From assembly GCA_963711655.1 (NCBI GenBank), contig CAVQEW010000006.1, positions 599 to 64,598 on the forward strand: a stretch of 64,000 nt of DNA. Reading direction: 5' to 3'. Both the position numbers and the translations under genes were made by a program. The notes beneath the pieces are model-generated. The model was not told the DNA's origin. It saw nothing but the letters and a program-made list of their open reading frames with translations, and searched no databases. Numbering within the stretch: the first letter of the stretch is position 1; the number at the start of each line of letters is the position of its first letter. Origin of the DNA: an uncultured Actinomycetota bacterium (GTDB taxonomy: Bacteria; Actinomycetota; UBA4738; HRBIN12). Positions 1 through 64,000 of the stretch are shown here, piece after piece.

Positions 1-26
1 CCGTCCCATCGACCCAAGGGGGAGAC

Positions 27-936
27 ATGAAGCTCGGCTTCCGACGGCTGGTCCCGCTCTTCGCGGTGCTGGCGCTGGTAGCGGCCGCGTGTGGCGAGGA
101 CACGCCGCCCGCCGACGACGGGAACAACGCCGGCGAAGGCGTGTGCGCCTCGTACGACACGGACGCGGGCGACCTGCTCGCCAAGATCTGTTCCGACGGC
201 GAGATCACCGTATCGACGGATCCCGCCTACCCGCCGCAGTCGGAGCTGAACGCGGAGACGGGTGAGTACGAGGGCTTCGACATCGACGTCGCGACCGAGA
301 TCGCGAACCGCCTCGGCGTGGACATCGCGTGGGAGACGCCGGACTGGGAGGTCCTCACCGCCGGCAGCTGGAACGACCGCTGGGACATGAGCGTGGGCTC
401 GATGACGCCCATCAACGAGCGGCAGGAGGTCCTCAACTTCACCGAGCCGTACTCCTTCGTCCCGGCCGTCGTGGTCGTCCACGAGGACTCCACCGCCTCG
501 GACGTGACGACCGACCTCGACGGGAAGAAGATCGGCGTCTGCGCGGACTGCACCTACCAGTTCTTCTTGGAGAAGAGCCTCGAGATCTCCGGGCTTCGAG
601 TTCGATTTCGTGATCGACGACGCGACGATCCAGGGATACGACACGGATACCACGGCGCTGCAGGACCTGGCGCTCGGTGACGGCACCCGGCTCGACGCGG
701 TGCTGACGTCGGTGACCACGGCGGAGGCTTTCGCCAAGGACAACCCGGTGAAGATCGTGGGGGAGCCCATCTTCGGGGAGCCGCTCGCGATCGCCTTCGA
801 CAAGTCCTCGGAGCTCGACGGCGCGACCTTGCTGGATGCGGTCGACGGGATCGTCGCCGACATGCACTCGGACGGGACGCTCAGCGAGATGTCGTTGCAG
901 TGGTACGACGGCGTCGACGTCACCAAGGTCACGTAG
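27..936 (+). CDS. Polar amino-acid ABC transporter substrate-binding lipoprotein (frameshift near 600)
   Basis: Lipobox LVAAAC; SBP family 3 motifs (DPAYPP, EGFDIDVA, FTEPY); ORFs 27..680 and 610..936 join; GGAGA RBS. Confidence 0.88.
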
Positions 937-955
937 CGACGGGCGCGCTGCTGTC

Positions 956-2044
956 GTGACGACGGACGAAATGGGGGCCGGGGCGACCCGGTCTCCGCTC
1001 GTTCCTCCGCGGCCGAAGAGAGACCGGCTCGCGCTGGCGAGCGCGGGCGTCTCCTTCCGGGTGAAGGTCGCCCTCGTGTGGGTCGCACTCCTCTCGGCCA
1101 TGGCCTTCCTCTTCTGGGGGCGTCGTTCAACCAGGAGTGGATCCGAGAGCACGTCGGCTTCATCGCGAGAGGGCTGGTGTTCACCCTGGTCATCGCCCTC
1201 GGGGGGATCGTCCTGGCCGTCACCCTCGCGCTGGTCGGAGCCCTCGGGCGACTCTCCCGGAACCCCATCGCGTATGGCGTAAGTGGCTTCTACACGTCCT
1301 TCTTCCGAGGCACGCCGCTGATAGTCCAGCTCTCGCTCTTCTACAGCGCGATGCCGAGGACCGCGCAGACCCTCCTCGACAAGTTCCCGAACTTCCTCCC
1401 GCCAGAACTTCGACGACTTGTTCACCTGGACCGCATTCCAGGTCGGGATCGTGGTGCTGGGCCTCAACTACGGGGCCTACATGACGGAGATCTTCCGTGC
1501 GGGCATCCAGTCCGTGAGCCACGGACAGGCCGAAGCCGCAGACGCCCTCGGCATGACCTACCGACAGAAGATGCGCCGGGTCGTCCTGCCGCAGGCCTTC
1601 CGGGTCATCATCCCGCCGACGGGCAACGAGTTCATCGCGATGATGAAGGACACGGCGCTGATCTCGGTGCTCGGCCAATCGCTCGAATCGATGGAGCTCT
1701 TCCGGCGAGCACAACTCGCTCGGGAACGCTGACGTGAAGCCGCTGGAGGCGCTCATCACGGCCGCCGGCGCTCTACTGGGTCCTCACTGCGATCTTCACG
1801 TTCTTCCAGAGCCGGCTCGAGCGTCGGGTGAGCAAGGGCTACGTCCGCGACGGTCGCGGGGGCCCGAAGGGCCGCGAACGGGGGAAGGTGATCGTGCCGG
1901 GACGGCGGGCGGTGGAGTCCACGGAGGAGCCGCCGGGTACACGATGGACGCTCCGGAGGAGCCGGCCCCGACCCCGCCTGTCCACGGGGAGTGGTCCCGC
2001 CGACCCTGGAGCCGCCGGAAGCCGAGCCCCAGGAGCGGTCGTGA
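956..2044 (+). CDS. Polar amino-acid ABC transporter permease (HisM/GlnP family, several frameshifts; end approximate)
   Basis: FFRGTPLIVQL and EAA loop (EIFRAGIQSVSHGQAEAADALGMT...VVLPQAFRVIIPPTGNEFIAMMKDTAL) spread over several frames. Confidence 0.85.
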
Positions 2045-2808
2045 CACCCGACGGCCAGGCCGTGGTCCGGGTGGAGAACCTCCACAAGTCCTTCGGTGAC
2101 CTGGAGGTCCTGAAGGGCATCGACATGGAGGTGGACCGCGGCGAGGTCGTGGTGATCTTCGGACGGTCCGGGTCCGGGAAATCCACGCTCCTGCGATGCA
2201 TCAACTTCCTCGAGGAGCCGACCGTCGGGACGATCGAGGTCTCGGGGCAGCGGATCGAAGGGGGTCACCGGATCCGCAGCAAGCGCGACCAGATCCGCCA
2301 GCTCCGAATGCATTGCGGCATGGTGTTCCAGCAGTTCAACCTCTTCCCGCACATGACCGCCCTCGGCAACGTCATGGAGGGTCCCGTCACGGTCAAGGGT
2401 ACTCGAGGAGGACCGGGCCCGACGGCTCGCGATCGAGGTGCTCGGCAGGGTCGGGCTGGCGGACAAGGCCGAGGAGTACCCGATCCGCCTCTCGGGCGGA
2501 CAGCAACAGCGCGTGGCGATCGCGAGGGCGCTCGCGATGGAACCCGACGTGATGCTCTTCGACGAGCCGACGTCCGCCCTCGACCCGGAGCTGATCGGGG
2601 AGGTGCTCGGGGTCATGAAGGCGCTCGCGATGGAGATGCACATGACGATGATGGTCGTCACGCACGAGATGGGGTTCGCTCGGGAGGTCGCGTCCCGGAT
2701 GGCCTTCTTCCACGAGGGACGGATCCTCGAGGAGGGCACTCCCAGCGCAGATCTTCGACTCGACCCAGCTTCTCGGAGACGCGACGGTTCCTCGACGCGG
2801 TCCTGTAG
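2041..2808 (+). CDS. Polar amino-acid ABC transporter ATP-binding protein (GlnQ-like, frameshifted)
   Basis: Walker [23 protein letters not shown], signature [17 protein letters not shown], Walker [14 protein letters not shown]. Confidence 0.9.
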
Positions 2809-3111
2809 AGGAAGAACGGCAACGGGCCGCGTCTCCGATCCGAAGCGTTCGCGCCTTCCCCATACGCGAACGCCACTTCCCAGCGACGCGGCCCGTTGCG
2901 GTTGGTCTCCTCGGACCGCCACCACGATCGGTCGGAATCGATCGTGGCTCGCGTCCCGTTGAGGACCGTCGCGGACTGTAAACGGGAGGTTGAGGGATGT
3001 CAACCCGACGAAGCCCCGGCCAGAGTCATTGCGGAGCAGGGGTCGCTTCCCAACGTTGCAGGTCGTGAACGTGCAAGAAGAGTGACACGAACCGGCACGT
3101 GTCCGCGAGCC
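2808..3111. ncRNA. Candidate structured non-coding RNA or element between convergent genes (family not recognised)
   Basis: 15-bp perfect stem 2819-2833/2885-2899 with inner stem 2845-2853/2865-2873; hairpin 2922-2947; multibranch domain closed by 2946-2953/3104-3111 holding five hairpins. Confidence 0.5.
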
Positions 3112-3131
3112 TCGGCGGCGTCAGACCTGAG

Positions 3132-4025
3132 TCAGGAGGGGACGTCGGTGTCGACGTGGGCCGAGGTCCTCGCCGAAGTCTCGTGTTCGGGTCGAGACTT
3201 CATCCCGGGCATCTTCGGCATCCGGAGGAAGAGACCACCGATCACCAGCAGGTAGCCCGCCCAACCCACGACCTCGAGCCACGTCGGATCGGCGTTGTAC
3301 CCGACCAGACCCCGCAGGATCGCGCCGGCCCCGGCGTCGTCGGGGAGGCTCGCCGAGATGTCGAACGCATGCGTCTCGAGGAACGGGATCCAGCCCGCCT
3401 CCTGGAGCTCGTGCAGCGAGAACGCGAACAGTCCGGCGGCCACGACGATCAGGATCATGCCGGTCACTCGGAAGAACGACCGGAGGTTCATGCGGATGCC
3501 GCCGCGGTAGAGGAGCGCGCCGAGGACGACGGCCAGGACGAGGCCGAGGACCGCTCCGGTCACCTGCGTGGCGGGCGCGACGGCCGTGCCCTCGACCGCG
3601 GTGCCCTTCGCCGCGGCGTACAGGAACAGCGCCGTCTCGATGCCCTCGCGGAGGACCGCGAAGAACGCGAGCCCGGCGAGCGCCAGCCCGCCGGCGACGA
3701 GCGCGGTGTCGACCTTCTCGTGGAGCTCGGACCTGATCCGTGCGCCCTGCCGGCGCATCCAGAAGATCATCCACGTCAGGACGCCGACGGCGGCGAGCGT
3801 CACGAGTCCTTCGAAGACCTGTTCGGCGGTGCCCTCGAACTCGGCGCCGGCGAGGAAGATCGCGGTGCCGACCGCGGCGGAAAGGAGGACGGCGAGCGCC
3901 GTTCCCCACCACACGAGCCGAGAGCGATCGGTGGCCCCGAGCTGCTTCAGGTAGGCCAACACGATCGACACGATCAGCGCAGCCTCGATGCCCTCGCGGA
4001 GGGCGATCACGAATGACGCTCCCAT
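3132..4025 (-). CDS. FTR1/EfeU family iron permease
   Basis: Two REGxE motifs (LREGIEAAL, LREGIETALF) in a multi-TM protein; GGAGGAAG RBS. Confidence 0.92.
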   Translation of the reverse strand: MGASFVIALREGIEAALIVSIVLAYLKQLGATDRSRLVWWGTALAVLLSAAVGTAIFLAGAEFEGTAEQVFEGLVTLAAVGVLTWMIFWMRRQGARIRSELHEKVDTALVAGGLALAGLAFFAVLREGIETALFLYAAAKGTAVEGTAVAPATQVTGAVLGLVLAVVLGALLYRGGIRMNLRSFFRVTGMILIVVAAGLFAFSLHELQEAGWIPFLETHAFDISASLPDDAGAGAILRGLVGYNADPTWLEVVGWAGYLLVIGGLFLRMPKMPGMKSRPEHETSARTSAHVDTDVPS

Positions 4026-4083
4026 GCTTCCTCCCCGTCGTTCGCACGACCCGCCGCCGCGGCAAGACCGTTCTTGGGCGCGA

Positions 4084-4133
4084 ATCCTACGCAGGGAGTC
4101 GGATTCACGTCAATCTGATTCGGTAGCGAATCA
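4084..4133 (-). promoter_or_regulatory. SigA-type promoter of the FTR1 gene with adjacent palindromic operator
   Basis: Minus strand TTGACG (4113-4108), 18-nt spacer, TAGGAT (4089-4084); palindrome TGATTCG-GTAG-CGAATCA at 4116-4133. Confidence 0.6.
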
Positions 4134-4162
4134 TCTCCGGGCGCCACGGGACCCGTCCGGCG

Positions 4163-4184
4163 CGTCGGGGACCCCGGTTAGCAT
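4163..4184 (+). promoter_or_regulatory. PafBC/RecA-NDp-like promoter of polA
   Basis: CGTCGG-N10-TAGCAT, 7 nt before in-frame GTG 4192. Confidence 0.55.
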
Positions 4185-4191
4185 GGGCGCC

Positions 4192-6860
4192 GTGGCGCCC
4201 CCCTCCACCGACCCAGCGTCCGATCAGCCCCGCAGGCTCTTCATCCTCGACGGCCACTCGCTCGCGTACCGGGCCTTCTTCGCCCTGCCCAGCACCCTGG
4301 CCACGACCACCGGTCAGGTCACGAACGCCGTCTACGGGTTCACCTCGATGCTGATCAAGCTCCTGGCGGAGGAGCGCCCCGACCTGATCGCCGTCGCGTT
4401 CGACGTGGGGAAGCCGACCGCCCGGCTCGCGATGGACGCCAGCTACAAGGCCGGCCGCCGCGAGACCCCGGAGGACTTCCGGCCACAGCTGGGCCTGATC
4501 CAGGAGGTCGTCGAAGCGCTCCGGATCCCGATGCTCCTCGTGACCGACCACGAGGCCGACGACGCGATCGGCACCCTCGCCGTCCGCGCCGCCGAGCAGG
4601 GCATCGAGGCGACGATCGTCACCGCCGACCGCGACTTCTTCCAGTTGGTCCGGCCCGGGCTCCGGGTGCTGTTCAACCGCCGCGGGATCTCCGACATCGC
4701 GTTGATGGACGAGGCGGCGGTCGAGGAACGGTTCGGCCTGCCGCCCTCGAAGTACCTCGAGTACGTCGCGCTGAAGGGCGACCCGTCGGACAACATCCCC
4801 GGAGTCCCGGGCGTGGGGGAGAAGACGGCGGCGAAGCTCGTCCAGGAGTTCGGCTCCGTGGAAGAGCTCCTGTCCCGGACCGACGAGCTCAAGGGGAAGC
4901 TCCGGGACAACATCGAGGCCGCCGGCGAGCGCCTCGCCCTCAACAAGAACCTCGCCCGGATCGTCACGGACGTGGACCTCGACGTCGAGCCGGGCGACGC
5001 CGTGATGGGGGAGTGGGACGTCGAGGAGGTCCGGCGGCTGTTCACGTCGCTCGAGTTCCGGAGCCTGTTCGACCGGCTGATGGAGCTGGCGAAGGACGTC
5101 AAGCCGAAGATCGAGGTCGCCGAGCTCGACCTCCGCCAGGTGGAGCCCGCGGAGCTGGCCGACCTGCTGGCCGACGGCCCCGTGGGGGTCGCGATCCAGG
5201 AGGAGTCGGACGTGCTGGTCGGCCTCGCCGTCTCGGCGGGCGGCGCGCAAGCCGCCTACGCGGCCCTCCCGGGTCCCGGACCGGTCGCCGACAGGCTCGC
5301 CGACCCGGCGATCGCGAAATGGACCCACGACGCGAAGGCGCTCGAGCGGGTCACCCTCCGGGCCGGCGCGATGCTCGAAGGGGTCGCGTTCGACACGATG
5401 CTCGCCGGCTACCTCCTCGAGCCGGGGACCGCCGACTACCCGCTCGCGGCACTCTGCGAGCGGTACCTCGGGACCGACCTCTTCGGCACGACGACGAGGA
5501 CGGCAAGGAGGCCGAGGGACAGCTGTTCACCGAGGACCCGTGGCGGCGCGTGGCCTCGGAGGCGGCCGCGGTGTCGCTCCTCGCTCCCGTCCTGGAGGAG
5601 CAGGTCGACCGCCAGGGCCTCCGGCCCCTCCTCGAGGACGTCGAGCTGCCGCTCGCGTCCGTCCTCGCTCGGATGGAAGCCCGTGGGGTCCGCCTCGACG
5701 TTCCGTACCTCGACGAGATGGGGGAGTCGGTCCGCGACCGGATGGCGACCCTCAACGCCGAGGTGTTCCAACACGCGGGCCAGGAGTTCAACCTGAACTC
5801 CCCGCCGCAGCTCCGGGCGATCCTGTACGAGCAGCTGGGGCTCCAGCCCGGGAAGAAGACCCCCAAGGGCGAGCTGTCCACCGACGCCAGCGTCCTGGAG
5901 AAGCTGCGAGACGCCCATCCGATCGTGGACGCGCTCCTGTCGTGGCGGGAGCTCGACAAGCTGAACTCCACGTACCTCGAGGCGCTGCCGCGGCTCGTCG
6001 ACGCGAAGGACGGCCGGCTCCACACGTCGTTCAACCAGACCGTGGCGGCCACGGGGAGGCTCTCCTCGTCGAACCCGAATCTGCAGAACATCCCGATCCG
6101 CTCCGAGCTCGGCCGGCAGATCCGTCGCGCGTTCATCCCGGGCGCCGACGACCAGGTGCTCCTCGTGGCCGACTACTCGCAGATCGAGCTCCGGATCCTC
6201 GCGCACCTGTCCGGAGACGCCGGGCTGCGTCAGGCGTTCGACTCGAAGCTGGACATCCACGCCGCCACCGCCGCCACGGTCTTCGGTCTCCCGCCCGAGC
6301 ACGTCGACGCCGAGATGCGGCGGCGCGCGAAGGCCGTGAACTACGGCCTCGCCTACGGGATGAACGCCTGGGGCCTGGCCACCCGCCTGGGCATCACCCC
6401 GGACGAGGCCCAGGAGTTCATCGACGCCTACTTCGAGGGATTCCCGGCGATCAAGGACTACCTCCAGAACCAGGTGGACCGGGCGACGGTGGAGGGGTTC
6501 ACCGAGACGCTCCTGGGGCGGCGGCGGTACATCCCGGAGCTCCAGGCGGCCAACCCGCGGGTCCGGGACCTCGGCCGACGGCAGGCGCTCAACGCGCCGA
6601 TCCAGGGGAGCGCCTCCGACGTGTTCAAGGTCGGGATGATCGCGGTGGACCGGGCGCTCCGCGAACAGCCGGAGCTCGACTGCCACATGCTGCTCACGGT
6701 GCACGACGAGCTGGTGTTCGAGGTGGCGAAGGACCACGCCGAGGAGGCCGTCGACCTGATCCACGACCGGATGGAGCACGCGGTGGAGCTCGACGTCGAC
6801 CTCCAGGCAGATGTCGGCGTCGGCGCCAACTGGTCGGAGGCGGCTCCCGAGGGCCACTGA
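4192..6860 (+). CDS. polA: DNA polymerase I (frameshift near 5490)
   Basis: 5'-3' exonuclease (LDGHSLAYRAFFALP, EADD, GDPSDNIPGVPGVGEKTA) and Pol A motifs (ATGRLSSSNPNLQNIP, ADYSQIELR, AKAVNYGLAYG, TVHDEL). Alternative start ATG 4183. Confidence 0.97.
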
Positions 6861-6876
6861 GCCGCCGAGCAGCGCA

Positions 6877-6906
6877 TTGACGCCGTTTGCGCTGCTCACC
6901 TACCCT
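6877..6906 (+). promoter_or_regulatory. SigA-type promoter of rpsA
   Basis: TTGACG-N18-TACCCT about 90 nt upstream of AAGGAG RBS and ATG 6995. Confidence 0.55.
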
Positions 6907-6994
6907 TCCTTCGGCTCGCGGATCGCTCGCGTGCCGCGTCGCAAATCCCAACCCGCGATGCGGTGAGCCCGCCTGCCAGAAGGAGACCCACCGC

Positions 6995-8716
6995 ATGAGT
7001 GACATCGAGACCACGACCGAGCCGGCCGTCGAGACGCCGGAGCCGGTCGACGACAGTGCCGCGATCGACGACAGTGCCGCGCCAGCCGACGGTGCGGCGC
7101 CAGCCGATGGTGCCGCCACCACGGAGACCGCCACAGACGTAACCGCCTCGGAGATGACCCAGACGCCGCCGGCGGAGCCCACGGTGACCGAGCCGGTCGT
7201 CGCCACCCCCGAGCCGGAAGGCGATGACTACACGCCCGAGGAGCTCGTCCTCGCGATGGAGGCGTCGCTGCGCGACTTCAAGGACGGCGACATCATGGAG
7301 GGCGTGGTCGTGAAGATCGACCGCGACGAGATCCTCCTCGACATCGGCTACAAGTCCGAGGGCGTGATCCCGTCCAAGGAGCTTTCGATCCGCCACGACG
7401 TCGACCCGAACGAGGTCGTCAAGGTCGGGGACCGGATCGAGGCCCTGGTCCTGCAGAAGGAGGACAAAGAGGGCCGCCTGATCCTGTCGAAGAAGCGCGC
7501 GCAGTACGAGCGCGCGTGGGGCCGGATCGAGGAGACGATGGCCTCGGGCCAGACGATCAAGGGTCCCGTGATCGAGGTCGTCAAGGGCGGCCTGATCCTC
7601 GACATCGGCCTCCGCGGCTTCCTGCCCGCCTCGCTCGTCGACCTTCGGCGCGTGCGCGACCTGCAGCCGTACATCGGCACGGAGCTCGAATGCAAGATCA
7701 TCGAGCTCGACCGCAACCGGAACAACGTCGTCCTGTCGCGGCGCGCCTTCCTCGAAGAGTCGCAGTCCGAGGGCCGCAAGAAGTTCCTCGAGAACCTGCA
7801 GAAGGGTGAGCGCCGCAAGGGCACGGTCTCCTCGATCGTGAACTTCGGAGCCTTCGTCGATCTCGGAGGCGTGGACGGACTCGTCCACGTGTCCGAGCTC
7901 TCCTGGAAGCACGTCGACCACCCGAGCGAGGTCGTGACGGTCGGGCAGGAGGTCGAGGTCCAGGTGCTCGACGTGGAGCTGGATCGGGAGCGTGTCTCGC
8001 TCTCGCTGAAGGCGACGCAGGAGGATCCCTGGAAGGAGTTCGAGCGTTTGCACAAGGCCGGCGAGGTGATCGCCGGTCAGGTGACGAAGCTCGTGCCGTT
8101 CGGCGCGTTCGTCCGGGTCGCCCAGGGCATCGAGGGGTTGGTCCACATCTCGGAGCTCTCCCACGAACACGTCGACACGCCGGAATCGGTGCTGTCCGTC
8201 GGTGACGAGGTCCAGGTGAAGGTCGTCGACGTCGACGTGTCCCGTCGGCGCGTGAGCCTGTCGATGCGACAGGTGACGCCGGCCCCGGCCAAGCCGGTCA
8301 CCGAGATCGAGGTGGAGCAGCCCGAGCCCGATCGCGCCCCCGTGGACCCGCTGGTCCAGACCGTCCAGATCCCGCAGGCGGTCCTCGACGCCGTCGCGGA
8401 GGCGGACGCCGTCGCGGAGACACAGCCGGAACAGCCGGCCGCCGCGCCGGTGGCGGCGACCGAGCCGCCCGTCGTGAGGCCCGTGACCGAGCCGGAGGCC
8501 GAGGCGATCGAGCCCGAGCCCGAGCCCGAGCCTCCCGTGGTGCCCGAGCCCGAGCCGCAGCCGCCGGCCGAACCCACGACCGAGCCGGAGCCGGCGGTCG
8601 ACGCCGCCCCCGAGGCTCCCGCCGCCGAAGCCGCCGAGACGCCGGCCACGGACGAGGAGGTCTCCCTGGAGGCCATCCTCGAGGACCTCAAACGGCGCGA
8701 GGGCAGATCCGAGTAA
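6995..8716 (+). CDS. rpsA: 30S ribosomal protein S1 with long acidic N- and C-terminal extensions
   Basis: Four S1 repeats (DIGYKSEGVIP, GLRGFLPASLV, GGVDGLVHVSELSW, GIEGLVHISEL) of the actinobacterial type; between polA and coaE. Confidence 0.96.
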   Translation: MSDIETTTEPAVETPEPVDDSAAIDDSAAPADGAAPADGAATTETATDVTASEMTQTPPAEPTVTEPVVATPEPEGDDYTPEELVLAMEASLRDFKDGDIMEGVVVKIDRDEILLDIGYKSEGVIPSKELSIRHDVDPNEVVKVGDRIEALVLQKEDKEGRLILSKKRAQYERAWGRIEETMASGQTIKGPVIEVVKGGLILDIGLRGFLPASLVDLRRVRDLQPYIGTELECKIIELDRNRNNVVLSRRAFLEESQSEGRKKFLENLQKGERRKGTVSSIVNFGAFVDLGGVDGLVHVSELSWKHVDHPSEVVTVGQEVEVQVLDVELDRERVSLSLKATQEDPWKEFERLHKAGEVIAGQVTKLVPFGAFVRVAQGIEGLVHISELSHEHVDTPESVLSVGDEVQVKVVDVDVSRRRVSLSMRQVTPAPAKPVTEIEVEQPEPDRAPVDPLVQTVQIPQAVLDAVAEADAVAETQPEQPAAAPVAATEPPVVRPVTEPEAEAIEPEPEPEPPVVPEPEPQPPAEPTTEPEPAVDAAPEAPAAEAAETPATDEEVSLEAILEDLKRREGRSE

Positions 8717-8726
8717 GGCCCGCGCC

Positions 8727-9329
8727 GTGCTTCTGATCGGCCTGACCGGCGGCATCGGCTCCGGGAAGTCGACCGTGGCTCGTCTGCTCGAGCGACGCGG
8801 TGCCGTCGTCATCGATGCCGACCAGCTCGCGCGCGAGGCGGTCGCGAAGGGGACACCGGGGTTCGATCGTGTGGTGGCCGCCTTCGGTGCGACCGTTCTC
8901 ACCCCGGACGGCGATCTGGATCGGAGCGCCCTCGCGGCGCGCATCTTCTCCGACCCCGCCGAGAAGGCGGCGCTCGAGGCGATCGTCCATCCCGAGGTGG
9001 CGCGACGGTTCGGCGAGCGGGTCGACTCGCTCCGCACGTCCGACCGCGTGGTCGTCTACGTGACGCCGTTGCTCGTGGAGCTCGGGCTCGCGCCCGCGTT
9101 CGACGTGGTGGTCGTCGTCACCGCCTCGCCGCATCTCCGCATCTCGCGTGTGGCGTCGGATCGTGGCCTCTCGCCCGACGACGTGCGGGACCGGATGGCC
9201 GCCCAGGCGACCGACGAGCAGCGCATGGAGGTGGCCGACGTCCTCGTGGACAACGACGGCTCGCTGGCGGACCTGGAGCCGCAGGTGGATCGGCTCTGGG
9301 GCGACCTCGTGGCCCGCGCCGGCGTGTGA
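8727..9329 (+). CDS. coaE: Dephospho-CoA kinase
   Basis: IGLTGGIGSGKSTVA, IDADQLAREAV, LEAIVHP; follows rpsA. Confidence 0.96.
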   Translation: MLLIGLTGGIGSGKSTVARLLERRGAVVIDADQLAREAVAKGTPGFDRVVAAFGATVLTPDGDLDRSALAARIFSDPAEKAALEAIVHPEVARRFGERVDSLRTSDRVVVYVTPLLVELGLAPAFDVVVVVTASPHLRISRVASDRGLSPDDVRDRMAAQATDEQRMEVADVLVDNDGSLADLEPQVDRLWGDLVARAGV

Positions 9330-9349
9330 GCCCCGACTATCCTCCGGTC

Positions 9350-10057
9350 ATGCGGTTCCGCGCGGTCTTCTTCGATGTCGGAGAGACGCTGGTCCACGTC
9401 GATCCGTCATTCGCCGACCTCTTCGTCACCGTCCTCGCCGGCGCGGGCCACATCCGTTCCGTCGACGAGGTGCGGAACGCCTCGGCGCACGTCTACACCC
9501 GGTTCTCGGAAGCCGCGCGCGACGGCTCGATGTGGACGACGACGCCCGAGCGCTCTCGCACCTTCTGGACGTCGGTGTACGAACGGATGCTCGGCGAGCT
9601 CGGCGTCGCCGACGGCGACGGGCTCGCCGCCACCCTCCATCGCGAGTTCACGCGCCTCGAGAACTACGTCTTGTTCGACGACGTGCGCCCCACCCTCGCG
9701 TCCCTCCGCGAGGCCGGACTCCTCCTCGGCATCGTGTCGAACTTCGAGGCGTGGCTCGAGGATTGGTTCGGCGTGCACGAGCTGCTCGAGACGTTCCCGG
9801 TCCGGGTCATCTCCGGCATCGAGGGGATCGAGAAGCCGGACGAACGGATCTTCCGGCTCGCCCTCGAACGGGCGTCCGTGTCTCCGCGGAGGAATCCGCC
9901 TACGTGGGCGACAATCCGGAGTTCGACGTGGATCCTCCGGCGGCGCTCGGGATGTTCCCCGTCCTCGATCGATCGCCGGGATCGCTTCCCCGACCACGAC
10001 GGCACTCGCGTGACCGACCTCCGCGAGCTCCCGGCCATCCTGGGGGCGGCGGCGTGA
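9350..10057 (+). CDS. HAD-superfamily hydrolase (IA subtype, frameshifted near 9875-9965)
   Basis: FFDVGETL, IVSN, GIEKPD, YVGDNPEFDV (in a shifted frame). Confidence 0.85.
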   Translation: MRFRAVFFDVGETLVHVDPSFADLFVTVLAGAGHIRSVDEVRNASAHVYTRFSEAARDGSMWTTTPERSRTFWTSVYERMLGELGVADGDGLAATLHREFTRLENYVLFDDVRPTLASLREAGLLLGIVSNFEAWLEDWFGVHELLETFPVRVISGIEGIEKPDERIFRLALERASVSPRRNPPTWATIRSSTWILRRRSGCSPSSIDRRDRFPDHDGTRVTDLRELPAILGAAA

Positions 10058-10440
10058 CCCCAGGAAGTGCCGCAGAGGAACGGCTGTTCACGATCGAGGA
10101 CGCCGACGCGGAGCTTCCCGAGCTCCGGATCCGGCTCCCTCGGTTGCGCGAGGCGAGGCAGCGGCTGATCGACACGAGCGAACGGATCACGTCGGCGGTC
10201 GAGATCGACGGTGGAGGGATCGAGGGGAGCGACTGGTTCCGGGCGCAGGAGACGCTGAAGCAGGAGCTCCTGTGGCTCGCGGACCGAGGGATCCTCCTGC
10301 GGGATCCCGAGACCGGTCTCGTGGACTTCCCCGCGGAGCGAGAGGGAGTGCGTGTGTACCTCTGCTGGCGCCTCGACGAGGACCGCGTCGGCTGGTACCA
10401 CAGCGAACGATCGGGCTTCTCGAGCAGGAAGCCGCTCTGA
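10054..10440 (+). CDS. DUF2203-like protein
   Basis: FTIEDA N-terminus and LRDPETGLVDFPAEREGVRVYLCWRLDEDRVGWYH...GFSSRKPL C-terminus typical of the family; GTGA overlap with upstream gene. Confidence 0.8.
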   Translation: MTPGSAAEERLFTIEDADAELPELRIRLPRLREARQRLIDTSERITSAVEIDGGGIEGSDWFRAQETLKQELLWLADRGILLRDPETGLVDFPAEREGVRVYLCWRLDEDRVGWYHSERSGFSSRKPL

Positions 10441-10464
10441 CGGACGGGGTAGGCTCCTCCCCGG

Positions 10465-11373
10465 ATGGCCGAGCGCGTGATCGAGATCGTGGGGCTGCGC
10501 AAGTCCTACGACGATGTCGTCGCCGTTGGTGGCATCGATCTCCACGTGGAGCGCGGCGAGGTCTTCGCACTCCTCGGACCGAACGGGGCGGGCAAGACCA
10601 CCACGACCGAGATCCTCGAGGGGTACCGGCCGAGAGACGGCGGCGAGGTGACGGTCCTCGGCCACGATCCCGCACGCGGTGAGCAGGAACTGAAGCGGCG
10701 CGTCGGCATCGTCCTCCAGTCGACCGGCGTCGACCCGTTCCTCACGGTGCGGGAGACCATCGACCAGTACGCCGCGTTCTACCCCCACCCTCGTCCGACG
10801 GAAGAGGTCATCGAGGTCGTCGGGCTGCGCGAGAAGCGCGACTCGCGGGTGAACAAGCTCTCGGGGGGCCAGCAACGACGGCTGGACGTCGCGATCGCCT
10901 TGGCCGGCGACCCGGAGCTGCTGTTCCTCGATGAACCCACGACCGGGTTCGACCCGAGCGCTCGGCGGAACGCCTGGCATCTCCTGCGGAACCTCACGTC
11001 GCTCGGGAAGACGATCTGGCTGACCACGCACTTCATGGACGAGGCCCAGTACCTCGCGCAGCGGGTCGCGGTGATCAAGGGCGGCGAGATCGTCGCCGAG
11101 GGCCCTCCCAACTCGCTCGGTGGCAGAGCGGCGATGAAGACGAGGATCGGTTTCCGGCTGCCCGCAGGCACCACGGACACGCCCCGCCTCGGAGAGACGC
11201 CCGTTCCCGACGGTTCCTACGAGATCTCCGCCGACGACGCCACCCGCACGACCCACGAGCTCACGGGATGGGCGCTCGAACGCGGGCTCTCGTTCGAGAG
11301 CCTCGAGGTCACGAGACCGTCGCTCGAGGACGTGTACCTCGAACTGACGGGTGGCGAGGAGGGCGCCGAGTGA
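10465..11373 (+). CDS. ABC-2 type exporter ATP-binding protein (DrrA/CcmA-like)
   Basis: GPNGAGKTT, LSGGQQRRLDVA, LFLDEPTTGFDP, PSLEDVYLELT. Confidence 0.92.
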   Translation: MAERVIEIVGLRKSYDDVVAVGGIDLHVERGEVFALLGPNGAGKTTTTEILEGYRPRDGGEVTVLGHDPARGEQELKRRVGIVLQSTGVDPFLTVRETIDQYAAFYPHPRPTEEVIEVVGLREKRDSRVNKLSGGQQRRLDVAIALAGDPELLFLDEPTTGFDPSARRNAWHLLRNLTSLGKTIWLTTHFMDEAQYLAQRVAVIKGGEIVAEGPPNSLGGRAAMKTRIGFRLPAGTTDTPRLGETPVPDGSYEISADDATRTTHELTGWALERGLSFESLEVTRPSLEDVYLELTGGEEGAE

Positions 11374-12144
11374 GCGACGTGGGACTCCTCCTGCGACAGG
11401 TGACGTACACGAACAAGACCTTCTGGCGCAACCCCGCGTCGGCGTTCTTCACGTTCGTCTTCCCGTTGCTGTTCCTCGTGATCTTCACCACCCTCCTCGG
11501 GAACGGCGAGGCACGCATCGGGGGCGACGTGATCAGGATCAGCACGTACTACGTGGCCGCGCAGGGCGCGTTCGGCCTGATCTCCGCCTGCTTCACGAAC
11601 ATCGCCTTGTCGATCGTGTTCGCTCGCGATAAGGGAGTGTTGAAGCGCGATGCGCGGCACGCCCCTCCCACCCTGGGTGTTCCTGACAGCCCGGGTGGTC
11701 CACTCGACGCTCATCGCGCTCATCCTGGTGGCGATCACGGTCGCGTTCGGCGCCGTGTTCTACGACGCGTCCGTTCCCACCGGCGCCGCGCTCGGGCAGT
11801 TCGTCGCGACCCTCCTCGTTGGCGCCGCGTGCTTCTCCGCCCTGGGCTTGGCGGTGTCCGGCCTGGTCCCCAACGCGGACGCGGGCCCTCCGATCGTGAA
11901 CGCGATCATCCTGCCGTTGCTGTTCCTGTCGGGCGTGTTCATCCCGTTCGACGACACCACGCCCTCCTGGGTGGAGGTCGTGGGGAACATCTTCCCCGTC
12001 CGTCACCTCGTCGACGCGATGCGGGACTCCTACCTGGGACTCACGAGCTCCTTCGCGTGGAGCGATCTGGGGGTGATGGCGATCTGGGCGGTGGTCGGTG
12101 TCGCGGTCGCCTCCCGGACCTTCCGATGGGAACCGAGCCGCTAG
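11370..12144 (+). CDS. ABC-2 type exporter permease (frameshift near 11650)
   Basis: FWRNPASAFFTFVFP, RDKGVLKR...RGTPLP, LFLSGVFIP; multiple TM helices; coupled to the ATPase. Confidence 0.88.
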
Positions 12145-12193
12145 GGGGCTGTGCTAGGCTCCGCGCTTCCACGGGAACGGGGGGTGTCATCCG

Positions 12194-13095
12194 ATGCGGA
12201 AGTGGATCCTGGCGGTGGCGGCGATCATGTTGCCTCGCCGCAGCTGCGGGCCCGAGGAGACACCCCTCCGAGGGCGACGGTCCCACCGAGAGTCTCCCTC
12301 GGAGGAGATCGACGGCAGCCGCGTGCGCGGAGTCGCACGCGGCGGACTTCGTTCGCGGCAGGGACGCCTCACGATCGGCACCGACCAACCCGTGTTCCAG
12401 CCGTGGTATCGGCGGGAAGGGGAAGTACGAGGACTGGGAAGCCAACCCCGGCTTCGGGACCGGGAACCGGCGAGCGGCGAGGGATACGAGAGCGAGGTCG
12501 CGTACGCGATCGCCGAGCGGATGGGCTTCTCCGACGACCGACGTGGAGTGGGTCCCTCTGGCGTTCAACAAGTCCTACACGCCCGGGCCCGAAGGACTTC
12601 GACTTCGACATCGAGCAGGTCGCCGATCCTCCCGGAACGGGACCGAGGCGGTCGACGTTCAGCGACGGCTACTACGACGTCAGCCAGGCCCTGATGGCCA
12701 AGAAGGGCTCGCCGATCGCAGCGGCGCGACGACGATCGCCGAGCTCAAGGACCTACAAGCTCGGCGCCCAGATCGGGACGACGAGCCTTCAAGGTGCATC
12801 GAGGAGGTCGTCCACCCGACCAGGAGGTCGCGGTCTTCAACCGACCGTGGACGTGAAGGCGCTCAAGAACGGACAGATCGACGGCTACGTCGTGGACTTC
12901 CCGACGGCCTACGTCGACGTGCTGATCAAGAGTGCCGAACGGGGTCGTCGTGGGGCAGTTCCCGGGCGAGGGCGAGGACTTCGGGCTGTCTTCGAGGACG
13001 GGAGCACGCTCGTGGACTGCGTGAACATCGCGATCGGCGAGATGGACGCCGACGGGACGCTGGCCGCCTTGAGGAGCAGTGGCTGGGGGACGTGA
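12194..13095 (+). CDS. Polar amino-acid ABC substrate-binding protein (heavily frameshifted; limits approximate)
   Basis: Fragments LTIGTDQPVFQPW, SGEGYESEVAYAIAERMGF, FSDGYYDVSQAL, KLGAQIGTTSL, LKNGQIDGYVVDFPTA in alternating frames. Confidence 0.72.
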
Positions 13096-13129
13096 CGTTC
13101 CCCGAGTCCGTGCTCGTGATCCAGCTCGC

Positions 13130-14029
13130 ACCGTGGCCGCCGGAGTCCCCGGCTGACGCTGGAGCCGCCCGGGGGACGCTCGCCCGGAGATCGACCGGCG
13201 GCTCCGGCTCCTCGGCGAAGGCCGGCCGGGCCGTCGTGATCGCGCTCGCCAGCACGGTCGTCGTTCTTCACGGTCCTCGGCGATCGTGATCGTGCGGTCT
13301 CCGGGGTGGCCGACGGTCCGGACGAGCGTTCTTCAACTCGACGGCGAAGGAGTCTTCGTCCGCTCCTTCCGCAGGATCCTGGCTCGACAGCGTTCCTGCG
13401 TCAACGTCCGGCATGTTCCTGGTCGCCGAGGTCCTCATCCTGGTGCTCGCCCTCGTCGATCGCCGTGCTCCGGAGCCTCCCCGGGCCGGTGTTCTTCCCG
13501 CTCCGGGCGCTCGCGGTCGTCTACACGGACCTCTTCCGAGGGATCCCGACGATCCTCGTGATCTACATCGCTCGGGTTCGGGCTGCCGGCGCTCCAGCTG
13601 CACGGCTTGCCCGACCAGCCGTTCTTCTGGGCGATCGTCGCGCTCGTCCTCGTCTACTCGGCGTACGTCGCGGAGGTCTATCGGGCAGGGATCGAGTCGG
13701 TGCACCGAGTCCAGGTGGCGGCCGCCCGGTCGCTCGGGCTCACGCGGTGGCAGTCGCTCCGCCACGTCGTGCTGCCGCAGGCCGTCCGCCGGGTGATCCC
13801 GCCGTTGCTGAACGACTTCATCGGCCTCCAGAAGGACACGGCGCTGGTCGCGATCCTCGGGGTCATCGAGGCGTTCCGGCGAGCGCAGATCGAGTCCGCG
13901 CGACGTTCAACTACACGCCCTTCCTCGCCACCGCCTTCCTGTTCGTCGCTGATCACGATCCCGCTCGCGCGGTTCACCGATTGGTTGCTCGCGCGGGACC
14001 GGCGACGGCGGCAAGCGCGGGGCACGTCC

Positions 14030-14033
<4 letters not shown>
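13130..14033 (+). CDS. Polar amino-acid ABC permease (heavily frameshifted; limits approximate)
   Basis: YTDLFRGIPTILVIY; AYVAEVYRAGIESVH...VVLPQAVRRVIPPLLNDFIGLQKDTAL. Confidence 0.78.
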
Positions 14034-16841
<2,808 letters not shown>

Positions 16842-16845
<4 letters not shown>

Positions 16846-17877
16846 ACCGCCTCGCCGTCCGGGCCCCCGCCGCGTGGCTCGGGCCCGGACGGATTCCTCG
16901 AGGACGCTCAGGTCGTCTGCGAGGGCGGCGCGATCACCTCCGCGGGCGCCGGCCACGAGCATCGACGATGTCGACCAGGAGATCTCGCGTCGAAGGCTTC
17001 CTGATGCCCGCGGTGGCCGACCGTCACGTCCACATCGAGCTCTCGGAGCCTGCCGCCGTGCTCGCGGGCGGCGTGACCGCCGTCCGAGACCTCGCGTGGC
17101 CGGTGGAGCGGATCTTCCCGCTCGCGGACGCGTCGGAGATGCCGTCGTTCGACGGCCCCCTGATCCACGCCGCCGGCCCGATGCTGACCGGACCGGGCGG
17201 CTATCCGACGCAGGACACGTGGGCGCCGCCGGGAACCGGGCGCGAGGTGAAGGGCGACCGACGACGCGACGGCGGCCGTGGAGGAGCTCGCGCGGCTCGG
17301 CGCGGCCGCGATCAAGGTGTCGCTGAACGCGGAGGCCGGTCCCACGCCGACCGACTCGGAGCTGTCGGCGATCTGCGACGCGGCGCACGCCGCCGACCTC
17401 CCGGTGACCGCGCACGCGCAGGGTCCCGGCCAGGTCGAGCGGGCGCTCGGCGCCGGCGTCGACGAGCTCGCCCACACCCCGTGGACCCGGCTCTCCGACG
17501 AGGTGATCCAGACCGCGGCGCTGCGGCTGCGGATCGTGACGACGCTCGACATCCTGAGCTTCGGTCACGACACGCCCGAGATCCGGACCGCGCTCGACAA
17601 CCTCCGCCGCTTCCACGTGGCGGGAGGCTCGATCGTCTACGGCACCGACCTCGGCAACGGATCGATCCCGGCGGGGATCCACACCCGCGAGGCGTTGCTG
17701 ATGGCGGAGGCGGGATTGGAGCCGGAAGAGGTCATGGAGGCGATGATCCGGGCTCCGCTCGTCCTCGATGCGCCCGCCGACCTGATCGTCCTCCGCGCGA
17801 ACCCCCTCGAGGACCTCAAGGCCTTCGACGACGTGCAGCTCGTGATCCGCGCCGGCCGGATCGTCGCCGGCGGCTGA
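16842..17877 (+). CDS. Amidohydrolase superfamily protein (frameshifted)
   Basis: [53 protein letters not shown]. Confidence 0.8.
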
Positions 17878-17914
17878 CCTGTCGGCCGGGTCGTGGCACG
17901 ATACGCGCCTGGAG

Positions 17915-18997
17915 GTGATCGGGATGGTCCAGAGCGACACGACGACGTGGCAGGGCGTGACGCAGCAGGAGCTCGGCCAGGCTGCGCGGAACCACGCGAT
18001 GCATCTCGAAGGGCTGCGGTACGACGTCACGCCGCCCGGGATGCACTATCTCGTGATCCACTGGGACATCCCGGCCGCGGACGAAGCGACGTGGACGGTC
18101 GATGTCGACGGGCTCGTCGACCGGCCGCTCACCCTCTCGCTCGACGATCTCCGGGCGCGGCCGGCCGTCACCCGACCCCTCACGATGGAATGCGCCGGGA
18201 ACGGGCGCGCGCTGATGCCGCCGCGCGCCGAGAGCCAGCCGTGGCTCGACGGTGCGGTCGGCAACGCCGAGTGGACCGGCACGCCGCTGCCGCCGATCCT
18301 CGAGGAGGCCGGGCTCCAGCCCGATGCCGTTGAGCTCGTCTTCACGGGCGCCGATCACGGGATCCAGGGGGATGTCGAGCAGGACTACCAGTGGGGCTTC
18401 TCCCTCGCCGACATCGTCCGCGACGACGTCCTCCTCGCCTACGAGATGAACGGTCAGCCGCTGCCGCCCCAGCACGGGTTCCCCGTCCGGCTGCTGGTGC
18501 CGGATTGGTACGGGATGTGCAGCGTCAAGTGGCTCCGTCGCATCACGGCGGTGGCCGAGCCGTTCGACGGCTTCCAGGTCTCGGCGTACCAGCTCCGGCA
18601 GGACCCCGACGGACCGGGGACGCGGGTCACGAGGAAGGCGGTCCGCGCGATGATGCTGCCGCCGGGCTTCAGCGACTTCCCGGCCCGGCAGCGGTTCGTC
18701 GACGCCGGTCCGTGCGAGCTGATGGGCCGGGCGTGGTCGGGCTGGGGGCACATCGCCCGGGTCGAGGTCAGCCTCGACGGCGGCGAGACGTGGGCCGATA
18801 CGGAGCTGGGTCCGAAGCCCGAGTCGTCCTCGTCCTGGAGGGCGTGGTCGTTCGGATGGGACGCCGTCCCTGGGGAACACGAGCTCGTCGTCCGAGCGAC
18901 CGACGATGCCGGCAACGTCCAGCCCGACGATCCGCCCTGGAACTACGGCGGATTCATGAACAACACGCCCCATCGGGTCCGCGTCCTCGTTCGCTGA
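17915..18997 (+). CDS. Sulfite oxidase family molybdoenzyme with dimerisation domain
   Basis: MECAGNGR Mo-binding Cys, [57 protein letters not shown]. Alternative start ATG 17924. Confidence 0.9.
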
Positions 18998-19016
18998 GCG
19001 GTCTCTGCGAAGACGC

Positions 19017-20162
19017 CTACAGGATCTGCCGGAGCTCCGCGAAGCAGCGGTCGATGTCCTCCTCGGTGTTGAAGAAGTGCGGGCTGATCCGCAGCCCGTC
19101 GCCGCGGAAGTCCGTGCAGACGTCACGCGCGAGCAGCTCGTGACAGATCTTCTCGGCCTCCGGGCCGACCTTCACGTTCACCACGCCTCCCCGCGCGTCA
19201 CGATCCCGTGGGGTGCGCACCTCGAGGCCGGCCTCGTCCGCGCGCGCGATCACGTGATCGGAGAGCTCGCCGTTCCGCGCGCGGATCGAGGCCGGCCCCA
19301 CCTCCGAGATGATGTCGATCCCACCCTGCGCGATGAAGAACACGGGGGCCGGCGGCGTGCCGTGCTCCAGTCGTCGGGCCGTCGGGTGATAGTCGAGATG
19401 CTCGACGTCGAACGCGAACGGCTCGCGCTGCGCGAACCATCCGGTGAGCGCGGGCTCGAGCGAGGGGAGCAGGTCGCGGCGCGCGTACAGGAACACGAGC
19501 CCCGGTCCGCCGAGCATCCACTTCAGGACCCCGGCCGTGTAGAGGTCGCAGCCGAGGTCGTGCAGGTCCAACGGGACGACCCCGAGACCGTGGTAGTCGT
19601 CGACGAACGAGAGGGCCCCGCGATCCCGCGCGATCGCGCAGACCGCCTTCGCGTCGACGATCGCGCTCGACCGGTAGAGCACCCGGTTCACCATCACGAG
19701 CGCGGTCCGCTCGTCGATCGCGCGGTCGTACTCCTCCACGGGGATCGTGAGCCCGTCGGCGCTCCGGAGCCATCGGATCTCGGCGCCCGTCTTCCGCGCC
19801 CACGCCAGCCAGACGTGCCCGTCGGTGGGGAAGTCGAGCTCCGACAGGATCACCGTCCGCCGCTCGCCGGAGAAGTCGAGGCACGACGCGATCGTCGACA
19901 GCGCGATCGAGATGTTCGTGGTGAGCGCCACCTCGTCGGCATCGCAGCCCGCGAGCGCGGAGAACGAGCGCTTCAGGGACGCCATCCTCGGGAAGATGTC
20001 CTCGAACCAGACCGGGTCGGGAGCGCCCTTCGATGCCCACGCGTCGAGGTACTCGTCGAGGTAGGCCCGCGACCGACGCGACACGGGACCGAGGGACGCG
20101 CTGATCAGGTACGCCTTCCGCTCCAAGACGGGGAACTCGTCTCGCCAGGCGGTGAAGTCCAC
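19017..20162 (-). CDS. Class V PLP-dependent aminotransferase (kynureninase / C-S lyase-like)
   Basis: RDEFP, ELDFPT, VDDYHGLG, GVLKWMLGGPG (PLP lysine), LEHGTPP, LRISPHFFNTEEDID. Confidence 0.87.
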   Translation of the reverse strand: MDFTAWRDEFPVLERKAYLISASLGPVSRRSRAYLDEYLDAWASKGAPDPVWFEDIFPRMASLKRSFSALAGCDADEVALTTNISIALSTIASCLDFSGERRTVILSELDFPTDGHVWLAWARKTGAEIRWLRSADGLTIPVEEYDRAIDERTALVMVNRVLYRSSAIVDAKAVCAIARDRGALSFVDDYHGLGVVPLDLHDLGCDLYTAGVLKWMLGGPGLVFLYARRDLLPSLEPALTGWFAQREPFAFDVEHLDYHPTARRLEHGTPPAPVFFIAQGGIDIISEVGPASIRARNGELSDHVIARADEAGLEVRTPRDRDARGGVVNVKVGPEAEKICHELLARDVCTDFRGDGLRISPHFFNTEEDIDRCFAELRQIL

Positions 20163-22149
20163 TATCCCCCCGCAGGCATGAAGCGCTCGAACCACGCCGT
20201 CGTGCGGGTCACGAGATCGAGGTACGCGGGGAACTTCCGCACGCCGTGCCCTTCGCCCGGGTAGATCGACACCTCGGCGGGCACGCCGTTCGCGCGGAGG
20301 GCGCGATAGAACTCGATCGCCTGCCCCGGCGGCGTGCACCGGTCCTCGGTGCCGGCGGTCAGCAGCGTGGGCGTGGTGACGCGGTCCGCGAAGAAGACGG
20401 GGCTGCGCTCGCGGTACTGCGGCGCCCCGTCCTGCGGGCTGCCCGCCGAGGAACCACGCGTCCCACGCGCCGATGTTGCTGTTCCAATGCTGACTGAAGT
20501 AGTCGGTCACCGGGGAGATGGCGACCGCGGCCTTGAACCGCTGATCGACGACCGGGAGCCAGCACGACATGAAGCCTCCGTAGCTCCCGCCGGTGACGCC
20601 GATCCGCTCCGGGTCGGCGATGCCGCGTTCCACCAACGCGTCGACGCCGGCGAGGTCGTCGTGCGCATCGGCCCCGCCCATGTCGCCGATCACGCCCTCC
20701 AGGAACGTCCGGCCACGGCCGGTGGAGCCCCGCGGGTTCGGCATCAGGATCGCGTACCCGCGGGACACGAGCCAGGCGAGGCTGGGTCTCGGGAACCACT
20801 CCGCGTAGGACCACACCGGCCCGCCGTGCACCTGCAGGATCAGCGGATGCGGCCCGTCGCCGGCAGGCGCGAGCAGGTACCCGTCGATCTCGAGGCCGTC
20901 GGGCGCGTTCCACGTCACTCGTTCGGCGCGGCCGACCAGGCTGCGCGCGTGATCGTGACCCTCGTGCCGGAACGAGGCCACCGTGCGGTCCGTCCCCGCC
21001 TCGACCACGGCGACCTCGAGGGGGCGGTCGAACCCATGCCGGACGAGCGCGAACCCGTCCTCACCGAAGACCGCCGCGTACGGTTCCCAGGCGCCGACGC
21101 TCTCGCTCGTCGACCACACCTCGGTCCGCTCACCGGTCGCGGGATCGATCTCCCCGAGCACCGTGTCGCCGCGGCGGAGCGCCGCGTACGCGAGGCTTCC
21201 GTTCGCGCGCCATCCGAGCCACGTGATGTCGGCGTCCTCCAGCTCCACGATCTCGGTCGCCCCGCTCGCCGACGTCCACCAGGACCGCCCGGCCGGAAAC
21301 GAGCTGTCGATCGCTGCACGGCGCCTCGATCGCCGCCACCCGCGTGCCGTCGGGCGCCGCCACCGGGAGCCCGAACTGGACGTCGCTCGTCGCGAGCACC
21401 CGATCGTCACCGGTCGCGGCGTCGATCAGCACCAGCGGCGCCGTGTACCACGACGATTCGCCGGGATCCTCCGACGCCACCGCGACGACGGCTCCGGCGC
21501 CACACCATTCGGCCTCCCAGACGTTCAACCCCTCCCGCGAGAGCGCCCGGACCTCGCCCGACGCCACCTCGACCACCCAGAGGCGGCGCCACACAAGCCG
21601 GTCCTCCCACGAGTCCACCTTCGGGGCCCAGCCGGGCAGGTCCTTCTCCGCCTCGAGCGCACCCGATCCGTCCGCCCCCGCGCCGTCGGCATGCATCCCG
21701 GCGGTCCGCACGAGGATGCGCGAGCCGTCGGGCGACCACGCGTGCTCCTCGATCGTGCCCTCGATCTCGGGGAGCGCCTCTGCCTCTCCGATACCGTCGA
21801 GGCTCAGGAGGAAGAGCTGCATCCGACCCTTCTCCCGACGGTCCGAGAGGAAGGTCAGCCTGCTCCCGTCGGGCGACCACCGTGGTCCCGCATCGTGCTC
21901 CGGACCGGAGGAGACCTCTTTGGCGGCCTCTGCTGAAGCCTCGCTCCCCAGCGGCGCCAGACAGATCCGGGTCTTCGGCGTCCCCTCGAGCTCCTCCCAC
22001 CGCGACCCGGTGAAGGCGACCCACCGGCCGTCGGGGGAAGGGCGAGGGTCGGAGGGCTCCGTCACGCGCCCGAACCCCGGCCCGTAGACCTTCCGGAAGT
22101 GCTCCTCGACCTCCTGGTACAGCGGCGACGAACGCAGGTCTCTGTCCAT
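20162..22149 (-). CDS. S9 family (acylaminoacyl/prolyl oligo-) peptidase (frameshifted)
   Basis: WD40/PD40-like SPDG repeats; [15 protein letters not shown], catalytic GGSYGG; GTEDRCTP and YPGEGHG in a shifted frame. Confidence 0.88.
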
Positions 22150-22179
22150 GGGGCAGAGGATAGGACGAGGTCCGACCGG

Positions 22180-22211
22180 CGGCCCACCGACGGCCCACCG
22201 ACGGCCCACCG
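22180..22211. repeat. 11-bp tandem repeat (CGGCCCACCGA x3) between divergent S9 peptidase and uvrA promoters
   Basis: Units at 22180, 22191 and 22202 (last unit 10/11). Confidence 0.8.
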
Positions 22212-22222
22212 CACGCCGGGGA

Positions 22223-22244
22223 TGTCGCAGCCCGCCGGTACACT
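22223..22244 (+). promoter_or_regulatory. PafBC/RecA-NDp-like promoter of uvrA
   Basis: TGTCGC-N10-TACACT, same conserved bases as at uvrB, 7 nt before GTG 22252. Confidence 0.72.
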
Positions 22245-22251
22245 CGGCTCC

Positions 22252-25107
22252 GTGGGCTCCGAGAGACTCGTCATCCACGGCGCCCGTGAGCACAACCTCA
22301 AGAACGTCACGCTCGACCTGCCGCGTGACCAGCTGATCGTGTTCACGGGGCTGTCCGGCTCCGGGAAGTCGTCCCTGGCCTTCGACACGATCTACGCCGA
22401 AGGCCAGCGCCGGTACGTGGAGTCCCTCTCGTCGTACGCCCGCCAGTTCCTCGGTCAGATGGAGAAGCCGGACGTCGACTTCATCGAGGGTCTCTCGCCC
22501 GCCATCTCGATCGACCAGAAGTCCACGTCCCGCAACCCCCGATCGACCGTCGGGACGATCACGGAGGTCTACGACTACCTCCGGGTGCTGTACGCCCGCA
22601 TCGGCCACCCGCATTGCTACAACTGCGGCCGCCCGATCGGGCGCCAGACCCCCGACCAGATCGTGGACCAGGTGCTCCAGCTCCCGGAGGGCACGCGCTT
22701 CCAGGTCCTCGCGCCGGTGGTCCGCGGGCGGAAGGGGGAGTACGAGAAGCTCCTCCAGGAGCTCGCCCGCAAGGGGTTCCCTCGCGCCCGCATCGACGGC
22801 GAGGTGCGAGAGCTCTCCGAGTCGATCAAGCTCCCCAAGACCTACAAGCACACGATCGAGGTGGTCGTGGACCGCCTCGTGGCCAAGCAGGGCATCCGGC
22901 GCCGTGTCGCCGACAGCATCGAGACGGCGCTCGAGCTCGCGGAGGGCATCGCGTCGATCGCGGTGACGACCCACGAGGGCCACGAGGAGCTCCAGACCTT
23001 CTCGCAGAAGCTCGCGTGCACGTTCTGCGGGCTCTCGTTCGACGAGCTGGCGCCGCGGAACTTCTCGTTCAACTCGCCGTACGGGGCGTGCCCCACCTGT
23101 GACGGGCTCGGCACCCGGCTCGAGGTCGACGCGGACCTGGTGGTGCCCGACCCCACGCTCTCCATCAACGAAGGAGCGCTCGCGCCCTGGCCGAGCAACA
23201 CGCTCGAGTACTGGTACCGGGTGCTCGAGGCCGTCGGCGACGTCCACTCCTTCTCGCTCGACACGCCGTGGAAGAAGCTGCCCAAGAAGGCCCGGGACGT
23301 CGTGCTCTTCGGATCCGACGAGGAGATCTACGTCCGGTACAAGAACCGGTACGGACGCCAGCGGTCCTACTACACCACCTACGAAGGAGTGCTCCCCAAC
23401 CTGGAGCGGCGGTACAAGGAGACGGACTCCGACGCGTCGCGGGAGAAGCTCGAGCAGTTCATGCGCGAGATCCCGTGTCGCGTGTGCAAGGGAGCACGGC
23501 TCCGCCCCGAAACGCTCGCGGTGACGGTGGGTGGGCTCCACATCTCCCAGCTCACCGACCTCTCGATCCGCAAGACCCTCGGCTTCCTCGAGACCGTCGA
23601 GCTCTCGGAGCGAGAGGAGATGATCGCGGAACGGCTGCTCAAGGAGATCCGCGCGCGGCTCGGCTTCCTGGTCGACGTCGGGCTCGACTACCTGACGCTC
23701 TCGCGCCCGGCGGGCACGCTGGCCGGAGGCGAGGCCCAGCGGATCCGCTTGGCCACGCAGATCGGCTCCGGTCTGGTCGGCGTGCTCTACATCCTCGACG
23801 AGCCGTCGATCGGTCTGCATCAGCGGGACAACCGGCGGCTCCTCGACACGCTGATCCGTCTCCGCGACCTCGGCAACACGCTGATCGTCGTCGAACACGA
23901 CGAGACGACGATCATGGAAGCCGACCACATCGTCGACATCGGCCCCCTGGCGGGGGAGCACGGCGGCCGGATCGTCTACTCGGGTGACCTGAAGGGGTTG
24001 CTCGGCAACAAGGAGTCGCTCACGGGCGCGTACCTCTCCGGGCGGCGATCGATCCCGGCCCCGACCTCGCGCCGGAAGCCCAACCGGTGGCTGCGCCTCG
24101 AGGGCGTGCGACAGCACAACCTGAAGGACATCACGGTGAAGATCCCGTTGGGCCTCTTCGTGTGTGTGACGGGTGTGAGCGGCAGCGGGAAGTCCACGCT
24201 GGTCCAGGACGTCCTGCTGCGCGCCCTGATGCAGAAGGTGTACCGCTCCCGCGTCCTCCCGGGGAAGCACCGGCGCATGGTCGGATGGGAGGACGTCGAC
24301 AAGGTGATCGACATCGACCAGTCGCCGATCGGCCGGACGCCGCGATCCAACCCGGCCACGTACACGGGCGTGTGGGATCACGTCCGCAAGCTCTTCGCCC
24401 AGGTGCCGGAGGCCCGGCTCCGCGGGTACCAACCCGGGCGCTTCTCGTTCAACGTGCGAGGCGGGCGTTGCGAGAACTGCGCCGGCGACGGTCAGATCAA
24501 GATCGAGATGCACTTCCTCCCGGACGTCTACGTCACGTGCGAGGTCTGCAAGGGCCGTCGCTACAACCGCGAGACGCTCGAGGTCAAGTACAAGGGCCGC
24601 ACGGTCTCCGACGTCCTGGAGATGAGCGTCGACGAAGCGCTGGAGTTCTTCCAGAACATCCCGCCGATCAAGCGACACATGCAGACGCTCTCCGACGTCG
24701 GGCTCGGCTACATCAAGCTCGGCCAGCCGGCCCCCACGCTCTCCGGCGGGGAAGCACAGCGCATCAAGCTCTCGAGCGAGCTCCACAAGCGAGCCACCGG
24801 CAACACCGTCTACATCCTCGACGAGCCCACCACCGGTCTCCACTTCGAGGACATCAGGAAGCTGCTCCAGGTCCTGCAGCGGCTGGTCGCCACCGGCAAC
24901 ACGGTGCTGGTGATCGAGCACAACCTGGATGTCGTGAAGACGGCGGACTGGTTGATCGATCTCGGGCCCGAGGGAGGAGATCAGGGCGGACGGGTCGTGG
25001 CCGAGGGGCCCCCGGAGGCGATCGCCGCCAACGCCGAGTCCCACACCGGAAGGTTCCTCGAGGAAGTGCTCGGGGTCTTGCCGATGGGCGTCGGCGCATC
25101 TGCCTGA
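22252..25107 (+). CDS. uvrA: Excinuclease ABC subunit A
   Basis: [32 protein letters not shown], CxxC zinc fingers, second ABC cassette GVSGSGKST and LSGGEAQR; intact frame. Confidence 0.98.
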
Positions 25108-25139
25108 GCTCTTCGGTATCGACTCGGATGCTTGCTAGG

Positions 25140-26912
25140 ATGCGGCCCGTCGTGTCGAGACCATCCGTCCTTTCCCCGGCCGCAACGACCGGGGATCCCG
25201 CGACCCGCGGGCGGTTGGCGACCTTCGCCTGCATCCTCATCGTGCTCACCGCGGCGTGCGGAAGCATCCCGGCGCCGGAGGTGCGGGCACCCGAGGGACG
25301 GCAGTTCATCCAGATGGTCCCGGACTCCATCGACGACGTCGGGCTCGCACCGTCCGTGGCCGTCGACGGGCAGGGGCTCCCGATGATCTCGTACTTCGGA
25401 TTCCCGGCGAAGCTGGTCGAGGGCGAGATCCCGGTCGCCCGGCCCGTCGGCTCGCCCTTCCTCACCACCGAGGACGTCAAGGACGCAGGCGCGGTCCTGC
25501 TCGCCAGCCTGACGCCGGACCAGATCTGGACGCGCGGCGCGATCGCGCAGCCGAGAGAGACGCCGGCCGGCGTGCCCGTCCCCTTCCAGCCGGCGGCCGA
25601 GCCGTCGCTCGCGACGCTCACCCCGGCGCGAGCCGCGGGGACGGACATCGCGATCGCCGGCACCGACGTCCACGCCGCATGGAGCACGGACACCGGTGTC
25701 TGGTACGGCTTCGGGCCGGAGCCGTTCGAGGTCAGTGCCGTGGAGGAGTCACGAGGCGCGGGCGCCCCGTCGATCGTCGTCGATGGCGCAGGGCGCTCCG
25801 CTCATCGCGTACACGGTCGCGGGAACCCAGCCCGAGGTGCGCGTCGCCGAGCGCACGGGGGAGACCTGGAAGGTCACGACCGTCGCGACCCTGTCCCAGT
25901 GCGGTCGAGACTGCCCTCCGGTGACCCAGATCGCACTGGTCGACGGTGAACCGCTCGTCGTGGTGGCCGATCCGCTCTCGGGCGAGGTGACCGCGGCGCA
26001 GCGGCAAGCCGGCGCGTGGAGCACCGAGGTCGTGGCCACGGACGCGACGGGCGGCGCGTCGCTGGCCACCTTCGGCGACACGGCCACGATCGCCTACTAC
26101 ACGTCGTCCGGCGTGGCGCTCGCCACGGGACGGTTCGGATCGTGGTCGATCGAGGAGGTCGCCACGCTCGCGGCGGCGGGCGGCGGGGACCAGGACACCG
26201 AGAGCGTGCCGACACCGCCCAGCACCGCGGTCGCGTTCGCCGGGCAGGACGCCATCTGGGTCGCATGGCAGGACTCCGAGGGGATCCACCTCGCGTCCCG
26301 GACCGGCGATGGGTTCGACGAGGTCGAGCTCTCCGACACGAGCGGGGGCGTGAACCCGAGCCTCGCGGCACGGAGGACGGCGCCTCGGTCTATCTCGCCT
26401 GGTACGACGCGGAGGACGGGGACCTCCGGCTCGGCACGTACGGTGAGATCGCGGACCTGCTGATCGCGGCGCCGCCGCCGCTCCCGTCGGTCGCCCCGCC
26501 GAGCGACGCGGACGTGTGGGGAGGACGGGCAGATCGTGCTCGACATCGTCGCGCAGGGCACTCGCGTTCAACCCGACCGTGCCTGGTCGCTCCGGCGGGA
26601 GAACCGTTCACGATCAACTTCGACAACAAGGATGACGAACGACCAGCACAACTTCGCGATCGCCGTCGACGAAGACGACGGTCGGCTGATCCCGATCTTC
26701 GAGAGCCCGGATGTCGTCGGGTCCGCGACGCAGTCGAGTACGACGGCGCCCGCGATCGGACGCGGGGACGCTACTTCTTCCGCTGCGCACATCCACCCCA
26801 CGACCATGACCGGAGCACTCGCCGTGGTCGAGGCCGGGGCGGTGCGGGAACGGCGGCGGGGGCGGACGGTGGTGGAGGAGACGGCGGCGCGAGGCAGAGG
26901 AGACGGGGGCTA
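25140..26912 (+). CDS. Putative lipoprotein with repeat-rich (propeller-like) body and C-terminal cupredoxin-like domain (frameshifted)
   Basis: Lipobox LTAAC; repeated PSxAxDxxG / IAY / VAWQD blade-like motifs; C-terminal PAGEPFTINFDNKD, HNFAI, YFFRC.HPTTMTG across frames. Confidence 0.6.
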
Positions 26913-26924
26913 GCTCCCCATCCG

Positions 26925-26946
26925 GGTCACCCACCGGCGCTACGAT
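26925..26946 (+). promoter_or_regulatory. Degenerate PafBC/RecA-NDp-like promoter of uvrC
   Basis: GGTCAC-N10-TACGAT, 6 nt before GTG 26953. Confidence 0.5.
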
Positions 26947-26952
26947 GGGTGT

Positions 26953-28830
26953 GTGAGCTTCACCAAGCCGGCATCGTCCACCATCCCGGACGCGCCCGGC
27001 GCCTACCTCTTCCGGGACGACGACGGGCGGGTCGTCTACGTGGGCAAGGCGGGGTCGCTCCGCAAGCGGCTGGCCAACTACTGGTCGCGGCCGCTCCATC
27101 CTCGGACCGAGGCCATGGTCGAGGCGGCGGCCAGCGTCGAGTGGATCGTCGCCTCCGGCGAGGTCGACGCCCTGATGCTGGAGTTCAACCTGATCCAGCA
27201 GTACCTGCCCCGGTTCAACATCCGCTATCGGGACGACAAGTCCTACCCGTATCTCGCGCTGACCGTGGGGGAGAAGTGGCCTCGCGCCCAGGTCCTCCGG
27301 GGAACGAAGAGGAAGAAGGTCCGCTACTTCGGCCCGTACGGACACGCGTGGGCGATCCGCGACACGCTCGATGCCCTGACGCGCGTGTTCCCGATCCGCA
27401 CGTGCACCAACCACTTCTTCGATCAGCGGGCTCGTGCGGGCCGGCCGTGCCTCTACTACGACATCGGCCGGTGCTCCGGGCCGTGCGTCCCCTCGGCGAC
27501 GGGGATCACCGAGGAGGCGTATCGCCGGGATGTCGATGCGCTGGGGGACTTCCTGGCGGGGAACTCGAAGCCGGTGCTGAAGCGCCTCGACGAGCAGATG
27601 GCGGAAGCCTCGGGCCGGGAGGAGTACGAGCAGGCCGCGCGCTACCGCGACCAGCTCCAGGCGGCGCGCCGGGCGCTCGAGAGCCAGGAGATGGTCCTCG
27701 TGCAACCCGAGAGCCTCGACGTCGTCGGCCTCGCCGAGGACGATCTCGAGGCGGCGTTCCAGGTGTTCACCGTCCGAGGCGGGAGGGTCCTCGGACGGCG
27801 GGGCTGGGTCGTCGACCGCGTCGAGGATCTCGATCGGCCCGAGCTCGTCGCGTCCTTCCTCCGACAGCTGTACATGGAGCGTGAGGAGGTGCCGCCCCGC
27901 ATCCTCGTGCCGACCGAGCCGGCGGACCGAGAGGTCCTGGAGACCTGGCTGTCCGGCCGCCGAGGCTCCCACGTCACGATCGCGGTGCCGGCTCGCGGTG
28001 CGAAGCGACGGCTGATGGAGGTCGTCGGGAGCAACGCGGCCGAGGCCTTCCATCGCCACAAGCTCCGGCGCGCGTCCGACTTCGGCGCACGCTCCCGTGC
28101 GCTCTCGGAGCTGGCCGACCAGCTCGGGCTCGAGCAGGCACCCCTCCGGATCGAGTGCTACGACATCTCCAACCTGGGTCCGACCGACACCGTGGGATCC
28201 ATGGTGGTGTTCGAGGACGGCCTCCCGAAGCGTTCGGACTACCGGCGCTTCGAGATCAAGGGCGTCGCCGGACAGGACGATTTCGCGAGCATGGAGGAGA
28301 TGCTCACGAGACGGTTCTCACGGCTGCTGAAGGAGAAGGACGAGCCGCCTGGCGGCCGGCGGCGGTTCTCGTACCCGCCGGCGCTCGTCGTCGTGGACGG
28401 CGGGCGCGGCCAGCTGAGCATGGCCACGAAGGTGCTCGAGAACCTGGGTCTCCACATCCCCCACGTGGGCCTGGCGAAGCGGCTCGAGGAGATCTACTTC
28501 CCCGACCGTCCGGATCCGCTGTCGATCGCGCGTGGATCGGAGGCGTTGTTCGTGCTGCAGCACATCCGGGACGAGGCGCACCGCTTCGCCATCACCTACC
28601 ACCGGCAGCGCCGCGATCGCCGAGCCCTCTCGTCGCCGCTCGATGAGATCCCCGGTGTCGGGCCCTCGCGCAAACGCGCCCTCATGAAGCGGTTCGGATC
28701 GCTGACGAAGATCCGCCAGGCGGAGCCGGCGGCGCTCGCGGCCACGCCCGGGGTCGGACCGAGGCTCGCCGACGAGATCCATCGCCGGCTGCACTCGGTC
28801 ACGGCCTCCGATCGCCGGGAGAGCGCCTGA
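26953..28830 (+). CDS. uvrC: Excinuclease ABC subunit C
   Basis: GIY-YIG (PGAYLF, VYVGKA), UVR domain, RIECYDISN, VDGGRGQL, RDEAHRFAITYHR, HhH tail. Confidence 0.97.
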   Translation: MSFTKPASSTIPDAPGAYLFRDDDGRVVYVGKAGSLRKRLANYWSRPLHPRTEAMVEAAASVEWIVASGEVDALMLEFNLIQQYLPRFNIRYRDDKSYPYLALTVGEKWPRAQVLRGTKRKKVRYFGPYGHAWAIRDTLDALTRVFPIRTCTNHFFDQRARAGRPCLYYDIGRCSGPCVPSATGITEEAYRRDVDALGDFLAGNSKPVLKRLDEQMAEASGREEYEQAARYRDQLQAARRALESQEMVLVQPESLDVVGLAEDDLEAAFQVFTVRGGRVLGRRGWVVDRVEDLDRPELVASFLRQLYMEREEVPPRILVPTEPADREVLETWLSGRRGSHVTIAVPARGAKRRLMEVVGSNAAEAFHRHKLRRASDFGARSRALSELADQLGLEQAPLRIECYDISNLGPTDTVGSMVVFEDGLPKRSDYRRFEIKGVAGQDDFASMEEMLTRRFSRLLKEKDEPPGGRRRFSYPPALVVVDGGRGQLSMATKVLENLGLHIPHVGLAKRLEEIYFPDRPDPLSIARGSEALFVLQHIRDEAHRFAITYHRQRRDRRALSSPLDEIPGVGPSRKRALMKRFGSLTKIRQAEPAALAATPGVGPRLADEIHRRLHSVTASDRRESA

Positions 28831-29730
28831 TGGCACGGACCGCCAAGCGTGCGGCGTCGGAGACCGCGACCACGCCCGGGTTCCTCCTGATCACGGGGCT
28901 GTCGGGCGCAGGCCGATCCGAAGCGGCCCGGAGCCTCGAGGACCTCGGCTACTTCGTCGTCGACAACCTGCCCCCCGCGCTCCTGCCGAAGATGGCGGAG
29001 CTCGCCGCGAGCCCGGGTGGCCCCGGACGCGTCGCGATCGTCGTGGACGCCCGAGGCGGGGTCTTCTTCGGTGAGCTCTCGAAGGCCCTCGAGGAACTCC
29101 GCGAGCAGCGGGTCCCGGCACGGATCGTCTTCCTCGACGCATCCGACGACGACCTCGTCAACCGGTACGAGGCGACCCGCCGCCGTCACCCGCTGGCGCC
29201 GGCCGACCGCGTGGGCGAGGGCATCCGCAAGGAGCGGCTGATGATGGAGAGCCTGCGGGCCGACGCGGACCTCGTGATCGACACGACCGGGCTCACACCG
29301 CACGACCTGCGCGACCGGATGCGCGAGACCTTCGCCGACGCGCCGCCCGAGGCGGGCCTGCTCGTCTCCATCGTCTCCTTCGGCTTCAAGTACGGCAGTC
29401 CGCGCGATGCCGACCTCGTGCTCGACGTGCGCTTCCTCCCGAACCCGCACTGGGTGGAGGAGCTCCGCCCGCTGCCCGGCAGCAACGCGAAGGTCCGCGA
29501 GTACGTCGAGAGGCCAGGAGGAGTACGCGTCGTTCATGAAGCGGCTGGAGTCCCTCCTGGACGTCGTCGTCCCCGGCTACGTCGACGAGGGGAAGTCCTA
29601 CCTCACGGTCGGGATCGGATGCACCGGCGGGCGGCACCGCTCCGTCGTGGTCGCCGACGACCTCGCCGACTACTTCCGCGAACACGGACACCGCGTGTCC
29701 GTGAACCATCGCGACGTCGATCGCGACTGA
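28830..29730 (+). CDS. rapZ: RNase adapter / nucleotide-binding protein RapZ (YvcJ) (frameshift near 29513)
   Basis: ITGLSGAGRS, VDNLPP, SFGFKYG, DVRFLPNPHW, IGCTGGRHRSV, HRD. Confidence 0.93.
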
Positions 29731-29736
29731 CGGCGA

Positions 29737-31287
<1,551 letters not shown>

Positions 31288-31288
<1 letters not shown>

Positions 31289-32484
31289 TGGCGCTCCGCA
31301 CCCTCGACGACCTCGGCGACGTCGCCGGTACCCGCGTCTTCGTCCGCGCGGACTTCAACGTGCCGCTCGAAGGCGGCCGCGTCGCCGACGACATGCGGAT
31401 CCGCGCGACCGTTCCCACGCTCCGTGAGCTCCTCGACCGAGGCGCCGCGCTCGTGGTCGCCTCCCATCTCGGGCGGCCGGACGGCGAGCCGCAGGACGAC
31501 CTCCGGCTCGGGCCCGTCGCCGAACGCCTCACCGAGCTGCTCGGCGTGGACGTGATGGCGCTGGACGAGGTCGTCGGCGACGGGCCCGAGGCCGTCTGCG
31601 GCCACATCGAGTCCGGCGACGTCGTGCTCCTCGAGAACCTCCGGTTCCATCCGGGAGAGGAGGCGAACGACGTCCGGTTCGCGGGACAGCTCGCGGAGCT
31701 CGCCGATGCCTACGTGAACGATGCGTTCGGCGCGGCCCACCGGGCGCACGCGAGCGTCTCGGCCCTGCCGGACCTGATGCTCGCCTCGGGCCGGCCCGCG
31801 GCGGCCGGGCGCCTGCTGCAACGGGAGGTCGAGGTCCTCGGCCGGCTCCTCACGGATCCGGATCGTCCGTACGTCGCCGTCCTCGGAGGAGCGAAGGTCT
31901 CGGACAAGCTCGGCGTGCTCGGCGCCCTCGTCGAACGCGTCGACGCCCTCCTGATCGGTGGCGCGATGGCGTTCACGCTGATCGTCGCCGACGGGGGAGA
32001 GGTGGGCGACAGCCTCGTCGAGCGAGACCGGGTCGAGGAGGTCCGAGCGGTGAGCGAGCGTGCCGGGGCGAAGGGAACGCTCCTCGAGCTGCCGCAAGAC
32101 GTGGTCGCCGCGCCGGACGCACGGGCGGACGTCCGCCCCCAGACGGTCCCTGCGCGAGAGATCCCACGCGGCCTCAAGGGACTCGACATCGGGCCGCGGA
32201 CGGTGGAGGAGTTCGCGCGGATCCTGGCCGACGCGAAGACGATCCTCTGGAACGGCCCGATGGGGGTCTTCGAGCTCGAGCCGTTCTCCGCGGGGACGCG
32301 CGGCGTGGCCACCGCGATCGCGGGAGCCTCCGCGTTCTCGGTCGTCGGCGGCGGCGACTCGCTCCTCGCCGTCAAGAGGGAGGGTCTGGAGGACTCTTTC
32401 GACCACCTGTCCACCGGGGGCGGCGCTTCCCTCGAGTTCCTCGAGGGCGAGGCGCTCCCCGGCATCGCGGTGCTGGAGGGCTGA
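31288..32484 (+). CDS. pgk: Phosphoglycerate kinase
   Basis: RADFNVP, SHLGRP, LLENLRF, DAFGAAHRAHAS, GGAKVSDK, WNGPMGVFE, STGGGASLE. Confidence 0.97.
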
Positions 32485-32485
32485 G

Positions 32486-33256
32486 ATGGCGGAGCGGAAA
32501 CCGATCATCGCCGCGAACTGGAAGATGCACAAGACGCACCTCGAGGCGATCCAGGCGGTGCAGAAGCTCTCGTATCTGCTCGACAAGGACGACGCCGAGC
32601 GGCTGGAGGTCGTGATCTGTCCGCCGTTCACCGCCCTCCGCTCGGTCCAGACCCTCATCGACTCCGACCGCCTCGGGTACGGCCTGGGCGCTCAGAACGT
32701 CAACGCCGAGGACGAAGGCGCGTTCACCGGAGAGGTGTCCGGGGCCATGCTGGCGGCCCTCCAGGTCGGCTACGTGATCGTGGGCCACTCCGAGCGCCGT
32801 CAGCTCTTCGGCGAGGACGACGAGACGGTCAACCGGAAGGTGCAGGCGGTCTTCCGACACGGGATGGTGCCGATCGTCTGCGTGGGGGAGACGCTCGAGG
32901 AGCGGGAGTCGGGCGGGACCGAGACGAAGGTGACCGAGCAGGTCCGGCGCGCCTTCGACGGCGTGGACCCCGTGGCCGCGGCCAAGGCCGTCGTCGCCTA
33001 CGAGCCCATCTGGGCGATCGGGACGGGCCGGAACGCCGAGCCCACCGATGCGGGGCAGGTCGTGGAGGTGATCCGGGCGACCCTCTCGGACCGTGTCTCC
33101 TCCGAGGTCGCCGCCGCGGTCCGCGTGCAGTACGGCGGCAGCGTCAAGCCGGGCAACATCCGGGAGTTCATGGCGCACCCCGAGATCGACGGGGCGCTCG
33201 TGGGTGGCGCGAGCCTCGACCCCGAGAGCCTCGCCCTGATGGTGAAGTACCGGTGA
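32486..33256 (+). CDS. tpiA: Triosephosphate isomerase
   Basis: NWKM, GHSERR, AYEPIWAIGTG, YGGSV, LVGGASL. Confidence 0.98.
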   Translation: MAERKPIIAANWKMHKTHLEAIQAVQKLSYLLDKDDAERLEVVICPPFTALRSVQTLIDSDRLGYGLGAQNVNAEDEGAFTGEVSGAMLAALQVGYVIVGHSERRQLFGEDDETVNRKVQAVFRHGMVPIVCVGETLEERESGGTETKVTEQVRRAFDGVDPVAAAKAVVAYEPIWAIGTGRNAEPTDAGQVVEVIRATLSDRVSSEVAAAVRVQYGGSVKPGNIREFMAHPEIDGALVGGASLDPESLALMVKYR

Positions 33257-33358
33257 GGTCTTTCGCTTCCTTGCCCCTCAAAGCCGCTGCGAGGGTGCCG
33301 CTCCCGTGGGAACTGGATTGCGGGTCTGTTCCAACCTCTCTAGTATCCCGTACAGGGC

Positions 33359-34403
33359 ATGAGTCGATCCGACACGGATACCGATGTAACCCAGGCCGAA
33401 CAGCGCGAGCGCCTCGAGCGCGCCGACCTGGATGCCGCGCCGTCCGCTGAGACGCCGGCCTCGATCATCGGGCGGAGCCCCTGGGAGATCTTCTGGCGAC
33501 ACTTCCGCCAGGACCGCTTCGCCCTCGTGGGCCTGGTCATCATCGCCGTGATGATCCTGATGGCCGTCTTCGCTCCGATGGTGGCGAGTTGGTCCGGACA
33601 CACACCCAACCAGGTGAACCTGCAGGCGCTGGACGAGTTCGGCCTTCCGTCCGCGCCCACGTGGTGGCCCGGACCGGAGGCCAAGGCTCCCCCCAAGTAC
33701 CTGTTGGGGGTCGACGACACCGGCCGTGACCTCTTCGTGCGGATCGCGTACGGCGCTCGGACGTCCCTGACCGTCGCGTTCCTGGCGACGGGCATCGCGG
33801 TCGTGCTCGGTGTGCTGCTGGGACTCACGTCGGGCTTCTACAGGGGCAAGCTCGACACCGTCATCTCGCGCGCCACCGACGTCGTGCTCGCGCTGCCGAT
33901 CCTCCTGCTCGCGCTCGGGATCGCGTCCGCGTGCGGCGCCAACCAGGAGGGCTGTTTCTGGGGCTTCATCAAACCGGGGCTGCGACCGGTCGATCTTGAT
34001 CATCGGCCTCTTCGGCTGGCCCTACATCGCCCGCATCGTGCGCGGCCAGGTGCTCTCGATCCGCGAGAAGGAGTTCATCGAGGCCTCGCGCTCGCTGGGG
34101 GCCTCGAACCGGCGGATCATCCTCCGGGAGATCCTCCCGAACGTGACCGCGCCGATCATCGTCTACACCACGTTGATCATCCCGAGCAACATCTTGTTCG
34201 AAGCCGGGTTGTCGTTCCTCGGCGTGGGGGTTCCGGACGGGACCCCTTCGTGGGGGGCGATGCTCGCCGATGCCGGAACGGCCTTCCGGTGGGCGCCCTG
34301 GCTGATGATCTTCCCGGGGCTCGCCCTGTTCCTCACGACGTTGGCCTTCAACCTCGTGGGGGACGGTCTCCGAGACGCACTCGATCCTCGGAAGGCCGTC
34401 TGA
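33359..34403 (+). CDS. Peptide ABC transporter permease DppC/OppC (frameshift near 33990)
   Basis: LGVDDTGRDLFVRIAYGARTSL; REKEFIEASRSLGAS; FNLVGDGLRDALDP. Confidence 0.9.
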
Positions 34404-34504
34404 GCGTATCGACAGGGGGAACCCGGTGCGAAAGGAGGACGACCAGCTTCGTTAGTTTCTAGAGCCATGGATCTTGCAAGGGAACCATGAGAAGGGGGGT
34501 AGCT

Positions 34505-36386
34505 TTGAAACGAGTATTCAGAATGGTCGCCGTCGTTGGCGGTCCTCGGGATGGTCGCCGCCGCGTGCGGCGACGACGGGGCAACCGACGAGCCGACGGA
34601 GACTCCGAGCGGCAGCGAAGCCCCGGACCTTTCGGGCGGCACGCTGAGCATGGCGATGCTGGCCGACGTGACCGCGGCGTTCGACCCGCAGAAGGAGTAT
34701 TACTCCGTCACGTGGGAGTACTACCGCTGTTGTCTGCTTCGGAACCTGATGTCCTACGAGGGCGTCCCGACGGACGAGGGCGGTGCCCAGATCTTCCCGG
34801 ACCTGGCGGCCGGTGAACCGACGCAATCAGAAGACGAGCTGACCTGGACCTACCAGATCAAGCCCGGTCTGATGTACGCGCCGCCGAAGGATGACGTGGA
34901 GATCACGGCGCAGGACTTCATCCGTGCGCTGGAGCGGACGGCGAACCCGAAGGCGAACGTCGGCGGGTACTCCTTCTATTACTCCGTGATCGAGGGCTTC
35001 GACGACTTCGCAGCCGGCGATGCCGAAGAGATCTCCGGTCTCGCGGCGCCGGACACACACACCCTCGAGATCACCACGACCACGCCCGTCGGCGACATGA
35101 GTTACCGGCTTGCGATGGGTACGGCCTCTCCGATCCCGCCCGACGAAGAGGGCGAGCGGATGGGCGTCGCCGAGGGGCACGACCGTGACTACGGTCGTTT
35201 CCTCGTGGCGACGGGTCCGTACATGTTCGAGGGGTCCGAGACGATGGACTTCTCTGCTGCCCCGAAGGACCAGACCGAGGCGCCGGGCTACGTCCCGGGC
35301 CGCTCCATCGTCCTGGTCCGCAACCCGTCCTACGATCCTGCCTCGGACGGATTGCGCGACGCCTTCCCGGACCGGATCGAGGTTCGGATCGGCGGCGACA
35401 ACGACGACCTGTACAACCAGGTCGCCGCGGGGACGTTGGACTTCGTGGTCGACGGCGCGGTGCCCCCGGAGAAGATCCGGGACTACCAGACCGACCCCGA
35501 GCTCCAGGACAAGATCAACATCTACGCATCGGACGCGGTTCGGTACGTGTCCTTCAACCTCGCGGTTCCTCCGTTCGATGACGTCCATGTCCGCAAGGCG
35601 GTCAGCTGGGCGTTCGACAAGCAGGGGTTCCGCCAGTTGAGAGGTGGTCCGTCGGTCGGTGAGATCGCGGGGCACATCTTCGTGAACAGCCTCCAGGACG
35701 GCATCCTTGCCGACTACGACGCGTACCCGACGGCGAACGCATCGGGTGACGTCGCGAAGGCCAAGGAAGAGATGGCGCTGTCCGCGTACGACACGGACGG
35801 CGACGGGGTCTGTGACGCTCCGGAGTGCAGCAACATCCTCACGGTGACCGACCGCGAGGATCCGTACCCGGACCAGATGGCCCTGTTGAAGCAGTTCCTG
35901 GAGCCGATCGGCCTCACGCTCGACGACAAGCAGCTCGAGCGAGGCACGATGTACAACCAGTGCAACGACGGCAACTCGCACGTCGCACTGTGCGCCGGCC
36001 CCGGTTGGGGGAAGGACTACGCCGACGGTGTCACGTTCGGCGAGCCCCTGTTCACCTCCGCCGGACTGTGGGAGAGCTGCTGCAACTACTCGCTCCTCGG
36101 CGCAACGCCCGAACAGCTCACCGAGTGGGGCTACGACATCACCGAGGTCCCGTCGGTGGACGACAAGGAAGATGAATGCGCAGCTCTGGAGCCCGGTGAC
36201 GAACGGTTCCAGTGCTGGGCCGAGCTCGACCAACAGTTGATGGAGGAGATCGTCCCGTGGGTGCCGTACCTGTTCGATAACAGCGTCGACATCCTCTCGG
36301 ACAACATCCAGCACTACTCGTTCGACCAGTTCGCTGGTCTTGCGGCGTTCGACTCGTTGGCCGTGCCCGGGAACGTCGAGGGGTAA
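34505..36386 (+). CDS. Peptide ABC transporter substrate-binding lipoprotein (family 5)
   Basis: Lipobox VAAAC; PDLA, WTYQIKPG, ITAQDF, ATGPY, VRNPSY, PPFDDVHVRKAV. Signal region frameshifted; ORF 34536..36386. Confidence 0.9.
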
Positions 36387-36403
36387 CACCGTTCGAAGCG
36401 GTC

Positions 36404-36429
36404 GAGGGGGTCGCGCAGGCGGCCCCCTC
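36404..36429 (+). other. Intercistronic stem-loop after the SBP gene
   Basis: GAGGGGGTCGC-GCAG-GCGGCCCCCTC. Confidence 0.55.
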
Positions 36430-36455
36430 ACCGTTCTGACCGAGGAGGCAGAGCG

Positions 36456-37490
36456 ATGGGCCGATACCTGATCCGACGAGCCCTGTTCATGGTCCTCGTG
36501 ATCGTGATCGTCTCGCTCCTCACCTTCCTCATCTTCGTGAAGCTCCCGGCGGGAGATCCGGCGCGCCGAGCCGTGGGGCGGACCACCACGCCGGAGCAGA
36601 TCGAGAACGCGCGGCGGGCCTTCGGTCTGGACAAACCCCTCTACGTGCAGTACTGGCGGTTCCTGCGGGGGTTCATCCCGTGGCCTCCGAGCGATCCGGT
36701 GCTGATGTTGAGCGGCCACCCCCCGCGGGGGGATGATGGCCTCTGGCTCAACGAGGACGTGTACTACTCCTACGACGGGTTCGTCCCGGTGAGGGAGGAG
36801 CTCGCCCGGCGCATCCCCATCACCGGGACCCTCGCGATCGGTGCCGCCGTGATCTGGCTGCTCCTCGGCATCCCGATCGGCATCCTGTCCGGCGTTCGAC
36901 GAAGATCCGTCGCCGACCGCGCGGCCATGATCTTCGCGATCGTCGGGGTCTCGATGCCGATCTTCTGGCTGGCGCAGCTCCTCTTGTACGCGTTCTGGTT
37001 CAAGCTCGAGCTGTTGCCGGAATCGGGGATCCCGATCGGGTACACCGGCTGGGGCGGGGCTCTGCGCGCCGCCGCCGAGGGCCGGTTCATCCTGCCCTGG
37101 GTCTCCCTCGCGTACATCAACGCGGCCTTCTACGCTCGCATGGTGCGCGGCAACCTGATCGAGACGATGAACGAGGACTACATCCGTACCGCGCGCGCCA
37201 AGGGCCTATCCGAGCGTCGCGTGATCTACAAGCACGGCCTGCGCGGAGCCCTCACGCCGGTCGTGACGATGCTCGGGCTCGACGTCGGCCTCCTGCTCGG
37301 CGGCGCGTTCATCACCGAGACGGTCTTCGGGCTCCCGGGGATCGGGCAGAAGGCCGTGCAGGCGATCGGCACGAACGACTTCCCGACCGTGATGGGCGTG
37401 ACGATCCTCGGCGCGTTCATCATCGCGGTCGCGAACCTCATCGTCGACGTCGCGTACGCGTTCGTGGATCCGAGGGTGAGGTACACCTAG
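36456..37490 (+). CDS. Peptide ABC transporter permease DppB/OppB
   Basis: YLIRR, PAGDPA, GLDKPLYVQY, EDYIRTARAKGL, TETVFGLPGIG, DVAYAFVDPRV. Confidence 0.93.
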   Translation: MGRYLIRRALFMVLVIVIVSLLTFLIFVKLPAGDPARRAVGRTTTPEQIENARRAFGLDKPLYVQYWRFLRGFIPWPPSDPVLMLSGHPPRGDDGLWLNEDVYYSYDGFVPVREELARRIPITGTLAIGAAVIWLLLGIPIGILSGVRRRSVADRAAMIFAIVGVSMPIFWLAQLLLYAFWFKLELLPESGIPIGYTGWGGALRAAAEGRFILPWVSLAYINAAFYARMVRGNLIETMNEDYIRTARAKGLSERRVIYKHGLRGALTPVVTMLGLDVGLLLGGAFITETVFGLPGIGQKAVQAIGTNDFPTVMGVTILGAFIIAVANLIVDVAYAFVDPRVRYT

Positions 37491-38505
37491 GTGGCGCAAC
37501 CACTCCTCGAGGTGAAGGACCTCAAGGTCCATTTCCCGACCGACGACGGCTTGGTCAAGGCCGTCGACGGCGTGAGCTACTCGCTCGCGGCAGGGGAGAC
37601 GCTGGGGATCGTGGGGGAGTCCGGCTCCGGCAAGAGTGTCAGCTCCCTCACGGTGATGGGCCTGATCAATCCCAAGCAGGCGACGATCTCCGGCGAGGTC
37701 TTCTTCCAGGGGCAGGACCTCCTGAAGCTTCCGAAGGACGAGATGCGTACGATCCGGGGCGCGAAGATCTCCATGATCTTCCAGGACCCGATGACGTCGC
37801 TCCACCCCTTCTACAAGGTCGGGTTCCAGATCGCCGAAGCGATCCTCGAGCACCAGGACATCTCGAAGAAGGAGGCGCACGACCAGGCCGTCGAGATGCT
37901 CGCCCGCGTGAACATCCCGCATCCGAAGCGATCGCGCCGACCAGTACCCGCACGAGTTCTCCGGCGGGATGCGCCAGCGCGCGATGATCGCCATGGCGCT
38001 GTCCCTGAACCCGGACGTGTTGATCGCCGACGAGCCCACCACGGCCCTCGACGTCACCGTGCAGGCGCAGATCCTGGACCTGATCGACCGTCTGAAGTCG
38101 GAGTTCAACGCCGCCGTCGTGATCATCACGCACGACCTCGGCGTGGTCGCGGAGCACTGCGACAACATCATGGTGATGTACGCCGGCAAGGCCGCCGAGT
38201 TCGGCGACACCGACGACATCTACTACAAGCCCCTCCACCCGTACACCTGGGGGCTCCTGAGCTCCATCCCGCGGCTGGACGAGGAGAAGCAGGAGCGGCT
38301 GAGCCCGATCCGCGGGCTGCCACCGTCGTTGATCCAGGTGCCGCCCGGCTGCGCGTTCCACCCACGGTGCCCGTATCGGTTCGAGCCGTGCGACCGTGAC
38401 GTGCCCGAGCTCCTGCCGGTGGACGGGCACCACGCGGCCGCCTGTCATCTGAGCCTGGCCGACAAGGAGCGGATCCGCGACCAGGAGGTCCTGGCCCGCC
38501 GATGA
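37491..38505 (+). CDS. Peptide ABC transporter ATPase DppD/OppD (frameshift near 37935)
   Basis: GESGSGKSV, IFQDPMTSL, IADEPTTALDVTVQAQIL, HPYT, GCAFHPRC. Confidence 0.92.
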
Positions 38506-39700
38506 GCGTGCAAGCGGAAGCCATCCCGGCGCAGCCCCCCGCCCCGTCGGGCGAACCGCTCGTGAAGCTCGAGGGCATCAAGAAGTACTTCCCGATCACG
38601 CAGGGCATCCTCTTCCAGCATCACGTCGGCAACGTGCACGCCGTCGACGGCGTGGATCTCGAGGTCTACCCCGGACAGACCGTCGGACTGGTCGGCGAGA
38701 CGGGCTGCGGGAAGTCGACCCTCGCCCGCGTCGTGATGCGCCTCTACGACGTGACCGAAGGCACGGTCTGGTTCCAGGGCAGGGACATCACGCGTCTCAA
38801 GGGCAAGGAGCTCCAGGAGCTCCGCGAGGACATGCAGATGGTGTTCCAGGACCCGTACGCGTCCCTGAACCCCCGGAAGACCGTCGGGATCGATCGTCTC
38901 GGAGCCGTTCCGGCTCCATCAGACCGTGCCCAAGAACAAGATCAAGTCCGAGGTCCAGCAGCTGATGGAGCTCGTGGGACTGAACCCCGAGCACTACAAC
39001 CGGTACCCGCACGAGTTCTCCGGTGGCCAGCGCCAACGGATCGGCGTGGCGAGGTCGCTCGCCCTCCGCCCCAAGCTGATCGTCTGCGACGAACCGGTCT
39101 CCGCCCTCGACGTCTCGATCCAGGCACAGATCCTCAACCTGCTGGGCGACCTGCAGGACGAGTTCAAGCTCACCTACCTCTTCATCGCGCACGACCTCTC
39201 CGTGGTCAAGCACGTCTCGGACCGGGTCGCGGTGATGTACCTCGGCAAGATCGTGGAGATGGCCGAGGGCGCCAGCCTGTACAAGACGCCGAAGCACCCC
39301 TACACCGGGGCGCTGCTGTCCGCGGTACCGATGGCGGACCCCGAGCTGGCGCGGCAGAAGCGCCGGATCATCCTCCAAGGAGACGTCCCCTCACCGATCG
39401 ATCCACCGTCCGGGTGCCGGTTCCACCCGCGATGCCCGCAATCCCGGGCGATCGCCAAGGCCGAGGGGATCGACGGACCGCATCCCCGCTGCATCCAGGA
39501 GCTGCCCGAGCTCACGGAGCAAGGTGATGGCCAGCGAGCCGCCTGCCATTTCCCGCTGGAGGGCAGTATCATCCAGAGCGGCGACGCCGAGGAGCGCTTC
39601 GACGAAGGCGTCGTGGAGATGCAGGAGGAAACGACCGCAGGCGAGGACTCCGCGCCGGACAGGGCTCCGGTAGACCAAGAGATCGCAAGAGGGGAACCTG
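38502..39700 (+). CDS. Peptide ABC transporter ATPase DppF/OppF (frameshift near 38890; 3' end uncertain)
   Basis: [57 protein letters not shown]. Confidence 0.9.
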
Positions 39701-39703
39701 ATC

Positions 39704-39937
39704 GTGCTGAACTCCGTCGTCATCGTGATCGACATCATCGCGTCGCTGTTCCTGATCCTCACGATCCTGTTGCACTCGGGGAAGGGGAGCGGGATGTCGG
39801 AGCTGTTCGGAGGCTCCTCCTCCCTCTCGGGCGGCACGGCGTTGGAGCGGACCCTCGACCGGGTCACCGTCGTCACGGCGATCGTCTGGGGGCTCTGCAC
39901 GTTCTGGCTCGCGTGGAAGTGGACGCCCGGTTCGTAG
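39704..39937 (+). CDS. secG: Preprotein translocase subunit SecG
   Basis: Two TM helices around [17 protein letters not shown]...ERTLDRVT; AGAGGGG RBS. Confidence 0.93.
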
Positions 39938-39973
39938 CGCCGGGACCCACTGGTAGCATCCACGGCGCATCTC

Positions 39974-40063
39974 GTCGGAGTGGCGGAACTTGGTAGACGC
40001 GCTAGGTTGAGGGCCTAGTCCTCTTCACAGAGGGTGGGGGTTCAAATCCCCCCTCCGACACCA
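39974..40063 (+). tRNA. tRNA-Leu (anticodon GAG)
   Basis: Acceptor GTCGGAG/CTCCGAC plus A-CCA; D-loop TGGTAGAC; anticodon arm CTAGG-TTGAGGG-CCTAG; long variable arm; T-loop GTTCAAATC. Confidence 0.96.
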
Positions 40064-40181
40064 CCGAACCAGCGCAGCTTGACCACTCTCCGCGTTCATC
40101 TACCCCCTGACCTGCAGGATTGCATACCTCTCTCTGTGTAGGGCAAGATTGTGGAACACCGAGCCCGGAGGGGGTTTGTTC

Positions 40182-43100
40182 ATGAGGCACCGAGGTCTCC
40201 CCGCAGCGTTCGCGCTGGCCATCGTGCTTTCCGTCGTTGTATCAGCGGCGACTGCAACTGCTGCGTCCAGCCCTGACGGCCTGAGCGTCGTCAACGGCAG
40301 CGTGTCGCAGGTCGACGCGTTCGACGCACCCAAGTCCGTCTCGGGCAAGCTCGCCCAGACAGACCCATCGCTCCTCAACAAGACGAGCGCGGAATTGATC
40401 AACGTCGTCGTGAAGCTCGACTACGACGCGATCGGCTCCTATGCCGGCGGGATCGGCGCCCTGAAGGCGACGAGCCCGTCCGTCACCGGCCGGTCGATCC
40501 ACGCCAACGCGAGGGCCGTGTCGGCCTACCGCGCGTACCTGGCGAAGATCGAGCGGACGGCCCTCAACCAGGTGGACGCCAAGATCGCGCGCGCCACCGT
40601 GGGTTCGGTGTACCGCCTCGCGTACGGAGGGTTCAGCCTCCGTCTGCCGGCGAACCAGGTCGGCGCCCTGCTACGGGTCCCGGGCGTCGTCGCCGTCCAG
40701 CGTGACGCGCTCAACCAGCCGACCGCCGTGGAGGAGCCGTATCAGTCGATCGGTGCCGAGGCGGTCTGGAACGAGCTCGACGGCTCCGACTTCACGGGCC
40801 AGGGCGTCGTCGTGGCGAACCTGGACACGGGCATCTGGCCCGAGAATCCGATGTTCGAGGACCGGGGCCTGCCGAGCCCTCCCGCAGGTCCGTACGGCTG
40901 TCAGTTCGGTCTCTCCGGTGACCCGAACGACCCGTCGTTCGCGTGCAACAACAAGGTGATCGGCGCCTACGCCTTCACCAACACCTACACGACCGTCTTC
41001 GGCGCCGAGGACGGCGAGTACTGCACCGACCCCAACCCCGCACCGGGAGCGTGGGTCTGCTCGGCGCGTGACGCCGACGGGCACGGAACGCACACGCTCA
41101 CGACGGCCGCCGGCGACTTCGTCGACTCGGCCGAGATGTGGGGGATCGACCGCGGGCCCACGAGCGGCATGGCGCCGGGCGCCCACGTGATCGGCTACCG
41201 CGTGTGCCTCGACGAGGGGTGCTTCGGATCCGACAGCATCGCCGCCGTGAACCGCGCGATCGTCGACGAGGTCGACGTGATCAACTTCTCGATCGGCGGT
41301 GGGGCGAACGCGTACTCCGACGCGGTCGAGCTGGCATTCCTCGACGCCTACGCGTCGGGGATCCTGGTGAACGCCTCCGCCGGCAACGAGGGTCCCGGCG
41401 AAGCGACCGCGGGCCACGCCGGCCCGTGGACCAACACCGTGGGCGCTTCCTATCCCTCACGGATCTACGAGGCGTCGGTGCACCTCGCGGCGGGCAACGG
41501 CGACGTGCTCGACGCGACCGGCGTCACCATCACCCCGGGCATCGGGGCCGCCACACCCGTCATCCGACCCTCCGCGGTCGCGGGATATACGGGCAACAAC
41601 ACGTGCAACGTGCCCTTCGCGGATGGCTCGGTGACCGGCTCGATCGTCCTGTGCGATCGAGGCAACCCGGCCGGACGGGCGGCTTCGGGCTTCAACGTGC
41701 TCCAGGGGGACGGGGCCGGCATGATCCTGATCAACGTCGGCCATCAGGACCTGTTCACTGACCTGCACTGGCTCCCCACGATCATGCTGAACGACGGCAC
41801 GTGGCAGGGCGAGACGCAGCCGGGAACGGCGGTTCGTGCCTTCGTCGACGGCCACACGGCCGTGACGGCGACGTTCACGACCGGCACCGCGGTCGAGCAG
41901 AGGCCCGACATCATGACGACCTTCTCGTCACGGGGTCCGCTCGGCGACTGGATCAAGCCCGACGTGACGGCTCCCGGGATCGAGATCCTGGCGGGCCGGA
42001 GCCCACAGCCGTGGCCGGGCGCGATCCCCAGCGGTCCTCCCGGGGACATGTTCATGGCGATCGCCGGGACGTCCATGTCGTCGCCCCACGCGGCGGGTGT
42101 CTCCGCCCTGGTCAAGGCCGCCCACCCCACGTGGACGCCCGGCCAGATCAAGTCCGCCCTGATGACGTCGTCGATCCAGGACGTCCTCAAGCCGGACGGC
42201 GTGACGCCGGCCGATCCGTTCAACACGGGCGCGGGCTCGATCCGTGCGGACCGGGCTATCCGCCCGACCCTCACGTTCGACGTCACCGCGGCGCAGTACG
42301 CGGCGTTCGGATCTGACCCGCTGCACCGCATCGACGCGAACACGCCGAGCGTGAACGCGCCGACGATGTCAGGATCCGTCACCACGACCCGCACCGCGAG
42401 GAACGTGAGCGGGGCGGCCCAGACGTTCACCGTGCACACCGTGGCGCCTGCGGGTGGTTCCATCACGGTCAAGCCGGCGAGCTTCTCCATCCCCGCAGGG
42501 AAGACCAAGCAGCTCACGATCACGATCAACGGTGAGGGGCTGGCCGCGGGTCAGCACTTCGGCTCGATCACCATCGACGCGGCGAGCGCGAGTGCGAACG
42601 ACGTCTCCATCCCGGTGGCGTTCTTCAAGCAGCAGGGCGGGGTCACGCTGACCCACACGTGCTCGCCGACCTCCTTCCCGCTCGGGTCGAGCTCGGCCTG
42701 CCAGGTCGTGGTTCAGAACCTGACCCCGGAAGTTGCCAACACGCACCTCTCGGTGGCGAGCCCGAATCCGTCCCGGCTCGGGATCAGGAACGCGGTGGCG
42801 ACCCTCAACCCCGACTCGTCGGGGACGTTGACCGCAACCCCGGACAAGGGCTTCACCTGGGACGGGACACTTTCTGGCTCGGTGGCGCCGACGGTCGACT
42901 CGATCACGCCCGGCGGATCTCCGGCGGGCGGCTACCTTCCCCTGAGTGCCTTCGGGATCCCACCGATCGGCGGGATGGGCGATGAGTCGATCGCCAACTT
43001 CAACACGCCCGAGTTCTTGTGGGGCGACGAGTCCTACACCTCGATCGGGGTCACGTCGAACGGGTACGTCGTCGTGGGTGGCGGCGTCGCGGCCGACGTC

Positions 43101-43643
43101 GAGTTCGTGCCCCAGACGATGCCCGACGTGGCGAGGCCGAACAACGTGATCGCCCCGTGGTGGACGGACATCGATCTCTCGCAGGCGGCGCCCTCGGGCG
43201 CGACCGGAGCGAGGATCGGCACGCTCACGGACGGGGTCTCGGACTGGCTCGTGATCGACTACGAAGACGTGGCGACCTTCGGCACCTGCACACCGGGGCC
43301 GTGCGATCTCCACGACTTCCAGATCTGGATCGGGCTGGAGGCAGACGGCACGCCGGGAGAGGAAGTCACGATGGCTCACGGCGACCTCGGGGCCGGGTCC
43401 GCCGACGGGCTCAACGCCGGTGCCGAGAATCGCGCCGGGACCAGCGGTGTCAACATCACGCCGCTGCCCACCAGCAACAGCGACTGGACGATCCACACCT
43501 CCGGGCCGACGCCCGGCGGCAGGCTCGAGATCACCTACAACGCCGTCGGCAAGCGACGCGGCGTGTACGTGGTCCCGGCGAGGATGACCAGCGACCAGAC
43601 GATCGGCACGACGACGGAGAGCGTGCAGCTGACGGTCACGTAG
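40182..43643 (+). CDS. Secreted S8 subtilase with I9 prodomain, PA domain, Fn3-like domain and extra C-terminal domains
   Basis: Signal peptide; triad LDTG, DGHGTH, GTSMSSPH; CNNKVIGA; SAGNEGP; KPDVTAPG; TPGQIKSALMT. Confidence 0.92.
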   Translation: MRHRGLPAAFALAIVLSVVVSAATATAASSPDGLSVVNGSVSQVDAFDAPKSVSGKLAQTDPSLLNKTSAELINVVVKLDYDAIGSYAGGIGALKATSPSVTGRSIHANARAVSAYRAYLAKIERTALNQVDAKIARATVGSVYRLAYGGFSLRLPANQVGALLRVPGVVAVQRDALNQPTAVEEPYQSIGAEAVWNELDGSDFTGQGVVVANLDTGIWPENPMFEDRGLPSPPAGPYGCQFGLSGDPNDPSFACNNKVIGAYAFTNTYTTVFGAEDGEYCTDPNPAPGAWVCSARDADGHGTHTLTTAAGDFVDSAEMWGIDRGPTSGMAPGAHVIGYRVCLDEGCFGSDSIAAVNRAIVDEVDVINFSIGGGANAYSDAVELAFLDAYASGILVNASAGNEGPGEATAGHAGPWTNTVGASYPSRIYEASVHLAAGNGDVLDATGVTITPGIGAATPVIRPSAVAGYTGNNTCNVPFADGSVTGSIVLCDRGNPAGRAASGFNVLQGDGAGMILINVGHQDLFTDLHWLPTIMLNDGTWQGETQPGTAVRAFVDGHTAVTATFTTGTAVEQRPDIMTTFSSRGPLGDWIKPDVTAPGIEILAGRSPQPWPGAIPSGPPGDMFMAIAGTSMSSPHAAGVSALVKAAHPTWTPGQIKSALMTSSIQDVLKPDGVTPADPFNTGAGSIRADRAIRPTLTFDVTAAQYAAFGSDPLHRIDANTPSVNAPTMSGSVTTTRTARNVSGAAQTFTVHTVAPAGGSITVKPASFSIPAGKTKQLTITINGEGLAAGQHFGSITIDAASASANDVSIPVAFFKQQGGVTLTHTCSPTSFPLGSSSACQVVVQNLTPEVANTHLSVASPNPSRLGIRNAVATLNPDSSGTLTATPDKGFTWDGTLSGSVAPTVDSITPGGSPAGGYLPLSAFGIPPIGGMGDESIANFNTPEFLWGDESYTSIGVTSNGYVVVGGGVAADVEFVPQTMPDVARPNNVIAPWWTDIDLSQAAPSGATGARIGTLTDGVSDWLVIDYEDVATFGTCTPGPCDLHDFQIWIGLEADGTPGEEVTMAHGDLGAGSADGLNAGAENRAGTSGVNITPLPTSNSDWTIHTSGPTPGGRLEITYNAVGKRRGVYVVPARMTSDQTIGTTTESVQLTVT

Positions 43644-43671
43644 CGAAGGAAGAGCGGACGGAAGAAGGAAG

Positions 43672-43702
43672 GAAGGCCCGGCCTCGACGAGGCCGGGCCT
43701 TC
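43672..43702. terminator. Probable bidirectional terminator between convergent genes
   Basis: GAAGGCCCGGCCTC-GAC-GAGGCCGGGCCTTC perfect hairpin. Confidence 0.75.
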
Positions 43703-43713
43703 TCGTCCGTCCT

Positions 43714-46062
43714 TCAGCGGCGAGCCGAACTCGCCTCCGCGCGGACGCGCGACGAGGGCTCGCTCGGGCGCCCTCGGAGCGAGAACGGAACACTCGTCAG
43801 GATCGCCCGCTCCTCGAACAAGAGCAACCGCTTCACGAAGAACGCGGTCTGGTTGTGCAGGAAGAGGTGCCAGGAGCGACGTACGATCAGCTCCGGGATC
43901 ACGACGTTCACGATCGTGTCCGGTTGCCTGGTGAACCGCCTGATCTCATCGAGGATGGGAACGGTCAGGTCCCGGAACGGGGCCTCGACGATATCCAGCG
44001 GCACTCGCAGCCCGGCATCGAACCAGTCCTCTTGGATCCGCTGGCCTCCCTCGGGATCCAGCTGGAAGTGGATCGCTCGCGTCTCCGCCGACCCGAGCGA
44101 CATCGCGTACCGGACGGCCCTGATCGACGCGGCGTTCACCGATGAGACGAGCGCCAGCGTCACGATCCGATGGGGGATCAACGCCCGTCCGTCGACCCCT
44201 CGGACCTCACCGTTCCCGAGGTGGACGGGGACGTCGGTCACCACAACGTTCCGTTCGCGAAGGAGCCGCAACTTGAGGTGGAGGATGCTCCGGCGCCGAA
44301 GGAGATAGGTCGTGAGACCGCCGGTGATGACTTCGGGGATCACGATCGTGACGAAGTCGCTCGGCGCACGATCGAGCGAGCCGATCCGTCGCTTCACCAC
44401 GTCGTAGAGGCTCGTGCCGGAGATCACCTCGAGTGGGGGAGCATCTCCGGCGAACAGCCGCCATCGATCCTGGAGGTCGGTGGGCGGAGTCCGAGCGACG
44501 GCCGGATACACCGCGATCACTCCCGGCTGACGGATCCCGCGAACGTATCCGAGTGCCTCCGCCGTCGCAGAGTCCAGCTCGGGGACCAGGAGGATCACAT
44601 GCTTGTTGCCGGTGCGCTCGGCCTCGGGTCGCTCCCGCGCCAGCTCGGCCGCCACACCTCCGTAGTGTCGATGGATCGACACGAACACCGGCACCAACAT
44701 CGCCATGATCACGATCGAGAGCCACGCTCCGTCGGGCGTCTTCGAGATGATCACGACGATCAGGACGATGAACGTCGTCCCCGCGCCGATCGTATTGATG
44801 ACGATGGAGCGACGCCACCCGCGGATCGCCGCCGCGCCCTTGCGACCCTCCTTCAGCCAATGCCGGATCATCCCGGACTGCGACAACGTGAACGACGTGA
44901 ACACTCCGACCACGTAGAAGTTGATCAAGGTGCTCAGCTCCGCATCGAACGCGTAGATCATCACGCAGGACAGCAGCCCGAGGACGATCACCCCGTTCGA
45001 GAACACGAGCCGGTCGCCCCGGTTCACGAACTGGCTCGGCATGTAGCGATCCCGCGCCAGGATCGACGCCAGACGAGGGAAGTCTTGATAGGCGGTGTTC
45101 GCGGCCAGGATCAGGATCAAGGCAGTGAACGTCTGCACCAGGAAGAAGCCGGCGGATCCGTCCCCGAACACCGCGATCGCGATCTGCGCGACGACGGATC
45201 GTTGCTCGCTCGCGACCACGCCGCCGATGTGCGTGGTCAGCCACGAGATGCCGAGGAACATGGTGATCGCGAGCACCGCCATCACGGACAGGGTCGTCGC
45301 CGCGTTCCTCGCCTGCGGTTGACGGAAGGCCGGAACGCCGTTCGAGATCGCCTCGACGCCGGTGAGCGCGGTGGCGCCGAGGGAGAAGGCCTTCAGGATC
45401 GCGAAGATCCCCACGGCCCCCGCGACCGTGGCCGCGTCGTGCAAGGGTTCCACCTCGACCCCGACCGCGGGGCATCCGCCGAGACAGCCCAGCAATCCGA
45501 GAGCGATCAACGCGAGGATCGCGACGATGAACCCGTAGGTCGGGATCGCGAACAGCGTGCCCGACTCCTTGGCGCCGCGCAGGTTCAGCAACGTGATGAA
45601 CGCGACGAACAGGACCGCGAGGAACACCTTGTGCTCGTGCAACCAGGGGAACGCGGACGCGATCGCGAACACGCCGGCCACGATCGAGACGACGACCGTC
45701 ATCATGTAGTCGAACATCAGAGCGGCCGCGGCGATCAGTCCCGGAACGTCCCCGAGGTTGTCCTTGCTCACGATGTACGCACCGCCACCGTTCGGATACG
45801 CACGGACGGTCTGCCGATACGAGATGACGACGATCGCCATGAGGGAGGCGATAGCGATCGCGATCGGGAGCACGGAGGGCTCCGGGCGGGCCGTGACCAG
45901 GGAGAGCGCGACGAGGATCTCCCCGGTCGCGTACGCCACCGACGACAGCGCGTCCGACGCGAAGACGGGAAGGGCGACCACCTTCGGCAGGAGGGTGTGC
46001 TCGAGCCGGTTGCTCGCGAACGCCCTGCCGACGAAGAAGCGTTTCAGTGCGACGCTCGCCAT
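43714..46062 (-). CDS. APC-family transporter, KimA/YdaO (K+/H+ symporter)-like, with long cytoplasmic C-terminus
   Basis: FASDALSSVAYATGEI, AYPNGGGAYIVSKDNLG, NLRGAKESG, ALTGVEAISNGVPAF, FPRLASILARD, LHNQTA. Confidence 0.88.
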   Translation of the reverse strand: MASVALKRFFVGRAFASNRLEHTLLPKVVALPVFASDALSSVAYATGEILVALSLVTARPEPSVLPIAIAIASLMAIVVISYRQTVRAYPNGGGAYIVSKDNLGDVPGLIAAAALMFDYMMTVVVSIVAGVFAIASAFPWLHEHKVFLAVLFVAFITLLNLRGAKESGTLFAIPTYGFIVAILALIALGLLGCLGGCPAVGVEVEPLHDAATVAGAVGIFAILKAFSLGATALTGVEAISNGVPAFRQPQARNAATTLSVMAVLAITMFLGISWLTTHIGGVVASEQRSVVAQIAIAVFGDGSAGFFLVQTFTALILILAANTAYQDFPRLASILARDRYMPSQFVNRGDRLVFSNGVIVLGLLSCVMIYAFDAELSTLINFYVVGVFTSFTLSQSGMIRHWLKEGRKGAAAIRGWRRSIVINTIGAGTTFIVLIVVIISKTPDGAWLSIVIMAMLVPVFVSIHRHYGGVAAELARERPEAERTGNKHVILLVPELDSATAEALGYVRGIRQPGVIAVYPAVARTPPTDLQDRWRLFAGDAPPLEVISGTSLYDVVKRRIGSLDRAPSDFVTIVIPEVITGGLTTYLLRRRSILHLKLRLLRERNVVVTDVPVHLGNGEVRGVDGRALIPHRIVTLALVSSVNAASIRAVRYAMSLGSAETRAIHFQLDPEGGQRIQEDWFDAGLRVPLDIVEAPFRDLTVPILDEIRRFTRQPDTIVNVVIPELIVRRSWHLFLHNQTAFFVKRLLLFEERAILTSVPFSLRGRPSEPSSRVRAEASSARR

Positions 46063-46334
46063 ACCGGCCGCCTCTGATGCCCGTTGGTGCCGGCTGGCCG
46101 GTCTCCCTCGACCCCCGTCGGCACGATCGCCTCGGGATCCGGGTCAGCCTCCAGACCCGCGAGGAGGTGGTCGACCAGCTGCACCTCGCGGGAGGCGTCG
46201 ATCCACTCCCTGTGCGTCTGCCAGGCGCGGAACGCCGGACCGACGAGGACACCGAGGACACAGCCGATCATCAGACCGACGACGAGGTCGCCGCTCCCGT
46301 TCCCACCTGCCGCGACGATCGAGAAGAGTTCCAT
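46044..46334 (-). CDS. Small single-TM hypothetical protein upstream of and overlapping the KimA-like gene
   Basis: ORF with one hydrophobic helix (LVVGLMIGCVLGVLVGPAF); fills the gap between promoter region and transporter. Alternative start GTG 46352. Confidence 0.5.
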   Translation of the reverse strand: MELFSIVAAGGNGSGDLVVGLMIGCVLGVLVGPAFRAWQTHREWIDASREVQLVDHLLAGLEADPDPEAIVPTGVEGDRPAGTNGHQRRPVWRASH

Positions 46335-46368
46335 GTCCCGAGCGTCCGTCACGTCGCGTAGCGATGCG

Positions 46369-46407
46369 GTAAGGAACGCAGGGCCCGCCGTAAGGGTTCC
46401 GTAAGGG
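46369..46407. promoter_or_regulatory. Phased direct repeats, candidate KdpE/OmpR-family binding site
   Basis: GTAAGG at 46369, 46390 and 46401; CCGTAAGGG exact at 46388 and 46399 (11-bp period). Confidence 0.6.
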
Positions 46408-46464
46408 CATCAGCGGCAGAGGGAGGGCTCCAGGAAGCCTTGCTACGCTCCAGCGGATCGCTGG

Positions 46465-47887
46465 ATGACACTCATGATGGATCGACACCGGTTGCCCCGG
46501 CTCCTGCGCGGATCGGTGACGAGCCTCGCGCCGCCGGGGGTGGTCACCCTCGGTGCGCTCCTGCCGATCGACGTCTCCACCGCCACGGCGGCCCTCTGCT
46601 ACGTCCTCGCGGTCGTCGTCGCGGCTGCTGCCGGCGGTCTCGTGGCCGGCCTCGTCGCCTCGGTCTGCTCCTTCCTCGCGCTGAACTTCTTCTTCACGCC
46701 CCCGTTCCACACCTTCGCTGTGGAGGGAACCGCGGATCTCGTCGCATTGGCCGTCTTCCTCGCGGTCTCGGCCACCGTCGGCACCATGTTCTCCCGCGCC
46801 CTCGAGCAACGGTCCCGGGCCGAGCGGCGGGAGCGCGAGGCACGGCTCCTCCACCACCTCGGAACCCGACTTCGCTCAGGCGTGCCGACCGAGGATGTAC
46901 TGCGGAGCCTCGCTCGCTCGATCCTCGAGCTCTTCGACCTCGAGCGATGCGAGATCACCAGCGAGCTCGCCCACGGCCCGATCGTCGCCGAACGACCCGA
47001 GGGCGGGACCCCCGCCGGTCCGGAGGAGTTCATCCCGATCACGGTGCAGGACCGGGAGCTCGGCAGCATCGTCGTGGTGACCGATGGCACCCGCCCGGCG
47101 ATGACCTCCGAGGAGCGCGGGGTGATCCAGACCCTGGCGTCGCAGATCGCGCTCGCGATCGACGGGATGCGGCTCGGGTCCGAGGCCGAGGAGGCGCGGA
47201 TGGAGGCCGAGACGAACCGGCTGCGCGCCGCCCTCTTCTCGTCCGTCACCCACGACCTCCGGACGCCGCTCGCGTCGATCACCGCATCGGTGTCGAGCCT
47301 CCTCGAGGACAACTCGCCCCTGCAGGGAGCGCAGCGCCGAGAGCTGCTCGAGACGATCGATCAGGAAACCGGGCGCCTGAACCGCGTGATCGGCAACCTG
47401 ATGGATCTCTCGCGTATGCGAGCGGGGGCGGTGGTGCCGACGAAGACGCTCGCGGGGATCGACGAGTTGATCGAGAGCGTGCTCGCTCGTTCCGGTCCGA
47501 TCCTCGAGGAGCACGACATCCGGCTCATGCTGCGTGACGGATCTTCCCGAGATCCCCGTCGACGTGGTCCTGATCGATCAGGCGCTCACGAACATCGTCG
47601 AGAACGCGGCGCGGTTCACGCCGAAGGGGAGACGGATCACGGTGGCGGCGGCTCGGTGGCACGACGGCGTGCAGGTGCGGATCGCGGATCGAGGGCCCGG
47701 GATCCCTCGGGAGGAACGCGAGCGCGTCTTCGAGCCCTTCGTCCGCGGAGAGGGGAGCACGGGTACTGGCCTCGGCCTGGCCATCGCGCGCGCGATCGTG
47801 GTCGCCCACGGCGGCTCGATCGGCGTCGCGGACGAACCCGGAGGTGGGACGGCGGTCGTCATCGAGCTTCCCGGGGGATCGCGATGA
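46465..47887 (+). CDS. KdpD-like sensor histidine kinase lacking the N-terminal KdpD/Usp domains (frameshift near 47537)
   Basis: DUF4118-type 4-TM block (LNFFFTPPFHTF), GAF-like linker, SSVTHDLRTPLASI, ADRGPGIP, GTGLGLAIAR. Confidence 0.85.
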
Positions 47888-48597
47888 CGGAGGCTCGGGT
47901 GCTCGTGGTCGACGACGATCCCCAGATCCTCCGAGCGGTGCGTACGAGCCTGCAGGGCCATTCCTACGACGTCCTCACGGCGGGGAACGGCGAGACAGCG
48001 CTCGATCTGCTGCCCGACGCGGCCGTCGACCTCATCGTCCTGGACCTGGGGCTCCCGGGCATCGGCGGTCACGAGGTGATCCGGCGGGTGCGCTCGTGGT
48101 CGGATGTTCCGATCATCGTCCTCTCGGTTCGAGACGGTCAGCAGGACAAGGTGGAGGCGTTCGAGGCGGGAGCCGACGACTACGTGACGAAGCCTTTCGG
48201 TATGCCGGAGCTCCTCGCGCGGATGCGTGCCGTCCGGCGTCGAGCCGATGGTGAGCGTCGGCCGCCCGTCGTCCGATTCGGCGACCTCGAGGTCGACCTC
48301 GGCCGGCAGCTGGTGAGGCTGGAGCAGACTGCGATCCATCTGACGCCGACCGAGTATCGGCTCCTCGAGGCGTTCGCCACGAACCCCGGCAAGCTGCTGA
48401 CGCACCGGTGGCTCCTCCAGAAGGCCTGGGGGCCCGGGTATTCGACCGAGCACCAGTACCTCCGTGTGTTCATCCGGCAGCTCCGGAAGAAGCTGTCCGA
48501 CGACCCCGCACGTCCTCGGTTCATCGTCACCGAAGCCGGACTCGGGTACCGGTGGAAGCCGGATGCGGACGAGGACCGCTCGGCCTCGTCCCCCTGA
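47884..48597 (+). CDS. kdpE: KdpE-like OmpR-family response regulator
   Basis: VLVVDDDPQI, LDLGLP, RSWSDVPIIVLS, GADDYVTKPF, HLTPTEY, GKLLTHR, YLRVFIRQLRKKL..DPARP. Confidence 0.85.
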   Translation: MTEARVLVVDDDPQILRAVRTSLQGHSYDVLTAGNGETALDLLPDAAVDLIVLDLGLPGIGGHEVIRRVRSWSDVPIIVLSVRDGQQDKVEAFEAGADDYVTKPFGMPELLARMRAVRRRADGERRPPVVRFGDLEVDLGRQLVRLEQTAIHLTPTEYRLLEAFATNPGKLLTHRWLLQKAWGPGYSTEHQYLRVFIRQLRKKLSDDPARPRFIVTEAGLGYRWKPDADEDRSASSP

Positions 48598-48599
48598 AC

Positions 48600-48956
48600 A
48601 TGCCGATCATCGAGATCACCTCCTTGCCTCCCGCCCAGGAGATCGACATCGGCTCCGCCCTCGCACGCGTCACGAGCACCGTGGCGACGCACCTCGGCGA
48701 GGAGCCGCGAGGCACGTGGGCCATCTGGCGGCGCGTGGAGCCCGAGGCCTATGCGGAGGGGGTGGAGGCGCCGGTCGCGCAGCCTCGCGCGACCCACCCT
48801 GCGATCGTGGACGTGTTCGCGGGCCGACGGGACGACGCCGCCGAGCTCCTGCGCGTCGTGGGCCGGGCCGTCGTCGATGCCTTCGGACTCGACGACGGCA
48901 ACGTGGTCGTACGCCTCACCGAGGCCGACCCCGATCGCGTGTACTGGGGCGACTGA
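48600..48956 (+). CDS. Hypothetical protein, possible tautomerase superfamily
   Basis: Starts M-P-I-I-E-I (Pro-1), about 118 aa with a duplicated beta-alpha-beta-like pattern. Confidence 0.55.
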   Translation: MPIIEITSLPPAQEIDIGSALARVTSTVATHLGEEPRGTWAIWRRVEPEAYAEGVEAPVAQPRATHPAIVDVFAGRRDDAAELLRVVGRAVVDAFGLDDGNVVVRLTEADPDRVYWGD

Positions 48957-49053
48957 GCGCTACACTTCGCAGGTGAGCTAGCGGGACCTCCTCGAGCACC
49001 AGCGGGCGGATCCACCGAGCCCGCGTCGTCCCACGTCCGTCCAGGAGGCACCG

Positions 49054-49107
49054 ATGCCCGTCCCGCCCACAACCCGACACCCTCGCTCCGAGGGAGCGCG
49101 TCCGTGA
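49054..49107 (+). CDS. Candidate 17-aa leader peptide MPVPPTTRHPRSEGARP
   Basis: AGGAGG RBS before ATG 49054; stop overlaps the ABC-F start as GTGA. Confidence 0.45.
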   Translation: MPVPPTTRHPRSEGARP

Positions 49108-50699
49108 ACGCCCTGGAGGTGCGCGGACTCTCCGTCGAGGCGGGCGGGCTCACCGTCGTCCACGGCCTGGACCTGGTCCTCACCAGCGGGGACAAGGTCG
49201 GGGTCGTGGGGCGCAACGGCGCCGGGAAGACCAGCACGCTCAAGGTCCTGGCCGGTGAGATGGCCGCGGCCGCGGGATCGGTGGAGCGGCGGGGAGCGCT
49301 CGGCTACCTCCGTCAGGACCCCCGTCAGCATCGAGGAGACGACGCGACGAGCAGCATCGAATACCTCCTCGCCGCCCGGGGCCTCGTCGAGCTGCAGCGA
49401 GGCGTGGAGAAGGCTCGGCTCCGCCTCGAGGAGCACGCGTCGGAGGACCGGGTCTCGCGGTTCACCCGACTCCAGGAGGAGTACGAGCGCCAGGGCGGCT
49501 ACCGAGCCGAATCCGATGCCCGCACGATCGTCGCCGGATTGGGGCTCTCCCAGGACCGCCTCGACCTGCCCGTGGGTGCGCTCTCGGGTGGCGAACGCCG
49601 CCGGCTGGAGCTGGCCCGGATCCTCTTCGGAGGTTCCGACCTCCTCCTGCTCGACGAACCGACGAACCACCTGGACGCGGACGCCAAGGGCTGGCTGATG
49701 CGGTTCCTCGCCGGCTACCGGGGAGCGCTCCTGGTCGTCAGCCACGACATCGCGCTGCTCGACGCCTCGATCACCCGGATCCTCCATCTGGACCGAGACG
49801 GGGTCGTCGAGTACCGGGGCACCTACACCCAGTACCGGGAGGCGAGGGTTCGCGACGAGCAACGTCTCACGGCCATCGCCTCCCGGCAGGAGACCGAGAT
49901 CAAGCGGCTGAAGACATTGGCCGACTCGATGCGCGGGCAGACGGCGAAGCGAGCTCGCAAGGCGAAGACGCTCGACACGCGGGTGGCACGACTGCAGGCG
50001 CGGAAGGTCGCGGCCCCCACCCGTGAGCGCGGCGTCCGGTTCCGGTTCCCCGAGCCCCCGCATTCCGGCCGCACGATGCTCTCGGTCGACGGTCTCACGA
50101 AGGGGTACGGCGGCCCCGCCGTCTTCGAAGACGTCTCGTTCGAGGTGGAGCGAGGGGAGCGGCTCCTCGTGATGGGCCTCAACGGCGCCGGCAAGACGAG
50201 CCTCCTCCGGATCCTCGCGGGCGAGACGCGCTCGGACGCCGGGACGTTCCGCCTGGGACACGGGGTGCAGCTCGGGTACTACGCGCAGGAGCACGAGGGG
50301 ATCCATGACGGGATGACGGTGCTCACGCACATGCACCAGGCGTCGCCCGCGGACGACCAGTCGCTCCGGACGCTCCTGGGGATGTTCGGCCTGCCGGGGG
50401 AGCGGGCGTTCCAGGACGCCGGGACGCTCTCGGGCGGGGAGAAGACGAAGCTCGCGCTCGCCCAGCTCGTGGCGGGAAGGAAGAACCTCCTGCTCCTGGA
50501 CGAGCCGACCAACAACCTCGACCCGCCGTCCCGGGCGGCGATCGCGCTGGCGCTCCGCGACTGGCCGGGGGCGATGGTGATCGTGAGCCACGACACGGAG
50601 TTCGTCGAAGCGCTTGCCCCGGAACGTGTCCTGTTGATGCCGGATGGGAGCCTCGACTACTGGAGCGAGGATCTCCTCGATCTCGTCGCGCTCGCCTGA
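49104..50699 (+). CDS. ABC-F family ribosome-associated ATPase
   Basis: Two ABC cassettes (GRNGAGKTS, LSGGERRR, LDEPTNHLD; GLNGAGKTS, LSGGEKTK, LDEPTNNLD), no TM segments. Confidence 0.93.
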   Translation: MNALEVRGLSVEAGGLTVVHGLDLVLTSGDKVGVVGRNGAGKTSTLKVLAGEMAAAAGSVERRGALGYLRQDPRQHRGDDATSSIEYLLAARGLVELQRGVEKARLRLEEHASEDRVSRFTRLQEEYERQGGYRAESDARTIVAGLGLSQDRLDLPVGALSGGERRRLELARILFGGSDLLLLDEPTNHLDADAKGWLMRFLAGYRGALLVVSHDIALLDASITRILHLDRDGVVEYRGTYTQYREARVRDEQRLTAIASRQETEIKRLKTLADSMRGQTAKRARKAKTLDTRVARLQARKVAAPTRERGVRFRFPEPPHSGRTMLSVDGLTKGYGGPAVFEDVSFEVERGERLLVMGLNGAGKTSLLRILAGETRSDAGTFRLGHGVQLGYYAQEHEGIHDGMTVLTHMHQASPADDQSLRTLLGMFGLPGERAFQDAGTLSGGEKTKLALAQLVAGRKNLLLLDEPTNNLDPPSRAAIALALRDWPGAMVIVSHDTEFVEALAPERVLLMPDGSLDYWSEDLLDLVALA

Positions 50700-50714
50700 C
50701 GCTATGCTCCGCCG

Positions 50715-52381
50715 ATGACCTCCGCCGACATCGCGTTCGTGAACGGCGCCGTCTACACGGTGGATGCCGCCAGGACGCGAGCGAGCGCCGTGGCCGTCCG
50801 GGACGGTCGGATCGCGGCCGTCGGCACGGACGACGAGATCCGCGACCAGATCGGCTCGCGGACGGAGACGTTCGACCTCCACGGCCGCATGCTCCTGCCG
50901 GGGTTCCAGGACGCGCACGTCCACCCGGTGAGCAGCGGACTCGATCGGTTGCAGTGCGACCTCCACGACCTCCACACCGCGCGACGAGTACGTGCAGGCC
51001 GTGCGGTCCTACGCGGAGGCGCACCCGGACCGCGAGTGGATCCTCGGGAGCGGTTGGTCGATGGACGTGTTCCCGGGCGGAACCCCGACGAAGGACCTCC
51101 TCGATGCCGTCGTGCCCGACCGCATCGTGTTCCTGCCGAATCGGGACGGCCACAGCACGTGGGTCAACAGCCGCGCCCTCGAGGTCGCCGGCGTCACGTC
51201 GGCAACACCCGATCCGGCCGACGGCCGGATCGAGCGCGACGCGATGGGCGAGCCCAGCGGCACCCTCCACGAGGGTGCCGCGGACCTCGTGGGTCGCTCG
51301 GCGCCCGCATCGACCCCGGACGAGTGGTACGCGGGCCTGCTGGAGGGCCAGCGCTACCTGCATTCCCTCGGGATCACCGCGTGGCAGGACGCGATCGTGT
51401 CCACGGACGTGTGGATGGACAACTACTCCGCCTACCTCCGAGCGGGAGACAGCGGCGATCTCACCGCCCGCGTGGTCGGGGCCCTGTGGTGGGACCGGGA
51501 CCGCGGCGAGGAGCAGATCGACGACCTGCTCGCGACTCCGGGAGCGCGGCCGGGTCGGACGCTTCGCCGCGACGAGCGTGAAGATCATGCAGGACGGGGT
51601 GTGCGAGACGTTCACCGCCGCCGTCCTCGAGCCCTACCTCGATGCCGACGGGAACCCCACGGACCAGCGCGGGATCTCCTTCGTGGAACCGGAGGCGCTG
51701 AAGGGGTACGTGACCACCCTCGACGGGCTGGGGTTCCAGGTCCATTTCCACGCGCTCGCCGAACGCGCGGTGCGCGAATCGCTCGACGCGATCGAGGCGG
51801 CCCTCCAGGCGAACGGGCCGAACGACCATCGGCACCACCTGGCCCACCTCCAGGTCGTCCACCCCGACGACATCCCGCGGTTCCGCCGGCTCCGCGCCGT
51901 CGCGAACGCGCAGCCGCTCTGGGCGGCGCACGAGGGGCAGATGGACGACCTGACGATCCCGTTCCTCGGGGAGCCGCGCTGGCGCTGGCAGTACCCGTTC
52001 GGCTCGCTGGTTCGCTCCGGCGCCGGTCTCGCGATGGGGAGCGACTGGTCGGTCTCGAGCCCCGATCCCCTCGAGGAGATCCACGTGGCCGTGAATCGCG
52101 TGATGGCACCCTCCTACCTCTACGGGAACGGCAACGCCGAGGTCTTCCTCCCGGAGGAGCGGCTCGACCTCGCGACGGCGATCGCCGCGTTCACGATGGG
52201 CTCGGCCTACGTGAACCATCTGGACGACGTCACCGGCTCGATCGAGGTGGGGAAGTACGCGGACCTCGCCGTCGTGGACCGCGACCTCTTCGCCCATCCG
52301 GTCGAGGAGATCGCGAACGCCCAGGTCGACGCCACGTTCGTCGAAGGCGTCCCCGTCTTCGAGCGCAACGGCGCGAGCTGA
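50715..52381 (+). CDS. Amidohydrolase 3 (YtcJ-like), frameshifted
   Basis: NGAVYTVD, LPGFQDAHVH, DGHSTWVNSRAL, VKIMQDG, HFHAL, GSDWSVS, GSIEVGKYADL. Confidence 0.88.
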
Positions 52382-52517
52382 CTTCGGGTCATCCGGCGTG
52401 GTTGCCTGGCACTGACCGCGCTCGCACGATACCCAGGCATCCCGCGCGGAGACGGGATGCCGCAGACGTCACCGCCGGCGCCAGCCGGGCGGCCACTTCC
52501 GAGAGGAGTCACCCACG

Positions 52518-53677
52518 ATGACCGAGCCCTTCGACATGAGCCTCGTCCAGCGCGGAGCCCGGAACCGCCGGACCCCGTACTACGAGGCGACCCAGCGGTA
52601 CGGCCCGAAGGGCTTCACGGTCTACAACCACATGTACTTCCCGATCCGCTTCGACTCGTTCGAGGCGGAGTTCGACGCGCTGTTGCACGGGGTCACGCTG
52701 TGGGACGTCTCGGTCGAGCGCTGTCTCGAGATCTCCGGGCCGGACGGCTTCCGGTTCGCGCAGCTCCTCACGCCGCGCGACCTCTCGAAGTGCGCGGTCG
52801 GCCAGGGGAAGTACGTGCTGATCTGTGACAGCGACGGCGGGATCGTGAACGACCCCGTCCTGACCCGCATGGACGAGCAACACGTTCTGGTTCGCGCTCG
52901 CCTCCTCGGACGCGTTGCTGTTCGCGCGGGGCCTGAAGAACGCGTACCCGGACCTCGACGTGACGATCCGCGAGGCCGACGTCGCACCGCTCCAGGTCCA
53001 GGGCCCGAAGTCGAAGGACCTGATGGCGAAGCTCCTCGGTCCCGGAGATCCTCGACCTCAAGTACTACTTCTGGACGGAGGCCAAGATCGCCGGCGCGCC
53101 GGTCGTGGTCACCCGCACCGGGTGGACGTCGGAGATCGGCTACGAGGTGTATCTCACCGACACGACCAAGGGCACGGAGGTGTTCGAGGCGATCATGGAG
53201 GCGGGCCAGGAGTTCGGCATCGTCCCCACCGGTCCGAGCGACATCCGCCGGATCGAGGGCGCGATCTTCAACTGGGGCGCCGACATGACGTACGAGAACA
53301 ACCCGATCGAGCTGGGACTGGATCGGCTCGTCGCGTGGGACCTGGCCGACGAGGCGTCGATCTCCCTCGCGGCGCTCCGCAGGATCCGCGAGACGGGGGT
53401 CAGCCGACGGATCAACGGCGTGGAGTTCGACGGCGACCCGTTCCCCGAGTTGAACAACGTGAAATGGCCGGCCCTCGACGCGGGCGAGGAGGTCGGGAAG
53501 GTGACCTCGGCGATCTACTCGCCGCGTCTCGGGAAGAACATCGGCTACTGCTGGCTCCCGACCGACCGATCCTCCGAGGGCTCCTCCGTGACGGTCGAGA
53601 CCGAGTGGGGGACCAGGACCGCGACCGTCGTGCCGATGCCGTTCGTCGATCCGGACAAGTCGATCCCGGTGGCCTAG
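52518..53677 (+). CDS. GcvT-family THF-dependent demethylase, DmdA-like (copy 1, frameshifted)
   Basis: RRTPYY, FTVYNHM, LWDVSVER, GGIVNDPV, LQVQGP, TRTGWTSEIGYE, RRIEG, SPRLGKNIG. Confidence 0.85.
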
Positions 53678-53693
53678 CCCTTCCAAGCCTCCA

Positions 53694-53793
53694 TTTCCTA
53701 ACGGCTCTTTCCTAACGGCCGTTCAGGTACATCGCTCCTGTTCAGGGCGTTCTGCGGGAGTTGCAGACGAGCATGAGTTGAACGATGATTCAA
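53694..53793. promoter_or_regulatory. Operator-like repeats upstream of the second demethylase
   Basis: TTTCCTAACGGC at 53694 and 53708; palindrome AACGGCCGTT 53714-53723; TTGAA-N6-TTCAA 53778-53793. Confidence 0.5.
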
Positions 53794-53824
53794 TGCGCCC
53801 GTCAGAGCGATCGAGGAGGAGATC

Positions 53825-55006
53825 ATGGTCAACGAACGACCGGAGATGCTCGCGAAGAGCGCCACGTTGTACTTCGGACCCTGGTATCAGCAGTCGCCGT
53901 TCTTCAAGTCGACGCTCCGCGCCGGGTGCACGGCCTATGACATCTACAACCACATGTACCTGCCCGGTTACTTCGACGATCCGGAGGTCGAGTACCACCT
54001 CCTGGCCTCCGGCGTGACCATGTGGGACGTCGGGGTCGAACGCACGGTCCAGGTCGCGGGGCCGGACGCCGACCGGCTGATCGACATGATCACCTGCCGC
54101 GATCTCACCACCTGTGCCGTGAAACAGGGCAAGTACATGATCGTGACCTCCCCGGACGGCGGCATCGTGAACGATCCGGTCCTGCTGCACGTGGCGGAGA
54201 ACACGTGGTGGATGCAGCTGGCGGACTCCGACGCGGGGCTCTACGCGATGGGCGTCGCGGCCTCGTCCGGGCTCGACGTCGAGGTCTCGTTCCCGGACGT
54301 CCACCCGATGCAGGTGCAGGGTCCCCTCTCGGCGAAGACGCTCGAGAAGCTCGTCGGCCCCGGCGATCTACGACATCAAGTACTACTGGGTGGACGAGTT
54401 CGAGATCCAGGGCATCCCGGTCCTGATCAGCAGGACGGGATGGACCGCGATCCCCGGTTTCGAGGTGAACCTCCTGGACGGGACGATGGGCGATCAACTC
54501 TGGAGCGCGATCGCCGAGCCGGGGAGGAGTTCGGCATCAAGCCGATCGCCCCGTGCGAGGCACGCCGGATCGAAGCCGGCATCTTCAACTACGGGTCCGA
54601 CATGCGGATCGACGACACCCCGCTGCACGTGATGGGGCTCGAGCGGCTCGTGGAGGACCAGCCGCAGGACTACATCGGGAAGGAAGCCCTGGAACGCATC
54701 AAGCGGGAAGGCGTCGATCGCAAGCTCGTCGGCATCGAGCTCGAGGGCGACGAGCTTCGAGCGGAGATGTCGGAGTACTGGCCGGTCCACCACGACGGCC
54801 GAGAGGTCGGACGGATGACGGACGCGGTGTGGTCGCCCGGGCTCGCCAAGAACATCGGGTACGTCTGGGTGCCGTTCGAGCTCTCGCAGCCGGGAACCGC
54901 ACTCGACGTCGAGACCGAGGACGGGGATCACCTGATCGGGCGCACCGCGGCGATCCCGTTCGTCGACCCGCGCAAGGAGCGGCCCGCAGGCTCGCTGCTG
55001 GAGTAA
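53825..55006 (+). CDS. GcvT-family THF-dependent demethylase, DmdA-like (copy 2, frameshifted)
   Basis: YDIYNHMYLP, MWDVGVER, GGIVNDPV, LADSD, MQVQGP, SRTGW, RRIEAG, WSPGLAKNIG; GAGGAG RBS. Confidence 0.85.
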   Translation: MVNERPEMLAKSATLYFGPWYQQSPFFKSTLRAGCTAYDIYNHMYLPGYFDDPEVEYHLLASGVTMWDVGVERTVQVAGPDADRLIDMITCRDLTTCAVKQGKYMIVTSPDGGIVNDPVLLHVAENTWWMQLADSDAGLYAMGVAASSGLDVEVSFPDVHPMQVQGPLSAKTLEKLVGPGDLRHQVLLGGRVRDPGHPGPDQQDGMDRDPRFRGEPPGRDDGRSTLERDRRAGEEFGIKPIAPCEARRIEAGIFNYGSDMRIDDTPLHVMGLERLVEDQPQDYIGKEALERIKREGVDRKLVGIELEGDELRAEMSEYWPVHHDGREVGRMTDAVWSPGLAKNIGYVWVPFELSQPGTALDVETEDGDHLIGRTAAIPFVDPRKERPAGSLLE

Positions 55007-55087
55007 CCTCGGAAGCGACCACCCCTCGGCCCGCCAGGGCCGAGGGAAACTCCGAACCCTCGTCTCACCGGGAGCGAACCCCTCGCG

Positions 55088-56217
55088 TGAAGCCTGCGAT
55101 CTCATCCAGACGCTTCTCTCCGATGATCGCGTGCATGGCGCTCCTGTTCGCCGCGTGTACCGCGACGGCCCAGATCGCGGGTCCCACGCCCACGTCCACT
55201 CCCGCCTCGCCGGTCCCGCCGCTGGACCTCGGCAGGGAACCGTTCGCCGCGGTCGCGACGAGGGTGCTCCCATCCGTGGTGAACGTGACGACGAACGTGT
55301 ACCAGGCATCCCCCTCGGGCGTGCCCGAACAGGGTGAAGGGATCGGGACCGGCTTCATCGTCCGGTCGAACGGCGTCGTCGTCACGAATTGCCACGTGGT
55401 CCAGGGTGCCTCTCGCATCTCGGTGTTCACCTCGGAGGACGAGCCGACCCGCTACGACGCTCGGGTGATCGGAGGCGACTGCGAGCACGACCTCGCCGTC
55501 CTCAAGGTCGACGCCGAGGACCTCCCGACGATCGCGTTCGGCTCCAGCACCGACCTGCGACTCGGACAACAGGTCGTCGCGATCGGCTACGCCCTCGCGC
55601 TCGAGGGCGGGCCCTCGGTCACGGCAGGCATCGTCTCCTCGCTCGATCGAACGATCCGGGTCCAGGACCCGCAGTGCACGGTGTGCTCGAACGGCGTTCG
55701 CACCTACAGCGAGGTGATCCAGACCGACGCGGCGATCAACCACGGGAACTCCGGCGGTCCTCTGGTCGACATGGCCGGCCGCGTCGTGGGGATCAACTCG
55801 GCCGGGAGCGACGAGGCCGAGAACATCGGCTTCGCGATCGCGATCGACTCGGTGATGCCGGCGATCGACCGGGCGATCTCCGAACCGCTGCGGGCGACCG
55901 CCTACCTCGGCATCTCGACGAGGGACGTCACGGCCGACCTCGCGTTCCAGCTCGACCTGAAGGTCGACAGCGGGGCCCTCGTCCTCGCCACGCTCGCGAA
56001 CGGGCCCGCGGCCGACGCCGGGATCGACGAAGGGGACGTGATCGTCGAGGTGGACGGGAACGCGATCGATGCGGCCGAGGACCTCGGGCGCGTGCTCGAT
56101 GCCCTGACGCCCGGCGACGTGGTCGAGGTGCGCGTGGTCGGCTCGAACGGCCAGGAACGCGGCGTCCGCGTCACCCTCGGGACGAAGCCGTTGCCGACCG
56201 AGTTCCTCGAGCCCTAG
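55088..56217 (+). CDS. HtrA/DegP-family serine protease with PDZ domain (possible lipoprotein; start approximate)
   Basis: [37 protein letters not shown]-terminal PDZ; LFAAC lipobox-like. Confidence 0.9.
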
Positions 56218-56274
56218 TTCCTCACGACCCTCCTGCACCGGAGGAGCGCGAGCCGTCTGCGCTAGCCTTCCCGG

Positions 56275-57060
56275 ATGCACCCCCCCTTCGAAGCGGGCGA
56301 GAAGGTCCTCCTGATCGATCAGCGGGACCGCACGCATCTGTTCTCGCTGCGTGCGGGTGCCACGTACCACACCCACGCCGGGACGCTCGCGCACGACGAC
56401 CTGATCGGTCGACCCGAGGGATCGCGCGTCACCACCGCGCGCGGGATGGTGTTCGTGGCGTTCCGTCCGCGCTTCGCCGACTTCGTGCTGAAGATGCCGA
56501 GGGGCGCGCAGGTCGTCTATCCGAAGGACCTCGGACCGATCGTGGTGTACGCGGACGTCTATCCGGGCGCGCGGGTGCTCGAAGCCGGCACCGGCTCGGG
56601 GGCGCTCACGATCGCGCTCTGCCGAGCGGTGGGGGAGCAGGGGCGCGTCGTCTCCTACGAGCTCCGTGCGGAGCACGGGGCCCAGGCCCGAGCGAACGTC
56701 GAGAGCTTCTTCGGGAAGATCCCGGATCAACTGGAGCTGCGGGAGGGCGACGTCACCGAGGTGGCCACCCGCGAGGAGCGGTTCGATCGCGTCGTCCTGG
56801 ATCTCCCGGAACCGTGGGGGCCGCTGGAGGCCCTGCACACGGCGCTCGAGCCGGGCGCCGTCCTGTGTGCCTACGTCCCCACCACGATCCAGATCCAGCA
56901 ACTCGTCCTGGCGCTTCCCGCTGCCGGCTTCCTCCACATCGAGACGTTCGAGGTGCTCAAGCGCGGGTGGCACGTGACGGACCGGAGCGTCCGTCCCGAC
57001 CATCGGATGGTGGGGCACACCGGGTTCCTGACACTGGCTCGTGTCGGGCCGGGGGACTAG
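56275..57060 (+). CDS. trmI: tRNA (adenine-58-N1)-methyltransferase
   Basis: [45 protein letters not shown]; canonical position before arc. Confidence 0.94.
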
Positions 57061-57185
57061 CATCAGAGAAGTACCTATTTCCAGGCATCGGAGGGCGCGG
57101 GCTTCCTGCCGTATCTACGAGGAGAGTTCTCTGGAGGCGAGCTGATACCGGGAGTAGCATCGGGAGCAGGGCGGAGGTGGATGGG

Positions 57186-58928
57186 ATGGCCGACAGCCGC
57201 GAGCAGGCTGAGCAGCGCGAGAAGCAGATCCACGAGCTGCAGACGCAGATCTCCTTCCTGGAGGAGGAGGTCGGCCTCCTTCGGCGCCGCCTGACCAACG
57301 CTCCCCGGCAGGTGCAGCTGCTCGAGGAGAAGCTCATCGAGACACGCGAGTCCCTCGCGCGGGCAACCGGCCAGAACCAGAAGCTCGCCGACGCCCTCCG
57401 CGACGAGAAGCAGCGGATCGAGGCGCTCGCCGAGGAGGTCGAGAAGCTCTCCCAGCCCCCCGCCACGTTCGGCGTGTACGTGGGCAGCAACGAGGACGGA
57501 TCCGTCGATGTCGTGACCGCCGGCCGGAAGATGCGCGTGATGCCCGCGCCCGACCTGGACGACGACAAGCTGGTTTCCGGCGCACAGGTGATCCTGAACG
57601 ACGCCCTCAACGTCGTGGAGGTGCTCGACCCCGACGGGACCGGGCAGGTGGTCAAGGTCAAGGACCGGCTCGGAACCGATCGCGCCGTCGTCGTCAGCCG
57701 GGGCGACGAGGAGCACGTGGCCTACCTCGCGGGCTCCCTCTTCGGCACGGTCGTGCGAGCGGGCGACCCCGTCCTGTTCGACGCGCGCTCCGGCGTCGCG
57801 ACGGAGCTCCTCCCTCGGGAAGAGGTCGAGGAGCTCGTCCTCGAGGAGATCCCCGACATCACGTACGAGGACATCGGCGGTCTGGAGGGGCAGATCGAGG
57901 CGATCCGCGACGCGGTCGAGCTGCCGTTCCTCTACGCGGAGCTCTTCCAGGAGCACCAGCTGGAGGCTCCGAAGGGCGTGCTCCTGTACGGACCACCGGG
58001 ATGCGGGAAGACGCTGATCGCGAAGGCCGTCGCCAAGTCCCTGGCGGACAAGGTGCGGGAGCGGACCGGGCGGGAGGACGCCCGCAGCTACTTCTTGAAC
58101 GTGAAGGGCCCGGAGCTGCTCAACAAGTACGTCGGCGAGACCGAGCGACAGATCCGCGAGATCTTCCAGCGCGCCAAGGAGCGCAGCGAGGAAGGCCTCC
58201 CGGTCATCGTGTTCTTCGACGAGATGGATTCGATCTTCCGCACGCGCGGCACCGGCATCAGCTCCGACGTCGAGTCGACGATCGTGCCGCAGCTCCTGTC
58301 GGAGCTCGACGGCGTCGAGACCCTCAAGAACGTGATCGTGATCGGCGCGTCCAACCGTGAGGACCTGATCGACCCCGCGATCCTGCGGCCGGGCCGCCTC
58401 GACGTGAAGATCAAGATCGAGCGTCCGACCGCCGACCAGGCCAAGGACGTCATGTCGAAGTACCTGCACCCGGTGGTGCCGATCCACCCCGACGAGGTGG
58501 ACCGGCACGGCGGCGACGTGCTGGTGGCGGTCGCCCGGATGATCGAGCGCACGGTCGAGCAGATGTACGAGCCGTCGGAGCGGAACCGGTTCCTCGAGGT
58601 CACGTACGCGTCCGGAGACAAGGAGATCCTCTACTTCAAGGACTTCAACTCGGGCGCGATGATCGAGAACATCGTCCGGCGGGCCAAGAAGGACGCCATC
58701 AAGCGATTCCTGTCCAAGGGCGAGAAGGGCATCAAGACCGAGGACCTCCTCACGGCCATCCGGGACGAGTTCAAGGAGAACGAGGACCTGCCGAACACCA
58801 CCAACCCGGACGACTGGGCGAGGATCTCGGGCAAGAAGGGCGAGCGCATCGTCTACGTCCGCACCTTGCTCGGCGACGAGGGTGACGGCCGCCAGGTCGA
58901 ACGGGTGAGCCCCGGGCAATATCTGTAG
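57186..58928 (+). CDS. arc: Proteasome-associated AAA ATPase ARC/Mpa
   Basis: N-terminal coiled coil, [43 protein letters not shown]-terminal GQYL. Confidence 0.97.
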
Positions 58929-58937
58929 GGTCGCCGC

Positions 58938-60422
58938 GTGGCCATCGCGAAGGTCCTCGGCACCGAGACCGAATACGGCATCGCCGCGGTCGGCGTGCCC
59001 GACTTCAACCCCGTCCTCGCGTCCTCCCTGCTGATCTCGACGTTCGCCGGCGCGCTCCGGCGGATCCGGTGGGACTACGAGCAGGAGTCACCGCTCCGCG
59101 ACGCGCGCGGCTTCGAACCGATCCCGTCGCGAGAGGTCTCCGACGAGGACCTCGGCCTGGCGAACGTGATCCTCCCCAACGGCGCGAGGTACTACGTGGA
59201 CCACGCCCACCCGGAGTACTCGACGCCGGAATGCCTCACCGCGCGGGAGCTGGTGATCCACGACAAGGCGGGAGAGCGGATCCTCGAACGTTCGCTCCGT
59301 GAGGTCGCGACCCAACTGCCCGAGTCCCCGGCCCTGCTGATCTACAAGAACAACTCCGACGGGAAGGGCAACTCCTACGGCACGCACGAGAACTACCTCG
59401 TCGACCGGCAGACGCCGTTCGCCGACATCGTGCGGGACCTGACGCCGTTCTTCGTCTCCCGCCAGGTGTTCTGCGGTGCAGGGAAGCTCGGCTCCGAGGC
59501 CGCGTGGGACGAGCGCGGCCGGCCGATCTACCAACTCACCCAGCGCGCGGACTTCTTCGAGACCGAGGTGGGACTCGAGACCACGCTGAAACGCCCGATC
59601 ATCAACACGCGGGACGAGCCGCACGCCGACCCGGAGAAGTACCGGCGACTGCACGTGATCATCGGCGACGCCAACATGTGCGAGGTCGCGCAGTTCCTGA
59701 AGGTCGGCACCACCGCGATCGTGCTGAAGATGATCGAGGATCGGTTCCTTCCCGACCTCTCGCTCGAGGGACCGGTGCGAGCCCTGCACGAGATCTCCCG
59801 GGACCTCACGTGCACCCTGGAGGTCCCGCTCGCCGACGGCCGGCGGCTGAACGCGGTCCAGCTGCAGTGGGAGTACTTCGAGCATGCGAAGAAGTACGTC
59901 GAACGCGAGGACGACACGCCGGATCAACGCGAGGTGCTCGATCGCTGGGAGGCCATCCTCACCTCGCTGGAGTCCGAACCCCTCTCCCTGCATCGGGAGC
60001 TGGACTGGGTGGCGAAATACCGCCTGCTGGAGGCCTACCGGGAGCGGGGAGGTCTCGATCGGGGCGATCCCAAGCTGCACGCGATCGACCTCCAGTACCA
60101 CGACGTCCGTCGGGAGAAGGGCCTGTACTACCGGCTCGAGCGTTCGGGCAACGTGGAGCGACTGGTCGAGGAGACCGAGGTGCAGCGCGCCGTGATGGAG
60201 CCGCCGGAGGACACGCGCGCCTACTTCCGCGGTCGCTGCATCGGGAAGTTCCCGGATGCGATCGCGGCCGCGTCGTGGGACTCACTGATCATCGACACGG
60301 GAGCGGAAGCCCTCCAACGCATCCCGATGCGGGAGCCGCTCCGCGGGACGAAAGCCCACGTCGACGACCTGCTCGAGGCGGCCGACGACGCGGCCGCCCT
60401 CGTGACCGCCCTCCAGGGATAA
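58938..60422 (+). CDS. dop: Pup deamidase/depupylase Dop
   Basis: [62 protein letters not shown]. Confidence 0.95.
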   Translation: MAIAKVLGTETEYGIAAVGVPDFNPVLASSLLISTFAGALRRIRWDYEQESPLRDARGFEPIPSREVSDEDLGLANVILPNGARYYVDHAHPEYSTPECLTARELVIHDKAGERILERSLREVATQLPESPALLIYKNNSDGKGNSYGTHENYLVDRQTPFADIVRDLTPFFVSRQVFCGAGKLGSEAAWDERGRPIYQLTQRADFFETEVGLETTLKRPIINTRDEPHADPEKYRRLHVIIGDANMCEVAQFLKVGTTAIVLKMIEDRFLPDLSLEGPVRALHEISRDLTCTLEVPLADGRRLNAVQLQWEYFEHAKKYVEREDDTPDQREVLDRWEAILTSLESEPLSLHRELDWVAKYRLLEAYRERGGLDRGDPKLHAIDLQYHDVRREKGLYYRLERSGNVERLVEETEVQRAVMEPPEDTRAYFRGRCIGKFPDAIAAASWDSLIIDTGAEALQRIPMREPLRGTKAHVDDLLEAADDAAALVTALQG

Positions 60423-60480
60423 CGACCCAGGGGAGGGTTCTCCGGGACCCTGCGGCTACAATCGCCACGGAGGAGGAACC

Positions 60481-60684
60481 ATGCCCGAACAAGAACGCAA
60501 GCAGATCCAGAAGAAGGGTGGTGGCGGCGACCAGGCCGATGCCGACGCCGGACAGGTCTCGGCGACCTCGAAGGCGGCGGAGCTCAAGGAGGAGATGGAC
60601 GACATCCTCGACGAGATCGACTCCGTCCTGGAGGAGAACGCCGAGGAGTTCGTGAAGTCCTACGTCCAGAAGGGCGGGGAGTGA
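60481..60684 (+). CDS. pup: Prokaryotic ubiquitin-like protein Pup
   Basis: DDILDEIDSVLEENAEEFVKSYVQKGGE; GGAGGA RBS; TACAAT -10 upstream. Confidence 0.97.
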   Translation: MPEQERKQIQKKGGGGDQADADAGQVSATSKAAELKEEMDDILDEIDSVLEENAEEFVKSYVQKGGE

Positions 60685-61475
60685 CGGACCGGGTCGAGCT
60701 CCCGCTCTCGGGGGCTTCGTTCGGCGCCGACCCGAGTTTCGTCGAGCTGCTGCGTCGCCAGCATCCCGAGGCATTGCCGTCGTCGCTCCAGATGACCGGC
60801 GCCGTCGAGGTGACGCGCGGAACGACGGTCCTGGGCCTCCGGTTCGCCGACGGGATCGTGATGGCGGGCGATCGGCGGGCGACCGCCGGCTACACGATCG
60901 CCGACGCCAAGATGAAGAAGGTGTTCGCCGCCGACGATTTCTCCGCGATCGCGATCGCCGGGGCGGCCGGGCAAGCCGTGGAGACCGTCAAGCTGTTCCA
61001 GCTGGAGCTCGAGCACTACGAGAAGCTCACGGGTGACCGGCTCTCCCTGGAAGGCAAGGCGAACCGACTGGCCCAGATGATCCGCGCCAACTTCCCGCTC
61101 GCCGTGCAGGGCCTCGTCGTCGTGCCGCTCTTCGGCGGCTACGACGTGGCTCGCGCCGAGGGACGCCTCTTCTTCTACGACGCGACCGGCGGACGTTGGG
61201 AAGAGGAGGACTACCAGGCGACGGGCTCCGGCGCGCAGCCGGCCAAGAACTCCCTCAAGAAGCGCTGGCGATCGGGCCTGGACCGAGGCGAGGCGATGCG
61301 CGTGGCGGTCGAGGCGCTGATCGACGCGGCCGAGGACGACGTCGCGACCGGTGGGCCGGACCTCGTGCGAGGCATCTTCCCCGTGATCGTGACCGTCACC
61401 GGGGAGGGAGCCGTGGAGTCCTCCGACGAGGAAGTGTCCGCGGCCGTGCGAACCGTCCTGGAGGCGAGGTCGTAG
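60681..61475 (+). CDS. prcB: 20S proteasome beta subunit
   Basis: Propeptide then GTT, MAGDRRAT, ELEHYEK, LSLEGKANRL, GSG, DDVATGGPD. Confidence 0.96.
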   Translation: MTDRVELPLSGASFGADPSFVELLRRQHPEALPSSLQMTGAVEVTRGTTVLGLRFADGIVMAGDRRATAGYTIADAKMKKVFAADDFSAIAIAGAAGQAVETVKLFQLELEHYEKLTGDRLSLEGKANRLAQMIRANFPLAVQGLVVVPLFGGYDVARAEGRLFFYDATGGRWEEEDYQATGSGAQPAKNSLKKRWRSGLDRGEAMRVAVEALIDAAEDDVATGGPDLVRGIFPVIVTVTGEGAVESSDEEVSAAVRTVLEARS

Positions 61476-62162
61476 ATGTCCTTCATGCCGTACGTCTCGC
61501 CGGACCAGATGATGAAGGACCGCTCGGAGTACGCCCACAAGGGCATCGCCCGTGGGCGTTCCGTGATCGGGCTCGAGGTCGCGGACGGACTGCTGTTCAT
61601 CGCGGAGAACCCGAGCGCCACCCTGCACAAGATCAGCGAGATCTACGACCGGATCGCGTTCGCGGGCGTGGGGAAGTACAGCGAGTTCGAGGACCTCCGG
61701 ATCGCCGGCATCCGGCTCGCGGACCTACGCGGGTACTCGTACGGACGCGAGGACGTGAAGGCACGTGACCTCGCGAACGCGTACTCGCAGGCGCTGTCCA
61801 CCATCTTCACCCAACAGATGAAGCCCTACGAGGTGGAGATCCTCGTCGGCGAGGTGAACGGAGACGTCGACGGCACCTCGATCTACCACGTCCTGTTCGA
61901 CGGCAGCGTGACCGACGAGCACGGGTTCGTGGCGATCGGAGGGCATGCGGACGACCTGACCGAGACGCTGAAGGATCGCTACGCCACCGGCTGGGACCTG
62001 GCGACGGCGGTGAAGACGGCCGTCCAGGTGTTGGGAGCCCCGGATTCGCGCACGATCGAGCACGATCACATCGAGGCGGGCGTCCTCGAGCGGAGCCAGG
62101 CGAGACGCCGCAAGTTCCGCAGGCTCACCGACGACGAGATCGCCGGGTTCCTGGCCGGCTGA
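61476..62162 (+). CDS. prcA: 20S proteasome alpha subunit
   Basis: [42 protein letters not shown]. Confidence 0.96.
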
Positions 62163-62236
62163 GCACGCAAGGGCCCTCCCCACCGATCTTCCCGGATCAC
62201 CCGCGCCTTCCGCCCGCCCCGACCTAGACTCGATCC

Positions 62237-63594
62237 GTGGAACGACGGATCTTCGGCCTCGAGAACGAGTACGGCGTGACCTGCACGTTCCGCGGGCAGC
62301 GCCGGCTCTCGCCCGACGAGGTCGCCCGGTACCTCTTCCGGCGCGTGGTGCACTGGGGACGCTCCTCGAACGTCTTCCTCGAGAACGGCGCCCGCCTCTA
62401 CCTGGACGTGGGCTCCCATCCCGAGTACGCGACGCCCGAATGCGACGACGTCGAGGAGCTCGTCGCCCACGACAAGGCGGGGAGAGGATCCTCGAGGCGC
62501 TCCTCGGCGCGGCGGAGCTCCGGCTGCACGAAGAGGGCATCTCGGGGCAGGTCTATCTCTTCAAGAACAACACCGACTCGGCCGGCAACTCCTACGGGTG
62601 TCACGAGAACTACCTCGTCGCCCGGCACGGAGAGTTCGCGCGGATGGCCGACGTCCTGATCCCGTTCTTCGTGACCCGTCAGATCTGGTGCGGCGCAGGC
62701 AAGGTGCTCCATGGCCCCCGAGGCGCGCAGTACTGCATCTCCCAGCGGGCCGAGCACATCTGGGAAGGGGTGTCGTCGGCGACCACCCGCTCCCGCCCGA
62801 TCATCAACACCCGCGACGAGCCGCACGCGGACGCCGAACGCTTCCGTCGGCTCCACGTGATCGTCGGCGACTCGAACATGAGCGAATGGACCTCCTACCT
62901 GAAGGTCGGCATCACGGATCTCGTGCTGCGGATGGTCGAGGGGAACACGGTGATGCGCGACCTGACGTTGGAGAACCCGATCCGCGCGATCCGCGAGATC
63001 AGCCATGACACGACCGGCACGCGGAAGGTGAAGCTGGCCAACGGCCGGGAGCTGTCCGCGATCGAGATGCAGCAGGAGTACTTCGAGAAGACCTCGCGGT
63101 TCCTCGAGCGACGCGGGACCGACGACGCCTCCAAGAAGCTCCTGTACGAGTGGGGCGAGGCACTCGAGGCCCTGGCCGAAGGCGACCCGGAGCGGTTGGT
63201 ACGCAAGGTCGATTGGGTCACGAAACGGATGCTGATCGAGCGGTACATGGAGAAGCACGACCTCTCGCTCGCCTCGCCGAGGGTGGCGCTCCTCGACCTC
63301 ACGTACCACGACGTGAACCGCGGGCGGGGCCTCTACTACCTCCTGGAGAAGGCAAGGAAGGTGGACCGCGTCGCGAGCGAGACCGAGATCTCGAAGGCGA
63401 TGCGCGAGCCGCCGCAGACGACGCGCGCGAAGCTCCGGGGCGATTTCATCCGGCAGGCGAAGGCGAAGCGGCGCGACTACACCGTCGACTGGGTGCACCT
63501 GAAGCTGAACGACCAGGCCCAGCGGACGGTGCTCTGCAAGGACCCGTTCAAGTCCGTCGACGAGCGGGTGGAGCAGCTGATCGCCCACATGTGA
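62237..63594 (+). CDS. pafA: Pup-protein ligase PafA (frameshift near 62480)
   Basis: [77 protein letters not shown]. Confidence 0.96.
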
Positions 63595-63596
63595 AG

Positions 63597-63624
63597 GAGG
63601 AGGGGCGTCTCTCGCCCCTCCTCC
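63597..63624. terminator. Hairpin after pafA, probable terminator
   Basis: GAGGAGGGGCG-TCTCT-CGCCCCTCCTC between convergent genes. Confidence 0.65.
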
Positions 63625-63658
63625 GTCCCATGAGCCCTCTCATCTTCTCCCCTCGCGG

Positions 63659-64000
63659 TTACCCGCCGAGGATGTCGATCAGCCGGTTCAGCAACAGAGC
63701 GATCTGGCTCAGGGGAGCGCCCCCATCCAACAGTTGAGCGATGGAACAGAGCAGGTTCCCCAGCAGCCTCCCGGGCCCGGACTGGGCCGTGATGTCCAGC
63801 ACGATCCGGTCCAGGTGCACCACGAGCCCGAGCAGATCGAGGTCGAGTGGTCCGAGCTCCAGATGGAGGATCTTGCAGGTCGCCCTCGGAGCGAGGAGCG
63901 GAAGCCGGACCTGCTGCGTGATGGTTCCGATCACAGCCCCGGCGCTGTCGGTGAGGGTCCCGGTCAGCGTTCCGACACCGACCAGCCCCCCGTCCTGCAC
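63659..64000 (-). CDS. Conserved hypothetical protein, 3' part only (truncated by window edge)
   Basis: CKILHLELGPLDLDLLGLVVHL...GPGRLLGNLLC motif seen in uncharacterised bacterial secreted proteins. Confidence 0.65.
   Translation of the reverse strand: MQDGGLVGVGTLTGTLTDSAGAVIGTITQQVRLPLLAPRATCKILHLELGPLDLDLLGLVVHLDRIVLDITAQSGPGRLLGNLLCSIAQLLDGGAPLSQIALLLNRLIDILGG

Follow-up and report, generated by a model that had tools for sequence, protein, structure and literature searches.

A predicted small RNA gene between convergent ABC ATPase and FTR1 genes and its RNA family in uncultured Actinomycetota

Ms1 RNA occurs in Mycobacterium, Streptomyces and other Actinomycetia. This actinobacterial RNA is transcribed as a single-gene unit from a sigma-A-type promoter of its own and ends at a rho-independent terminator; it is about 300 nt in length, and its most conserved part is a central bubble with the adjacent helices (PMC4191392). 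There is one Ms1 gene per genome, with structure conserved above sequence and purine-rich internal loops (PMC4191392 and PMC6582537), and the gene is syntenic with HAD-IB hydrolase/phosphoserine phosphatase and oxidoreductase genes (PMC9130861). According to the latter paper, Ms1 is reported only from orders of the class Actinomycetia.

Here we analysed a window of 64,000 nucleotides from an uncultured member of the Actinomycetota, in which the gap between an ABC ATPase gene (plus strand) and an FTR1 gene (minus strand) is predicted to hold a genuine sRNA gene, transcribed independently and belonging to a conserved family. We put the probability of this assignment at roughly 0.8, a figure that covers its identity as an sRNA gene and excludes its mechanism. 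Like Ms1, it would be a stand-alone actinobacterial sRNA with one gene per genome and a predicted promoter and terminator of its own, and it shares with Ms1 purine-rich internal loops and a structure better conserved than its sequence. As far as the available Ms1 descriptions go, it differs in length (about 158 versus about 300 nt), in that the most conserved part of the family is a 3' hairpin, and in its neighbours, which are FTR1, ZIP, polA, DUF554 and ABC transporter genes. The core of Ms1 binds the RNA polymerase core, whereas a terminal hairpin forms the core of the present RNA family, whose remainder can be missing. Judged by the Ms1 descriptions, by synteny and by the absence of an Rfam match, the family does not look like Ms1.

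Two further RNAs invite comparison. With 6S RNA (RF00013) the family shares near-universal, single-copy occurrence, a high degree of structure and, in its longer forms, 5' and 3' ends that pair in a closing helix, but it has no conserved central bubble, and an additional conserved 3' hairpin forms its core. The RF00013 model gave no match at E <= 1 in the genome carrying the window and four relatives (5/5 class genomes, two of them single-contig), a silence that is weak evidence because the model detects 6S in only 5 of 14 control genomes. 6C RNA consists of two hairpins with C-rich loops. It resembles the family as a short actinobacterial sRNA with a conserved homopurine or homopyrimidine hairpin loop (RF01066), but the family RNA conserves a single hairpin, whose loop is G-rich, and the 6C model had no match in the same number of class genomes (0/5).

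The family might nevertheless be a functional counterpart of 6S and Ms1, that is, an abundant housekeeping RNA binding RNA polymerase where neither is found. Its near-universal and mostly single-copy occurrence, its consensus promoter, the closing helix of the longer forms, the silence of the 6S and 6C models and the possession of its own promoter and terminator, as in Ms1 (PMC4191392), would all fit. We consider this improbable, since the key part of 6S and Ms1 is the central bubble, and the equivalent domain here is variable and absent in one lineage, the conserved part being the terminal hairpin instead. One carrier genome (G226) also has a separate near-threshold 6S match elsewhere (44.3 bits against a cut-off of 46.4), and the HAD-hydrolase Pfam family expected from Ms1 synteny (PMC9130861) was found in none of 94 upstream, 96 downstream and 33 distant-lineage neighbouring proteins.

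A scan of all 4227 families of Rfam 15 at permissive thresholds, using the window, 10 longer members and 20 distant members of the family, returned only a sub-threshold score for the Actino-pnp motif; at gathering scores the entire window gave one tRNA. The preliminary description of the locus, which had found no match by eye to tRNA, tmRNA, SRP, RNase P, Ms1 or common riboswitches, was borne out in that none of the scanned members reached threshold. The Actino-pnp score (RF01688; 28.6 bits, E 0.002, minus strand 2827-2891) reflects a long hairpin, rich in G+C, whose internal loop resembles AGUGG/CUUCG. It falls short of the gathering score of 47.7, however; these AGUGG/CUUCG letters are not conserved among same-genus relatives, and RF01688 had no match at E <= 1 in the 10 longer or 20 distant members. 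Actino-pnp is a leader at the 5' end of pnp, whereas the next gene on that strand of the window is the antisense of the ABC ATPase gene; polynucleotide phosphorylase was absent from the Pfam matches of 96 downstream neighbours. Three housekeeping RNAs were rejected, being present elsewhere: SRP RNA in 5/5 genomes, RNase P RNA in 3/3 and tmRNA in 2/3. A full-text literature search, with the Ms1 supplementary tables outside its reach, returned papers on Ms1 and 6S and none describing the family.

Promoter, fold and extent of the predicted RNA

The features assigned to the gap are listed below by window position, with the evidence for each in brackets; all are on the minus strand.

2809-3003, minus: predicted sRNA gene (promoter, fold, family conservation)
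about 2969-2812, minus: predicted RNA of ~158 nt, comprising 5' rod, 3' hairpin and pyrimidine tail
2998-3003, minus: -35 box TTGACA (sigma-70-like site scan)
2975-2980, minus: -10 box TACAGT, 17 nt past the -35 box (same scan)
2967-2971, minus: predicted transcription start, about A2969 (distance from -10 box to 5' helix)
2904-2967, minus: 5' rod, closed by GGUC.CUC/GAG.GACC (alifold, covariation)
2819-2899, minus: 3' hairpin, the family-defining core and probably the intrinsic terminator too (covariation)
2854-2864, minus: apical loop UAUGGGGAAGG, 11 nt (invariant columns)
2809-2818, minus: pyrimidine-rich tail GUUCUUCCUC, probable 3' end (sequence)
3029-3039, minus: palindrome CTGC-TCC-GCAA, family form GTTGC-N3-GCAAC, candidate regulator site
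3057-3063, minus: upstream box ACCTGCA (family motif count)
3075-3103, minus: FTR1 terminator-like hairpin GACACG...CGUGUC with T-tract (terminator scan)
3088-3075, minus: conserved box GTGTCACTCTTCTT inside the FTR1 terminator-like hairpin (family motif count)

According to this model, a housekeeping-type promoter, TTGACA-17-TACAGT, would drive transcription from near 2969. The product of ~158 nt is predicted to fold into a 5' rod followed by a long 3' hairpin with a pyrimidine tail; hairpin and tail together would bring about termination just short of the convergent ABC ATPase stop codon (2806-2808), which the tail adjoins. The promoter is the sole sigma-70-like site within 2600-3300 (10/12 matches; 0.1 expected). 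A strict pattern of TTGACN, 17-18 nt, TAnnnT, 6-8 nt and the 5' helix was found at 118 of 138 distinct family loci. Among these 118, the -35 box is TTGACA in 108 and TTGACT/G in 10, the spacer measures 17 nt at 100 loci and 18 nt at the other 18, the -10 box is TAnnnT throughout, and the helix strand GGYCY begins 7 nt (103 loci), 8 nt (10) or 6 nt (5) past it. Sixteen of the 20 misses are same-genus loci that keep TTGACA-17-TACAGT but have GGTTC at the helix start; three others have a near-match and one (L030) has none. Between genera the spacer sequence differs and the hexamers stay, which is the behaviour expected of a promoter. Within the genus the spacer is nearly invariant, an observation that a promoter alone leaves unexplained.

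The same bases can be read on the plus strand as the start of a small protein, with GGGAGG, 7 nt and an ATG at 2997 opening a frame of 23 codons. The Shine-Dalgarno-like GGGAGG and the ATG are invariant in most of the genus, but these bases are those of the minus-strand -35 box and spacer, 4 of 21 relatives have other bases in place of the ATG, the cysteines are not conserved and frame lengths scatter (4, 5, 22-23, 47-48, 75-94 and >200 codons), so that we give a small protein hardly any credence.

Fold statistics agreed with the preliminary view of a densely structured gap, folding being stronger than chance would give. Over 2800-3125 the z-score was -2.53 for the plus strand and -5.16 for the minus strand; for the predicted 158-nt minus-strand RNA (2969-2812) it was -7.04, with 0 of 200 shuffles as good. 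In an alignment of 21 same-genus sequences (A1), the model of two rods was 96.7% paired over 1169 cells, with compensatory changes in 8 of 56 pairs. The strand was fixed as minus by the excess of G-U over A-C cells, 107 versus 15 in A1 and 272 versus 56 in an alignment of 129 distinct family sequences (A2), in keeping with the mild preference for this strand expressed earlier.

The preliminary description had proposed a densely structured RNA of ~300 nt. Its nine helices are all complementary at the coordinates given for them, and the structured RNA stood in the left half of the gap, where in A1 the lower stem of the rod (2819-2833/2885-2899) was 98.1% paired, its apical stem (2845-2853/2865-2873) 92.1% and the adjoining hairpin (2922-2930/2939-2947) 85.4%, the last with three compensatory pairs. 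The length did not stand: it is revised to ~158 nt, the right-hand 140 nt consisting of DNA elements. The six-way junction placed at 2946-3111 has a closing helix (2948-2953/3104-3109) paired at 53.4% in A1 and two arms, 3084-3089/3098-3103 and 3010-3014/3045-3049, paired at 53.8% and 38.5%. A further arm (3056-3060/3072-3076) is 88.6% paired, yet 10 of 21 sequences lack one of its pairs and none shows a compensatory change. The arm 2988-2993/3000-3005 is uninformative because it is invariant, being the -35 box and promoter spacer, and the arm 2954-2960/2981-2987 (84.9% paired) links the RNA with the -10 region, which precedes the predicted start; this arm also competes with the better-supported 5' rod. 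An alternative pairing proposed for 2970-2976 with 3101-3107 takes in a stretch near the FTR1 stop codon, and this stretch is not conserved.

A single RNA of ~300 nt over 2808-3111, with rod, hairpin and six-way junction, therefore appears very improbable, although all of its helices exist in this one sequence and a metatranscriptome contig at 2920-3070 covers part of the proposed junction. Against it, pairing in 21 close relatives reaches only 38-54% at the closing helix and at two of the arms, and the invariant -35 box accounts for a fourth arm; in other genera, moreover, only short DNA-like motifs are kept upstream of the promoter, with variable sequence between them. The stretch 2970-3111 is the sRNA promoter together with conserved upstream DNA motifs and the FTR1 terminator-like hairpin.

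Conserved hairpin core, variable 5' domain and distribution of the family

The 3' hairpin carries the strongest covariation. In A2, 95.6% of 3339 cells were paired and 17 of 26 pairs had compensatory changes (n=129), and 0 of 500 shuffled controls were as good on all five measures; the conservation and covariation on which the earlier proposal was to be judged are thus found here, besides the 8/56 pairs in the genus. Within the apical loop, GGGGAAGG is invariant across the 129 A2 sequences and occurs in 8 of 8 displayed alignments of distant-lineage homologues. A conserved, asymmetric, purine-rich internal loop has the family consensus GAGUAGAnAAC opposite GGCUCCAAAGG. The covariance model of the family (R1) scored the window copy at 83.8 bits (E 7.9e-16), with the window sequence being part of its seed. 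The window has the GGGGAAGG-loop hairpin and conserved internal loop after TTGACN-17/18-TAnnnT that define the family and, on these sequence features, we class it as a local representative, in short form, of a hitherto undescribed RNA family. Promoter pattern, fold, covariation, strand, copy number and distribution are shown by the present analysis. U residues are few in the tail that follows the hairpin in the window; relatives have U-richer tails (UCUUUCCCUUUCUC in L028, UUUUUCU in distant forms). The hairpin probably doubles as an intrinsic terminator.

The 5' domain is more variable. Its form in the window is a rod whose internal loops are purine-rich and small, at only 1-2 nt, with an apical hairpin at 2944-2925. 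Across the 21 genus sequences 95.9% of its cells were paired and four pairs showed compensatory changes; pair 2956/2914, for example, is GC in 8, GU in 7 and AU in 6. In 54 longer forms the homologous closing helix, of 14 bp, has 13 of its 14 pairs formed in 53-54 of the 54 sequences, one pair being GU in 20, GC in 18 and AU in 16. The length of the domain ranges from absent to about 250 nt, the window having a short form, and this variation identifies the 3' hairpin as the family core. In one distant lineage the hairpin follows straight after the promoter with no 5' domain, indicating that the hairpin alone can be the entire RNA.

In the class to which the window belongs, R1 matched 143 of 151 genomes, or 98 of 100 when those of high quality are counted, and 56 of 56 genera were represented; most genomes gave a single match. 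Outside the class, matches were obtained in five other families (10/10, 8/10, 2/10, 1/1 and 1/1 genomes) and in none of the genomes of most other sampled families of the phylum; these tallies include genomes marked unpublished. The RNA family is widespread in uncultured soil (and sediment) Actinomycetota. A dispersed repeat of the REP or MITE type, for which the preliminary description had asked a copy count, is ruled out because the element is single-copy in the 2.34-Mb genome carrying the window; across the 151 genomes one match is likewise the usual number.

To our knowledge, very few non-coding RNAs are kept at about one per genome over an entire bacterial class and beyond, and those we know of (SRP, RNase P, tmRNA, 6S, Ms1 and 6C) all serve core processes. 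The present family shares that distribution, with 143/151 class genomes and several other lineages, an invariant eight-base loop and a conserved promoter layout, yet it lacks a name, an Rfam entry and a known partner. Its carriers belong to uncultured Actinomycetota of soil and sediment, lineages where none of 6S, Ms1 and 6C could be found. Model R1 makes the family easy to annotate, and the hairpin of 75-90 nt offers a compact bait for partners.

Neighbouring genes and sequencing-run evidence

The genes upstream of 94 loci included FTR1 (43), polA (17), ZIP (16), DUF554 (10) and a DtxR-type gene (1). Downstream, an ABC ATPase or permease gene was next in 51 of 96 loci, and the next gene was convergent in 76 of 96, leaving no downstream gene to regulate; in distant lineages a convergent ABC ATPase gene followed in 5 of 17 loci. 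A riboswitch or other cis-regulatory leader, which needs a co-directional downstream gene, was rejected on these grounds, the window's own downstream neighbour being the convergent ABC ATPase gene. The earlier preference for a stand-alone non-coding RNA over a riboswitch thus gained from this arrangement and from the predicted promoter. The FTR1, ZIP and DtxR-type neighbours gave rise to the idea of an iron- or zinc-responsive sRNA, which is weakened by the distant lineages, where 0 of 17 loci have such neighbours. Set against the IdeR consensus, the promoter has no fitting box.

A search of sequencing runs found four runs with small shares, all from relatives and one surely RNA. Their contigs, of low depth, lie on 2817-3090, with none on the flanking genes of this organism. 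The metatranscriptome (X3) gave two read-length contigs of depth 2-4, one on 2817-2896 and one on 2920-3070. Because the 2920-3070 contig extends across the predicted promoter, it represents either carried-over DNA or a longer transcript reading through from FTR1, and such a transcript would argue against a start at 2969. The run data are too thin to demonstrate the predicted transcription, its start or its strand.

FTR1 read-through would suit a reading in which there is no independent gene, and the gap holds only 3'-end structures of the FTR1 and ABC genes, either 3' UTR or a terminator working in both directions, or else an antisense device that limits read-through of the convergent ABC operon. 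The 3' hairpin lies 10 nt from the ABC stop codon, and the counts of ABC neighbours and convergent genes given above, distant lineages included, point the same way. This too we regard as improbable. The invariant loop, the conserved internal loop, a covarying 5' domain and a promoter at a fixed distance of 7 nt would be needless for a plain terminator; the element stays while the upstream gene changes, and FTR1 is followed, upstream of the sRNA promoter, by a terminator-like hairpin of its own.

Possible modes of action and the DNA upstream of the promoter

For an independent sRNA gene, we infer action in trans through the 3' hairpin. If the RNA gene is real, the chance that the hairpin is a protein-recognition module, as the partner of a protein or a decoy for it, falls a little short of even, and that of the G-rich loop serving as a base-pairing seed is distinctly lower. 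Tentatively, and against the odds, the 3' hairpin may be the RNA component of a ribonucleoprotein, so far unrecognised, that is near-universal in deep-branching Actinomycetota, or else a decoy for a core-machinery protein; in either role it would fill the housekeeping niche that 6S, Ms1 and 6C occupy elsewhere in the phylum; the 5' domains would be add-ons, and operator-like motifs would tie the RNA level to a conserved regulator.

The same sRNA gene could instead encode a base-pairing regulator, whose invariant G-rich GGGGAAGG seed pairs with C/U-rich mRNA sites, the mirror image of the Gram-positive sRNAs with C-rich loops. Invariant, exposed loop nucleotides on a stable hairpin are how a seed appears in Hfq-less bacteria, and here eight exposed loop nucleotides are invariant across classes. 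We nonetheless find this unlikely. The loop complement CCTTCCCC had 4 occurrences within -80 to +30 of 1747 gene starts, called crudely in a genome with frameshifts, where a control window gave 5 and the reverse-complemented motif 3; in the whole of the organism's own genome there were 161 copies against about 190 expected. Base pairing by the loop also leaves the equally conserved internal loop unexplained.

Two mimics of ribosomal RNA were rejected. As an anti-Shine-Dalgarno mimic, the loop paired with the 3' end of the organism's own 16S rRNA at -9.2 kcal/mol, compared with -12.2 for shuffled loops, 438 of 500 shuffles being equal or better; as for 23S rRNA, the single GGGGAAGG there has half its length in a stem and sits in another context. 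Given the null results for loop complement and 16S rRNA and the lack of a known partner, neither protein binding nor base pairing is directly supported.

Upstream of the -35 box, conserved DNA motifs suggest that the predicted sRNA promoter is subject to regulation. A palindrome of the form yTGN-N3-NCAr lies within 45 nt of the -35 box at 74 of 118 loci, at a distance of 13-14 nt in 66 and 25 nt in 8, the latter including the window and same-genus loci, and is present in distant lineages too. A genome search with an exact pattern for this palindrome was too strict, giving 0 matches even at the sRNA loci themselves. The GTCACWC box was found at 77 of 118 loci; the FTR1 terminator-like stem that holds it in the window is only 53.8% kept in the genus alignment of 21 sequences. 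At 111 of the 118 loci ACCWGS is located 30-85 nt before the -35 box and, in one distant lineage (L225, L227), a box of this type is half of a long perfect palindrome.

Fold of the gap between the ABC ATPase and FTR1 genes

The convergent ABC ATPase and FTR1 permease genes are separated by a stop-to-stop gap of ~320 nt, within and around which the following features were located (window positions):

2806-2808, plus strand: stop codon (TAG) of the ABC ATPase gene, from the sequence
4079-3144, minus strand: FTR1 permease gene as delimited by tblastn; stop codon of the open reading frame at 3132-3134
3029-3088, minus strand: three upstream motifs (GTGTCACTCTT, ACCTGCR and a TGC-N3-GCA palindrome), conserved at matching places in ~118 family loci

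The ABC ATPase gene (2032-2808, plus strand) is broken and the neighbouring FTR1 gene intact. Compared with the protein of a relative, the ATPase reads in frame +1 at 2032-2403, then in frame +2 at 2384-2743, and the final 11 codons are back in frame +1, indicating at least two frameshifts; these are either indels introduced by assembly, the MAG having 15 contigs and a completeness of 73%, or the mark of a pseudogene.

The whole gap could be aligned in 23 of 26 same-genus genomes (76-84% identity, both flanking genes present), and an alignment of 21 same-genus sequences (genus alignment) consisted of long invariant blocks interspersed with variable stretches of constant length. A preliminary description had proposed a single RNA of ~300 nt comprising a rod, a hairpin and a six-way junction with five arms. 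All of its helices are complementary as given, and the gap region folds better than its shuffles (z -5.16 on the minus strand vs -2.53 on the plus strand). Scoring of these helices as percentage of paired cells on the genus alignment showed that the rod persists (its two stems were 98.1% and 92.1% paired), as does the small hairpin (85.4% paired, with compensatory changes at three pairs). The six-way junction does not: its closing helix was 53.4% paired, two arms reached 53.8% and 38.5%, a fourth arm is invariant and hence uninformative, and a fifth joins the RNA to the -10 region of the promoter. The strand suggested earlier agreed with the same alignment, in which G-U cells outnumbered A-C cells by 107 to 15, identifying the minus strand as the RNA strand.

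On that strand, the region from ~2969 to 2812 folds into two rods with identical MFE and centroid structures (-99.1 kcal/mol, z -7.04 for the predicted RNA). The two-rod model was 96.7% paired over 1169 cells of the genus alignment, with compensatory changes at 8 of 56 pairs, and on four of five measures zero shuffles matched the observed value. The element is present once in its own 2.34-Mb, 15-contig genome.

Promoter and upstream motifs

An invariant block on the minus strand (3003-2975) consists of TTGACA, 17 nt and TACAGT, and was the sole sigma-70-like site found by a promoter scan of positions 2600-3300 (0.1 expected by chance). In other genera of the family both hexamers and their spacing are constant and the spacer sequence differs. 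A strict pattern (TTGACN, 17 or 18 nt, TAnnnT, 5-9 nt, start of the conserved 5' helix) was present in 118 of 138 distinct family loci, with a spacer of 17 nt in 100 and 18 nt in 18, and with 7 nt between the -10 box and the 5' helix in 103. Sixteen of the 20 loci missed by the pattern are same-genus sequences with a visible TTGACA-17-TACAGT but the helix start GGTTC; three others are near-matches and one lacks any such site. This combination, in which the promoter and the covarying 5' helix are both conserved and their spacing is fixed, looks like that of a stand-alone RNA gene, whose predicted transcription start would lie at about A2969. A plus-strand frame of 23 codons overlapping the promoter was considered as a small protein and rejected, as the frame is not conserved. 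The sole run on record that is surely RNA yielded two contigs of read length, at a depth of 2-4 and from a relative, one of which extends across the predicted promoter, pointing to DNA carry-over or read-through from FTR1; transcription of the sRNA gene from its own promoter is a prediction.

Upstream of the promoter, the ACCTGC box was found in 111 of the 118 loci, the GTGTCACTCTT box in 77 and the TGC-N3-GCA palindrome in 74. The palindrome lies 13-14 nt from the -35 box in 66 loci and 25 nt, about one helical turn more, in eight, including the window and same-genus loci. In the window, FTR1 is followed by a terminator-like hairpin (3103-3084), and the GTGTCACTCTT box coincides with its 3' half together with the T-tract. 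The ACCTGC box and the palindrome reappear in distant lineages, in one of which (L225, L227) a ~29-bp perfect palindrome has the ACCTGC box as one of its halves, and both may be regulator sites on the DNA.

Family extent, constant hairpin and variable 5' domain

A search with an 18-base apical-hairpin pattern against a species-representative genome collection matched at least 118 stretches; the titles of the matches listed were uncultured Actinomycetota or Actinomycetes MAGs, with a handful of MAGs bearing other phylum labels. Five loci without the hairpin were discarded as chance matches to the pattern, four of them from other-phylum MAGs, and the true element occurred in one other-phylum MAG, probably on a mis-binned contig. 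R1, a covariance model of the 3' hairpin, was run on a sample of 151 genomes from the class of the window, all belonging to one order, and matched 143 of them, mostly once per genome; among high-quality genomes the figure was 98 of 100, and a match occurred in 56 of 56 genera. Across the phylum it matched 11 of 11 class genomes sampled and members of five other families (10/10, 8/10, 2/10, 1/1 and 1/1 genomes), with none in most other sampled families (for example, 0/8, 0/10, 0/10, 0/7 and 0/9). Some tallies, and alignment rows L006-L008, L031 and L038, include genomes marked unpublished.

A few genomes had two good R1 matches, for example, G295 and G143 (contigs C45 and C62); the second copy in G295 (L219, C1:42635-42749) differs in its stem sequence and carries UUUGGGGAAGG as its loop. 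Such copies may be paralogues or bin contamination. Genome G044 carries a normal copy on C1 and a second apical-hairpin match at the end of contig C82 (L030/L051), with coding-like upstream sequence and no promoter; this match is possibly a fragment, or else an artefact of assembly.

In an alignment of 129 distinct 3' domains (A2), the 3' hairpin was 95.6% paired over 3339 cells, with compensatory changes at 17 of 26 pairs and G-U vs A-C cells of 272 to 56; none of 500 shuffles equalled the observed value on any of five measures. Its apical loop contains an invariant GGGGAAGG, and its internal loop, GAGUAGAnAAC opposite GGCUCCAAAGG, is almost invariant. The RNA is ~235 nt long in most of the class, and in the longer forms a 14-bp helix, surrounding several variable hairpins, pairs the 5' end with the segment directly before the 3' hairpin. 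For 13 of the 14 pairs in this helix, pairing holds in 53-54 of the 54 sequences; one pair varies between GU (20), GC (18) and AU (16). The distance from 5' helix to loop is 99-102 nt in short forms, including those of the window's genus, and 129, 173-203, 218 or 237-245 nt in others; in one distant lineage the hairpin follows the promoter directly, giving a predicted RNA of ~90 nt. By these lengths the window copy is a reduced form of the family. As the 5' domain is variable and the hairpin constant, the function of the family must sit in the hairpin.

Mode of action, known RNAs and gene neighbourhood

The family combines a conserved promoter pattern with a covarying minus-strand fold, has an apical loop of invariant purines and a conserved internal loop of non-Watson-Crick type, is mostly single copy and has no co-directional gene to regulate. 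A weak point of the RNA-gene reading is the U-poor 3' tail of the window copy. The sRNA would act in trans via its 3' hairpin; a role restricted to cis, whether as terminator or as antisense device, is less likely. The hairpin bears its two conserved non-helical elements at separate places along a single rod, and the remainder of the RNA is dispensable. Since protein-binding sites on RNA usually have this appearance, we tentatively favour a protein-recognition module (probability about 0.45); the AGUA-containing internal loop is presumably reminiscent of loop-E-type motifs. The main rival, an apical loop serving as a base-pairing seed, is rated somewhat less probable. In crude tests the loop complement was not enriched near gene starts and the loop showed no special fit to the 3' end of 16S rRNA.

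Rfam 15 contained zero matching families for the window sRNA, ten longer members and twenty distant members. The sole near-score was that of Actino-pnp (28.6 bits vs a gathering score of 47.7), rejected because it rests on letters that vary even among same-genus sequences. SRP RNA, RNase P RNA and tmRNA were excluded as identities, being found elsewhere in 5/5, 3/3 and 2/3 genomes, respectively (own genome 73% complete). A 6S- or Ms1-like role is less likely. The Rfam 6S model, which matches only 5 of 14 control genomes, and the 6C model gave no match in five class genomes, and a near-threshold 6S candidate lies at a separate site in one carrier genome outside the class. Published accounts of Ms1 describe a ~300-nt RNA with a conserved central bubble and HAD-hydrolase synteny (PMC4191392; PMC9130861); compared by this published description, the sRNA family has none of the three. 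Within the 64-kb window, a tRNA gene (39974-40060, plus strand) was the sole Rfam match at gathering score.

The upstream neighbour was co-directional in 75 of 94 loci. Of the 94 neighbours, Pfam assigned 43 to FTR1, 17 to DNA polymerase I, 16 to ZIP permeases and 10 to DUF554, while the remaining 8 matched another family or none; upstream polA in class loci L052-L191 is divergent. Within the class, different transporter genes appear to be taken into a single position that lies between polA and the sRNA gene. The downstream neighbour was convergent in 76 of 96 loci (ABC ATPase in 40, ABC permease in 11). Among 17 distant-lineage loci there were polA (three), DUF554 (two), convergent ABC ATPases (five) and no metal permeases, so the ancestral order is polA, RNA gene and convergent ABC operon. 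Judged from gene order, the metal permeases were inserted at the level of the class, and this counts against an RNA linked to iron or zinc. At one distant-lineage locus (L212, G226:C100) the convergent gene encodes a PdtaR-like response regulator with an ANTAR RNA-binding domain; we take the sRNA hairpin to be unlike the dual-hexaloop ANTAR target.
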